Source of the DNA: Squalus acanthias
Taxonomy: Eukaryota
Assembly (NCBI GenBank): GCA_030390025.1
Contig: CM059432.1
Coordinates: 19,780,001-19,844,000 of the forward strand
Reading direction: 5' to 3'
DNA length: 64,000 nucleotides
Position 1 is the stretch's first letter; every line of letters starts with the position of its first letter. Position numbers and translations under genes: made by a program. Positions 1-64,000 of the stretch are shown piece after piece. Under the pieces are notes generated by a model. It did not search any database and was not told the DNA's origin. It saw only the letters and a list, made by a program, of their open reading frames with translations.

Positions 1-508
1 AAGGCTGCAGTTTTTGACAGTACCACGGCTTTTCTGCTTTCTGTGCCGGTGAGATTTCTGACTCCCGAGAACTGAAGGGCTGACACCTGCAGGAGGAAGT
101 TAAGGTAAGTGAAACTTTTTCCCACACTTAGCACTTACCTTACACACTTACCTCTGCACACATGCACCCATCACTCACCTGCCCACCGGACATATCGACC
201 CCTCCAACCCCTGCAGACCCATGGTCCGCCCCGATAACTTGGCGTGGTTGCCACCTGTCGGAGAGCCCACATTTCAGGCATAAAAATAGGGATTAGACAA
301 AAAACTGCCTGTTAGCAACCTGCTAACAGGCAGTTTATTGCCACTAATCGCCTTCCCGCCTCGGGGAGTCGGGTCTCAGTACAGGTCGGGTACCCGCCGC
401 CAGCGAAACTGGCATGGAGGCGGGATGGGGTCGGGACCCCCGAATCTGCAACTTTAACCCCCCACACGCCTCCAAACCCGACTTCACGGGTCATTGAAAA
501 TCCAGCCC
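1..508. mobile_element. Right part of a non-autonomous Harbinger-like element cut by the window start
   Basis: GC-rich tract ending ...tgaaaatccagccc (reverse complement GGGCTGGATTTT), the same terminal pattern as other Harbinger-type ends in this window. Confidence 0.4.
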
Positions 509-1159
509 ACCGTCTCTTTTCATGACAACTCAGGATGGGCAATAAACATATCATCGTTCGCATCCAAAGAAATAAGAAAACACACTGGGAAGCCATTATT
601 AGTCGTCAAGTTCATCTTAATTTGTTTTTTGTATAAAACATCACAAATACGGTAAATCATGGTTTTTTCTGAGGTAAATTTAAAAGCAAAAATGGTATAA
701 ACTAGGGAATAGATCTCCCACAAATACAGTCAGCAAGAACACAAATACAACTGAGGAGAAAGCTACCAAGTGATGAAGAAGCGGGTCTTTATATGTTGTC
801 ATCTGTTCCAAATTGTTAGAGCAGCTGCCTTTCTCGTATTTGTTTATTCTGAGAACTCAAAAACAATCATTTACATATTCACAGTAACAAGCACTGGAAG
901 GACTGTAGCATTATTCAAGTTTGGGCAGATGTTGTGACTGTAAGTCCTGATTTAAATGTAGAACGAAATAGAGTATTTTGGTAGCACTAGGCACTGTTGC
1001 AGAGATAAAGAAAAAAAATGTAAATACAATGAGCTACTTCCCTGTAATTCATGCAGAAGTGTATGTAAGTATGGTTTTGATTTAGCTACCTAGAGTAATG
1101 AAGGAAAACACTGTTTATTTTCCAGGGAACAAGCAAAAAATATTTACTGGAGTGTGTCT

Positions 1160-1772
1160 GAACATAAGAACATAAGAAACAGGAGCAGGAGTAGGCCAAT
1201 CGGCCCCTCGAGCCTGCTCCGCCATTCAATAAGATCATGGCTGATCCAATCTTGGCCTCAACACCACTTTCCCGTTCTCTCCCCATACCCCTTGACTCCC
1301 TTGTAGTTCAAATATCTGTCAATCTCCGCCTTGAATATATTCAGTGACTCCGCCTCCACAGCTCTCCGGGGTAGAGAATTCCAAAGATTCACGACCCTCT
1401 GAGAGAAGAAATTCCTCCTCATCTCCGTCTTAAATGGGCGACCCCTTATTCTGAAACTATGCCCCTAGTTCTAGATACCCCCACGAGGGGAAACATCCTC
1501 TCAGCATCACCCTGTCAATCCCCCTCAGAATCTTATATGTTTCAATAAGGTCACCTCTCATTCTTCTAAACTCCAATGAGTATAGGCTCAACCTGCTCAA
1601 CCTTTCGTCATACGTCAACCCCTTCATCCCAGGAATCAACCTAGTGAACCTTCTCTGTACTGCCTCCAATGCAAGTATATCCTTCCTTAAATATGGAGAC
1701 CAAAACTGTACACAGTACTCCAGGTGCGGTCTCACCAGCGCCCTGTAAAGTTGCATCCAAACTTCCCTACTT
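1160..1772 (-). mobile_element. CR1 (HER1-like) LINE, 5'-truncated 3' fragment
   Basis: ORF 1457-1783 LYRALVRPHLEYCVQFWSPY...RGDLIETYKI is a CR1 ORF2 C-terminus; 3' tail with (GAACATAA)n on +. Confidence 0.9.
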
Positions 1773-2221
1773 TTGGGCGGCATTGTTTACAAATTTCTTT
1801 GGAAATTCTTTCCGTGGAATTGTGCACCTCCCTCTTTGTAACAGCATAACATCTGACAATGTGAGTAACACCACAGATAATCTGCTATGTTTAGTAATAA
1901 AGTAATATAAACAGTGCTCTTCCAGTACTTTCCTCTAACTCAGCACTTCAAACATCTGAAAGTGTGTTACTGTGGGGTTTTTTTTATTATCAGTGCAGTG
2001 GTTTGACCAAAGGATTTGTTCTTCCTCGGTGTACAACTGTATTCCTTAAATTGTCTACCAAAGTGTTCATCTGGTTACGAGTAAAATTTAATGCCTGCAA
2101 AAAATCTGAGTGCGGCCCCCTAAACAGCAATAAACTGCTCACTGCAGTCCTCAAGCACTGTGATTGTCTAAACTGAGAGGTCGCACAACACCAGGTTATA
2201 GTCCAACAGTTTTATTTGAAA

Positions 2222-2263
2222 TCACAAGCTTTCGGAGCTATCGATTGCTCCTTCCTCAGGTGA
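2222..2263 (-). ncRNA. Minimal type I hammerhead ribozyme in the Penelope pseudo-LTR (copy 1)
   Basis: UCAC-CUGAGGA-A-GGAGC(AAUCGAUA)GCUCC-GAAA-G-CUU-GUGA: core boxes, stem II, helix I UCAC/GUGA, palindromic AAGCUU in place of stem III. Confidence 0.85.
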
Positions 2264-2595
2264 AGTAAATTAGATACAGAATCGCCAAAGCATATATAGA
2301 TAGAAAACAAAGGATGTGTACCTTACAATTGCAGACCACTAAATTAAATCATCCTGACTATCTGCCGAGGTGTGATAAAGTTAATTAAGTCAGCCAGGAA
2401 GGTACCACATCAAAGTCAATACAAGATACAACTGAGACAATGAGGTGTAGTCGCAGGGGTTCTAACGTGTCAAAAGCTGCCGTCTGTATGTAAAACGAAA
2501 AGCTTTACAAAATTTTTACTTTTTTACTGGGAACATTTTTACTTTTTTACTGGGAATCACATCTGTGAACAAGCTAACGACGACTCGAGTCCGGA

Positions 2596-5274
2596 TCACG
2601 TCATGTATCGTGACATAAACCCAAGATCCCGATTGAGACCGTCTTCATGAGTGCGGAACTTGGCTATCAGTTTCTGCTCGATGATTTTGCGTTGTCGTGT
2701 GTTTCTAAGGTTGCCTTGGAGAACGCTTACCCGCAGATCCGAGGCTGAATGTCCTTGACTGCTGAAGTGTTCCCCGACTGGGAGGTAACAAACCTGCCTG
2801 GCGATTGTTGCGCGGTGCTCGTTCATACGTTGTCTCAGTGTCTGCATGGTCTCGCCGATGTACCATGCCGCGGTGCATTCTTTCCTGCAACGTATGAGGT
2901 AGACAACGTTGGCCGAGTCACATGAGTATGTACCATGTACCTGGTGGGTAGTGTCCTCACGTGTGATGGTGGTATCTGTGTTGATGATCTGGCATGTCTT
3001 GCAGAGTTTGCCATGGCAGGGTTGTGTGGTGTCGTGGTCGCTGTTATCCTGAAAGCTGGGTAATTTGCTGCGAACGATGGTACTTCTGAGGTTAGGCGGC
3101 TGTTTGAAGGCAAGTAGTGGAGGCGTGGGGATGGCCTTAGCGAGGTGTTTGTCATCATCGATGACAGGTTGAAGGCTGCGAAGAACATGGCGTAGTTTCT
3201 CCGCTCCGGGGAAGTACTGGACGACGTAGGGTACCCTGTTGGTTGTGTCGCGTGTTTGCCTTCTGAGGAGGTCTATGCGATTTTTCGCTGTGGCCCGTCG
3301 GAACTGTCGATCGATGAGTCGAGCGTCATATCCCGTTCTTACGAGGGCGTTTTTCAGCGTCCGTAGGTGTCCATCGCGTTCCTCCTCGTCTGAGCAGATC
3401 CTGTGTATTCGCAGGGCTTGTCCATAGGGGATGGCTTCTTTAACATGGTTAGGGTGGAAGCTGGAGAAGTGGAGCATCGTGAGGTTGTCCGTGGGCTTGC
3501 GGTAGAGTGAAGTGCTGAGGTGTCCGTCTTTGATGGAGATTCGTGTGTCCAGGAATTAGACCGATTCTGAGGAGTAGTCCATGGTGAGTTTGATGGTGGG
3601 ATGGAACTTGTTTATGTTATCGTGTAGTCTTTTCAGTGATCCTTCGCCATGGGTCCAAAGGAAGAAAATGTCGTCGATGTATCTGGTGTACAGCGTTGGC
3701 TGGAGGTCCTGTGCAGCGAAGAAGTCTTGCTCGAACTTGTGCATGATGATGTTGGCGTATTGGGGTGCGAATTTGGTCCCCATGGCTGTTCCGTGTGTTT
3801 GGGTAAAAAAATGGTTGTCGAAGGTGAAGACATTGTGGTCAAGGATGAAGCGGATGAGTTGTAGGATGGCGTCTGGAGATTGGCTGTTGTTGATGTTGAG
3901 TACTGAGGCTGTTGCAGCGATGCCGTCATCGTGGGGGATACTGGTGTAGAGTGCCGATACGTCCATCGTGGCAAGGAGTGTTCCTGGTTCAACTGGTCCG
4001 TGGGTGCTGAGTTTCTGTAAGAAGTCTGTAGTGTCGCGACAGAAGCTGGGGGTTCCCTGTACGATGGGTTTCAGAATGCCCTCGACGTATCCAGAGAGGT
4101 TCTCACACAGGGTTCCATTGCCTGATACGATAGGACGTCCGGGTGTGTTGGCTTTGTGTATCTTTGGGAGGCAGTAGAAGTCTCCCACGCGGGGAGTACG
4201 TGGGATGAGAGCGCGTAGGATGTTTTGAAGGTCTGGATCGAAGGTCTTGATCAGTCTATTGAGTTGGCGGGTGTGTTCTTTGGTCGGATCTGCGGGTAGC
4301 TGTCTGTAGTGTTCCTGGTTGTCCAGTTGTCGGTATGCTTCTTTACAATCGTCCGTTCTGTTCTGTATGACGATGGCTCCTCCTTTGTCCGCTGGTTTGA
4401 TGACAATGTTGCGGTTGGTCTTGAGAGCGTGGATGGCGTTGCGTTGGGCTCGGGTGACATTCTGGACTGTCTTGTGAGTGCGGCTGATGAATCTGGCGTT
4501 GATGCATCTCCTGACAGCTTGAGCATACATGTCAAGCTTGGGGCAGCGACCCTCCGGAGGGGTCCAGTTTGACCCTTTTTTCTTCGGTTGCTGCACTGTG
4601 AGTCCCTCTGTCTGCTGTTCTGGATCATTGATTGTCTCATTGGGTTTGTTGCTGACATCTTGGGATTTGTGGAAGTATTCCCGGAGCCTCATTCTCCTGA
4701 TGAATTCCTCCATGTCTGCCGCGAGACCGATGGGGTCCATTTTGGTGGTTGGGCAGAACTTGAGCCCTAGGGCGAGAACTTCGATTTCGTCTGGTTGAAG
4801 GGTATGGTCGGACAAGTTGACGATGGACTTCCCTGTGGTTGCAGCCGTGGTACCGGGGGAGGCTTGGTTGCTGCTGGTGGTGATGCCGAGTTTCTCAAGC
4901 TTCCTGTTCTTGATGCGCATGTAGGCAGCGTAGTTCCGTTGCCTCGTCTGTTTGGTGGTGTCTCGTAACTGGTCTGCTGTGTCCTGAGCACAGGCTGAGA
5001 GCATGGACTCTATCTTGGTTTCGAGGTTGTGGCGTTTGCTGTAGAGCTGGTGTACGAGATGGTTGAGGAGTGTGCGAGAGGTACGACGGCAGAGTCTCTC
5101 AGCGTAGTCTGTGTTGTATGTCGACTTGAGTGGGTTCGTGATCTGTAGTCCTTTCGGGATCTTGTCTGCTTTCTTGCATCTCTGTAGATACTTGATGTCG
5201 GTGTCGATATGCGCGATCTTCTTGGCGATTCTCTCCAATTTGAGCCGGCAGTTTGTGGTGTCGATAGTGGTCAT
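2596..5274 (-). pseudogene. Penelope-like RT + GIY-YIG ORF, full length (~892 codons) with one premature stop
   Basis: ATG at 5274 (MTTIDTT...); RT motifs TMDVSALYTSIP, GTAMG, RYIDD; Cys-rich linker CHGKLCKTC; VVYLIRC...WYIGET endonuclease; TCA>TAA at 3556-3558 relative to the other arm. Confidence 0.93.
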
Positions 5275-5361
5275 GATGCGGAGATGCCGGTGTTGGACTG
5301 GGGTGGACAAAATTGAGAGGTCGCACAACACCAGGTTATAGTCCAACAGTTTTATTTGAAA

Positions 5362-5403
5362 TCACAAGCTTTCGGAGCTATCGAGTGCTCCTTCCTCAGG
5401 TGA
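5362..5403 (-). ncRNA. Minimal type I hammerhead ribozyme in the partial 5' pseudo-LTR (copy 2)
   Basis: Same core as copy 1 with loop II ACUCGAUA; lies 3140 nt upstream of copy 1 on the same strand. Confidence 0.85.
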
Positions 5404-5482
5404 AGTAAATTAGATACAGAATCGCCATCTCGTACACCAGCTCTACAGCAAACGCCACAACCTCGAAACCAAGATAGAGTCC

Positions 5483-7891
5483 ATGCTCTCAGCCTGTGCT
5501 CAGGACACAGCAGACCAGTTACGAGACACCACCAAACAGACGAGGCAACGGAACTACGCTGCCTACATGCGCATCAAGAACAGGAAGCTTGAGAAACTCG
5601 GCATCACCACCAGCAGCAACCAAGCCTCCCCCAGTACCACGGCTGCAACCACAGGGAAGTCCATCGTCAACTTGTCCGACCATACCCTTCAACCAGACGA
5701 AATCGAAGTTCTCGCCCTAGGGCTCAAGTTCTGCCCAACCACCAAAATGGACCCCATCGGTCTCGCGGCAGACATGGAGGAATTCATCAGGAGAATGAGG
5801 CTCCGGGAATACTTCCACAAATCCCAAGATGTCAGCAACAAACCCAATGAGACAATCAATGATCCAGAACAGCAGACAGAGGGACTCACAGTGCAGCAAC
5901 CGAAGAAAAAAGAGTCAAACTGGACCCCTCCGGAGGGTCGCTGCCCCAAGCTTGACATGTATGCTCAAGCTGTCAGGAGATGCATCAACGCCAGATTCAT
6001 CAGCCGCACTCACAAGACAGTCCAGAATGTCACCCGAGCACAACGCAACGCCATCCACGCTCTCAAGACCAACCGCAACATTGTCATCAAACCAGCGGAC
6101 AAAGGAGGAGCCATCGTCATACAGAACAGAACGGACGATTGTAAAGAAGCATACCGACAACTGGACAACCAGGAACACTACAGACAGCTACCCGCAGATC
6201 CGACCAAAGAACACACCCGCCAACTCAATAGACTGATCAAGACCTTCGATCCAGACCTTCAAAACATCCTACGCGCTCTCATCCCACGTACTCCCCGCGT
6301 GGGAGACTTCTGCTGCCTCCCAAAGATACACAAAGCCAACACACCCGGACGTCCTATCGTATCAGGCAATGGAACCCTGTGTGAGAACCTCTCTGGATAC
6401 GTCGAGGGCATTCTGAAACCCATCGTACAGGGAACCCCCAGCTTCTGTCGCGACACTACAGACTTCTTACAGAAACTCAGCACCCACGGACCAGTTGAAC
6501 CAGGAACACTCCTTGCCACGATGGACGTATCGGCACTCTACACCAGTATCCCCCACGATGACGGCATCGCTGCAACAGCCTCAGTACTCAACATCAACAA
6601 CAGCCAATCTCCAGACGCCATCCTACAACTCATCCGCTTCATCCTTGACCACAATGTCTTCACCTTTGACAACCATTTTTTTACCCAAACACACGGAACA
6701 GCCAAGGGGACCAAATTCGCACCCCAATACGCCAACATCTTCATGCACAAGTTCGAGCAAGACTTCTTCGCTGCACAGGACCTCCAGCCAACGCTGTACA
6801 CCAGATACATCGACGACATTTTCTTCCTTTGGACCCATGGCGAAGGATCACTGAAAAGACTACACGATAACATAAACAAGTTCCATCCCACCATCAAACT
6901 CACCATGGACTACTCCTCAGAATCGGTCTCATTCCTGGACACACGAATCTCCATCAAAGACGGACACCTCAGCACTTCACTCTACCGCAAGCCCACGGAC
7001 AACCTCACGATGCTCCACTTCTCCAGCTTCCACCCTAACCATGTTAAAGAAGCCATCCCCTATGGACAAGCCCTGCGAATACACAGGATCTGCTCAGACG
7101 AGGAGGAACGCGATGGACACCTACGGACGCTGAAAAACGCCCTCGTAAGAACGGGATATGACGCTCGACTCATCGATCGACAGTTCCGACGGGCCACAGC
7201 GAAAAATCGCATAGACCTCCTCAGAAGGCAAACACGGGACACAACCAACAGGGTACCCTACGTCGTCCAGTACTTCCCCGGAGCGGAGAAACTACGCCAT
7301 GTTCTTCGCAGCCTTCAACATGTCATCGATGACGACAAACACCTCGCTAAGGCCATCCCCACGCCTCCACTACTTGCCTTCAAACAGCCGCCTAACCTCA
7401 GAAGTACCATCGTTCGCAGCAAATTACCCAGCTTTCAGGAGAACAGCGACCACGACACCACACAACCCTGCCATGGCAAACTCTGCAAGACATGCCAGAT
7501 CATCAACACAGATACCACCATCACACGTGAGGACACTACCCACCAGGTACATGGTACATACTCATGTGACTTGGCCAACGTTGTCTACCTCATACGTTGC
7601 AGGAAAGAATGCACCGCGACATGGTACATCGGCGAGACCATGCAGACACTGAGACAACGTATGAACGAGCACCGCGCAACAATCGCCAGGCAGGTTTGTT
7701 ACCTCCCAGTCGGGGAACACTTCAGCAGTCAAGGACATTCAGCCTCGGATCTGCGGGTAAGCGTTCTCCAAGGCAACCTTAGAAACACACGACAACGCAA
7801 AATCATCGAGCAGAAACTGATAGCCAAGTTCCGCACTCATGAAGACGGTCTCAATCGGGATCTTGGGTTTATGTCACGATACATGACGTGA
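5483..7891 (+). CDS. Penelope-like RT + GIY-YIG ORF, uninterrupted 802 aa but missing the N-terminus
   Basis: Same protein as the - arm; the copy starts ~70 codons into the ORF; GTAMG motif changed to GTAKG. Confidence 0.9.
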   Translation: MLSACAQDTADQLRDTTKQTRQRNYAAYMRIKNRKLEKLGITTSSNQASPSTTAATTGKSIVNLSDHTLQPDEIEVLALGLKFCPTTKMDPIGLAADMEEFIRRMRLREYFHKSQDVSNKPNETINDPEQQTEGLTVQQPKKKESNWTPPEGRCPKLDMYAQAVRRCINARFISRTHKTVQNVTRAQRNAIHALKTNRNIVIKPADKGGAIVIQNRTDDCKEAYRQLDNQEHYRQLPADPTKEHTRQLNRLIKTFDPDLQNILRALIPRTPRVGDFCCLPKIHKANTPGRPIVSGNGTLCENLSGYVEGILKPIVQGTPSFCRDTTDFLQKLSTHGPVEPGTLLATMDVSALYTSIPHDDGIAATASVLNINNSQSPDAILQLIRFILDHNVFTFDNHFFTQTHGTAKGTKFAPQYANIFMHKFEQDFFAAQDLQPTLYTRYIDDIFFLWTHGEGSLKRLHDNINKFHPTIKLTMDYSSESVSFLDTRISIKDGHLSTSLYRKPTDNLTMLHFSSFHPNHVKEAIPYGQALRIHRICSDEEERDGHLRTLKNALVRTGYDARLIDRQFRRATAKNRIDLLRRQTRDTTNRVPYVVQYFPGAEKLRHVLRSLQHVIDDDKHLAKAIPTPPLLAFKQPPNLRSTIVRSKLPSFQENSDHDTTQPCHGKLCKTCQIINTDTTITREDTTHQVHGTYSCDLANVVYLIRCRKECTATWYIGETMQTLRQRMNEHRATIARQVCYLPVGEHFSSQGHSASDLRVSVLQGNLRNTRQRKIIEQKLIAKFRTHEDGLNRDLGFMSRYMT

Positions 7892-8223
7892 TCCGGACTC
7901 GAGTCGTCGTTAGCTTGTTCACAGATGTGATTCCCAGTAAAAAAGTAAAAATTTTCCCAGTAAAAAAGTAATTTTTTTTTAAAGCTTTTCGTTTTACATA
8001 CAGACGGCAGCTTTTTACACGTTAGAACCCCTGCGACTACACCTCATTGTCTCAGTTGTATCTTGCTATGTCTTTGATGTGGTACCTTCCTGGCTGACTT
8101 AATTAACTTTATCACACCTCGGCAGATAGTCAGGATGATTTAATTTAGTGGTCTGCAATTGTAAAGTACACATGCTTTTTTTTCCATCTATATATGCTCT
8201 GACGATTCTGTATCCAATTTACT

Positions 8224-8261
8224 TCACCTGAGGAAGGAGCGATAGTTCCGAAAGCTTGTGA
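8224..8261 (+). ncRNA. Minimal type I hammerhead ribozyme in the 3' pseudo-LTR of the + arm (copy 3)
   Basis: UCAC-CUGAGGA-A-GGAGC(GAUA)GUUCC-GAAA-G-CUU-GUGA; AATAAA at 8267-8272 and TATATAT at 8189-8195 nearby. Confidence 0.85.
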
Positions 8262-8559
8262 TTTCAAATAAAACTGTTGGACTATAACCTGGTGTTGTGC
8301 GACCTCTCAATTTTGTCCACCCCAGTCCAACACCGGCATCTCCGCATTGTCTAAACTGCCATGAACTAAGTAAAACTTTTTTTTTTTAAGAGTTTTGGCT
8401 AACACTCAGAGAAGGAATTTACTCACTCTATCTCAAGGCATTATACAGTACATGAAGAAAAGTCTATTTTATGTAGGTAACATTAACTGCCTTTATTTTC
8501 CCCACTTCAGTCTTGTCCTTGTTTGCAGTGTGCAGCTTGATGACTGTAAGTCATTTTAA

Positions 8560-9138
8560 AAGCCATAATATACGACAGGTAAATTAAGAGCTCCAGTTCC
8601 CTCCTGGAGCGCAACAGGCAGCAGGCGGGGCGGTAGGTGAGCAGCGCTGTACAATGGGCCGGGCAGCGCATCCGTGTTGGAAGGCTCCTTCCCTCCCTTA
8701 AAGGGAAGGGCCATCGCTGCGGGCTCTGCAGGGGGAAAACTTACCTTAGCTGCAGCAGAGAGCCGGGCTAATTTTTTTTTTTCCTTTGTCTTCGCCAGCG
8801 AACACAAAGGAAAAAAAGAGAAAGAGCATTTCAGAATTTTCTTTACTTACTGCGTCCACCTCGCCTTTAAGCATCGCCCCCGAAGTGCCCGGCCTCCCGA
8901 TGAACGCCTCCTGCAACTGCCGGTGTTTTCGCCCGGCGATGCTGCAGAGGGCGGAACTGAAGTTTGGGTCCGGGGCACTACCGGGTGCAGGAGATCGTGG
9001 CGCTAGGGCTTACCGATGCCGCAAACCGGCAGGTGAATTTCGCGGGCGGCGGTAACATCGCTGCACCTGGGCGATAAGTCATTAGTGCCCCATTATCGCC
9101 ACCACCCTGGAGCCGCTAACCAACCGAATTTCTCCCCC
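8560..9138. mobile_element. Harbinger-type MITE fragment
   Basis: Ends ...ccgaatttctccccc; last ~150 nt resemble 35330-35493. Confidence 0.6.
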
Positions 9139-9399
9139 ATAATGTCAGCAACGGGTGCTTACAAGAGTTTCCAACAATATTGTTCTGCACATAAGCAAAA
9201 GTTTTTAATTAAAGATAAGGAAAGTTTAATGTGAGTAGGTTTTCTTCAAAATAGTCAGGTGTATATATAATATACGCACACACACATTCCTTAATGCTTA
9301 CAAGCAAATACATCAATTGTTCTCCTCCAACAGAAGCCTGCTGCTTAGGGTCTCTTTCACTCCATAGCTGCTTTATTGTTGTCACTGCTGGATCCCAGA

Positions 9400-9812
9400 G
9401 CAACCCCATCCACCACCTCAAACATTCACTCCCTCCACCACCGGCGTACCGTGGCTGCAGTGTGTACCATCTACAAGATGCACTGCAGCAATTCGCCAAG
9501 GCTTCTTCGGCAGCACCTCCCAAACCCGCGACCTCTTCCACCTAGAAGGACAAGGGCAGCAGGCGCATGGGAACACCACCACCGCCAAGTTCCCCTCCAA
9601 GTCACACATCATCCTGACTTGGAAATATATCGCCGCTCCTTCATCGTCGCTGGGTCAAAATCCTGGAACTCCCTCCCTAACAGCACTGTGGGAGTACCTT
9701 CACCACACGGACTGCAGCGGTTCACCACCACCTTCTCAAGGGCAATTATGGATGGGCAATAAATGCTGGCCTTGCCAGCGACGCCCACATCCCATAAACA
9801 GATTTAAAAAAA
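9400..9812 (+). mobile_element. Second LINE family (CR1/L2 group), 3' fragment
   Basis: NIHSLHHRRTVAAVCTIYKMHC...RSFIVAGSKSWNSLP; tail GGGCAATAAATGCTGGCCTTGCCAGCGACGCCCAC followed by an A-rich end; same family as 48302-49228 and 55865-58364. Confidence 0.85.
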
Positions 9813-10646
9813 TGTTTTTAATGATGGACTGAGATAGACTAATCTAGAGGCTACCTGACACTGGGAAAATACCCATCAATAAAGTATGCAGCAGCAGTCA
9901 AACAAGGAGCATCTTTGCCCAGGATTGAATGGGTCTAGATTGATGCCAAGGCCAGTTTAAAGTTACGGCTCCATTAAAATGAGTAGAGGTTCTTGGTAGC
10001 TCCTTGCCGTCGGTGGGCTGAATGTAAGCAAACCTGGAATGGTGGCTCTCCTTTTAGTCACATGGTTCGAACTGAGGTGAAATTTCACTCCACATGATAC
10101 ATCCTGAGTTATGTTTTCCAGCCGGCGGGATTATTTCTCACACTGTGTGTGACATTTCAATTTTGATATTTAAACCAGTCCTTAATACATGTAAATGCTA
10201 GTGTGCTGCTGCACACAATTTCTCTTCATTCACAACGGCATCCCACCATGTGCTCAACCTGGGTGTTAAGATTCTTCTGTAAAATTTTATTTTGGCACCA
10301 GAACGTGGAATGTTTCTGTGCAAAAAATTATAAGCCTTGCAGCAGAAGAAGAGCGGACGTGGACAGGGGCTCTTCCCATGTAAACCCAGCTCAGGGAGTG
10401 ACAACAATCTAAAGTATGCCATGGAGTCATGTACCAGGTTGTCAATTTAAAAGTAATGATGGGGGTTACTTTGAAAGTGTCCCAATTGCATTCATTTATG
10501 GTTCATTTACAAAATGAAAGATATCGGCAGGCACCAGACTGAACTGCTCACACCCGCCCTTATGCTACCAGCTGTATCCTCATACCCTTTGCTGCCAATG
10601 ACTGGTAAGAATCGTCTCTGGAGGCTCTTGGTCAACACAAAGCCAG

Positions 10647-11008
10647 ATAAGAACATAAGAAATAGGAGCAGGAGTAGGCCATTCGGCCCCTCGAGCCTGC
10701 TCCGCCATTCAATAAGATATTGGCTGATCTGATCTTGGCCTCAACTCCATTTTCCTGCCTGTTCCCCATAACCCTCGACTCCCCTGTAGCTCAAAAATCT
10801 GTCGATCTCAGCCTTGAATATATTCAATGACTTCACCTCCACAGCTCTCTGGGGTAGAGAATTCCAAAGATTCACGATGCTCTGAGAGAAGAAATTCCTC
10901 CTCATCTCCGTCTTAAATGGGCGATCCCTTATCTAGATTCCCCTACGAGGGGAAACATCCTCTCAGCATCTACCCTGTCAAGCCCCCTCAGAATCTTACA
11001 TGTTTCAA
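10647..11008 (-). mobile_element. CR1 (HER1-like) 3' fragment
   Basis: Closely similar to 1160-1550, including the tail repeat. Confidence 0.85.
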
Positions 11009-11844
11009 AGATGCACAACTGTGTCATCATCTGTGTCATTTCTGTAACCACCCTCCAACATAAAGATACAAATTCTCTTCCTCCACCTCTTTCTAGGTTA
11101 ACAGATTATCATTTTAGGTAACAGCCAACGTGCTGGCCGTACATCTGTCAAATCGGTGGCAGGCATATTCATCTCCTCCCCCAGTGATTAGCAACAGAAG
11201 CATCACACAGCTGCCCAATATCACGGCACTGTTGCATTTCACAAAGGAGAAGTGCTATTGGTGGCAGCCATGTGGCCATCTGAGCAAGAGATCCCTGCAC
11301 CGCCTCTGAGATCACCGATTGCTCAGTCTCACCTACGCGTTTGATGCTACCTCCTCAAATCCACCATAATGTGCTAAACTGTTTGCATACGTCGGAGCTG
11401 TGAAGTGCTATCTTGTTCTGGGCTACCGGCTGTGTTGTCCTCGGCACACAAATGACAAGGTCTTGCAGGTACACAGCATTGAACGTGGTCACCAGCTCTT
11501 AACAGGCATGGTGCATTGCTGTCTTCTTTGGAGGCTGCCCTGGATGGGCAGACATCACAAGCCTCCTCCTTGCAGCATCTCATGCAGCAGCTGCTCCCAC
11601 TTCTCATCGATTAAACAGGATGTCCAGGTGCCAACCTGCTTCAATAGGAAACAGATTCCATTCCCGGCATTGACATTTATTTGGCCGCCACTGGTTTTTG
11701 CCCCATAAATCTTTGTAAAGGCTTTTTTAAAAATTAACATATTTACAGCCTTTCTACAGGAAGTAAAATCAATTTTGTAAGATTTAAACTGTTTTTGTTG
11801 TCATATATGTATCTATTTGTCTTTCAGTGGGCACATCCCACTTT

Positions 11845-13139
11845 TTGATAGATATTAACGACCTGGACTTGGGTATAGAGGGCATAATTTCAAAGTTTGC
11901 AGATGACACGAAATTCAAAAATGCAGTAAACAGTGAGGAGGATAGTAATAGGCCTCAGGAGGACATAGACAGACTGGTAAAATAGGCAGATAAAATTTAA
12001 TGCAGAGAAGTGTGAAGTGATTTTGGTAGGAAGAACGAGGAGAGGCAATCTACATCGGATTACATAGGATATACGGCACAGAAACAGGTCATTCGGTCCA
12101 ACCAGTCCATGCTGGCATTTATGCGTCACTCGAGCCTCCTCCCGTCTTTCCTCGTCTAACTCTATCAGCATAACCCTCTATTCCCTTTTCCCTCATTTGC
12201 TTATCTAGCCTCCCCTTAAATGCATCCATACTATTCGCTTCAACCACTCCCTGTGGTAGCGAGTTCCACATTCTCACCACTCTCTGGGTAAAGAAGTTGC
12301 TTCTGAATTCCCTGTTGGATTTCTTGGTGACGATCTTATATTGATGGCCTCTAGTTTTGCACTTCCCCACAAGTGGAAACACTCTTTCTGTATCTACTCT
12401 GTCAAAACCTTTCATAATTTTAAAGACCTCTATTAGGTCACCCCGGTACAATTTTAAAGGGTGTTCAGGAACAGAGACTCCTGGGGGTGTACATACACAA
12501 ATCTCTGAGGTGGCAGGGCAAGTTGGGAAGGCTGATAAAAAGGTATACAGGATCCTTGGCTTTATAAATAGGCATAGAGTACAAAAGCAAGGGAGTTGGG
12601 CTAAACCTCTAAAAAAAAACATTGGTTAGGCCCCAGCTGGACTATTGTGTCCAATTCTGGGCAGTACACTTTAGGAAGGATATCAAGGCCTTAGAGAGGA
12701 TGTCGAGATGATTTACTGGAATGGTGCCGGGGGTGAAAGACTTCAGTTATGTGGAGAGACTAGAGAAACTGGGATTGTTCTCTTTAGAGCAGAGAAGGTT
12801 AAGGGGAGATTTGATAGAGGTGTTCAAAATCAGGAACTGTTTTCAGAGAGTAAATAAGAAAAAACATTCCAGTGTTTTTAACTAAAGGCGACATGAGGAA
12901 AAAAAAATTTACGCAGCGATTTGTTGTGATCGGGACTGCACTGCCTGAAAGGGTGATGGAAACAGATTCAATAGTAACTTTTAAAAGGGAATTCGATAAA
13001 TACTTGAAGGGGAAAACAATTGCAGGCCTTATGAGGAAAGAGCAGGGGAATGGGACTAACTGGATCGCTCTTTCAAAGAGCCAGCACAGGCACTATGGGC
13101 CGAATGGCCTCCTTCTGTGCTGCATCATTCTATGATCCC
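11845..13139 (+). mobile_element. CR1 fragment interrupted by an antisense CR1 3' end
   Basis: DINDLD...KFADDTK region at 11845-12049 resumes at ~12445 and runs to a CR1 tail at ~13139. Confidence 0.8.
12050..12444 (-). mobile_element. CR1 3' fragment nested in CR1
   Basis: GDLIEVFKIMKGFDRV...FFTQRVVRMWNSLP on the - strand. Confidence 0.85.
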
Positions 13140-14142
13140 TTTAACTTAAACAGCAGCCCTTTAAGAGCTGTTGACATGCAATTTCCCTGTTCGACCCCCC
13201 TCTTTCCCAATTTCCCACTGGCCAGGGTTGCTCCAAATATTTAAATAGATCTGGCCCCAGAAGACCTGGCAGGGTCAAGCGTCCTCCATTCCGGTGGGAA
13301 CAAATCCTGCCGTGCTCCAATAGGGAAAATCTACCTCCATAAAGTTGGACAAGGAAGCGTGACACTAATAACGTTGAATGGTTTAGATAATGTCCTAAAC
13401 TGTGAGAGAAAAGTTTGCACTGTTTATTCGCAGCATTTCAGGTGCACTGCTGCCAGGAAACAGATGGCTATGGCCGGTATTCTCCACAACACGGGTTTCA
13501 AAGTGGCATCCATGGAGTCTAGAGGGTCTCCAAGGAATACAAGCAGTCAACAAGATCATGAGATTTGTAATCGAGCTGCAGCTGGGCATATCACGCGTCA
13601 CAGGAGCAGTGCTTCGGGAACTCTGCATTGTATAATTTTCTGTATTTATTAACTATCGAACATCTTTATACCACTAATAATAAAACAATTCTGAACTCAC
13701 AGTTTTTTTTTTCTGTTTATGTTGCCGCGACTGTCTTTTGAAAGTTAGGAGAAAGTCACAGAAAGTCACCAGCAATGAGTCAATATTTGCAGAGAGTCAC
13801 CCACACAGATTGAAAACCATTGTACAATATACACCGAAGTACTTAATATTTCATGAAAGTTGGTTGTAAAGTTCAGCACCATGTTCCTTGACTGCATCAA
13901 GTGATTCAAGCGGCCATAACTCACACTGCAGTAACAGGGGCTTTTATTATATTGCGCTGTGCATGCTCCATCCAGTCGCACCAGGCGTTGAGCGGCCTAA
14001 CCAGCGATCCTTAAAGGGACCACTGGAGGCTGCTCAAAAAATAGAATCCCGGGAAATATTCCGCTTGTACTTTTGTAGGCCCAGGAATGGCGTGAACGCT
14101 CCTCCTGAGCCAAGGAAAAAACCCCGGCCCATTTGCAGGCCC

Positions 14143-14623
14143 CGTTCACTGATTCCTGGGATGGCAGGACTGTCGTATGAGGAGAGATTGGGTCGACTAG
14201 GCCTGTATTCACTAGAGTTTAGAAGAATGAGAGGGGATCTCATTGAAACGTATAAAATTCTGACAGGGCTAGACAGACTGGATGCAGGGAGGATGTTTCC
14301 CCTGGCTGGGGGCTCTAGAACGAGGTGTCACAGTCTCAGGATATGGGGTAGGACATTTAGGACTGAGATAAGGAGAAATTTCTTCACTCAGAGGGTGGTA
14401 AACCTGTGGAATTCTCTACCACAGAAGGCTGTGGAGGCCAAGTCACTGAATATATTTACGAAGGAGATAGATAGATTTCTAGACACAAAAGGCGTCAAGG
14501 GGTATGAGGAGAAAGCGGGAGTATGGTATTGAGATAGAGGATCAGCTATGATCATATTGAATGGCGGAGCAGGCTCGAAGGGCCGAATGGCCTACTCCTG
14601 CTCCTATTTTTCTATGTTTCTAT
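14143..14623 (+). mobile_element. CR1 (HER1-like) 3' fragment
   Basis: LIPGMAGLSYEERLGRLGLYSLEFRRMRGDLIETYK...; tail TTCTATGTTTCTA. Confidence 0.9.
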
Positions 14624-15649
14624 CTCCCCCCCTACCCCACAGATCAGATCTGCCATAATAGGAGTTGGCAAAGTTCTTGCCCTCCCCGACCAGCAAACTG
14701 CTCATTTGGCACCATGCCGGCGAGATTTAAATGAGCCCCAAAGCCTAATTTTGCTCAGGCCTCAGGTTGGCTGTCGCTCTGTCGACTTTGCGCCTGTTTT
14801 GGGTGCAAGTCAAATTTCTCCCCCCAATAGTTCTCTTTTTCCAAGCAACTATGTGGTTCCCTATTAAAAGAGTTTTCCTGTGTCTGGTGCCTCCAGATCA
14901 GTCTAAATTGATCCCTCAATAAAATGAATAGAGCTGCTCTGGGACCCAGCAGTGACAACAATATAGCAGCTGTGGCATGAAAGAAAAAATAAGCAGCAGA
15001 CAACAGTTTGCGACAAATAATTCCACATTCTAACCCCACACTGTGTAAAGAAATTATTTCCAACCTCCCATTTAATTCTTATTATCTTAAATTTAGAAAA
15101 TTGTTACCATTTCGCTGACCAGCTTTGAATACATGCTCTTGTGTCTTGCGAATTCCTTGATGTGCCTTGAAACACATAATTGGTTATTTTAAATATAACG
15201 CACTAGAAATGTGTATGCGAAATCCATTTATGAATAAATGTCAGCAATTCTTAAATATATCCCTGCAAGCAGCCATCAAGAAAAGATTATAATGATCTGA
15301 CAACGTTCCCCACATTATAAACTGCAAATTATCATTAGATGATGGAATATATCCTCTCACTATCTCAAGCTGATTGCTGTTCTTTCAAAAAATATCTTCA
15401 ATTTCCAACTTTGCTGAGAAACACATTAACTGCAGTCCCAACTTCTGCTAACCATGAATGCTTCAGAGTTTAACACCTCATACACCCTTATTTACTGCAT
15501 TAACTTAGGGGAAGTAAGGAGGGCTTCTTTAAGAGAGTAACTGATCTCTCAATTACTCCACCTCACTGCAGCTTGCTGATCTAAGGACACAAGAAAAAGT
15601 CAAGACCAAGAAATGGCTATTTTCAGCTAATCACAGCTCATCCCCCTTA

Positions 15650-17800
15650 TGAGCAAACAACACCTGCATTTATATAGCGCCTTTAACGTACAAAAACGTC
15701 TCAAGGTGCTTCGCAGAAGTGTTAACAGACACAAATTGACAAACGTGGTGATGTTAGAAGGGTTGACTAAAAGCTTCATCAACGATGCAGGTTTTAAGGA
15801 TGGTCTTAAAGGAGGAGGGAGAGGTAGAGAGGTTTAGAGAGGGAATTTCAGATCGTAGGGCTGAGATCGCTGATGGCACGGCCGCCAAAGGGGAGGCGCA
15901 AGAAGTGGGGGATGCTCAAGAGGCCAGAGTTGGAGGAATGCAGAGTTCTTGAAAGGATGTAGACCTGGATTAGGTTACAGAGATAGGGAGGGGGTGAGGC
16001 CATGGAGGGGTTTGAACATGAAAATGAGAATATTAAAATCGAGGAGTTGGTGGACTGGGAGCCAGTAAGCATAGTTGAGTGGGACTTGATGCGAGTTAAG
16101 ATAAGGGCAGCAGAGTTTTGGATGAGTTCAAGTCGATGCAGGGTGGAATATGGGAGGCCTGCTAGGGGAGCATTGGCATAGTCGAGTTTGGAGGTAACAA
16201 AAGCATGGATGAGGGTTTCAACAGCAGATAAGCTGAGGCAGGGGTAGAGACAGGCGGTGTTAAGGAGGTGGAAGTAGGCGATCTTTGTGATGGAGAGGAT
16301 ATGGGGTTGAATCTGAGCTCAGGCTCAAATCAGATGTCAATGTTTCAAACAGTCTGGTTCAACCTGGGACAGTGGGCAGGGACGAGGATGGAATTGGTGG
16401 CCAGGGAACAGTTTGTGGCAGGGGCCGAAGACAATGGCTATGGTCTTCCCAATGTTTAATGGTCTTCCCAATGTTTAATTGGAGGAAACTGCAGCTCATT
16501 CAGGACTGAATCTCGGACAGGGCAACACGGTGGCATAGTGGTTAGCACTGGTGTCTCACAGCGCCAGGGACCCGGGTTCGAATCTGACGTCGGGTGACTG
16601 TCTGTGTGGAGTTTGCACATTCTCCCCGTGTCTGCGTGGGTTTCCTCCGGGTGCTCCGGTTTCCTCCCACAGTCCAAAAATGTGCGGGTTAGGTTGATTT
16701 GGCTATGATAAATTGACCCTTAGTGTTAGGGGGGATTAAATATGTGGGGTTACGGGGGTAGGGTGGGATATGTGTACTGTGGGGATTAAAGCAGGGACAG
16801 GGTACTGGATTTGGATGATCAGCCATGATCGTATTGAATGGTGGAACAGGCTCGATGGGCTGAATGGCCTACTCCTGCTCCTAGATTCTATGTTTCTATG
16901 TTTCTATGATCGTATTGAATGGTGGAGCAGGCTCGATGGGCTGAATGGCCTACTCCTGCTCCTAGATTCTATGTTTCTATGTTTCTAAGCAGTCAGACAG
17001 TACGGATGCAGTGGAGGGGTCAAGAGAGGTGGTGGTGAGGTAGAGCTGGGTATCATCAGTGTACATGTGGAACCATTGGATGATGTCGCATAGGGGCAGC
17101 CTGTAGATGAGAAACAGGAGGGGTCCAAGGATAGATTCTTGTGGGATTCCAGAGTAACGGTGCGGGGGTGGGTTGGGAAGTCATTACAGGAGATTTTCTG
17201 GCTACAACTGCGTAGGTAAGAGTCGAACCAGTTGAGGGCAGTCCCACTCAGCTGGACAGCGTAGGGGAGGCATTGGAGGAGCATGGTTAACTGTATTAAA
17301 GGCAGCTGACAGGTCTAGACAGATGAGGAGGATAGTGCACCCTGGTCACAGTAACAGTGGATGACTTTGATTAGGGCTGTTACAGTGCCGTGGCAGGGGT
17401 AGAAACCTGACTGGAGAGGTTGAAACATGGAGTTGGGGGAAAGGTGGGCACAGTTTTTGGGAGGCAACACGTTAAAGGACTTTGGAGAGGAAAGGGAGGT
17501 TGGAGATGGGGCACTAGTTTGCAAGGAGAGCGAACCGTTTACAGGGTCATGAAAAGAGAAGTAGGGTTGTCAGCAGTTTAGTGGAAATAACGTTGAGAAA
17601 GTAGGTGGTGGGTCTCATGGACAAGATGAGCTCAAAGTGGGCATGAGGGGACATCGGAAAAAAACTAGAGAAAGATATGGGTTCTGGGCTAGGGTAGGAG
17701 GGAAGCTTGGCTTGGTAGGCAAGGGGGAAGCTTGGCCTGGTGAGCATAGGGGATGAGGGGCGCGGCAGAGGCAACTGAATGGATAGTCCCAATCTTAGCA
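15650..17800 (-). mobile_element. Degraded L2-type LINE
   Basis: L2-like 3' end (CAACAAC...TTTATATAGCGCCTTT on +); decayed RT frames (LQSGFYPCHGTVTALIKV, ALNWFDSYL); homologous to 24012-24912. Confidence 0.75.
16520..16986 (+). mobile_element. HE1-like V-SINE with duplicated CR1-derived tail
   Basis: tRNA-like A/B boxes (TGGCATAGTGG, GGTTCGAATCT); V-domain GTGGAGTTTGCACATTCTCCCCGTGTCTGCGTGGGTTTCCTCCGGGTGCTCCGG; CR1-type tail present twice. Confidence 0.9.
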
Positions 17801-18059
17801 ACATATGAAAATAAGGCAGGAAAAGGCCAGCTGGTTCATTGGGCCTGTACCATTCCAACATGGTGAAAATTAAATGCATGATAAATCCTATCTCACCCCA
17901 CAACAGTGCAGACAGACAATCCCCTTGGTAACTCCAGGGAAGGAAAAGCTTCGCCAAACTGGGAAATTCCTCTCCCACCCCAAAGCAAGCTCCAGGAGAC
18001 CACTGTGACTGATATCACGACTCACCATTAATCCACTCAAGTGTGTCACATTGCTCTTG

Positions 18060-19130
18060 TTTATGTTGAAAGAAATTGGTCGGACACGGGTTCATTCCCC
18101 CCCCACTATGTCGAGCTCCACCTTTTTCATCAAAGGTCCTTGCACCCAAAAGTGTCTTTGTATCATCTGCAAACTTATGAATCATTTCCCTGATGCCTTC
18201 ATCCTGATCATTAATGAAAATGGTGAAGAGCAACAGACCTAATACACAAGCAAAATACTGCAATAAAGAGAGAAAATGCTGAAAATACTCAGCAGGTCGA
18301 GCAGCATCTGTGGAGAGAGAAACAGAGTTAACCTTTCAGGTCGATGACCTTTCATCAGAAAGACCTAATACTGACACTTGCAAGATTCCACTAGTGACTG
18401 GTCCCCACCCAAAACGACTACCATTAATAACTACCCTCTCTCTACATGAATGAAACCAATTCTATATGCAACCCAAGATCTGCCCACCAGTCCTACAAGA
18501 TGCAACCTTACATAGTAGCCATTTGTGCGGCACTTTATCAAAGGTTTTTTGACAATCTAGATTCATGATATCTCCTGGGCTTCCATCATCCACTGACTTT
18601 GTAAACCCCGTAAAAAGTTTAATCAAATTGGTGAGATAGGACCTCCTTTTCCAGAAGCCAGGCTGCAATTCCCTAATAGCCTTTTCTCTTTCAAGATGAT
18701 CGTACAACACATCACTAATTATACATTCTAGCAACTTGTCTGTAACTGAAATTAAACTAATGGGCCTATAGTTTCCTTGTTCTGACTGACTGCCCTTTTT
18801 AAATACAGAGCCATATGTGCATCTCTCCAGCACATGGGATCAATCTCAGACACAGTAAGCTGCTAAATATGAACCAGCGGTTTGCAAAGCAGAGTTCCCT
18901 AATTTCTTTCAGCACTTTAGGGTGAGTACGATCAGAGCCAGCAGCCCAATCTGCTTTAAGAGCTCTAATTTTAGACAGGACTATTTCCATAATCACTTCT
19001 ATGTATCCAATTTTAGGATCAACGCTATGCTGTAGCATTCATAACTCAGCGTCATCTTCAGTAGCGAAAGCTGATGCAAAGTAATCATTTTAAACCTCGG
19101 CCACATCTTGGAACTCCCCCCTTAGCTTGG
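18060..19130 (-). mobile_element. Old degraded CR1 RT fragment
   Basis: GNYRPISLISV..., LDCQKTFDKVPH, FINDQDEG...KFADDTK. Confidence 0.8.
18246..18360 (-). mobile_element. 115-bp Penelope family-2 pseudo-LTR insertion with hammerhead core (18326-18360)
   Basis: TSD AGACCTAATAC at 18235-18245 and 18361-18371; CUGAUGA-AAGGUC(AUC)GACCU-GAAA-G-GUU-AACU. Confidence 0.8.
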
Positions 19131-19675
19131 CTGATTCAGTTGAATCTAACAATGTTATTTTTAGCTCTAAGAAGTGATGTTAACACTCTGAAACATACTG
19201 GTACGATCACAAAAGGATGACTGTGTTTGGGGTGGCCAATGTAAGTATGACAACAGACAGAAGCATTGAAAAAGATTCAGAGAAGGGGGACAAATATGGC
19301 TCAAGGCTTTAGACTGCAGTGGTGTGAGGGCAAGCTGAGGGAGCCTAATCTGTTCTCATGTTTATAAAAAAAAAAAGGTCTCCTTATCTAAGTGTTTGAA
19401 ATGATCGTGGAAATAAATAGGGTCAATATATTATGTGTAAACCAAGCAAAATAGAACTTTGTACATGATAATAACCAAAGTGAGCCGTGGGCTAAACAGA
19501 ATTGAAAATGTAATTTCTTTGCAGTTGTAATTAACTTGAGGAATAGACTGCCAGCTAGTATTGTTAAAGCATTCGAAAACAACATAAAACAGTGAGCTGG
19601 ACTGAAAGAATGACGTTTTCTGGTTTACTAATTTGCATATTGTATTTTCTCACGTTGACCAAATAGTAGATAACA

Positions 19676-20813
19676 GAGATAAAAACAGAAAATGCTGGAA
19701 ATACTCAGCAGGTCAGGCAGCATCTGTCGAGAGAGAAACAGAGTTAACGTTTCAGGTCGATGACTCTTCGTCAGAACTGGAAAAAGTTGGAGATGTAAAA
19801 GACTTTTAAGCAAGTGTAGGGGCAGGGAGAGGGGGGAGGAGAGGAAAGAACAAAAGGGAAGGTCTGTGATAGGATGGAAGGCAGGAGTGATTAAGAGACA
19901 AAAGGGATGATGGTGCAAGGCAAAAGGAGATGGTAATGGGACAAGTTAAGAAACAAAAGATGACTCTAGATGAAGTGTAAATGGCAATGGCAGAATCATC
20001 AACAGCTGCCATGTGAAAAAAAATAGGGGCAGAGGTTATGGTCTGAAATTGTTGAACTCGATGTTGAGTCCAGAAGGCTGTAAAGTGCCTAATCGAAAGA
20101 TGAGGTGCTGTTCCTCGAGCTTACATTGAGCTTCATTGGAACAGTGTAAGAGGCCAAAGACGGAGAGATCAGAGTGGGAGTGGAGCGGAGAATTAAAGTG
20201 ACAGGCGACCGGAAGCTCGGGTCACCCTTACGGACTGAATGGAGGTGTTCCGCAAAGCGGTCACCCAATCTGCGTTTGGTCTCCCCAATGTAGAGGAGAC
20301 CGCATCGTGAGCAGTGAATACAGTATACTAAATTGCAAGAAGTACAAGTAAATCGCTGTTTCACCTGGAAGAAGTGTTTGGGGCCCTGGACAGTGGGAAG
20401 GGAGGAGGTAAAAGGGCAGGCGTTACATCTCCTGCGCTTGCACAGGAAGGTGCCGGGCGAAGGGGAAGGGGTGTTGGGGGTGATAGAGGAGTGGACCAGG
20501 GTGTCGCTGAGGGAGCAGTCCCTTCGGAATGCTGGGAGGGGAGGTGAGGGGAAGATGTGTTTGGTGGTGGGATCACGCTGGAGGTAGCGGAAATGGCGGA
20601 GGATGATCCGTTGAATGTGGAGGCTGGTGGGGTAAAAGGTGAGGACAAGGGGAACCCTATCGTGGTTCCGGGAGGGAGGGGTAGGGGTGAGAGCAGAAGT
20701 GTGGGAAATAGAATGGACACGGTCAAGGGCCGTGTCAACCACGGTACAGGGGAATCGTCAGAACAGATGCGGCGGAGACGGAGAAACTGGGAGAATGGAA
20801 TAGAGTCCTTACA
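19676..20813 (-). mobile_element. Penelope-like family 2, truncated: RT-thumb remnant, GIY-YIG and 3' pseudo-LTR
   Basis: ORF 20089-20742 RVPLVLTF...CKRRRCNAC...LVYCIHCSRCGLLYIGETKRRL; KDSIPFSQFLRLRRICS at ~20760-20810. Confidence 0.9.
19742..19778 (-). ncRNA. Minimal hammerhead ribozyme, Penelope family 2
   Basis: AGUU-CUGACGA-AGAGUC(AUC)GACCU-GAAA-C-GUU-AACU with palindromic AACGUU. Confidence 0.8.
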
Positions 20814-21567
20814 TCATTGTGAATATGATTTTATATACATGGGAAAGGCAAAGGTCCATGTTTGTTTCCCCCAATGTGATTCTTTATTGCAAAGCAGCAG
20901 CACGTTAAATGTCTCAAAACGTCATTGTGAAAGCCACAGGTCTGAGTATTCATTTTCATATAAAAAAAGAGATCATTTTTGATTTGCAGCTGGTTCAATT
21001 ACAGGTGTTTCAAGCAACCATCAATAGTCTAAATGGTCCAAAGTAACCAACAGCAAAACACATGTGGCTTTCTAATTCACTTCTGTGCCTAAGCGCTTCC
21101 TACTGCTGGGATTTACCAGGCCCCCTGGTGTATCTTGGAGTATAAAAGGGAGTTTAGAATGATTCTGCCTGATTATCCTGGCACGGCGCCAAGCAACAAT
21201 ACAAGTGTGAATAATCTGGTCTTCACATCACAACTTCAAAATAATTCCTAGAAAGTACCAGCTCTTCCATGCACTAAGGTATCAGAATCACTTGTATTTT
21301 TTTAAATTAATAAACATAGCTGAATAGCCAAAGGCCGACTACTGCAGACACCATTAAGGCTGAATGTAAGAAGAAAAGGTGAGGTAAGGAAGAAGTTGGC
21401 CAATGTCTAGCTTGTGTTTTAATAGTCTGAAGATTGGAGGTAGAAGGAAAAATAGAGGAAAGTAATGAGTTCTGTCATCTTGAAACAATACTTTGGCCTC
21501 ATCCAAATTGAACCATTTCACTCATTAACAGGAAATAAAAGACAGGCAAAATCTACTGAAAGATAAT

Positions 21568-22226
21568 GGCCCAAAATTTCCTGAAAACTTGGGCCAAAAA
21601 AATGGCGTAATGCCAATTTTTGGCGCAAAAGATCAAGGAAATTTAGGCAAAAGTGACTTATGTCCGTTTTTACACTATGCCCAAATTTCCTTGATTTTTT
21701 TTCTGTCAATTCCAGGAAGCCGCCGCAGAAACCAATTGCCACCATTAACGTAGCTCATTCCCCCATTCAAAAGTACCGCTCATGTTAATTTACTCTATTT
21801 CTGAATGGGTTGTAAATTTACGTCTAAAAAAAATGTAGGTGCAAGAGGACCCAAAGTCATATTTCTAGTGTTCAATTATTTTCTGTGATTTAAAAAAAAA
21901 TTCTCCTCATTCAGACCTAAATTGTATTTTCTGTTTCTTTGAATGCATTTTTATGGCATCAGATTGATGTCCATTAAAAACTGAAAAACTTCCACGATTA
22001 CATTTTCTTAAACACGCTGTGCCTAATGTGCAGAAATGGTTTGATGGCTTCAAACATTAATTTTCATACATAAAGAGGAATACGGCGTAAGTTCACCGCT
22101 TTCCTCAGGCCCCAATCGTTCACGCTGATTTCTACTTGTGTTACTTTGGCGTATATCGCCGACAGGGAGATCAATGTAAATTTTGGCGTAACTTGGCGGT
22201 TACGCCATTTCAGGAACTTTCAGACC
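21568..22226. mobile_element. Harbinger-type MITE
   Basis: Imperfect TIRs GGCCCAAAATTTCCTGAAA / TTTCAGGAACTTTCAGACC; flanks AAT/ATT. Confidence 0.65.
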
Positions 22227-23609
22227 ATTGTATTAGTCTTATCATCGTTATAATATTTGCATTATCAATGGTTTTAATTGGTTTAATCAGGTAGTGTGCT
22301 TTACCGTAATGTAATCAGTCCAATTTATTGAGTTTTTCTCTGCGGGCTTCACACTAACCTTAGGTATGTGAAAATATGAAGCTTGAGTTCATGCAGAATA
22401 GAGCTAGTTGTCTTTTAACCTAGCAGAAATGATAATATAACACAAAATGCACTATTTATACACAATGATTAAGGACATGAGTGTGTAATTTATAAAAGGC
22501 CATTTTGATTGCTGCATTATCCAGATCTCATTTCAAGAAATGATTTGATAGGGATTCCTTCTCAAACCTACACCTCTCAAATGACCTGGTGAATCAGGAA
22601 TTAATTCCACTCCCTCTCATCAGTGATCAGTCGCCAAAGATGTCAGTCTGTTGCACAAGTCAATGAGTCTCAGGATGACAATATTATTCCTTCAGTTCAG
22701 TTTAACTTGTGGCTTATTTAGCATTATAATCAGATCTTTTGATTATCCTAACCTAGTTTTTCACAAAACATCTCTTTACATCTACATTATTTATGCCCGC
22801 AAATATTTTTCAATGGATAATGTCCTCCACTATGTTTCATTTTTGCAACAAGAAGAGATTAGGCTTTCTAAGCTTCTCACCATAGGTCCATTATCTAAAT
22901 CCTGGAATTATCTGCTGCAATTTTCTGTTTATTTCCCTTAGTAAGGAGGGATCTTTCAGACCTTTCATGGTATGTGCTCAATCCTGTTGAGGTTAACCGG
23001 GTATTTACAACCCTGATCTTGATTTTGCAGTATTACTACGGTTGTGGTATTAAGATCCACTTAAATCTGTTAATAATAGCACCCCAATCATAAGTATGAG
23101 CAGTATTTTAAAAAGAATTCTCTATAAATATCTAATGGGAAGATTTCTTTTGTGCGCTGTGTAGTGAAATTGTAGTGAAACCTGTAAATTACGGACACCT
23201 AAGGGACTTGCATCAGGTGTCCGTTATTTGCAGGTGCCCTTGTATCTCCTGCAGAGTTTCTTCTATTTTTCGCCCTCACCTGGGATCGTGCCTAATTCTG
23301 GAGCCCTGCCAATGGGATCTGATTTCAGTTCATTTTTTGTTCGTTGGGTTTCCTAGTTCATTGCCATCCCCAGGGTCTTTTTCCGTTGAGGGAGGGATGT
23401 CCTGGGATCTGCTACATTAGCAGCCTCCACAGGGCGAGATGGCTGCTGTGGGGCCGGAGTGCCTGGGAGACCACAGCCAAATTGGGGGCGGGGATTAATG
23501 TCCTGCAGAGCCCTTTCTGGGACTTCGTCCCTCCATGTGCTGCAGCTACTAATGTTTGAAGTACTGGGGGGTAGGGTTGCCAAATCTGGGTCGAGTAATT
23601 CCTGAAGGT

Positions 23610-23715
23610 TTGATCATGTGATGTTCTGATCACATGACATCTGACTATGTGATTCCAGATCACGTGACGTCAGATCTCGTGACATCAGACCACGTAACGT
23701 CTGATCGCATGACAT
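23610..23715. repeat. 15-bp tandem repeat, 6-7 units (consensus CWGATCACGTGACRT)
   Basis: Units start at 23626, 23641, 23656, 23671, 23686 and 23701; preceded by TAGGGTTGCCA, a hAT-like terminus, at ~23572. Confidence 0.8.
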
Positions 23716-24011
23716 CTACAAAGCTTATTGGATTTACCTTATGAAGGTGGGGTCCCCTGTAGTTGAGGATCTTTATTTGTAGTTTCGTGCCAGCATCAAT
23801 TGTGTGAGAAGTTCCAAGAACCAGGAGGCCACCTGTGAGCAGGCAGAGGGGAAACCGAGGGCAGAGAAAAGGGGAAACCATTCACTCCATCTCTTCCCCC
23901 CAGCCCCCATTCCCCAGTGATCATTTCTCCCTGAGCCCCCATTTCTCAATCACCATTTCTCCCCCGAGCCCCATTCGCCAGTCTCCATCTCTCCCCTGAA
24001 CTCCCGTTCCC

Positions 24012-24912
24012 CCAACAACAACAACTTGTATTTATATAGTGCCTTTAACATAGTAAAACGTCCCAAGGTGCTTCACAGGAGTATTAGAAGATGAAAAATT
24101 TGACACCGAGCCACATAAGGAGAAATTACGGTAGGTGACCAAAAGCTTGGTCAAACAGGTGGGTTTTAAGGAGCGTCTTAAAGGAGGAAAGAGAGGTAGA
24201 GAGGCTTAGGCAGGGAATTCCAGAGCTTAGGGCCGAGGCAACAGAAGGCACGGCCACCAATGGTTGAGTGATTATAATCAGGGATGCTCAAGAGGGCAGA
24301 ATTAGAGGAGCACAGATATCTCGGTTGGGGAGGGTTGTGGGGCTGAAGGAGATTACAGAGATAGGGAGGAGCGAAGCCATGGAGGGATTTGAAAACAATG
24401 AGAATTTTAAAATTGAGCCGTTGCTTAACTGTGAGCCAACGTAGGTCAGCGAGCACAGGGGTGGATGGGTGAACGGGACTTGGTGCGAGTTAGGACACGG
24501 GCAGCCGAGTTTTGGATGACCTCAAGTTTACGCAGAGTAGAAGGTGGGAGGCCAGCCAGGAGTGCATTGGAATAGTCAAGTCTAGAGGTAACAAAGGCAT
24601 GGATGAGGGTTTCAGCAGCTGAGGCAAGGGTGGAGACGGGCGATGTTACGGAGGTGGAAATAGCCGGTCTTAGTTATGCTGCGGATATGTGGTCGGACGC
24701 TCATTTCAGGGTCAAATATAACACCAAGTTGCGAATAGTGTGGTTCAGCCTCAGACAGATGTTAGGGAGAGGGATGGAGTCAGTGGCTAGGGAACGGAGT
24801 TTGTGGTGGGGACTGAAACAATGGCTTCGGTCTTCCCAATATTTAATTGGAGAAAATTTCTGCTCATTCAGAACTGGATGTCGGACAAGCAGTCTGACAA
24901 TTTAGAGACCGT
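24012..24912 (-). mobile_element. L2-type LINE 3' fragment
   Basis: LADLRWLTVKQRLNFKIL...GGRAFCCLGPKLWNSLP; (CAA)n tail on +. Confidence 0.85.
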
Positions 24913-24951
24913 CTCCATCTCTCCCTCGAGCCCCCATGCCCCAATCTCTAA

Positions 24952-26500
24952 GGCCAGAATTTTGCCGGCGCTCAGGCGGCGGGTTTGGAGGTGGATCCGC
25001 TGTCAAAATCGCAAAGATTGACAGCGGGCAGGAAACCCGCTGTCAACCCGCCTCCACGCGAGTCTCCCAGGTGTCAGGTCTGACAGCGGAGAACTGACCC
25101 GACACCAAGCGGCGGGGGAGACAATTGAGCTCATTAAATGGCTTGTTAAGAGCCAATTTAATGGTATTTTGAGGCTTCCTTCCAATTTTGCGTGCTCCCC
25201 CACGGGTTACCTGCTGCTCGGGGAACATGCCAGCTCATCCTGTCGTGAGTTGAGTCTGCTCTGATGTATCTGAGAAGCTGACAGCTGCAGAAGTGGTGTA
25301 AAGGATGCCATGTTGCAGATGGTCAGTTTCAGAGCGCAGAAACTGTTGGTTACTGCATTTGAAATACATATAGAGATTTCTTTAGCTTGCAAGTGTTTAG
25401 AGGCAACTGTATGTCCAGTGTCGCCTCATTGGAACAACCTCTCTCACCATTGACAGATCGCTTCTGTCATCTCACCTGTAACTGCCATCTATTGCAGTAA
25501 CTTCGGTGCCCTTGAAAAAATCAGACCTTGGTCCTCTGAATCCTTCCATGATCAGCCCCAACACCAACATCACCAGGCACACCAACAGCATCACCAACCT
25601 TCTCCGCCATCACCTGATGCTGCACTGGACACAGGGCATCAGCCCCTGACAACATTGCTGCCCAGGAGGCCAGTGATGGTGTCACCATGGCCAGATTTAC
25701 TTCAGCTGTAAACCCTGGCTGCCACATGATGCACCAGGCTGACACCATCCCACACCAGCACCGTAAAGCATCCCTTTAATGTCCAAGCCATTCCATGTAC
25801 ACTCATCACTATGGCTTGGGGGGGGGGGGGGGGGGGGGGGGGGAGGGGAAGTTATGTCTCAATATTCACTGGAACTCAGTAAGACACTTCTCAAGGTGCG
25901 CACAGATCTGTCCAATAGATTTCACTGTATGACAACACATTACCAGAAACTTCACATGGACATTGGCTAAACCTCTCAAGTGCCTACCCTTGAGTGTTGT
26001 TAGTTGGTATGCTTGCAGTAGGATGAGGGTGAGTGTGAGGGGTGGCTAGTGAGATGGGGCAGTGATGATGTAGATGGAGAGGGTTGGGTGGAGGTGCAAG
26101 GTAAGTTAGTGTGAGTAAGGATGTGCAGGAGAAGGGTATGGAAAGCAGAGTGATGGGGATGTGTTGAGTGGCACAGCAGGGTGAGTTTGAGTGTGGCTTT
26201 GCAGTAACGTTTCTTGATCCACTGAGATCATTGAAAGGTTGGCGCCACTGCAGCCAGGGACTCCTGACGACATCCCTGCTTTTGCCCTCCTGTGCATTGT
26301 GCAACCAGGCTGCGTTGGTGTCCTGGGGACGTCTCTTCCGTATATGGAGTATAGGAAAACTGGGCAGTGAGGGAGCCCACCAGATTTTCCATTTGGTAAT
26401 TAAAATGGGTGAACAATCGGGCCATCTTGATTACAAGTGTGCACGCCTCCCCCGAATGGTTTTCCTGTATTCCTCATCCCAGTGCAGAACCAGGATGTGT
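24952..26500. mobile_element. Degraded Harbinger element with Myb/SANT-like remnant (-, ~26200-26360)
   Basis: Starts GGCCAGAATTTT; - strand AWLHNAQE...RSPWLQWRQPFNDLSGSR resembles the ORF at 31414-31770. Confidence 0.6.
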
Positions 26501-26927
26501 TAACGCACTAATTCTTCAGTGCGTCAGTACCATGCCCTTGTGCTTATTGATCTAATTACACACACTATCATGCCTTTGTTACTGCGGCAGTATATTTTAC
26601 ATTTTTCCTAACTCACCTTATTTAATAATATAGCCTCCTGTTTGCTGTCAGATTTGTTACCTTTGGAAGCAATATGTGCTACCTTACATTTCTCAGCAGT
26701 ACATTATTTTCTGATTCACCTACCCAATTGTGGCGTGTTTGTATTTTCCTTTCATTCCTTATTATTCCACCAATTTGGTCCTGGATTTACATTGTTATTG
26801 GCATAAATCTAGCCCTAACATATAATGGCTAGATTTTTGAGTTTCCCTGGATCTTTGTGTGCTTCTGGTTAGAGCTTCTAAAGGAGAAGCATCTAACTGT
26901 GCATTATAGTACCTCAAATATATTAAT

Positions 26928-27671
26928 GGGCCAGAAATTCGGCTCTCCGGCTTCCTGCGTACTTACCTACCGCGCCTGCCGTTGTGCTTCGGGCCCACGA
27001 GGACTTCGGCTCCTGGGCCTCCTGCAGCTGCCGGCGCGCAGTGCTTGCGTATCCCAGGGGCGCAGTTAGTTCGAAGCGTCCCCTGGGATCACGTGGGCCA
27101 TGGAGAGCCAATCGGAGCAGGGCATTTTCATTCATAGATTTGACAGGAAGACCGGCAAATCTATGAATAGAGATCGGCCCCAAAACCACACTTAAACTTC
27201 AAATAAATTTTTTTTAAAACATCACATTTTTAAAATAACTATAAGTTACATAAATTAACTACTTCAAACAAAAATTTTAATTTTTGAAAAAATTAATTAT
27301 ACTTTTTAACGGTGCTAAAAATAAACTTACCTTTCTTTAAAGTATGTAAAAAAGATAAACCTGTTGAAAAAATGTTTAAATTGTAATTAATTAACCACTT
27401 ACCTTGTTAAAAACAGGCCTTGCGCCTCCTTTTTAAAAGTGCAGCTTCTCCATACTTACCCTCACGGAGAAACCTGAAAAAAAAACGAAGTTCGCTGCGT
27501 GCGCACTGCCTCTCCTGCGCACGCGTTCGACTTCTGAACCCCTTCCTTCAGGGGAACAGAAGTTCCAGTTTCCCGCGCATGCGCAGTGCATGCGTGAAAC
27601 CGGCACTTCAGGTGGCCTTACGGGTGAGTACACAGCGCGTACTCACCCAACAAGAGCCGAATTTCTGGCCC
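26928..27671. mobile_element. Harbinger-type MITE
   Basis: Perfect 19-bp TIR GGGCCAGAAATTCGGCTCT; flanks AAT/ACT; AT-rich core. Confidence 0.85.
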
Positions 27672-28872
27672 ACTATCTTTGGTCAGTCTAGTTACCATGC
27701 AAGCGTGACGTCTCCCACCCTGCACTAAGGGAGCCAGTCGACTTACACCAGGAACTAAGTGAAAAGTGTGTGTAGCCAGGCATAGTGAGTCACACACATG
27801 AAGCATTTCCATTCCTCTGAAATGCAGGGCATCACCGAGTTTGCAGGCTTGAGTATAACATGGCAGAAGCAAATAAGCCAAATCATTAACTATTGCCTCA
27901 CTTACTCAGTACTGGCTGTCTGCAGTTTCATCCATTTCTTCTGAAAACCATTCTTTCCCACATTGGCCCTGAAATTGTGGTCTCCCTGATGGCGTACTCT
28001 CAGAGTACACCGTCGGAATCCATTTGAAAAGCCTCGCAACTTCTGGGTTTCCGGTGCGAAATCTGGAACTTGCGACCCGTCTAGGTTTGCCTTGAAGATC
28101 ATCTGAACCGCATGGATTGCTGGCGCAGAGTTGGGCTATTTGCCCAACAACTGCCCAGCAATGGCCCAGGAAACTCTTACGGCTGGTAAAAGCAGGCGAA
28201 GGGCCTGCTTTCATCAGTGGTAAGGGTATATATAAGCCTTAAATTAAACTTTTAAAAATCAAAAATGATGCACATACACTTTAAATTAGTTTATGCAAAT
28301 ATTGGCCCGGATTAAGATGCTTAAAATTATTTATCCAAATGACTTGGATGAAGCGACCGAGTATACTGTAGCCAAATTTGCTGACGATACAAAGATAGGT
28401 GGGAAAGCAAGTTGTGAGGAGGACACAAAGGGCTCGATTTTAATCGTGAAAATCGGAAAAAATAGCTTCAGACTGCCAACCCGCCTCCATCCCGCCCCCA
28501 CGCGATTTTCGTGTCGGGGCCAGCCGCTACTTAACTGACCTGACTGGAACCGGTGGGTCAGGTAGTTAAGGCAGTTAACTGCCTTGCTAATCCTATTTTT
28601 ATAGTGCTTTCCCATTTTCGTTCCTCTGGCTCCTGTTTCCTGTCTTTTCAGAAACAGACCAGCTGCAAGGAGACGAGTTGCTGGAGGACATGATGTGTAG
28701 TCATTGTTGCAGCACTTCAAAAGTGCTCCTGTAACATGGCTGACATTCAAATGCAACAACTTTGTTGTTGGAGGTTTGGGATAAGATTTTGCAAATCTAC
28801 TGACCTTGTGACTGGTCAAGCTGACAGCCATCTGCAGTGTGACCTGATTGGAATAATTTCAGGTCACTTTGA

Positions 28873-31341
28873 GTGTGCGCTTGCAAGCTTCTTGCCTCAA
28901 CTGAAATCTATAGCAACTGGATGGGGACCATTTACATCCTCTCATCCTGGTCGTTGGATTCGGAGGAAGAGCAGCCGCGGCAGCACCACAACCAGCCACA
29001 ACAGCAGCACCAACACCTGGAGCCCAGAAGAGCGTGTGGACACTCCTTACCAGTTGCTGTCAAAGTCACTACCGCACTCAACTTCTTTGCTTCGGGCTCC
29101 CTCCAGGGATCAGCTGCAGACATCAGCGGCATCTCCCAGTCGGCCACACACACCTGCATCACGCAGGTCACCGATGACCTCTTTGCAAAGGCGCACAACT
29201 ACATCCACTTCTCCACGGATGGCCCAAGTGTGATAGCGTGCGTGGTTGGTTTTGCCAATATGACAGGCTTGCCAATGGTGCAGGGTGTCATAGACAGCAT
29301 ACATGTAGCCATTAGTGCCCCCTATCACAACCCAGCTGTATTTGTCAACTGCAAGGGATTCCACTCCCTGAACGTCCAGCTGGTGTGTAACCACAGGAAG
29401 ATCATCACGCATGTTTGCGCCAAGTACCCTGGCAGTTGCCATGACTCCTTCATCCTGCGCCAGTCTACTGTGCCTCAGCCCTGCCATCCGCCAACCCAAC
29501 TTTCCGGATGGCTTCTTGGTGACAAGGGCTATCCCCTGAAAAAGTGGCTTATGACGACTTCTTCTTCTTAGGCAGTCCCTCGGAACCAAGGATGACTTGC
29601 TTCCACATTAAAAATGAGTTCTCAGGTGACTGATGAGTTCAATGCGGGACCTACAGTCTCTGTCACAGGTGGGGCAGACGGTGGTTGAAGGGGCGGGTGG
29701 GTGGGGTTCTTGGGTTGAGGTGCGCTCCTTGCGCTTGGCTTCCGCTTGCTCCCGGCGAAGAGACTCGAGGTGTTCGGCGCCTTCCCGGATGCTTCTCCTC
29801 CACTTTGTGCGGTCTTGGGCCAGGGATTCCCAGGTGTCGGTGGGGATGTTACACTTTTTCAAGGAGGCTTTGAGGGTGTCCTTGAAGCGTTTCCTCTGCC
29901 CACCTGGGGCTCTCTTGCCGTGCCGGAACTCCGAGCAGAGCGCTTGTTTTGGGAATCTCGTATCAGGCATGCGGACAATGTGACCCGTCCATCGGAGCTG
30001 ATCGAGTGCGGTCAAAGCTTCGGTGCTGGGGATGTTGGCCTGAGCAAGAACACTGACGTTGGTGCGCCTATCCTGCCAATGGATTTGCAGGATCTTGCGG
30101 AGGCAGCATTGGTGGTACCTCTCCAGTGCTTTGAGGTGCCTGCTGTACATGGTCCATGTCTCTGAGGCATACAGCAGGGTGGGTATCACTGCTGCTCTGT
30201 AGACCATGAGCTTAGTGCCGGGTTTGAGGTCCTGGTCTTCAAACACTCTCTTCCTCAGGCGACCGAAGGCTGCACTGGCACACTGAAGGCGGTGTTGGAC
30301 TTCGTCGTCTGCCCTTGTTGACAGTAGGCTCCCGAGGTATGGAAAGTGGTCCACATTGTCCAAGGCCTTGTCGTGGATTTTGATAATCGGGGGGCAGTAC
30401 TGTGTGGTGGGGGCAGGTTGGTAGAGGACTTTTGTCTTACGGATGTTTAGTGTAAGGCCCATGCTCTTGTACGCTTCGGTGAAGGTGTTGACGATGGTTT
30501 GGAGTTCGACCTCCGAGTGTGCGCAGACGCAAGCGTCGTCTGCATACTGTAATTCGACGACAGAGGATGGGACGACCTTGGATCTGGACTGGAGGTGACG
30601 GAGGTTGAACAGTTTCCCGTTTGTTCTGTAAATTAGCTCCACTCTAGCGGGGTGCTTACTGAGAGTGAGATGAAAGCATTGCAGCAAGGAAGATCGAGAA
30701 GAGCGTTGGTGCGATGACACAGCCTTGCTTGACCCCGGTTCGTACATGAATTGGGTCTGTGGTGGAACCGTTGGTCAGGATCACGGCTTGCATGTCATCG
30801 TGAAGCTGGCGGAGGGTGGTGACAAACTTTTGAGGGCAGCCGAATTTGCGGAGGACACTCCATAATCCCTCACGGTTGACAGTGTCGAAGGCCTTTGTGA
30901 GATCAAAGAAGGCCATGTCTTTGTTCTTATGACACCGATGAGGAGGCCATCAACCGATGCTGATGAGCGGTACAATGTGAGTCACATATCCACCAGAAGC
31001 ATCATCAAGCAAACCATCGGCTTGCTCAAAATGCGCTTCCGGTGCCTAGACAGATCTGGTGGAGCCTTGCAGTATGCACCAGCAGGGTGTCAAGAATCGT
31101 CGTGGTCTGCTGTGCCCGGCACAACATCGCACAGCAGCGCGGCTTAGTGCTGCTGGATGAACATGTGGCTCAGCACACAGCCTCCTCGGAGAAAGAGGAA
31201 GAGGAAGAGAGCGAGGAGGAGGATGAGGATGAGGACGGGGAGCGACGCCTTGTTGGTCCGCATCTGGCCAATCCAGCAGCAGGCGACCACATTGCTGGCT
31301 GTCAGGCAAGGGATACACTCATCCATGCCAGATTCGCATAA
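28873..31341 (+). pseudogene. Harbinger (HARBI1-like) DDE transposase, interrupted by RTE and frameshifted
   Basis: [58 protein letters not shown]...IGLLKMRFRCLD, acidic C-terminal tail. Confidence 0.92.
29556..30925 (-). mobile_element. RTE-clade LINE, 5'-truncated
   Basis: FFDLTKAFDTV, GVKQGCVIAPTLF, LQYADD, C-terminal CPTC...HLRTH; (GAA)n tail; TSD CTTATGAC at 29548-29555 and 30926-30933. Confidence 0.93.
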
Positions 31342-31413
31342 GGTTACGCTTCAGCCACAGGTAGCTGGCACATGCAAAGGAATATAAGGCCAACATTCTT
31401 AAAACCCCAGGCA

Positions 31414-31770
31414 TCATCTGTCCAATAAACGGTGGTTTGCGCTCAGTGTCACCAGCAACATTCTACATGGAATTCGCCCTGAGCCCTCACTCTTGAACTT
31501 CCATTTCCCAGAACACAGAGGCCACACTTTAGGTGATCTCAGCAGATCATTAAACCTTTTTCGACACTGAACCCATGTGCGTCTGCACACAGACCTCGAG
31601 CTCACCTCCTCAGCAATTTGCAGCCAAGCTGCCTTGGTTTGCTGAGGAGGCCTCCTCCTCCTTGCGTTTCCAGGGAAGAGGAGCTCCTGACGTCCGCTAA
31701 CTCCCTCCACAAGAGCATGGAGGGAGCCCTCATTGAACCTGGGTGCAGCCTTAGTTTTTGGGGCTGCCAT
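31414..31770 (-). CDS. Harbinger Myb/SANT-like DNA-binding protein, N-terminal domain (probably first exon only)
   Basis: APRFNEGSLHALVEGV...AWLQIAEEVS...RTWVQCRKRFNDL. Confidence 0.85.
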   Translation of the reverse strand: MAAPKTKAAPRFNEGSLHALVEGVSGRQELLFPGNARRRRPPQQTKAAWLQIAEEVSSRSVCRRTWVQCRKRFNDLLRSPKVWPLCSGKWKFKSEGSGRIPCRMLLVTLSANHRLLDR

Positions 31771-33444
31771 TCCTGCAGCAGCCAGTACTTTTAAGAGGAA
31801 AAACCTAATGCTTTTGCAAAGGGGACATGGCCCCTTTAAATTTTTACCTGAAACAACGTGTCATCAGAGGCGAGAATCTGACACTCTGCAACCAAATGCC
31901 TGGAGGGACCCGCCGTCAGCCGTAATGAGGCCAATCAAGCGAAAATAGTAACTGCTGGGAGGCAGCATCCGGGAGCGGGTCCGAAAGCTGCCGAGCAGCG
32001 GGCCCGCCCTCAACCCGCCTCCTCTATAAAGATCGCGGCCAAAGAGTCTGCAAAGGGATATAGATAGGTTAAGTAAGTTGACAAAAATTTGGCAGATGGA
32101 CTATTATGTGGGAAAATGTGAGGTTATCCACTTTAGTAGGAATAGAAAAGCTTAATATTATTTAAATGGGGAGAGATTACAGAATGCTGCGGTACAGAGG
32201 GATCTGGGTGTCCTCGTACATGAAACACAAAAGGTTAGCATGCAGGTACAGCAAGTAATTAGGAAGGCAAATGGAATGTTGGCCTTTATTGCAAGGGGGA
32301 TGGAGTATAAAAGTAGGGAAGTCTTGCTACAACTTTACAGGGCGCTGGTGAGACCACACCTGGAATACTGCGTACAGTTTTGGTCTCCTTATTTAAGGAG
32401 AGATATACTTGCATTGGAGGCAGTTCAGAGAAGGTTCACTAGGTTGATTACTGGGATGAAGGGGTTGTCTTATGAGGAAAGGTTGAGCAGGTTGGGCCTA
32501 TACTAATTGGATTTTAGAAGAATGAGAGGTGATCTTATTGAAACATGTAAGATTCTGAGGGGGCTGGACAGGGTAGATGCTGAGAGGATGTTTCCCCTCA
32601 TGGGGGAATCTAGAGCTAGGGGGCATAGTTTCAGAATAAGGGGTCACCCATTTAAGACGGAGATGAGGAGGAATTTCTTCTCTCAGAGGGTCGTGAATCT
32701 TTGGAATTCTCTACCCCAGAGAGCTGTGGAGGCGGAGTCATTGAATATATTCAAGGTTGAGATAGACAGACATTTGAACTACAGGGGAGTGAAGGGTTAT
32801 GGGGAGTGGGAGGAAAGTGGCGTTGAGGCCAAGATCAGATCAGCCATGATCTTATTGACTGGCGGAGCAGGTTCAAAGGGCCGAATGGCCTACTCCTGCT
32901 CTATTTCTTATGTTCTTAAAAAATTAAATTTTGAGGTTGGTGCAATGAAGGGTTTTATGAATAAAATTGAAATTCAGTACATTTATATTTATTAGAATTG
33001 TGTAAATTGTATAATTATTTGGGGATTCCATTGCATATCATATGGGGAATCCCTCCGTAAATAAATGATTGCAATGGAATCCTCCTTTGTGATTGGAGGA
33101 CCGGGCCCATGTGATCCCAGAGACGCTTCCGAACCGCCTGCATCCCTGGGATCCGTGGGCCTTCACACTGATTTCCGCCTGGAGGCCCGGGACCGGAACT
33201 CTCTGCAGCCGCGACGTCTGGAGGTAGGTTCGGATTTGTTTCGCGGGTGGGAAGTGTACTCCGGAGGTGTGCCTCCGGCTGCAAATTCTACCCCAAAATG
33301 TTTTGTAAATCTTAACATTGAACTTTTATTGACCTCTGGGATACTTTTCTGGTCACAGCTATCCAACTATTATTGAGCAACACCTTTTGTTTCCTATGAC
33401 TGACCAATTATACAACGAACTTACTCCCACTATTTCTATTATAA

Positions 33445-33560
33445 ATAAATAAATAAGACTTGCATTTATATAGCGCCTTTCACGACCACCGGACATCTCA
33501 AAGCGCTTTACAGCCAATGAAGTACTTTTTTGAAGTGGAATCACTGTTGTAATGTGGGAA
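33445..33560 (-). mobile_element. SINE or L2-type 3' end (DeuSINE-like tail)
   Basis: CTTGCATTTATATAGCGCCTTTCACGACC...AAAGCGCTTTACAGCCAATGAAGT shares the L2 terminal motif. Confidence 0.55.
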
Positions 33561-34608
33561 TTATATCCAATGAAAGCATACAGAATTGGAGGTAACCTTG
33601 TGACATGGGTTAATAATTGGCTCGAAGGTTGGAGACAGAGAGTAAGGGATAAAGGGAAGGTTCTCTGATTTGCAGGATGTAACAAGTGGTGTTGCCCAGG
33701 AATCTGTACTGGGGTAACTTTGGCATCACCTACCTGCTACCTGTTGACTTCCCTCATTGTCTTTTCTACTCATTTTAACCACCGTCCCTTAACTTGGGGT
33801 GGCATCAATTTTTTTAAAAAAATCAAGAACTGAAAATATCTCGGATGTAGGAAAATAAAATCACAAGAACCACCAAAACATGTAATAATTTTAAACTTTA
33901 TTACTATTAGTCATTTGCGATTAAAAAAAAAAATCTACCTAATAAATTCCAACCGGAAGTTGTCTGCAATTCATGACACTTATTCGTGTAAAGGCATACA
34001 CCACCAGGAAACTGTACAATCTGCTCTTGCATTGACAATGAGGGAATAATTGTTTGCATTGTTGGGCTTTGCATTATTCCATTTGACTTATTCTCTTTCT
34101 GCTGTTGTAAAACCAGGAGCACAAAGGATAAAACTGGAAAAGCCTGAAAATAAAACAGAGGCATGTAATTAGATTACAACTCCCAGCCTCTCACTACTAT
34201 TCCTTACTATGGTAGGCTTCCCATATTCTAGGGAGGGACAGGAACCCGAATGCTATTCCATCAAACCGGGCAGTTTTTTGTGGTTCCACGGGGTTTTTTT
34301 TTTTAACGCATCTGTTTATTTTTCTGGTTGGGGGTTCCAAATGCCTGCTGGAGTCAGATGATCTCGGAGATAAGGGAAACCCCAATTTTCGCTGCGGAGG
34401 CCATTGATTTCTGCAAGCACCCAGCTTTCAGCCAATACAGAGTAAAACAGGGGAGAACAAAGCACTTCAATTCAGAAACAAAGTGAAGAGAAAGCGGGAG
34501 GCTGAGCTGAAGCAGCAGGAAAAGAAAATATTGTTCAATACAAACACAAAAAGAAAAACCCAGTCAAGAAGGTACAGGTAGATGTATAATATAAAATTTA
34601 TACATATA

Positions 34609-35493
34609 GGGGGAGAAATTCAGTATCGCCCCAGTTGGGGCGCAATTATCGGCCGGGTGCAAAGATTAGCGCTTGGCGCTAATTATCGCCACCGACTGCA
34701 AACTTGACTTTTATCGCCCCTGGAGGTGATTGGAGCGCTAAATCAGGCGCTACACATCTGTCTTAAGGCGCAAAGGCTGAGGAGCGAGGCGCTACCTCAG
34801 AGCGCTGGCAAAGCTCATGTGATGTCAGTCAGCAATGGAACACACACACAATGGCGCGGGCCAGTTCTTAAAGGGGAGGGTTGATCTTGCTTTCCATCCA
34901 CACCCTGCTCATTGCAGCCTTGAATCTCGGCCTGGAGAGACTTGCACATCAAATCTGCTGGAAAGAACAATGGAGAGTACCAGGGAAAGAGCTCAGAGTG
35001 CAGCCCCCACAGTCTCTTCTAAATCGATACAAGGAAGGGCAAATCAAAATGAACCTGCAAAGTGCTGCTCAGTACCCAAAACTCCTTCACACAGCGTTGA
35101 ATCTCTCCAGAAGTCTCTCTCTCAGAATGCGTGGTTCAAAAATGTCACCAACAATGAAAGGCAGGAAGCGGTCGCCTTTAAATAGCGCTCCCCCAGTCCC
35201 TTCCTGACTGCAAAACGCTCCCCTCAACCTGTCGTTGCTAGCGGCAGGCGGTAAGGCAGGGGGCGCCACTCAATATCCACTCCGGGGCGATACCGGGGCA
35301 TTGCGCACTCGACTGACGTCACAATCTGCTGGCGCAGGAGATCGTGGCGGTAGTGTTTAGCGCCGCCGCAAAATGTCTAGTTAATTTCGCGAGCGGCGCA
35401 AACATTGCCGCGCCCGGGCGCTAGATGCTTTGCACCCCATTAGCGCCCTCTTAAGGCGCTAAAGGGAGGCGCAACCAACTGAATTTTTCCCCC
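34609..35493. mobile_element. Harbinger-type MITE
   Basis: 16-bp TIR GGGGGAGAAATTCAGT with one mismatch; flanks ATA/ATT. Confidence 0.8.
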
Positions 35494-35522
35494 ATTAAGT
35501 CCTCATTTTGAAGTCATATACT

Positions 35523-36704
35523 GGGCCGGATCTTGCTGGAAACTTAACGGTGCGTTAACGATGCAATAGCAAAATACTGCGGATGCTGGAAATCTGAAAT
35601 AACAACAGAAAATGCTGGAAACACTCAGCAGGCCAGGCAGCATCCGTGGAGAGAGAAACAGAGTTAACGTTTCAGGTCTGTGACCCTTCGTCAGAACTGG
35701 TAAAAGCTGGAGATGTAACAGGTTTTAAGCAGGTGCAGAGGCAGGGAAAGGGGGGGGGGGCGGAGGGGAGGAAGGAACTAAAGGCACAGTCTGTGCTAGG
35801 ATTGAACTCAGGAGAGATAAAATGTCGCAAATGGGGATGGCAGAATCATCAACAGCTGCCGCCTGAAAATATGGGGGGGGGGGGTTTATAGTCTGAAATT
35901 GTTGAACTCAATGTTGAGTCCAGAAGGCTGTAAAGTGCCTAATCGAAATATGAGGTTCTGTTCCTCGAGCTTACGTTGAGCTTCATTTAACGTTAACAAT
36001 GCATGTTGTTATTAATGTGCAAATCAGCCAGCAAATTCAGGGGATTAAGAGATATGCCGTGAGTTGCAAATCTCCAGAACTTGCTGGTTGATTTACGCTG
36101 CTCTGCTGTTTGCTTCGTACAAACAGCATCTCGCCCTTAGCCTCCCTGTTATTTTTAAGAACTTGCTGGATTTGCATATTCTTGCCCATTAAACTCACCA
36201 CAGAAAGTTAAATCTGGTAAATAAGTGTGTAAGTACTCATTTAACTACCTGCTTATTGTTAATGCAGTGCCAATCAACCTCTCTGGCCCAGAAATTGAAC
36301 AATTTAAACTGTGGAGTCTCATTCCTTCAAGTAGAGAATTGTTCTTAGAGATTTTTAAAATGTCAAATTTTATTTTTAATTTCTTCCTTTTCCTTTCTGT
36401 CTCTTTTTTTCCTCTCTTTCTTAATCCAATCTCTCTTCATTTCTATTTCTGTTCCTGATTTGACTCTAATTCACCCTCCTTCTCCATCCTTCCTTTGTTT
36501 ATTTCTCAATCCTTCAATCTCATTGGTTAAGGAGATACACTGTTGGTCCTGCCATTCACTAAGGTCCTGGGTGCCCCATTGCCCGTTCTCAGCTCACACA
36601 TCCAGCAAGTTGTGGCGCAAAAAGTTTTCGAGCTGAAGGGTGCAGGAAAAGGTTTAACGAACGGCGCGTGCTGTGAGTTGCCCCACTCCAGCAAGATCTG
36701 GCCC
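35523..36704. mobile_element. Harbinger-type MITE carrying a Penelope family-2 insertion
   Basis: 18-bp TIR GGGCCRGATCTTGCTGGA; flanks ACT/ATT; internal similarity to 45346-46099. Confidence 0.85.
35566..35990 (-). mobile_element. Penelope family-2 3' fragment with hammerhead (35662-35698)
   Basis: TSD CGTTAACRATGCA at 35553-35565 and 35991-36003; AGUU-CUGACGA-AGGGUC(ACA)GACCU-GAAA-C-GUU-AACU. Confidence 0.85.
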
Positions 36705-37514
36705 ATTGTGTACTCATTTTTCTTCTTTGATTTGATATTATTTATAGTTAAAGCAGAATTTATATGGGAAACAGAGAAGCGAGTAGATTGGAGCATAAGA
36801 ATTCTAGAGTACAGGCTGCGGAGCTGTGAGATGCACTACAGCACCACCACTGGCTGGAGGGTGTAATTACAGCACAAAAAGTTTACATAGGCAGTTTCCA
36901 TATTGTGGGCATAGGAATTTATAATGGAAAAGTTGACATAAAAGTGTGAGAAAATATGACAATAGGATGTAAGGTTTTGTAGACAAGCAGTGTGTGCATA
37001 TATAAGATTACTATATTATAGATATAATAGATATTCCTCAGGTACATATTCTTGACTCAAGAAAATGGTAGTTTATATATGTACAGGTGAAATGTGCTAT
37101 GGTTATAGGGTAAACACTATACTAAGTTATTTTAATTGCATCATTTATAAATTGAGTGGTGCAAATTATGTCTTTTTTATTACAGTTCTCAACCATATTT
37201 AATACGAAGTCCCATTAGTTGCTAGCCTTCCTGTCTCCTCATGATAGACGTGGCGAAGACATTACAGAGTCACAGCTACCTGATGGCAGTTTGTGTACAT
37301 GTATTGAAGTTTAAGTCTGTTAATGTCTATCTTGTTTTGTGTCAGTAGGAAACTCTTCTCTTTCCCATTTGTCTTTCACTCTTCTTCCTGGTCTCCCAGA
37401 TCATGAACCACAGACAAGATAAGTCAAGGAGTTGGGTGAGGTGGTTGCACATCTTCACTAATGCCACTTTAAACTGTTTGCATGATGATTGAGAGCAGCC
37501 TGCTAAACAACTTT

Positions 37515-37622
37515 ACCTGGTAGTGTAGTGGTTATGTTACAAGACTAGTAATCCAGAGGCCTGGACTAATAATCCAGATAATGTAAATTCAAATCCCACC
37601 ATGGCAGTTTGAATTTGGATTG
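37515..37622 (+). mobile_element. tRNA-derived SINE head fragment
   Basis: TAGTGTAGTGG A-box-like and ATTCAAATCCC B-box-like motifs. Confidence 0.45.
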
Positions 37623-37689
37623 GAAACTTGCAAATTTTCCCATTATTTAAGATGGGAGGGAGGGAGAAATGATGTAACTGCAGCTCTGT

Positions 37690-38935
37690 CAGTTTAACAA
37701 TTGTGGGAAACCTATCATCAGGGACGGAGTGACTGATCACTTGGACAAGTATCAACTGATCAAAGAGAGTCAGCATATATTTGTGAAAGGTAAATCATGC
37801 CTGACTAGTTATTAGTAAAACTAAGAGTGCATGGACTTGGGGGTAACCTTCTGACATGGGTCGAAAATTGGTAGGAGACAGAGAGTAGGGATAAAGGGAA
37901 GGTTCTCTGATTGGAAGGATGTGTTCCCCAGGGATCTGTACTGGGACCTCAGCTTTCTACCATATATATTAATGACTTGGATACAGGATATTCAAGTTTG
38001 AAGATGGCACTAAGCGTCCATGCACAGAAATCACTAAACGCTAATGCACAGGTACAAAAAGTAATCAAAATGGTTAATGAAATGTTGGCCTTTTTCTCAA
38101 GAAGGCTGGAATACAAAGGGGAGGAAATTACGCTTCAGTTATACAGAGCCTTGGTGAGACCTCGTCTGGAGTATCATGTTCGTTTTGGGTACCAAACCTC
38201 AGGAAAGATATTGGCCTTGGAGCGGGTACAGTGCAGATTCACCAGAATGATACCCGGGCTTAATAGGTTAAATTATGAGGGCAGGTTGCATAAACGTAGC
38301 TTGTATTCCCTTGAGTTTAGAGGGTTGAGAGGTGATCAAATCGAGGTCTTTAAACTGATAAAGGGATTCAGTACGGTAGATGACATGAATCTTGTCATTC
38401 ATGTGGAAATGACTTATGAAGTAATACTGGGCGGCCTGCTGGTGGCGCTGTCCAGGGAGAGTATAAATACTCAGGCATGGGCCCAGCTTGCTCAGGACAT
38501 TCCTTAACAGGAACTAGTGAAGGACACAACTAGATCTCCATGTTGAAAAACAGTTGATTAAAGCCTTGTTTAACGCTTAGACCAAGTGCCTAGTAGTTTT
38601 CTTACGTCAGTAGATACAGAGAAATTGTTTCCTCTGGTGGAGGAATCCAGGACAAGAGGGCATAATCTTAAAATTAGAGCTAGGCCATTTAGGAGTAAAT
38701 CAGGAAGCACTTTTTCACACAAAGGGTAGTGGAAATCTGGAACTCTTTCCCCCAAAAGGCTGTGGATGCTGGGTCAATTTACATTTTCAAGACTGAGATC
38801 GATCGATTTTTGTTGGGTAAGGGTAGCAAGGGATTCTGGAGCAAATGGAATTCAGGTACATCAGCCATGATCTAATTGAATAGCGGAACAGGCTCGAGGG
38901 ACTGAATGATTTACTCCTGTTCCTATCTTCCTATG
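37690..38935 (+). mobile_element. Degraded CR1 LINE
   Basis: VPQGSVLGPQL..IYINDLD, LYRALVRPRLEY; CR1 tail near 38935. Confidence 0.85.
38381..38609 (+). mobile_element. Solo LTR (229 bp) inserted in CR1
   Basis: TGAC...GTCA termini; 5-bp TSD GTAGA (38376-38380, 38610-38614); TATAAATA at 38462; ATTAAA at 38557. Confidence 0.85.
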
Positions 38936-39533
38936 TACCGATTGAATCATTGCTCCAATTTCTGTTTTTTTATCCAATGAATCTGACTGTTCAGTTTCCG
39001 GCCGCAGCCGGCTGGCCCAAAGCAGATGAGGCACATTCCAGGTCTACTGCGCATCTGGGGACAAATCCGCTGCTTTATGTGGGGGGTCATGAACAATTAC
39101 TTTGCCAATTCCATGCACAAAATACCACCAAAGGTTGGCATCTTAAGTGATTTATCATGCCTTGCTCTAATTACCATGTTTGTAGTATGATTTTACACAA
39201 AGGACTGACACTAAACAATAATTGAAAGGTCTGCTACATAATATGGTCAAGTGAAACACTTGAACAGCACAGCTTTACTGCCATGATATTCTACTGAAGA
39301 GGTTTCTTCCCTTGTCCTCTCATACACAAGAACTCAACACAGACTCCAAAACTGAAATCCCTAGTTCCAAAGGCTCACTGAAATCATTATTAAAATAAAA
39401 TACGGCTACAGACAGGAACTATAATGGCAATTGTAAATTATAGTTTACATTTTTATGCACCTTTACAACTGAGTAAGTTCCATTATTAAATGGAATAAAC
39501 AAAGCCCTTACCTGTAGGTGTATTGTGCCAAGT

Positions 39534-39629
39534 TCAGTGCTTCACTGAAACCACGATAATTATGATGATGACAGACAAAATAATCAAACCTGCCAGAATG
39601 AAGCAGCATTTCATCTTCCGAGCTCTTTT
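39534..39629 (-). CDS. TSNARE1: Last coding exon of a syntaxin-family t-SNARE, most like TSNARE1 (exon 39512-39629)
   Basis: Acceptor ...atttcttttag|AAA; KRARKMKCCFILAGLIILSVIIIIIVVSVKH*, a basic stretch plus di-Cys plus tail anchor that matches the TSNARE1 C-terminus as recalled (KIKCCFL...VIIIIIATSVRK); donor CAG|gtaagg at 39511. Confidence 0.75.
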   Translation of the reverse strand, partial: KRARKMKCCFILAGLIILSVIIIIIVVSVKH

Positions 39630-41595
39630 CTAAAAGAAATTAAAGAAATAAAGACGTCATGTAGTACAGGCATAGGGACCGTGAACTGACTGGCCTCTTA
39701 GACCACTTCTGTAATATTCGATCAGCATCTGGTTTGTAATTTTCCATTTGTGGCCTTCAAAGATCATCAAATTGTCAGCCACTCTCACCAAAATATCCTG
39801 TAGGATTTTCCATTAAATTAAAGGCTCAGTAATCCTGGAAAATTCACATGAAACCAGTAGGATCTTATAGGAAAGACCACAACTCTTAGAAGATTTTTAC
39901 CCTCTTCAAAGCTGGATTCGAATCCTTCAGTTAATGTTCTGGAAAGAGAATCTGTTTTAATGGAGGAATTCCAGATGTACAATTGACTAAGTGCGGAGCT
40001 TCCTTTGCATTCTGTATTCTGTTCTGCAGTACGAGAGTTTTTGTTTCATATTTAGTGCAGTTTCAGTCCCTAGGTTTACACACACATTAAGAATACTTTG
40101 TAGCTATGAAGAAAATGCAAGAATTTCTAGGTTGCCTCGCTTGCCCTCTCCAAGTATAAATTATGATGACCCACCTTAAAGATCATGGATACTGAGCTCA
40201 CACATAAACAGCAAACAGTCCTTAAAATAAAGAAACAAATTACAGCCTATTTATACTTTTCCAGTGGAAATCATTCCACAATATGGTTAGATCTTATGAA
40301 TCGGTCCTGTTTATATTTGTAGGTATGGCAATACTGGAATATCTGACTTTTGGATCTCAATGAAGCTTTCACCTGCCTCCAACAGTGTCCAAAACGATAA
40401 AATTGCACAAGGCACAAATGTGGCGTGACGAGGGTGAGTAACACGTTGCCGTGATTTTAACATTCTTGTCGAGTGCTGGGGATTAAAATTGGGGCTTTGG
40501 TCGCAATCTCACTCCAGCAGAAGTTGAACGTAGTTTGTTAACAAATGTTATTCCTATAAAGTTGGATTGTTATTCAGCATCCCGGGAGATCAGAAAAAAT
40601 AAATTTACATTTTAATTTCTTGGGATCTTAAGCTTGTGCATTCAGCTCCTACCTGTCAAAATTTCAATTTCAGGCAAATATTAAATCAATTCATCGCTTC
40701 AACACACATTCCAAGCAAGGGCTCAAACCCATGCTCGTCACTTGTCTCATGACCAACTAGTCACTTAATCGCCTTGGCGTGAAGCTGGCAGTGGCTCTTT
40801 GGGGTCAAGGTAGCTCCAAGTTAACAGGCCATATCGCTCGAAGGGTGGGGGAGGCTGGTGGCAAGCGGTGGCCGGCAGCAGCCCGTGGTTTTAATGTGGT
40901 GCCGGGAAGAGCATTCCCTCACCTCCTGGATCCACACTCTGGTATGTAATTTTTTAAAACTTACCTTTTTGGTGGTGGCCTGCAGTGGTCCCGTTAAGAA
41001 CCGCTGGTTAGGCCGCATATAGACCTGGTTTTCAGGCGTCGGCTGCGTTGAGGTCAAACCAATTTGTTAACGGAGGCATCAAACTGGCGTTAGGCCTCTC
41101 ACTTACATATGCAAAGGACCTAATGCCTGTTTCAAGCGTGAGACCTGGACGCCTCTTTGGGTGCCTATTGCAAAATGGCAGGCAGCGCACACCTGGCACA
41201 GATGCCGCTCACCATATCGGATGATTTGGCACCTGTTTTACACCTGTAAAATGGGCACAGCATCAAATTGCTAGGCCAACAAAGAATAGACACTATTACA
41301 AAATTACAACTTTAAACTTTAAAACAACCTGATGACAACTTGATGAGAAAGCATATCCTTAAAATGACATTCAACCAGCATTTCTTTCATCAGTATTCAG
41401 TGCCAATATATTGTTAAAGGTCAAAGTGAAAACTATTTAATTCAGGTTAATTAAGTTTCTCCGGTAATCAGTTTGACTGTGTCTGCAGACCATATTTCAA
41501 TTAAAAGGTAATATATCATATGCTACATAAAGTGCTGTAAATTGCCCCAAGTGCACTAAATGCCCCAAGAAAAGATTTTGGATTCCAGCAACATT

Positions 41596-42176
41596 GGCCC
41601 AGATATTGACAGGGGGCGTGGGGGGTGCTCAACAGGTTTGGATTCCAGTCAGGCAGAGTGGACTCCGGAGCAGGCCGCAGGAGCAGGTAGGGAGCTTGCT
41701 CCTGCTACTGGGATCCCAGGGTGAAGTCCGATCCCGGGGGTCCGATCCACGAACCGGGGGGGGGGGGGAGGAGTGGTTCAATCCTGGGGGTGCCACTTAA
41801 TCCCAGGGAGCGTCCGATCCTCGACCCGGGAGTCTTTGTATGGGGGGGGGGTCTGATGGTGGGGGAGCTTGGGGGGCCAGGAGAAGCACTCCTGCTCCTC
41901 CTGGCGCACAAACAGTGCAGTAAAGGGACTTACCTTCTCCCCATAACTGTCCTCACCTCCCTTCAGCTGTCGGGTTTCCCAGGTCCTGGGAAACCCGGCC
42001 GACCACAGTTAACATTGCAAAGCAGGTTAAATCAGAGGCTGCCAGCCTGTTTAAAATATTTAAATTGCCAACCCACCTCGTTAAACCCAGAAGTTGGGGT
42101 CAGGTTTGAGATTTTTAAATTTTTTGCATCTGACCTGACCCCAACCCACCCATTTTTGGGGGTTAAAATTCATCCC
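41596..42176. mobile_element. Harbinger-type MITE
   Basis: TSD ATT/ATT; weak TIR GGCCCAGATATTGA / TTAAAATTCATCCC. Confidence 0.6.
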
Positions 42177-42562
42177 ATTGAGGCTGAATCAGGCTTTGTA
42201 CAACCTTGGGTTCTATTTGACCGAGAGCCGAGCTTCAAATCCCATATCCTATCCATCACCAAGATCAATTATTTCCACCTTCAAACATCATCCATGTCCA
42301 CCTCCGTTGCAGCCCTACCACTGCCGATACTCTTATCCACACCTATGATAATTCTAGACTCAATTTCTTCTACATCACCCTTGTCCTTACTGACCTACAA
42401 TGGCTCCGCACTTTACCCTACCTCTGGCCTTCTGTGCCATTCCCCTTTCCCTTCAATTCACAACTGATGGCGCTGCCTTCAACTCTCTTGACCCTATTTT
42501 CTGCAACTCCTTCCGAAACTTCTCCCTTCTTTCTCTTCACTTTAAAAGGCTTCTGAAAACCC

Positions 42563-42667
42563 AGTTCTGATGAAAGGTCATCAATTTGAAACATTAACTC
42601 TGTTTCTCTCTGCACAGATGCTGCCTGACCTGCTGAGTATTTCCCAGCATTATCTGTTTTTATTTCT
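42563..42667 (+). mobile_element. Penelope family-2 pseudo-LTR with decayed hammerhead, inside an L2 remnant (~42210-42770)
   Basis: AGUU-CUGAUGA-...-GAAA-C-AUU-AACU; approximate TSD TTCTG(G)AAAACCC. Confidence 0.7.
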
Positions 42668-42872
42668 GGAAAACCCATCTCTTCAATCAAACTTTTGGTC
42701 ACCTCTCCTAACTCTCCCAACATCTCCTAATGCACGTTCTTTTGTTTTTCTGTGTAGCACTTTGTGATTTTGCTTTAATGTTAAAGGTGTTATCTAAACA
42801 CAAGTTGTTAATGTTGTATTCTGTAGTGCAATGAGTTATCTGACCTCAACACTATTTCCAGAGAATGGAAGT

Positions 42873-43568
42873 GGGCCCAGAGTTTCCACTTTTGGCGCAA
42901 TCAGTGATCCGGGTGCAAATTGTCCTCATTTTGAGAAGTTTTTTTTCTGCTAAAATTAATTTGCACATCGCCGAACGTGAAATCTGCCATGAACCAACGT
43001 TTCAAAACGTGAAAAAAAAATTTGCAATAAAAAGTATTCCTTGATATATTTAAGAGTGGCTAACTTGGTGCATCTTTATTAACACAGCTGCAAATGGGTT
43101 TATCACGTCGAGTGTCTCGTCCACCACCTGTGATTAACCCGATTTTAAATCTCTGAAAATGACTTTAAAAAAACTAGACAGCACCATTTCCGAGTTACAT
43201 TGGTGTACAGTAGTCCGTTTCTTAGTAAATTAAAAACATTTTTTTTTTTTAAACTTTTAAAACATGACCATCAGTGTCTTGGCGGCAAAAACAGCTCAAT
43301 TTCTAGAGCCTCCTCGAAGGCCTGCAAATGGGTGCATTTAGTGGAAACTTACAACGGTGCTTAATTCGATCTGAGGGCGTGGCCAGGTTCATGGGCAGGG
43401 TGGGTTTCTAGCGCGATGCTTTTGAAACTAGCGCAAAAGATCGCGGAAACTCGATTTGCTCTGAACGCAATTTGCGCTTGAAATTCCACGATCTTTTGCG
43501 CGGGTCTGACTGATTTTGGGCGAAGTGTGCTGAGAAAACCAGCGCAACCGAGCGGAAACTCCCGGCCC
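42873..43568. mobile_element. Harbinger-type MITE
   Basis: TIR GGGCCCAGAGTTTCC / GGAAACTCCCGGCCC. Confidence 0.7.
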
Positions 43569-43721
43569 CCGGACTTGAAAACTACCTCTGTAGTAACTGG
43601 TACCAAAGTGGCAGTCTCACTCAGCGAGCTCGCAGGAACAGACAGGTCATGTCAGCTCCCGACTGGAGTCTTGCGTGTGAGATAGTAACATTCCACCCTC
43701 CCACCTCGGGATCAGAATCTC

Positions 43722-43761
43722 GGGCAGCATTCCTCTAGATTTCTCTAGAGGAATGCTGCCC
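43722..43761. repeat. Perfect hairpin: 18-bp stem, 4-nt loop
   Basis: GGGCAGCATTCCTCTAGA-TTTC-TCTAGAGGAATGCTGCCC. Confidence 0.95.
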
Positions 43762-45345
43762 CTTTCCATTCTTGTCGGTTAATTGCGGAACCTCAATGAT
43801 TGTAAAATTCGTTATTGTAGAGTACACAGCAAAGCGGATGCTGCGTGCTGCTGGACAGCTGCAGTTGGATCAGCAGTGAAGCATGTTGGTGAGAACGAAA
43901 GTGGCAGATCTCAATATTGCTGAAGGCGGGGAAATAAAAATGAAGTTTCTCCAATCGGGTAAAAAAAAGTTTTTAAAAAACCACTGTTAATTAGATGGGG
44001 AAAGCCATTACATTCAGATTAACTCCCCGACACTTACCTACATTAAATCCTGTGTTTTCAAAGCAATACGCCCCAATTAAAGGGCAGTTGTTGCTTCATT
44101 AGGGCGGTTTGGGCAGACTGATTTCATTGAACCGAACATACCCGTTCCATGCCCATTGGTTCGATCCCTGCAGTAAGTTAACACTCCAGAGGATGTTACA
44201 TCTCCTATGTTAACTTTGTGCAGTGTCTTATCCGAACGTGCGTTGAGCAAATGTATTCATGTATTACAGTTTATTGTAGCCATTGTTCTACAACAGTAAA
44301 TCCTCAGTATTCCATGCAGGAACTAATAAAGTGTTGCCTCCTGTGTGCTGTGGTGTGTATTTTGTTTTGCAACCCAGCTTGCACAGCGACAGAATTAGTA
44401 AATTAGCAGTAAAGGAGCTTCACCTGGGGGGGGGGGGGGAAACTTCTGGGCTAAGGAGGCCGAAAAAAAATAAGCACTTAATTGCTGTCCAACGACAACT
44501 ACTGACAAGTGCACGTGTGAGGATGTCAGATGAGAACAGGGCTAGATTCAGCTGTCGTACCCCAATGGTCACTGTCAAGAGCCACACTCGGAAGAATGAT
44601 TGCTTGGGTGAGATAGAGGGGGCGTACTGGCACCTGTGGAAATGTATCCTGAAATGAGTTAGTGTCTTCAGCAGGACAAGGGAAGAAAATATATAGAACA
44701 AAGCATGCAGCTCGCTGGTCCCTATTATGTATCCTCGACACACTGAACCTCATTTGGGATCTTGTTAGCATTGGTTACTGTTAAGTTATTTGACATAGAG
44801 AGAGACTACAATCAGCAGCAAATCACTTATTCTCTTTTGTATGTTTGCCTAAATTGCAACTAGGAGCTGAATAAATAGGATGTGTCTCAACATGTATTTT
44901 GGGAAAAGATGCTAATACATAAGTTAACTTTGAAGGCAATTTATTTAATGCATGCAGCCCTATGGTAAGTAATCAAGGCAAATAAAACATTTCCATCGTT
45001 CCTATTACATGAACTGTATCTTTGTATTCCCCTTATGGTGCTCACTCTACAAATGCACAATCTACAGACACATATATTTGGCCTACTTAAAGGGACACAG
45101 TCCTTATGAAATATGCTTGCCACTTTTTAAAAGAACCGAGGGCTAGAAATTCGTCTCCTTTGCGCCAACCGTTAGCGCCTCCGGGGGGCGATAAAGGGGC
45201 ACTATTGGCTTTGCGACAGGGCACAGCAAGCGTACCAACGCACGCAATATTCCCATCGAGGTTTGCTGGGGAAATCAGAGCCATTGGACGGAAGGATAAA
45301 CTAATTCAATATGCTTGCCAAACAGGTTGTGACAAGAAAGACATT

Positions 45346-46099
45346 GGCCCGGATTTTGTGTTGAGAATAACAGTGAAGTTAACAGTGATCATCATTATTA
45401 TGGAGTAAATAGGACAGCAACTTCCAGAGTTCGCACATACGCAGTTAAAAGTGGAAATCCGGAAGTTGCTGTCTGAGTTACCCTGCTCCTTCATCGGCTG
45501 CGCTATAACAATACCTCGCCACTAGACTCAGCATTGAAATCCATGTAAGGGCGCGAAGTTGTTGTACTTACCCACTAAACACGGCAGATAATTAGGGTTG
45601 GTGCATTCAGGTGTAAGTGAAATTTTAACCACGTGATAAGTCATAATTACTGCCAAACAACCTCTCGGGCACTGAAAATTTAATTTTACAAGTGTGGAGT
45701 CTCATTCCTTCAAAATTTAAATCATGTTGGTGATTTAAAAAAAATCCTTTTTACTTTTTCTTTCTGTGTCTTTTAACTCTCTCTCTTATTCCCATCTTTC
45801 TTTCCCTCTCTTTATTTTGCTTTCTGTACATGATTTTACAATGGATTAAATATTCTAATTTATACTTCCTGGTTTAGACTCTGCGTGGCTCAGTGAGGAT
45901 TCATCAATCTGATTGGTTGAAGAGCCACGCTGTTGCCTGCTTACACACGCCACATATCCCCTGTCGATGGTGCTACGCTGAAAAAGATCTCTAGCAACTG
46001 TAAGTTGCCATTCAAAAGCCCGTGAAAAGTCTGTGGGCAGCTGTCAGTGTGATGAACGGCGAGTGCTGTTCCTTCGCCACTGACCACAAAATCTGGGCC
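45346..46099. mobile_element. Harbinger-type MITE
   Basis: 15-bp TIR GGCCCRGATTTTGTG; TSD ATT/ATT. Confidence 0.85.
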
Positions 46100-47730
46100 A
46101 TTCAATGCCACCAGTCTAGTGAGTTAAAAGTAACTGCCCATGATAAGCAACAAGGAACCACTGGTTATTTAACAGGAAATTTTGATAGCAACTCTTGAAA
46201 ATGGAACAGGAACACCCACTCTTAAGCGATTTCAATTGTTCCAATCCATTTACAGGCCTACCAACACTAGTATAATTGGTGGGAGTATCACGTGCAAGAT
46301 CGCAATCTCCCATTCTTCTGCTTCAGGGTCGCAATCTCATGCCTACATGAGTTACTAACTCCCAGTATTTCTCCACCTTTCACTCACTGGGGTGCCTGAG
46401 AAAGCAGGAAAAAAACATTTGCAGGCCACACAGCCAGGTGAATTTTGGAGAAAGAAAGAGAAATACGGAAAAATGGACACAAAGAAATAAAGGAGACAGA
46501 GCAAAGGAAGAGAAAGACAGGGAGAAGAGGGTAATAGAGTAGAGAGGATAAACATATTTATGCCACTTGTCTGTCTCATGTGACAGACTTGACTTGTAGC
46601 CCTTAACCATGTTCATGTTTTTGGTGTTAGATGATGCCTCAGGTGTATACCCGATGACTGAAAATCTCATACCTCGCATTTATCCAATGCTGACAGCTCT
46701 GTATATATTGGACTTCAAAAGATTGATCGCTATAGTCCCAGATTTGCAGCTAGCCGTTACTTACACAATTTTGTTGCCTCTTATTGATGCTGCCTGTGCT
46801 GGTAGATAACTCGGATGACAGTACATTTCCCTCTAAATCGGATAATGTATTACACGAGTCCTGAACTTCTATCAAAGCATGACAACACCTGGAGTAAGTA
46901 GTGCCTGTGGAACAGGAATAAGTGGTGCCTGAATTATAGAAAAGACAGTAATTGAGTCATAGTATAGTCTATTTTGTAACGGGCTTCATCCAATCTTTGT
47001 GTGTTAACATAGTCTTCCTTGCTGCCTTTCCCTCTCCTCTTCTTTTCCCATCCAAGTCTCATGATATGATACGTATGCCTGAGCAGTAAGGGAATGTTTA
47101 CCTGACAGACAACTGGAAACACTTGGACAAAAGATCCCCTCAGTTTGTTAATTCTACCAAAAGCATAAACACAAGTATAAAGAACCTGTTTACAATTTCA
47201 ATACTACAGCAGAGAAAATGTTTCCCTTTGACTTTAGCTTATTAAAATAACTTTCCAAAGAAAAGTAAAGCAATTATTTCAGTATTTTTCTTGCCTATTA
47301 AACTATTAACTATTTACATCGTTTAGCGCAGAAAACATTACCATGATCAGAGTATCTGTGTTATTAAAATAAGTTCCCTCATAGATTATATAGGAATATT
47401 CACGTCCCAGAATTGCCTTTAAACTCCTTCTTCCATCTTTCCTAAGCTTCAGCTCATCCAAAGCTCGAGGGGTAATTTTAACTTAACCCGCCCGGCAGAA
47501 AACTGAGTTAGCCACCCGTGATTTTACTCTCCATGGAAGTCAGGGCTGATTTTCTGGGTGGGACGCATATGCAAGTGCATCGTACGTTAGATGTGAGGGG
47601 CGCAGACCTCGTGAGATCAGGTTAAACATTGAAATAACTCTTCGCACTCCCCGCATGGATTAGACCATGTGCTGGGAGTGTGCATGTCACAGGGAGATGG
47701 GGGTGGGGGGGGGAGGGTGGCGGGGTGAGG

Positions 47731-48230
47731 ATCATAGAATCATAGAAATTTACAGCACAGGAGGAGGTCATTTGGCCCATCTTATCTGTGCCGGCCGACA
47801 AAGAGCTATCCACCCTAATCCCACTTTCCGTAGCCTTGTAAGTTACGGCACTTCAAGTGCATATCCAAGTACTTTTTAAATGCGATGAGGGTCTCTGCCT
47901 CTACCACCCTTTCAGGCAGTGAGTTCCAGACCTCTGGGTGAAAAAAAATTCTCCTCAAATCCCCTCTAAACCTCCTATCAATTACTTTAAATCTATGGTC
48001 CCTGGTTATTGACCCTTCTGCTAAGGGAAATTGGTCCTTCCTATCCACTCTATCTAGGCCCCTCATAATTTTATACACCTCAATTAAATCTCCCCTCAGC
48101 CTCCTCTGTTCCAAAGTAAACAACTCCAGCCTATCCAATCTATCCTCGTAGCTAAAATTCCCCAGCCCAGGCAACATCCTCGTAAATCTCCTCTGCACCC
48201 TCTCCAGTGCAATCACATCCTTCCTGTAAT
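47731..48230 (-). mobile_element. CR1 3' fragment
   Basis: ALERVQRRFTRMLPGL...RGDLIEVYKIM; (ATCATAGA)n tail on +. Confidence 0.9.
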
Positions 48231-48301
48231 ATTTGGCGCGGAACCAGGTTTAAGGAGCTGCTGCTGTGCCTTGAATGGCACTCAGATTTTGGCGATTTAA
48301 A

Positions 48302-49228
48302 TTTTTTTTTTATTAGTTTATTGGATCTGGACGTCGCGGGCAAGGCCAGCATTTATTGCCCATCCCTAGTTGCCCTTGAGAAGGTGGTGGTGAGCCACCT
48401 TCTTGAACCGCTGCAGTCTGTGTGGTGAAGGTACTCCCACAGTGCTGTTAGGTAGGGAGTTCCAGGATTTTGACCCAGCGACGATGAAGGATCGGCGATA
48501 TATTTCCAAGTCAGGATGTTGTGTGACTTGGAGGGGAGCTTGGAGGTGGTGGCATTCACATGCGCCTGCTGCCTTTGTCCTTCTAGGTGGAAGAGGTCGC
48601 GGGTTTGGGAGGTACTGCTGAAGAAGCCTTGGCGAGTTGCTGCAGTGCATCTTGTAGATGGTACACACTGCAGCCACTGTATGCCGGTGATGGAGGGAGT
48701 GAATGTTTAAGGTGGTGGATGGGGTGCCAATCAACTGGGCTGCTTTGTCCTGGATGGTGTCGAGCTTCTTGAGTGTTGTTGGAGCTGCACTCATCCAGAC
48801 AACTGGAGAGTATTCCATCACACTCCTTACTTGTGCCTTGTAGATGGTGGAAAGGCTTTGGGGAGTCAGGAGGTGAGACACTCGCCACAGAATACCTAGC
48901 CTCTGACCTGCTCTTGTTACCACAGTATTTATGTGGCTGGTCCAGTTAAGTTTCTGGTCAATGGTGACCCCCAGGATGTTGATAGTGGGGGATTCGGCGA
49001 TGGTAATGCCATTGAATGTCAAGGGGCAGTGGTTAGACTCTCACTTGTTGGAGATAGTCATTGCCTGGCACTTCTGTGGCACGAATATTACCTGCCACTT
49101 ATCAGCCCAAGCCTGAATGTCGTCCAGGTCTTGTTGCATGCGGGCACGGACTGCTTCATTATCTGAGGAGTTGTGAATGGCGCTGAACACTGTGCAGTCA
49201 TCAGCGAACATCCCCACTTCTGACCTTA
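48302..49228 (-). mobile_element. Second LINE family (CR1/L2 group), 3' part
   Basis: ORF 48366-49022 ILGVTIDQKLNWTSHI...YKAQVRSVMEY; FADD near 49200; T-rich tail on +. Confidence 0.9.
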
Positions 49229-49519
49229 ATTGTTAAGTTTGCTGCAGGAAAATCTATTCACTTGATTGGGAGAGCTAGCTGAGGGTCGATCTTCAGAAGC
49301 CAGGGAGCAGGGGAGAGAGAAGCTGACCCCATTCACAGAGAGAACCTTGGAGGGGATGCTGCCGCAGCAAGGACAGTTGCTATCTTTGGGCCCAAAGGGC
49401 AGAGTCCTCGGAAGTCTGCTGACTCAAATCATAGACGAGGAAAACGTTTAACACATCGAGGTTTGCCAAAGTGTATTCTGAAGGCAGCAGCCTTCTATAG
49501 TGTGGCTGCAATATACCAT

Positions 49520-49650
49520 CACCACACGGACTGCAGCGGTTCAAGAAGGTGGCTCACCACCACCTTCTCAAGGGCAACTAGGGATCAGCAATAAATGCCG
49601 GCCTTGCCAGCGACGCCCAGATCCCATAAAAAAAACGAATAAAAAAAAAA
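49520..49650 (+). mobile_element. Second LINE family, very short 3' end
   Basis: CACCACACGGACTGCAGCGGTTCAAG...GCCAGCGACGCCC followed by an A-rich tail. Confidence 0.8.
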
Positions 49651-50825
49651 GCTCAAGCAGTTGTATCTTGTCTTTGGATGCAAGTTGATCATTTGGGACC
49701 CCTTTAGCCTTTCTCGTACAATAATAATGCTCCCCATACTCATGTACAGCACATCTTCAGCTTCCAAGGAAATGTTTAATGATGTGATTCGCTTCTCAGA
49801 AAACCATGCTGAATATAATTCCACCAACAACCGCTTATATCCCCCCAAATATAGCAACAGTCCTTGCTGCAGCAAGGGTGCAGACCGCGTGAATCTGCTT
49901 ATACATTGAAATAACTCTTCAGCACTCCCAGCATGGATTGGACCACGTGCTGGGAGTGTGCATGTCACAGGGGAAGGGATGGTGGGGTGGGACGGGGATA
50001 TCTGGTTATTGGTGGAATTATATTCACCCTGAATGGGGTCAGCCTCTCTCTTCCCTGCTCCCTGGCTTCTGAAGTTCGACCCTCAGCTAGCTCTCGCAAT
50101 CAAGTGAATAGATTTTCCTGCAACAAACTTAACAGTAGCCAAAATCTGAGTGCCATTTAAGGCATAGCAGCAGCTCCTTAAATCTGGTTCTCTTGCAAGT
50201 TGTCTGCTCATTGACTCAGCTCTGGTTTCTCTCAGGAACGTTCTAACTGACGGTACATGTCCGTGCGCCTGTCTTGCTTGGATTCACCATGCTGGGCAAT
50301 CAGCTGAACAAGACCCTGATGGGGAGGCCTTTTACAATCTCACTGCAACCTTGCAGTCTACATCCATGCAAGAATCTCACAGGACATGCCAAGCAACAGG
50401 GGCATGATGGCAGGAGTAGGCACTGATGAGGCAGTATCACAGATTGTCAAAAGCAGCAGGGACATCTTATGACTGAGCAGAGGGAGATAAAGAAGATAGA
50501 GAGTCATCCTAGAAAGTAGCTCCGTAACATCTAGTCGCCAGCCATCTGATCTTCTCTCCCACTAGAGTAGCATTAGATTATGTAATAGGATATACTCTCT
50601 GTATATAGTCACAAATGGAACCACCAAGGGAAAAAATCACTAATTTACCACATATCAAGCACAGCTAAAGTAATAAATGGAACTGGATTTTTATTTTGCG
50701 CAGCATGTTAACTTGTACTGTAGCAAGAGATGAATGAACAGGCACATATGGTGGCTGTGGTCAAGTAGAGGATAATGGTGTCTAAAGGGTTTAGGACACC
50801 AGTTAATTGTATTCAGCAATGCTGC

Positions 50826-51490
50826 TGGCTGACTTTGATTATTCATTGAAATGGTCGTCTATTAGGCATTGTCAGTTGTGTCTTCCTGAGCCTCTCTTCC
50901 ACGTGCTGCATGGTGACACCTCTTCTGACAGAATAATTGCACAGCACACCACCATTGGGGCTGTGCAATAGGACAGCAGACCTGCCAAGCAGTGGAACCT
51001 TTGATTCAGCATGCCTTTGATATGTACTATATACATCCACGCAAACGCATGTGTCTTATATTGACTTTCAGCTATGGTTTGTGGATTTGGACTGGTGTCA
51101 TGAGCCATGACGCAGAAGTGTATCCCTGTTCCCCTCAGTATCCATCTGACTAGTTTTGGTATATTCATTTAAATAATGGCGGCACTGTGGACTGCCGCAG
51201 AATAAATGTGTCGGTGTAGTTTCCAGTATATCTGACATCCACCTGACTGATGCGGTACTGATGGTGTTGTACAACCTGAATGGAAGCTCTTTCTAGCCAT
51301 AAATGCCACAGTATTGTTGAAAGGAGCCATATGGCCACAATGGTTCCACCAGGAAAAAGTGGTAAATTCATGATCTCTGGAAAATAAGGCGCCAGTGACC
51401 TGATATATGCAGCGGTGCACTTTGACTGACTGATCTGACAGGACTTACCCAAGGCAGTTTGAAAGAAGCCAACTGGTTAGAGGTTCAAGA
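50826..51490 (-). pseudogene. Decayed Harbinger transposase fragment
   Basis: [36 protein letters not shown] motifs align by eye with the transposase at 28873-31341. Confidence 0.7.
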
Positions 51491-52273
51491 CATACAGGGT
51501 ATGGGATTGAGACTAATAGGTCTTTAAGAGATCTGGCCGCATTCTGTACTGTAAAATTCTATAGGATCTTTGCTCTACGTCTAACAAGTGCTCTATCTGA
51601 CCTGGAAGTGCCTAATGCTGACCTGGGTTCAAGAAAGAGAGAGAGTGTTTCATTCACATTCTGTTCAAACAAATTTGGGTGACAGAAACTTATCTCAGAA
51701 GCCAGTTATAATGAGACTGATGTCTAGAAGGTGTGCTACGAAGCTGGTAGAACCAACTCAAACTAGCAGCTCACTGCCCAGGGATAACGCACCATCATCT
51801 GCATGTTGGCTACATTTTTATTAGGAGGCAACCTATGGGGTTGTCCCCTGTCTGAAAAAGTTAAAGAGATTTAAAATTAAGTTTAGAGTTCCCCAATGGT
51901 CAAACAAACCAGTTGGGAGTGTTTTGAACTTGGCTTGGCACGAGACTACAGTTATACTATGAAACCCAAATGCTGCGAGGGCTGCTGGGATAACCTTAAA
52001 CCTCTTGCCTTTAGCGCAGTCTACAGCGAGATTGCAGACCTGTTATATTATGAGTTTTGTGTTGATGCACATCTGAAATCCCTTCACATCGACACAAATG
52101 TGACAGCACAAATGGCCCATTTCAAGCCCCTGCAGAGAATGCTGCCTGAAAAAAAACTGAAAGAAAAAAAAGAATCAGACAATGAGCCCTCAGAGACTGT
52201 CAGACGGCAAATGGCGAATGCAGGACCTGAGGCTGGCAGAAGTTGCTTTGGTTCTGAGTTTCTAAATTCCTTG

Positions 52274-54128
52274 GGCTAGAAATTCGTGGCCTTAGCGCCA
52301 CTCCGTAGTGCCATTAAATGGCGCTAAAACGGCGGCCGTCGCTCTTTCGCCAGCTGCCGCTCTTTCGCCAGCTGCTGGTGGTTCCCGTGGCGGCTGCCGT
52401 CTTCGTCCTTACCTTTGTGCTGCCGGTAACTGGCAGAGCCATGCCAGACAAAATGGCGGCGTTGTGACGTAAATCGGCGTGCAACGCCGACTTTACGTCA
52501 CAAGCGTGAACTTCAACCCTCGCACTGAATTCAGCGCTGGTTCCTAAGCACACCAGGTTAACCTGGCGTGCAAGCAGGCTGACAGTGGCGATGTCTTCAG
52601 CTCTTAAAGGGACACACACGTCATTCAGGTAAGTTTGAATTTAAGGTTTTGGACTGGGTTTTTTGATGTTATTGAAGTGGTGGCTTGTTGCAATAGATGT
52701 GAAAAGTTTTTTTAAGTGTGCAGGGAGTGCTGCTGGATGCTTGCAAGGGCTCAGATGATAAATGAAGGGTTTGAGAAGACAGAACATGCTGCGAATACTC
52801 AGCAGGTCACGCAACATCCGTGGAGAGAAAAACAGAGTTCATGTCTCAGGTGGACATGCTGCCTGACCAGCTGAGTATTTCCAGCATTTTATGCTGTCAT
52901 TTCACATTTACAGCATCCGCTTGCAGAGGGAAGAGGAAGACGCAGAAGAGGAGGAAGACGAAGAGGAGGAATCAGATGGAATGATGCATCCCAGACAGTC
53001 CCTTTGTGGCCAAGATATCCGGGATGGAATCATCTGCCTGTGGTCCCACTGGCTGGGCAGTCTGCCTCTTCTTGTTGACCCACTGGCTAGGCAGGCTGCA
53101 TTTCTTGGGTGTGTGAAATGAGGAATGCACAAGGGTAGAGTTGTGGTGACGGAAGGGCAGGAAAGCAAGAGGTGCATGCCAGAAGGAGGATAATGTACAA
53201 GGATACCCGCATCTTGTATCCTTTCAGCCCCGCCATTGGCCAAGGGCTTAGCCATGCCCCTGCCAAGAATGGCCTGCACCATCTCCTCCAAGGGGGCGAA
53301 GTGAGGCTAGGAATGGGAGATGTGCCTCATCATTGGTCCAGATTGTTGGTAGGTGAGTGATTGGGGGTCGTGCATTGAGCAGTGTGTGAGGCTAGTGGTG
53401 CAGTTGGTAGGAGATGGCTTTTGAAGGTGCATTCACTGACCTTGACCAGTGGTCTGAGGTCATGAAGCTTCTTTGGGCACTGGAGCCAGGTGGTGGGGGC
53501 GACACTGCAGGCAGTGACGGCCTTAGTGATGTACTCCTACATCGTCCTTTCTGGAGGGCCTCCTAGCCCTTGTAGGTAGAGGGCCGCTCTTGCAGTGCGG
53601 ACCCCCTGCACAAAGCTGCGTCGAGACCCTGGGTGTCCCTTCCCTGGCTTGGTGAGCCATTTGTGTTTGTGCTGAGGCAGTTTTCCCATTTGTTGAGGTT
53701 AGGAAGGTATTCAGCTTTAACAGCTGAATACTCACATTTGGAATTATTTTAAACATTGGATATTTTTCAAAAGGCAGAAAGGGCTGAAAAATGTATTGAT
53801 TCACTGCATTTTATTTTGTATTGCTTCAGTGTGCGTGGCCCCTTTAATTCTCAGACCTCTTCATTGCCCACAATTCCTTGCGAGCTCCACAGCTTCGCAC
53901 ACAGGGGTTGTGGGAAGCTGCAATGCCGGACCTGGACAGGAACTTCGTCCCGGATCCCCCAGCAACGCCACCAGGACGGCATTGTATGGAAGGTTAGCGC
54001 TGCGCCACCCATCTCCATGCCCCCCCCAGACCAATTTCACTCAGTTAGTGTTGCGGCCATTTCCAGCGGCCGTTAACTGCAGTTGCCGGTGACACTGGTA
54101 ACTTTGCTGGCGAACACCAATTTCCCCC
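52274..54128. mobile_element. Deleted Harbinger element (transposase acidic tail on +, Myb/SANT remnant on - at ~53440-53660)
   Basis: Ends GGGCTAGAAATT / CAATTTCCCCC; EEEDAEEEEDEEEE...QDIRD; TWLQCPKKLHDL. Confidence 0.7.
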
Positions 54129-55864
54129 TGCCCCCCCTTGTGTCTAATCCCATGACCCCAACTCCCCCAGTGGCACTAGGCCAGGTTCAGGCCACACAGG
54201 AGCAGATAATGTCAATTAAATAATCTAAGTGGTCACAGAGATGAAATTGACAGGTGGTAGGTTCTCAGAGGTTAAGAACACTGTCCAGTGGTTTAATAAG
54301 ATTCTTTACTGAACTCCAGAGGAAAATGGAGGCATGCCCACAAGGTCAAAGGTAAAGCGACACATGACTCTTCAGAAAAACTAGGACATGTACATCAGTA
54401 TTGATGTGATAACGGGAGCAAGTTAACCCAGGCCACCCAGTCAAACCCTGAAGAAACACTGGGGGGTGAAATTCGATAAGACCCAAAAATGGATGGTGGC
54501 ACCGCGGGGCGAGATTTGTTCCCGCCCATTTAGAAAGCGCAGTCAGCACATTAATTTGTTGCTGCCTGCTGATTTTAGTACACAGCCCAGCAATGATCGC
54601 GCTGCTTCAAGCTGTGCACTCAGTAGGATGCCCAATGTCGTGTCGCTATAGCGTCGCTGGAACAACGCTGCTTTCTCTTAAAGCAAGGCTGTCATTTTTT
54701 AAAGCAGTCTCAAGCCCTTAAAGGTGAACTGCCTCCTGAAAAAAAAATCATTCAAAAATAGGCAGTCTCTAGCTCTTAAAGTTTAACTGCCTTCTGAAGA
54801 AAAAAATAAAAATAATTCCTAACTAGACAGCCTTCAGCTCTTGAAAGCTGAACACTCTTCTGCACGTAAAAAATGGTCAAAGTGCTTCAGCACTAACACA
54901 AATGGCTCAACAGGCCTGGGAAAGGGCAACCAGGGTCTCGTACACAGTACTCCAGCTTTGTGCAGAGGACCAATACTGGGAGAGGTCTTCTACTCACAAG
55001 GGGCCAAGGGGCTCCCTAGAAAGAAGGATGTGGGGCCAGATTGCCAAGGGCTGTCACTGCCAAAAGTGTCGCCCCTAGGACCTGGCTCAAGTGCCCAAAG
55101 AGATTCATGACCTCAGACGAGTGGTCAAGGTCAGTGAATAGATCTACAAAAGCCGTCGCCTACCAATTGCAGCACTAGCCTCACACACTGCTCAATGAAC
55201 AATCCCCCATCACTCACCTACCAACAATCTCTACCAAACATAAGGCACACCTCACATTCCTAGCTTCACCTCACCCCCTTGGAGGAGACGCTGCTGGCCA
55301 TTCTTGGCAAGGGCAAGGGAGTGAAAGAATACAAGATGCTGGTATCCTCATACGTTATCCTCCTTCACACATCCCACTTCCCCTCATCCCATGCTGGCAT
55401 GGATTTTGTGGGGCCGATGATGACGCATGCACGAAAACCCAGAGCTTGCGATCTGTCAAGGTTCGCCTTGAGAGATCATACGAACTGACCCAAAAATCAC
55501 TTTCGCTGGCGCAGAGCTGGGCTACTTGCCCAACTACTGCCCAGCAAATGCCCACAAAATCCCTACACCTGGTGTAGGGCCTGATTTCACCAGCATAAAT
55601 GTAAAATTAAAAATTTTAAAATAAAAAAGCGGCCGCAGAACGTACTGAGGCGGGAGGGTGAACAGCCAGCGGTCGTGGTCCATATCGGTACCAACGACAT
55701 AGGTAGAAAGAGGGATGAGGTCCTGCAAGCTGGTTTCAGGGAGCTAGGAAAGAGATTAAAAAGCAGGACCTCAAAGTTAGTAATCTCCGGATTACTCCTG
55801 CTGCCACGCCCAAGTGAGTATAGAAACAGGAGGATAGCGCAGATGAATGCGTGGCTGGAGAAAT

Positions 55865-58364
55865 TATATTTTTTATTTTTATCCGTTTATGGGATGTGGG
55901 CGTTGCTAGCAAGGCCAGCATTTATTGCCCATCGCTAATTGCCCTTGAGAAGGTGGTGGTGAGCCGCCTTCTTGAACCGCTGCAGTCCGTGTGGTGAAGG
56001 TACTCCCACAGTGCTGTTAGGTAGGGAGCTCCAGGATTTTGACCCATCGACGATGAAGGATCGGCCATATACTTTTAAGTCAGGATGGTGTGTGACTTGG
56101 AGGGGAACTTGGAGGTGGTGGTGTTCCCATGCGCCTGCTGCCCTTGTCCTTCTAGGTGGAAGAGGTTGCGGGTTTGGGAGGTGCTGCCGAAGAAGCCTTG
56201 GCGATTTACTGCAGTGCATCTTGTAGATGGTACACACTGCAGCCACGGTATGTCGGTGGTGGAGAGAGTGAATGTTTAAGGTGGTGGATCAGGTGCCAAT
56301 CAAGCGGGCTGCTTTGTCCTGGATGGTGTCGAGCTTCTTGAGTGTTGTTGGAGCTGCACTCATCCAGGCAAGTGGAGAGTATTCCATCACACTCCTTACT
56401 TGTGCCTTGTAGATGGTGGAAAGGCTTTGGGGAGTCAGGTGGTGAGACACTCGCCGCAGAATACCTAGCCTCTGATCTGATCTTGTTGCCACAATCTTTA
56501 TGTGGCTGGTCCAGTTAAGTTTCTGGTCAATGGTGACCCCCAGGATGTTGATGGTGGGGGATTCAGCGATGGCAATATCATTGAATGTCAAGGGGCGGTG
56601 GTTAGACTATCGCTTGTTGGAGATAGTCATTGCCTGGCACTTCTGTGGCGCGAATGTTACCTGCCACTTATCAGCCCAAGCCTGAACGTCGTCCCGGTCT
56701 GGAATGCTTCATTATCTGAGGAGTTGTGAATGGCGCTGAACATTGTGCAGTCATCAGCGAACATCCCCATTTCTGACCTTATGTTGGAGGGAAGGTCAAT
56801 GATGAAGCAGCTGAAGATGTTTGGGCCTCGGACACTGCCCTGAGGAACTCCTGCAGCGATGTCCTGGGGCTGTGATGATTGACCTTCAACCACCACAACC
56901 AGCTTCCTTTGTGCTAGGTATGACTCCAGCCAGTGGAGCATTTTCCACCTGATTCCCATTGACTTCAGTTTTACTAGGGCTCCTTGATGCCACACTTGGT
57001 CAAATGCTGCCTTGATGTCAAAGGCAGTCACTCTCAGCTCACCTCTGGAGTTCAGCTCCTTTGTTCATGTTTGGACCAAGGCTGTAATGATGTCGGGAGC
57101 TGACTCGTCTTGGCGGAACCCAAACTAGGCAAGAGTGAGCAGGTTATTGGTGAGCAAGTGCCGCTTGATAGCTCTTTCGATGACACCTTCCATCACTTTG
57201 CTGATTATTGAGAGTAGACTGATGGAGCGGTAATTAGCCGGGTTGGATTTGTCCTGCTTTTTGTGGACAGGACATATCTGGGCAGTTTTCCAGATTGTCG
57301 GATAGATGCCAGTGTTGTAGCTGTACTGGAACTGCTTGGCTAGAGGCGTGGCTAGATCTGGAGCACAAGTCTTCAGCACGATAGCCAGGATGTTGTCGGG
57401 GCCCATAGCCTTTGCTGTAACCAGTGCGCTCAGCCGTTTCTTGATATCACGTGGAGTGAATCGAATTGGCTGAAGACTGGCTTCTGTGATGGTGGGGACC
57501 TCAGGAGGAGGCCGATATGGATCATCCACTCGGCACTTCTGGCTGAAGATGGTTGCAAACGCTTCAGCCTTGTCTTTTGCACTCACGTGCTGGGCTCCAC
57601 CATCATTGAGGATGGGGATATTCATAGAGCCTCCTCCTCCCGTTAGTTGTTTAATGGTCCATCACCATTCACGACTGGATGTGGCAGGACTGCAGAGCTT
57701 TGATCTGATCCGTTGATTGTGGGATCGCTTAGCTCTGTCTATAGCATGCTGCTTCCGCTTTTTAGCATGCATGTAGTCCTGTGTTGCAGCTTCCCCAGGT
57801 TGGCACTGCATTTTAGGTACACCTGGTGGTGCTCCTGGCATGCTCTTCTACACTCCTTATTGAACCAGGGTTGGTCCCCTGGCTTGATGGTAATGGTAGA
57901 GTAAGGGATATGCCGGGCCATGAGGTTACAGATTGTGGTGGAATAAAATTCTGCTGCTGCTGATGGCCCACAGCGCCTCATGGATGCCCAGTTTTAAGCT
58001 ACTAGATCTGTTCTGAATCTATCCCATTTAGCACGGTGGTAGTGCCACACAACACGATGGAGGGAGTCCTCAGTTTGAAGATGGGACTTTGTCTCCACGA
58101 TGACTGTGTGGTGGTCACTGCTACCAATGCTGTTATGGACAGATGCATCTGCGACAGGTAGATTGGTGAGGACGAGGTCAAGTAGGTTTTTCCCTCGTGT
58201 TGGTTCTCTCACCACCTGTCGCAGGCCCAGACTGGCAGCTATGTCCTTCAGGACTCGGCCAGTTCGGTCAGTAGTGGTGCGACCTGAGCCACTCTTGGTG
58301 ATGGACATTGAAATCCCCCACCCAGAGTACATTCTGTGCCCTTGCTACTCTCAGTGCTTCTTCC
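55865..58364 (-). mobile_element. Second LINE family, 2.5-kb copy (partial APE endonuclease + RT) nested in CR1 ORF1
   Basis: PTRGKNLLDLVLTNL...SDH; AFDIKAAFDQVWH; GVPQGS; FADD. Confidence 0.92.
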
Positions 58365-61151
58365 ATGGTGCAGGAGGGAGGGCTTTAGATTCCTGGGGCA
58401 TTGGGACTGGTTCTGCGGGAGGTGGGATCTGTACAGGCCGGACGGGTTGTACCTCAACAGGGCTGGAACCAATATCCTCGTGGGGAGCTTTGCTAGTGCT
58501 GTTGGTGAGGGTTTAAACTAATTTGGCAGGGGGATGGGCACCAGGATGTAACATTAGAAAGGGGAAATAACGTGCTCAAAGAATTGGGAGAGGCAGAGAG
58601 CACTAAAGTAAGAAATAGTTAGTATTAGGTGGGGTCAATCTAAGAGAGAATACAGGATGGTCTAAGATGGGTTTACAGTGTATGTATGTAAACGCACAAA
58701 GCGTAATAAACAAGGTAAGTGAGCTGCAGGCACAAATAGCTACAAGGGAATATGATGTTGTAGCAATAACTGAGACCTAGCTCAAAAAAGGTATTAAATA
58801 TTTCTGGTTATAAAGTGCTCAGGAAAGATAGGGAAGGAAAGATAGGAGGTGCTGTGGTCAAGGAGAATGTTACAGTGCTGGAGAGAAAGGATGTCCTGGA
58901 TCAAGGGCAGAATCTATTTGGTTAGAGTTAAGAAATAATAGAGGTGCCATTACACTACTAGGTGTATTCTATAGACCACCAAGTAGTGGGAAAGATATGG
59001 AGGAGCAAATTTGCAGAGAAATTACAGAGAGGTGCAAGAACTATAGTGTAGTAATAATGGGGGACTTCAACTATCCTAATATAGACTGGGATCGTAATAG
59101 TGTTAAGGAGAAAAGGGGAAGAATTTCTGAAGTGTGTTCAGGAGAACTCTCTTGATCAGTATGCTTCCGGCCCGATGAGGGAGGAGGCATTGCTGGAGAT
59201 CTGGTTCTGGGGAATGAGGTAGGTCAAGTGGAGCAAGTGTCAGTAGGTAACATTTAGGGACAGTGATCATAGTATCATAAAGTTTAGATTAACTATGGAA
59301 AAGGACAAGGAGCAATCTAGGATAAAAAAATTTAGCTGGGGGAAGGCCAATTTCAGTGGGATGTGAACGGATCTGGCCCGGGTAAACTGGAATCGAACAT
59401 TGGCAGGCAAAACTGTAATGGAACAATGGGCTGCCTTTAAAGGGGAAATAGTTCAGGTACAGTTGAGGTACATTCCCACTAGGGGGAAAGGCAGGGCAAC
59501 TAAAGTCAGGGCTCCCTGGATGACGAAAGAGATAGAGAATATGATGAAGCAGAAAAAGAGCGCGTATGACAGATGTCAGGTTGCAAATACATCTGAGAAT
59601 CAGGCTATATATAGAAAGGTCAGAGGAGAAGTGAAAAAGAAAATAAGAGGGGCAAAGAGAGGGTATGAGAATAGAATGGCAGCCAACATAAAAGATAATG
59701 CAAAAGTCTTCTACAGGTATATAAATAGCAAATGGGTAGTAAGAGGATGGGTGGGGCCAATTAGGGACCAAAAAGGAGACCTATGCATGGAGGCAGAGGG
59801 TATGGTTGAGGTACTAAATGAGTACTTTGCATCTCTCTTCACCAAGGAAGAGGATGCTGCCATAGACATAGTAAAGGAGGACGTAGTGGAGATACTTGAT
59901 AGGATAAAAATTGATAAAGGAGGAGGTATTAGAAAGGCTGGCTGTACTTAAAAGTAGATAAATCACCAGGAGCGGATGGGATGCATCCTAGGATGCTGAG
60001 GGAATTGACGGAGGAAATCGCGGAGGTACTGGCCATAATCTTCCAATCTGCCTTAGATACGGGGGTGGTGCCAGAGGACAGGAAAATTGCAAATGTTACA
60101 CCATTGTTCAAAAAAGGATGTAAAGATAAACGCAGCAACTGCAGGCCAGTTAGTTTGACCTCGGTAGTGGGGAAGCTTTTAGAAACAATAATCAGGGACA
60201 AAATGAACAGTCACTTGGACAAGTGTGGATTAATAAAGGAAGGCCAGCACGGATTTGTTAGGAAAATCGTGTTTAACTAACTTGATTGAGTTCTTTGATG
60301 AGGTAACAGAGAGGGTTGATGAGGGTAATGCAGTTGACGTAGTGTACATGGATTTCCAAAAGGCTTTCGACAAAGTGCCATATAATAAAGTGGTAGGAAA
60401 CAGAGAATAGTGGTGAACGGTTGTTTTTTGGACTGGAGGACGATATAGAGTGGTGTTCCCCAGGGGTCGGTTCTAGGATCACTGCTTTTCTTGATAGATA
60501 TTAATGACTTGGACGTGGGTGTACAGGGCACAATTTCAAAATTTGCAGATGACACAAAACTTGGATGTATAGTGAACAGTGAGGAAGAGAGTGATAGACG
60601 TCAGGAAGACATAGATAGGCTGGTGAAATGGGCGGACACGTGGCAGATGAAATTTAACATAGAAAAGTGTGAAGTGATACAGTTTGGTAGAAAGAATGAG
60701 GAGAGGAAATATAAACTAAATGGTACAATCCTGAAGTGGGTGCACGAACAGAGAGACCTGGGGGTATGTGTGCACAAATCGTTGAAGGTGGCAGGGCAGG
60801 TTGAGAAAGCAGTTAAAGAGGCTTACAGGATCCTGGGCTTCATAATTGAGGCATGGAGTACAAAAGTGTGGAAATGATGATGAACCTGTATAAAACACTG
60901 GTTCGGCCCCAACTGGAGTACTGTGTCCAGTTCTGGGCACCACACTTTAGGAAGGATGTGAAGGCCTTAGAGAAGGTGCAGAGAAGATTTACGAGAATGA
61001 TTCCAGGGATGAGGGACTTCAGTTACGTTGATAGACTGGAGAAGCTGGGGTTGTTCTCCTTGGAGCAGAGAAGGTCGAGAGGAGATTTGATAGAGGTGTT
61101 CAAAATCATGAGGGGTCTGGACAGAGTAGATAGAGGGAAACTGTTCCCATT

Positions 61152-61586
61152 GGCAACACGGTGGCATAGTGGTTAGCACTGGTGCCTCACAGCGCCAGGG
61201 ACCCGGGTTCGAATCTGACCTCGGGTGACTGTCTGTGTGGAGTTTGCACATTCTCCCCGTGTCTGCGTGGGTTTCCTCCGGGTGCTCCGGTTTCCTCCCA
61301 CAGTCCAAAAATGTGCGGGTTAGGTTGATTTGGCTATGATAAATTGACCCTTAGTGTTACGGGGGGATTAAATATGTGGGGTTATGGGGATAGGATGGGA
61401 TATGCTAGGGGGAATTAAATACGAGGGGTTACGGGGGTAGGGTTGGATATGTGTACTGTGGGGATTAAAGCAGGGACAGGGTACTGGATTTGAATGATCA
61501 GCCATGATCGTATTGAATGGTGGAGCAGGCTCGACGGGCCGAATGGCCTACTCCTGCTCCTAGATTCTATGTTTTCTATGTTTCTA
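61152..61586 (+). mobile_element. HE1-like V-SINE nested in CR1
   Basis: Near-identical to 16520-16905; ATTGGCA at both junctions (61149-61155, 61586-61592). Confidence 0.9.
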
Positions 61587-63281
61587 TTGGCAGAAAGGGT
61601 CGAGAACCAGAGGACACAGATTTAAGGTGATTGGCAAAAGAACCAAAGGCGATGCAAGAAAAAACTTTTTTACGCAGCGAGTGGTTAAGCTCTGGAATGC
61701 ACTGCCTGAAAGGGTGGTGGAGGCAGACTCAATCATGGCTTTCAAAAGGGAGTTGGATAAGTATCTGAAGGAAAGAAATTTGCAGGGCTACAGGGAAAGG
61801 GCGGGGGAGTGGGACTAGCTGAAGTGCTCTTGCAGTGAGCCGGCACGGGCTCGATGGGCTGAATGGTCTTCTTCCGTGCTGTAACCATTCTATGATTCTA
61901 TTTTCGATGAAAAAATCATCCACAAACATTTAAAATTAGTTTATGTAAATTTTGGCCCAGATTTAAAATTATTTTTCAAAGAATAAAATTTTTATTGTAA
62001 ATGCTTCTTTGAAGGGACTTTTAATTAAATATGAACATGGGAACATTTATTTTTATTCCAGTTGTATAAATTATTTAATTATTTGGGGATTCCATTCGTA
62101 AATGGAATCCCCATAAGCATATTAGGAATCCTCCTTTCTGATCAGAGGGCCTGGCCCAGGTGATCCCAGGGACGCTTCTGAACCATCTGCCTACCTGGGA
62201 CACATGGGCCTTTACGCAGGCGTACACCTGCAGGCCCAGGACCCGAAGTCTCCGAAGCCCAGGAGCCAGCAGGTAGGTTTCGGGTCGGAGGCATACTCTG
62301 GAGGTACGCCTCACCACGACTCTACCCTTGTGCATTCCCCATTTCAGACACCCAAGAAATCCAGCCTGCCCAGGCAGCGGTTGACCAAGAAGACGGAGAG
62401 GAGAGTGAAGAAGAAGAAGAAACACCGTCACTCGATTGCACACTCCCAGCCACCAGCTCCTCGAGGTCTTCCTGCAAGGCCATCTGCAGTCTCCCCCCAC
62501 TGATAGTCAACAGCCTTCCACCAGCCATGCTGCAGCCACTGGGGTAGCACTGCATGACATCACTAGGATAGGCAAAGGCACATGCAAGACAGTCACTGAG
62601 GGAATGCACAAGGGTGATTCATTGATTTTTTGATATAATATTGGATGCATATATGGATAAAGTTGGATTGGAAAGTTTGGTTTGTGGTGGCTTTTATTTC
62701 AGCATCGTGGCCAAGAGGACGCTGTGAAGGTCAGTAACAGAGTGAAGGTAAAGTGTGGAAAGGGGAATTGGGGTTGTGGTCACTGGTACCACAGGTGGAT
62801 GATTCCATCCCAGATATCCTGGCCAGAAAGGGGCTGTCTGGGTTGCCTCCTTCCTTCGCTTCCACCTCTTCTGCTTCTTCCTCTTCCCTCTGTGAGCAGT
62901 TTGTCCACTTTACTCTCTCTGCATCATCTCCATGTGATGTTACAGCCTAAGGGGGACTGCAGCTCGAGTCCCATGGACTGTGAGCAAGTGGTCTTCTCAG
63001 AGGCCTTCCTTTAACATCCAAAGCCTTGCAAGCGTCCAGCAGCACGCCCTGCACACTTTAACAACTTTTTAATTGTATTGCACCGCACCAAGCCACAACT
63101 CTCATAAAATGTAAAAAAAAACCCACTCCAAAAGCTGAAATCAAAACTTACCTGAAAGATGTGTGTGTCCCTTTAAAAAGTGCAGACAGCGTCTCTGCAC
63201 AACTGCTGCACGCACGTTCTCCATGCGTGGTTAGGAGGGGGCAGTATGGAGTGCGGCGATGCCCTAAATCGCAGTCACGCG

Positions 63282-63448
63282 CAATGTTCCCTGTAAGCTG
63301 CGCTTTGTTCTGCGTGGCCCGTTTCTTTTAATGTGCGGTCCCTTTAAATTTCTGTGCATGCGCGGTATTTACAATGTAAAAGCCGGTGAGCGCGCTGCGC
63401 GGGACCTTTGAGATTATGGTGCGGCCGCGCACCTTAGCGGGAACACTG
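63282..63448. mobile_element. hAT-like MITE
   Basis: TIR CARTGTTCCC..TAAG.TGCGC; 8-bp flanks GTCACGCG / GTCGTATG. Confidence 0.7.
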
Positions 63449-64000
63449 GTCGTATGTCAATTTAGGCACACCAATTGACATCACGATCTGCACATTTACA
63501 TGGGAGAGGCGAGCGCAGGCAGCGGCAGCGCTGCTGACCTCTCCAAAATGGCGGCCGCCGTGTCCTGCGCCAGAAGAGGGTGGAAGTGAGGCGGCCACCA
63601 TTTTTTCAACAAAACCGGCCTTAAAGGCTGGTGCTCTCCAAATTCGCAGCCATTCTCTTTTTAATCTCTGATATAGAAAAAGGCTGACATATTTATGAAT
63701 ATATTGATTTATAATGAAAAATACAAATTTAAAAATAAATTAGCTAAATTAATACGGCAATATTAACGGGTGGGTGGATTTGTATTGATTGTTGAGTGTT
63801 TACTGTACACATACCGCAATGCAATGGGAAGAAGGAATGCAATACGACCTTTCAACGTACAGCACTGCCACTGAAAGCAACCTCAGCACAAACAGGACTG
63901 CTGTTCGGTAGAAGAAATGGCTCCAGGGTCTCAGAAGGAGCAGGGAAACAGCTGGCTTTTCAGAGCTTCTTTGGAGCCAGCTGTGCCTAATTGTATATCA

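What the first reader, a model, noticed from the sequence alone, without database searches (positions are those of the whole stretch)
2222..5403. Two same-strand minimal hammerheads bracket the full Penelope ORF and could release a 3140-nt unit RNA
Seen: intact CUGAGGA/GAAA cores at 5362-5403 and 2222-2263 (-), each with a 4-bp helix I and stem III reduced to palindromic AAGCUU. Known: minimal Penelope hammerheads of this kind cleave efficiently mainly as dimers. Inference: the two copies could pair and cut after CUU (5366/5365 and 2226/2225). This would free a monomer RNA containing the whole ORF from a host read-through transcript without needing its own promoter, possibly as a circle.
Basis: partly seen in the sequence, partly recalled or inferred. 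Interest (0 to 1): 0.75.

Follow-up and report, generated by a model that had tools for sequence, protein, structure and literature searches.

The report
Dead Penelope copy with ordinary hammerheads
The two ribozyme motifs are real, but they are the standard end repeats of a very abundant Penelope-type jumping gene; this copy has a stop codon in its gene and a mirror-image second arm that would mask the motifs, and its relatives in the genome were copied straight across the predicted cut site, so a released linear 3,140-base RNA is unlikely to be the working template and the circle idea, already published, stays untested.

Summary
Both minimal hammerheads are present as described, 3,140 nt apart. 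Family variants show covariation in stems I and II. The ORF has a private stop (3558-3556). A third hammerhead (8224-8261, +) lies in an inverted second arm. The whole 2174-8347 block is one standard two-armed insertion with a 12-13-bp target duplication and a 38-nt tail. The family has over 53,000 tail copies. Copies neither end nor start at the predicted cut: 96 of 97 sampled arms and 3,878 of 3,944 haplotype-matched copies cross it, so a cut linear monomer is not the usual template. The repeat carries its own TATA/Inr-like promoter, and stub copies start at that Inr. This copy's upstream repeat lacks the TATA, and host read-through would form a 2.8-kb hairpin over both motifs. Cleavage from precursors and circularisation were proposed in 2014 (PMC4209133); in vitro, cleavage was dispensable (PMC11167929). 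Upstream repeats are rebuilt from each copy's own 3' end, which fits a circle or template jumps; unresolved. No usable RNA reads. The scan noted similar cases before, in this genome and others.

The parts
2163..2175 (+). Left copy of the target-site duplication ATTGTCTAAACTG (last bases shared with the element end)
2174..5427 (-). Left arm: one 3140-nt unit plus terminal redundancy (61 nt upstream of the first predicted cut, about 52 nt beyond the second)
2222..2263 (-). Downstream minimal type I hammerhead; predicted cut 2226/2225
2266..2298 (-). TATA-like box (TATATAT 2298-2292) and Inr-like A (2266, TTACTTC) of the downstream repeat, 32 nt apart
   Evidence: sequence; family starts at the Inr A
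2596..5274 (-). Neptune-type RT + GIY-YIG ORF (892 codons in intact relatives), interrupted here by TAA at 3558-3556
3556..3558 (-). Premature stop codon, nearly private to this copy
5275..5365 (-). 91-nt leader from predicted cut to ATG; holds AATAAA (5356-5351) and the two sites where family copies end (+46..68 and +90..102)
5362..5403 (-). Upstream minimal hammerhead; predicted cut 5366/5365; one loop-II change found in only 4 places genome-wide (against 3,944 for the other allele)
5406..5427 (-). Remnant of upstream repeat: Inr-like A at 5406 kept, TATA box lost (truncated 5 nt short of it)
5425..8347 (+). Inverted, 5'-truncated second arm (starts about 71 codons into the ORF; its frame is open to 7891), joined head-to-head through a 3-nt overlap
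8224..8261 (+). Third minimal hammerhead (4-nt loop II, one G-U pair); predicted cut 8257/8258
8310..8347 (+). 38-nt 'tail' present on the right arm only
8346..8358 (+). Right copy of the target-site duplication

Best explanation
2174-8347 is one two-armed insertion of a young, very abundant Neptune-type Penelope-like retrotransposon whose left arm is now broken by a stop codon, and the two same-strand hammerheads are its end repeat copied twice, likely from an RNA that was still uncut at the ribozyme site. Steps. (1) Inferred: an intact donor is transcribed from a TATA/Inr promoter in its upstream repeat, starting 3 nt before hammerhead stem I and running through the ORF, the second hammerhead and the tail. 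(2) Inferred from PMC11167929 plus the genomic footprint shown here: the RT-endonuclease nicks both target strands about 12 bp apart and starts two cDNAs inside the RNA, about 52-60 and about 90-96 nt downstream of the ribozyme site. (3) Shown: both cDNAs run across the scissile bond. (4) Inferred: long cDNAs re-enter the 3' repeat of the same RNA by a homology jump, rebuilding a partial upstream repeat, and the two cDNAs join head-to-head. (5) Inferred: the ribozyme is under selection in active lineages but cuts slowly or late, perhaps with protein help, as a regulatory or RNA-turnover step and not as the maker of the template. This copy likely yields neither protein nor a clean unit RNA.
For: Target duplication of 12-13 bp, and arms ending at +52 and +90. 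28 of 29 two-armed insertions in a positional sample have one short and one long end, and 25 of 29 a duplication of 7 bp or more. 96 of 97 arms cross the cut 5'-ward. Genome counts: 37,849 of 43,971 copies extend 8 nt across the cut, against 41,718 for a control extension downstream. 3,878 of 3,944 copies continue 10 nt past the ribozyme on its 3' side. Starts at the Inr A with a preceding G: 555, against 187 one base upstream. All 30 inspected are true 5' ends that still hold an uncut hammerhead. CX4CXXC linker, DKG, YIDD and VVY-YIG motifs; RVT_1 above its cut-off, GIY-YIG just under. The same architecture is described in PMC3846280 and PMC8557442. PMC11167929 found ribozyme mutants inserted normally in vitro, and no RNA-seq ends at the cut. 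PMC2377424 shows an internal pLTR promoter in Drosophila Penelope.
Against: Only 1 of 53 long arms that reach the Inr stops there; about 2-5 would be expected if each met a capped end at the 4-10% rate seen for all arms, a small lean towards a circle. Upstream repeats match the copy's own 3' end (0-2 mismatches in 26 of 27) with 27 different breakpoints. Three multi-unit arrays are each internally uniform but of different haplotypes. Rolling-circle copying predicts all of this without extra jumps. The conserved core and covarying stems show that cleavage competence is selected. The cap signal is modest (about 3-fold), and most of the G's can be explained as microhomology. No RNA data.
Confidence: 0.6

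Rival explanations
1. In active donors both hammerheads cut as a dimer and the 3.1-kb unit is ligated into a circle. Long copies, partial tandems and arrays are more-than-one-lap cDNAs of that circle, while short stubs come from uncut capped RNA. This is the 2014 model and the reader's 'possibly as a circle', applied to the family and not to this dead copy.
For: Upstream repeats equal the copy's own 3' haplotype with ever-different breakpoints. Within-locus tandem pairs show 88 differences in 25,862 nt, against about 607 expected from between-locus medians. Arrays reach four or more units with 0-3 differences. 52 of 53 long arms pass the Inr. Stems covary.
Against: Every one of these patterns also follows from homology jumps on a terminally redundant linear RNA, or from transcripts of uniform arrays. 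The Inr deficit is small (1 seen, about 2-5 expected). Cleavage was dispensable in vitro and no RNA ends were found at the cut in anole (PMC11167929). In vitro activity of minimal PLE hammerheads is low even as dimers (PMC4209133). A capless circle needs another route to translation (inference).
Confidence: 0.33
2. One reading: at this locus a host read-through transcript is cut at both hammerheads, and a free linear monomer with the whole ORF is the functional RNA.
For: Both cores are intact, and the upstream repeat lacks the TATA box, so any transcript here may well depend on read-through.
Against: Stop at 3558-3556. The antisense second arm would pair with both ribozymes. In the family 1 of 97 and 1 of 70 arms begin within a few bases of the cut, and 98.3% continue past it on the 3' side. 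The sites where copying starts lie only 52-96 nt from the 5' end of such a monomer, so it could template only stubs ending at +1, which are nearly absent.
Confidence: 0.05

Closest known systems
Minimal type I hammerheads in pLTRs of metazoan Penelope-like elements (Cervera and de la Pena 2014, PMC4209133; Lunse et al. 2016 seen only as cited in PMC6765202)
   Same: 4-bp helix I, extra base after the CUGANGA box, G-C at the base of helix II, palindromic remnant of helix III, tandem copies about 3 kb apart around the ORF, inverted pairs 100-700 bp apart, many variant families per genome; self-scission and circle already proposed there
   Different: Helix II is 5 bp (7-8 bp in the Schistosoma examples); this family's sequence and genome-wide counts are not in the parts read; cleavage not tested here
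EN+ PLE insertions with partial tandem, inverted 5'-truncated copy, tail and target duplication (PMC8557442 Fig. 2; Pen2a_Av in PMC3846280)
   Same: Two direct repeats plus an inverted copy, a 30-40-nt tail on one end only, TATA and Inr-like motifs in the repeat; Pen2a_Av also has an in-frame stop
   Different: Target duplication of 12-13 bp (8-10 bp in the rotifer cases); the inverted arm is 2.9 kb, nearly a whole unit
Anolis Poseidon PAc (Frangieh et al. 2024, PMC11167929)
   Same: Two end positions about 38 nt apart downstream of the ribozyme, matching two internal RT starts; both target strands used; no sign that the ribozyme site delimits the template
   Different: In PAc the ribozyme overlaps the ORF start and RT starts about 111-118 nt into the ORF. 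Here the ribozyme lies 92 nt upstream of the ATG, the ends flank the last 40 nt of the leader, and the protein has the Neptune/Nematis linker
Non-LTR retrozymes (seen in the introduction of 10.64898/2026.07.22.740005 and in search listings)
   Same: Tandem type I hammerheads delimiting a unit
   Different: Retrozymes are short, non-coding and have documented circles; this unit is a 3.1-kb coding PLE with no circle shown

Membership tests
EN+ Penelope-like element | Single ORF with RT followed by GIY-YIG endonuclease | tested here: met
   RVT_1 36.3 bits (cut-off 29.6); GIY-YIG E 5e-4, 20.6 bits, under the 22.6 cut-off; VVY-YIG, DKG, YIDD motifs. Open in relatives, broken in this copy
EN+ Penelope-like element | pLTR from partial tandem, optional inverted copy, 30-40-nt tail at one end | tested here: met
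Neptune/Nematis clade | CX2-5CXXC linker between RT and EN (PMC8557442) | tested here: met
   CHGKLCKTC
Neptune/Nematis clade | RT phylogeny groups with Neptune | not tested
   No reference PLE proteins were fetched; the clade label rests on the linker motif only
Minimal PLE hammerhead | CUGANGA / GAAA / UH core with helices I and II | tested here: met
   position 7 varies (G, C, U, A), a U4C variant occurs, cut base U or C
Minimal PLE hammerhead | Palindromic helix III remnant allowing a dimer | tested here: met
   AAGCU invariant in all 26 aligned variants; note the collecting pattern required GAAA
Minimal PLE hammerhead | Self-cleavage as dimer | not testable with these tools
   Needs an assay; cofolding gave a loop II/stem II duplex, not the stem III dimer
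Rfam hammerhead families | Covariance-model hit | tested here: not met
   No hammerhead family at E<=10 in 1-12000
Retrozyme / circular-RNA retroelement | Circular monomer RNA accumulates | tested here: inconclusive
   The only raw-read run laid 0 reads; the other three are contigs not shown to be RNA; genomic footprints fit circle or jumps
Retrozyme / circular-RNA retroelement | Short non-coding unit | tested here: not met
   3140-nt unit with an 892-codon ORF in relatives

The most novel reading that the evidence does not exclude
The several hundred near-identical full-length copies of this family are a genomic record of rolling-circle reverse transcription of a ribozyme-closed 3.1-kb coding circle, which rebuilds the element's promoter at every insertion. 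That would answer how Penelope pseudo-LTRs regenerate. The young, high-copy family (345 exact ORF-start matches, 24 of 37 sampled ORFs open) would be a ready test system.
Probability: 0.3. Interest if true: 0.65.

Novelty: new member of a known kind. Interest (0 to 1): 0.22.

Why it matters
The locus itself matters little: it is a broken copy of a known kind of element, and the proposed mechanism is in print. The family statistics are the useful part. They exclude a cut linear monomer as the usual template, place the RNA start just ahead of the ribozyme, and show that upstream repeats are rebuilt from each copy's own 3' end. That narrows the open question of pseudo-LTR regeneration (stated as open in PMC2377424) to circle versus template jump, and offers a young family with many open ORFs in which to decide it.

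Tried and rejected
Rfam scan: no hammerhead hit. A 60-base DNA search of the leader returned nothing, because common words are skipped; exact patterns were used instead. RNA evidence: no RNA holder listed. The one raw-read run laid 0 reads and the three contig sets cannot show ends; not used for or against. Idea that -61 is the transcription start: rejected, because the pile-up came from a query ending there and the positional sample peaks at -31 to -45. Idea that the loop-II difference between the two hammerheads shows two templates: rejected, 4 against 3,944 copies, so a late point change. Apparent shared differences in L031, L050 and L067 were not followed up; at the polymorphic sites each differs from its partner at only one to three sites. 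Alignment A1 misaligned the three second-family rows, so one search is superseded (26 rows). The target-duplication part had an offset error and crashed; replace them. The genome-wide count of G-preceded starts among ORF-bearing arms was not obtained; a 70-arm sample stands in and is inconclusive (identical 600-nt contexts were collapsed, so n counts distinct sequences). Lunse et al. 2016 is not held. No host gene was looked for in the window, so read-through transcription is neither shown nor excluded. Supplements of the papers were not read and may hold this family's ribozyme.

Full report
OBSERVATION. On the minus strand both motifs read UCAC CUGAGGA A GGAGC (8-nt loop) GCUCC GAAA GC U U GUGA, at 5403-5362 and 2263-2222. 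They are 3140 nt apart, and their centroid folds are helices I and II. A minimal descriptor finds 5 sites in the window and none in 100 Markov resamples. Rfam returns no hammerhead at E<=10 over 1-12000. Among loci L031-L187 a core-based pattern collected 211 copies of 42 types, some loci fetched twice. I aligned 26 variants (three window copies and 23 locus types): 98.7% of 234 stem cells pair, 2 of 9 pairs change on both sides, and slid controls pair 17-49%. The rows are related and were collected by their core, so this supports selection on the fold without proving it.

The ORF from ATG 5274 ends at TAA 3558-3556, and a second open frame carries the rest. Of 37 other loci covering the site, 36 lack the stop. 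Of 37 stretches chosen for a perfect match to the ORF start, 24 have an open 891-892-aa ORF. Upstream lies an inverted arm, 5425-8347, 98.6% identical over 2906 nt, with a third hammerhead at 8224-8261. The block is bounded by ATTGTCTAAACTG at 2163 and 8346. With u counted from the predicted cut (5365 = +1), the left arm ends near +52 and the right at +90. In a positional sample from the first 4 Mb of contig C1, 28 of 29 two-armed insertions have one short and one long end, and 25 of 29 have a duplication of 7 bp or more, mostly 12-13. This is the partial tandem, inverted copy and one-sided tail described in PMC8557442 (passages) and PMC3846280 (passages). The protein has RVT_1 above its cut-off, a GIY-YIG hit just under it, and a CX4CXXC linker that PMC8557442 assigns to Neptune and Nematis. 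No tree was built.

DO COPIES RESPECT THE CUT? The family is large: 53,406 exact matches to a 27-mer of the leader and 345 to the ORF start. Of 43,971 copies with +1..+23, 37,849 (86%) also have the 8 nt before the cut; a control extension of 8 nt downstream keeps 41,718 (95%). The neighbouring step +10 to +1 loses more (55,648 to 41,718), partly through subfamily variants. From the other side, 3,878 of 3,944 copies with the ribozyme's 5' part continue 10 nt further across the cut. In the positional sample 96 of 97 arms extend 5' of the cut and one starts at +3; 3' ends fall at +46..68 (58 arms), at +90..102 (38 arms), or run on (1). Of 70 distinct long ORF-bearing arms, 1 starts at the cut. 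A cut linear monomer carries the copying start sites only near its 5' end and would leave stubs ending at +1. These are nearly absent, so the template is continuous across the scissile bond.

PROMOTER. The repeat has TATATAT 32 nt ahead of an Inr-like TTACTTC whose A lies 3 nt before helix I (2298-2292 and 2266). All 30 G-preceded loci inspected are true 5' ends with an uncut hammerhead. The G lies within the partner arm in 13 and within the target duplication in 3, outside both in 4, and is unresolved in 10. This fits copying to a capped end at the Inr, modestly. PMC2377424 (abstract, sections 16 and 18) shows an internal pLTR promoter in Drosophila Penelope and calls pLTR regeneration unexplained. 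In this copy the upstream repeat starts at 5427, keeps the Inr (5406) and lacks the TATA. A minus-strand read-through would first make the antisense of the right arm, predicted to pair with the two repeats at -282 and -197 kcal/mol, against -4.3 for the AAGCUU self-duplex.

CIRCLE OR JUMP. Of 43 ORF-start rows examined, 27 had a scorable upstream repeat. 26 of these match their own 3' end with 0-2 mismatches (one has 13 in 675), and all 27 breakpoints differ, from -48 to -1650. The other rows: 9 lacked the downstream ribozyme in the fetched stretch, 4 began in the leader, and 3 ran into arrays. Within-locus tandem pairs differ at 88 of 25,862 nt, against about 607 expected between loci (35 pairs, some from separate insertions). 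Three arrays are each uniform but differ from one another. So the upstream repeat is rebuilt at each insertion from the copy's own 3' sequence. A circle closed at the ribozyme does this, and so does a homology jump on a terminally redundant uncut RNA. Of 53 long arms that reach the Inr, 1 stops there, where about 2-5 would be expected from the rate in all arms: a lean towards the circle, not a result. No RNA data could be brought to bear.

LITERATURE. PMC4209133 (parts 1-3 of 4 read) describes these minimal ribozymes in pLTRs about 3 kb apart, low activity even as dimers and trimers, and proposes self-scission from precursors and circular templates. PMC6765202 (passages) repeats the model. PMC11167929 (parts 1-2 of 4) shows two internal RT starts that bound the tail, protein-assisted cleavage, normal insertion with dead ribozymes, and no RNA-seq ends at the cut. 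PMC8557442 notes abundant PLE clades without canonical hammerheads. The preprint 10.64898/2026.07.22.740005 was read in part 1 of 5 only. Four literature searches were run; I make no claim that this family is absent from print.

VERDICT. The motifs are real, the element type and architecture are known, the hypothesis is published, and this copy is broken. The release-of-a-linear-monomer reading is contradicted by the family's footprints. The circle remains a live but untested rival (0.33) to uncut RNA with jumps (0.6). Interest 0.22.

Noticed in passing
window 2174-5427 versus 5425-8347: The two arms share four ORF alleles seen in none of 36-48 other loci, yet differ at about 15 family-polymorphic sites in the last 310 nt before the ribozyme, including its loop II. 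This suggests a template switch between two RNAs during one insertion, or later conversion; most two-armed copies sampled have near-identical arms.
   Followed up: partly
window 35694 (-), 19774 (-), 42567 (+): A second minimal-hammerhead family (stem I AGUU/AACU, palindrome AACGUU or AACAUU) in another repeat; a GIY-YIG-bearing fragment lies at 20089-20757 (-).
   Followed up: no
L132 (G000:C1:2359900-2366600) and window 5425: An independent insertion of another haplotype has its inverted arm ending at the same ORF position as in the window, suggesting a truncation hot spot.
   Followed up: no
L038, L209, L227, L231, L247: 14 of 70 long ORF-bearing arms start inside the leader, five of them at +29 to +32; this could mark RT running into its own start after one lap, or a structure block.
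   Followed up: no
window 5356-5351 and 2216-2211 (-): AATAAA lies 10 nt after each predicted cut and upstream of both copying start sites, so templates must escape polyadenylation there.
   Followed up: no
L048-L050 (G000:C2:211.21-211.23 Mb): Array of four full 3138-nt units plus partial units with 0-3 differences between compared units and at least one open ORF.
   Followed up: partly
window 29608-30774 (-): 388-aa open frame that looks like the C-terminal part of a LINE reverse transcriptase (label recalled, no call); many other LINE-like fragments fill the window.
   Followed up: no
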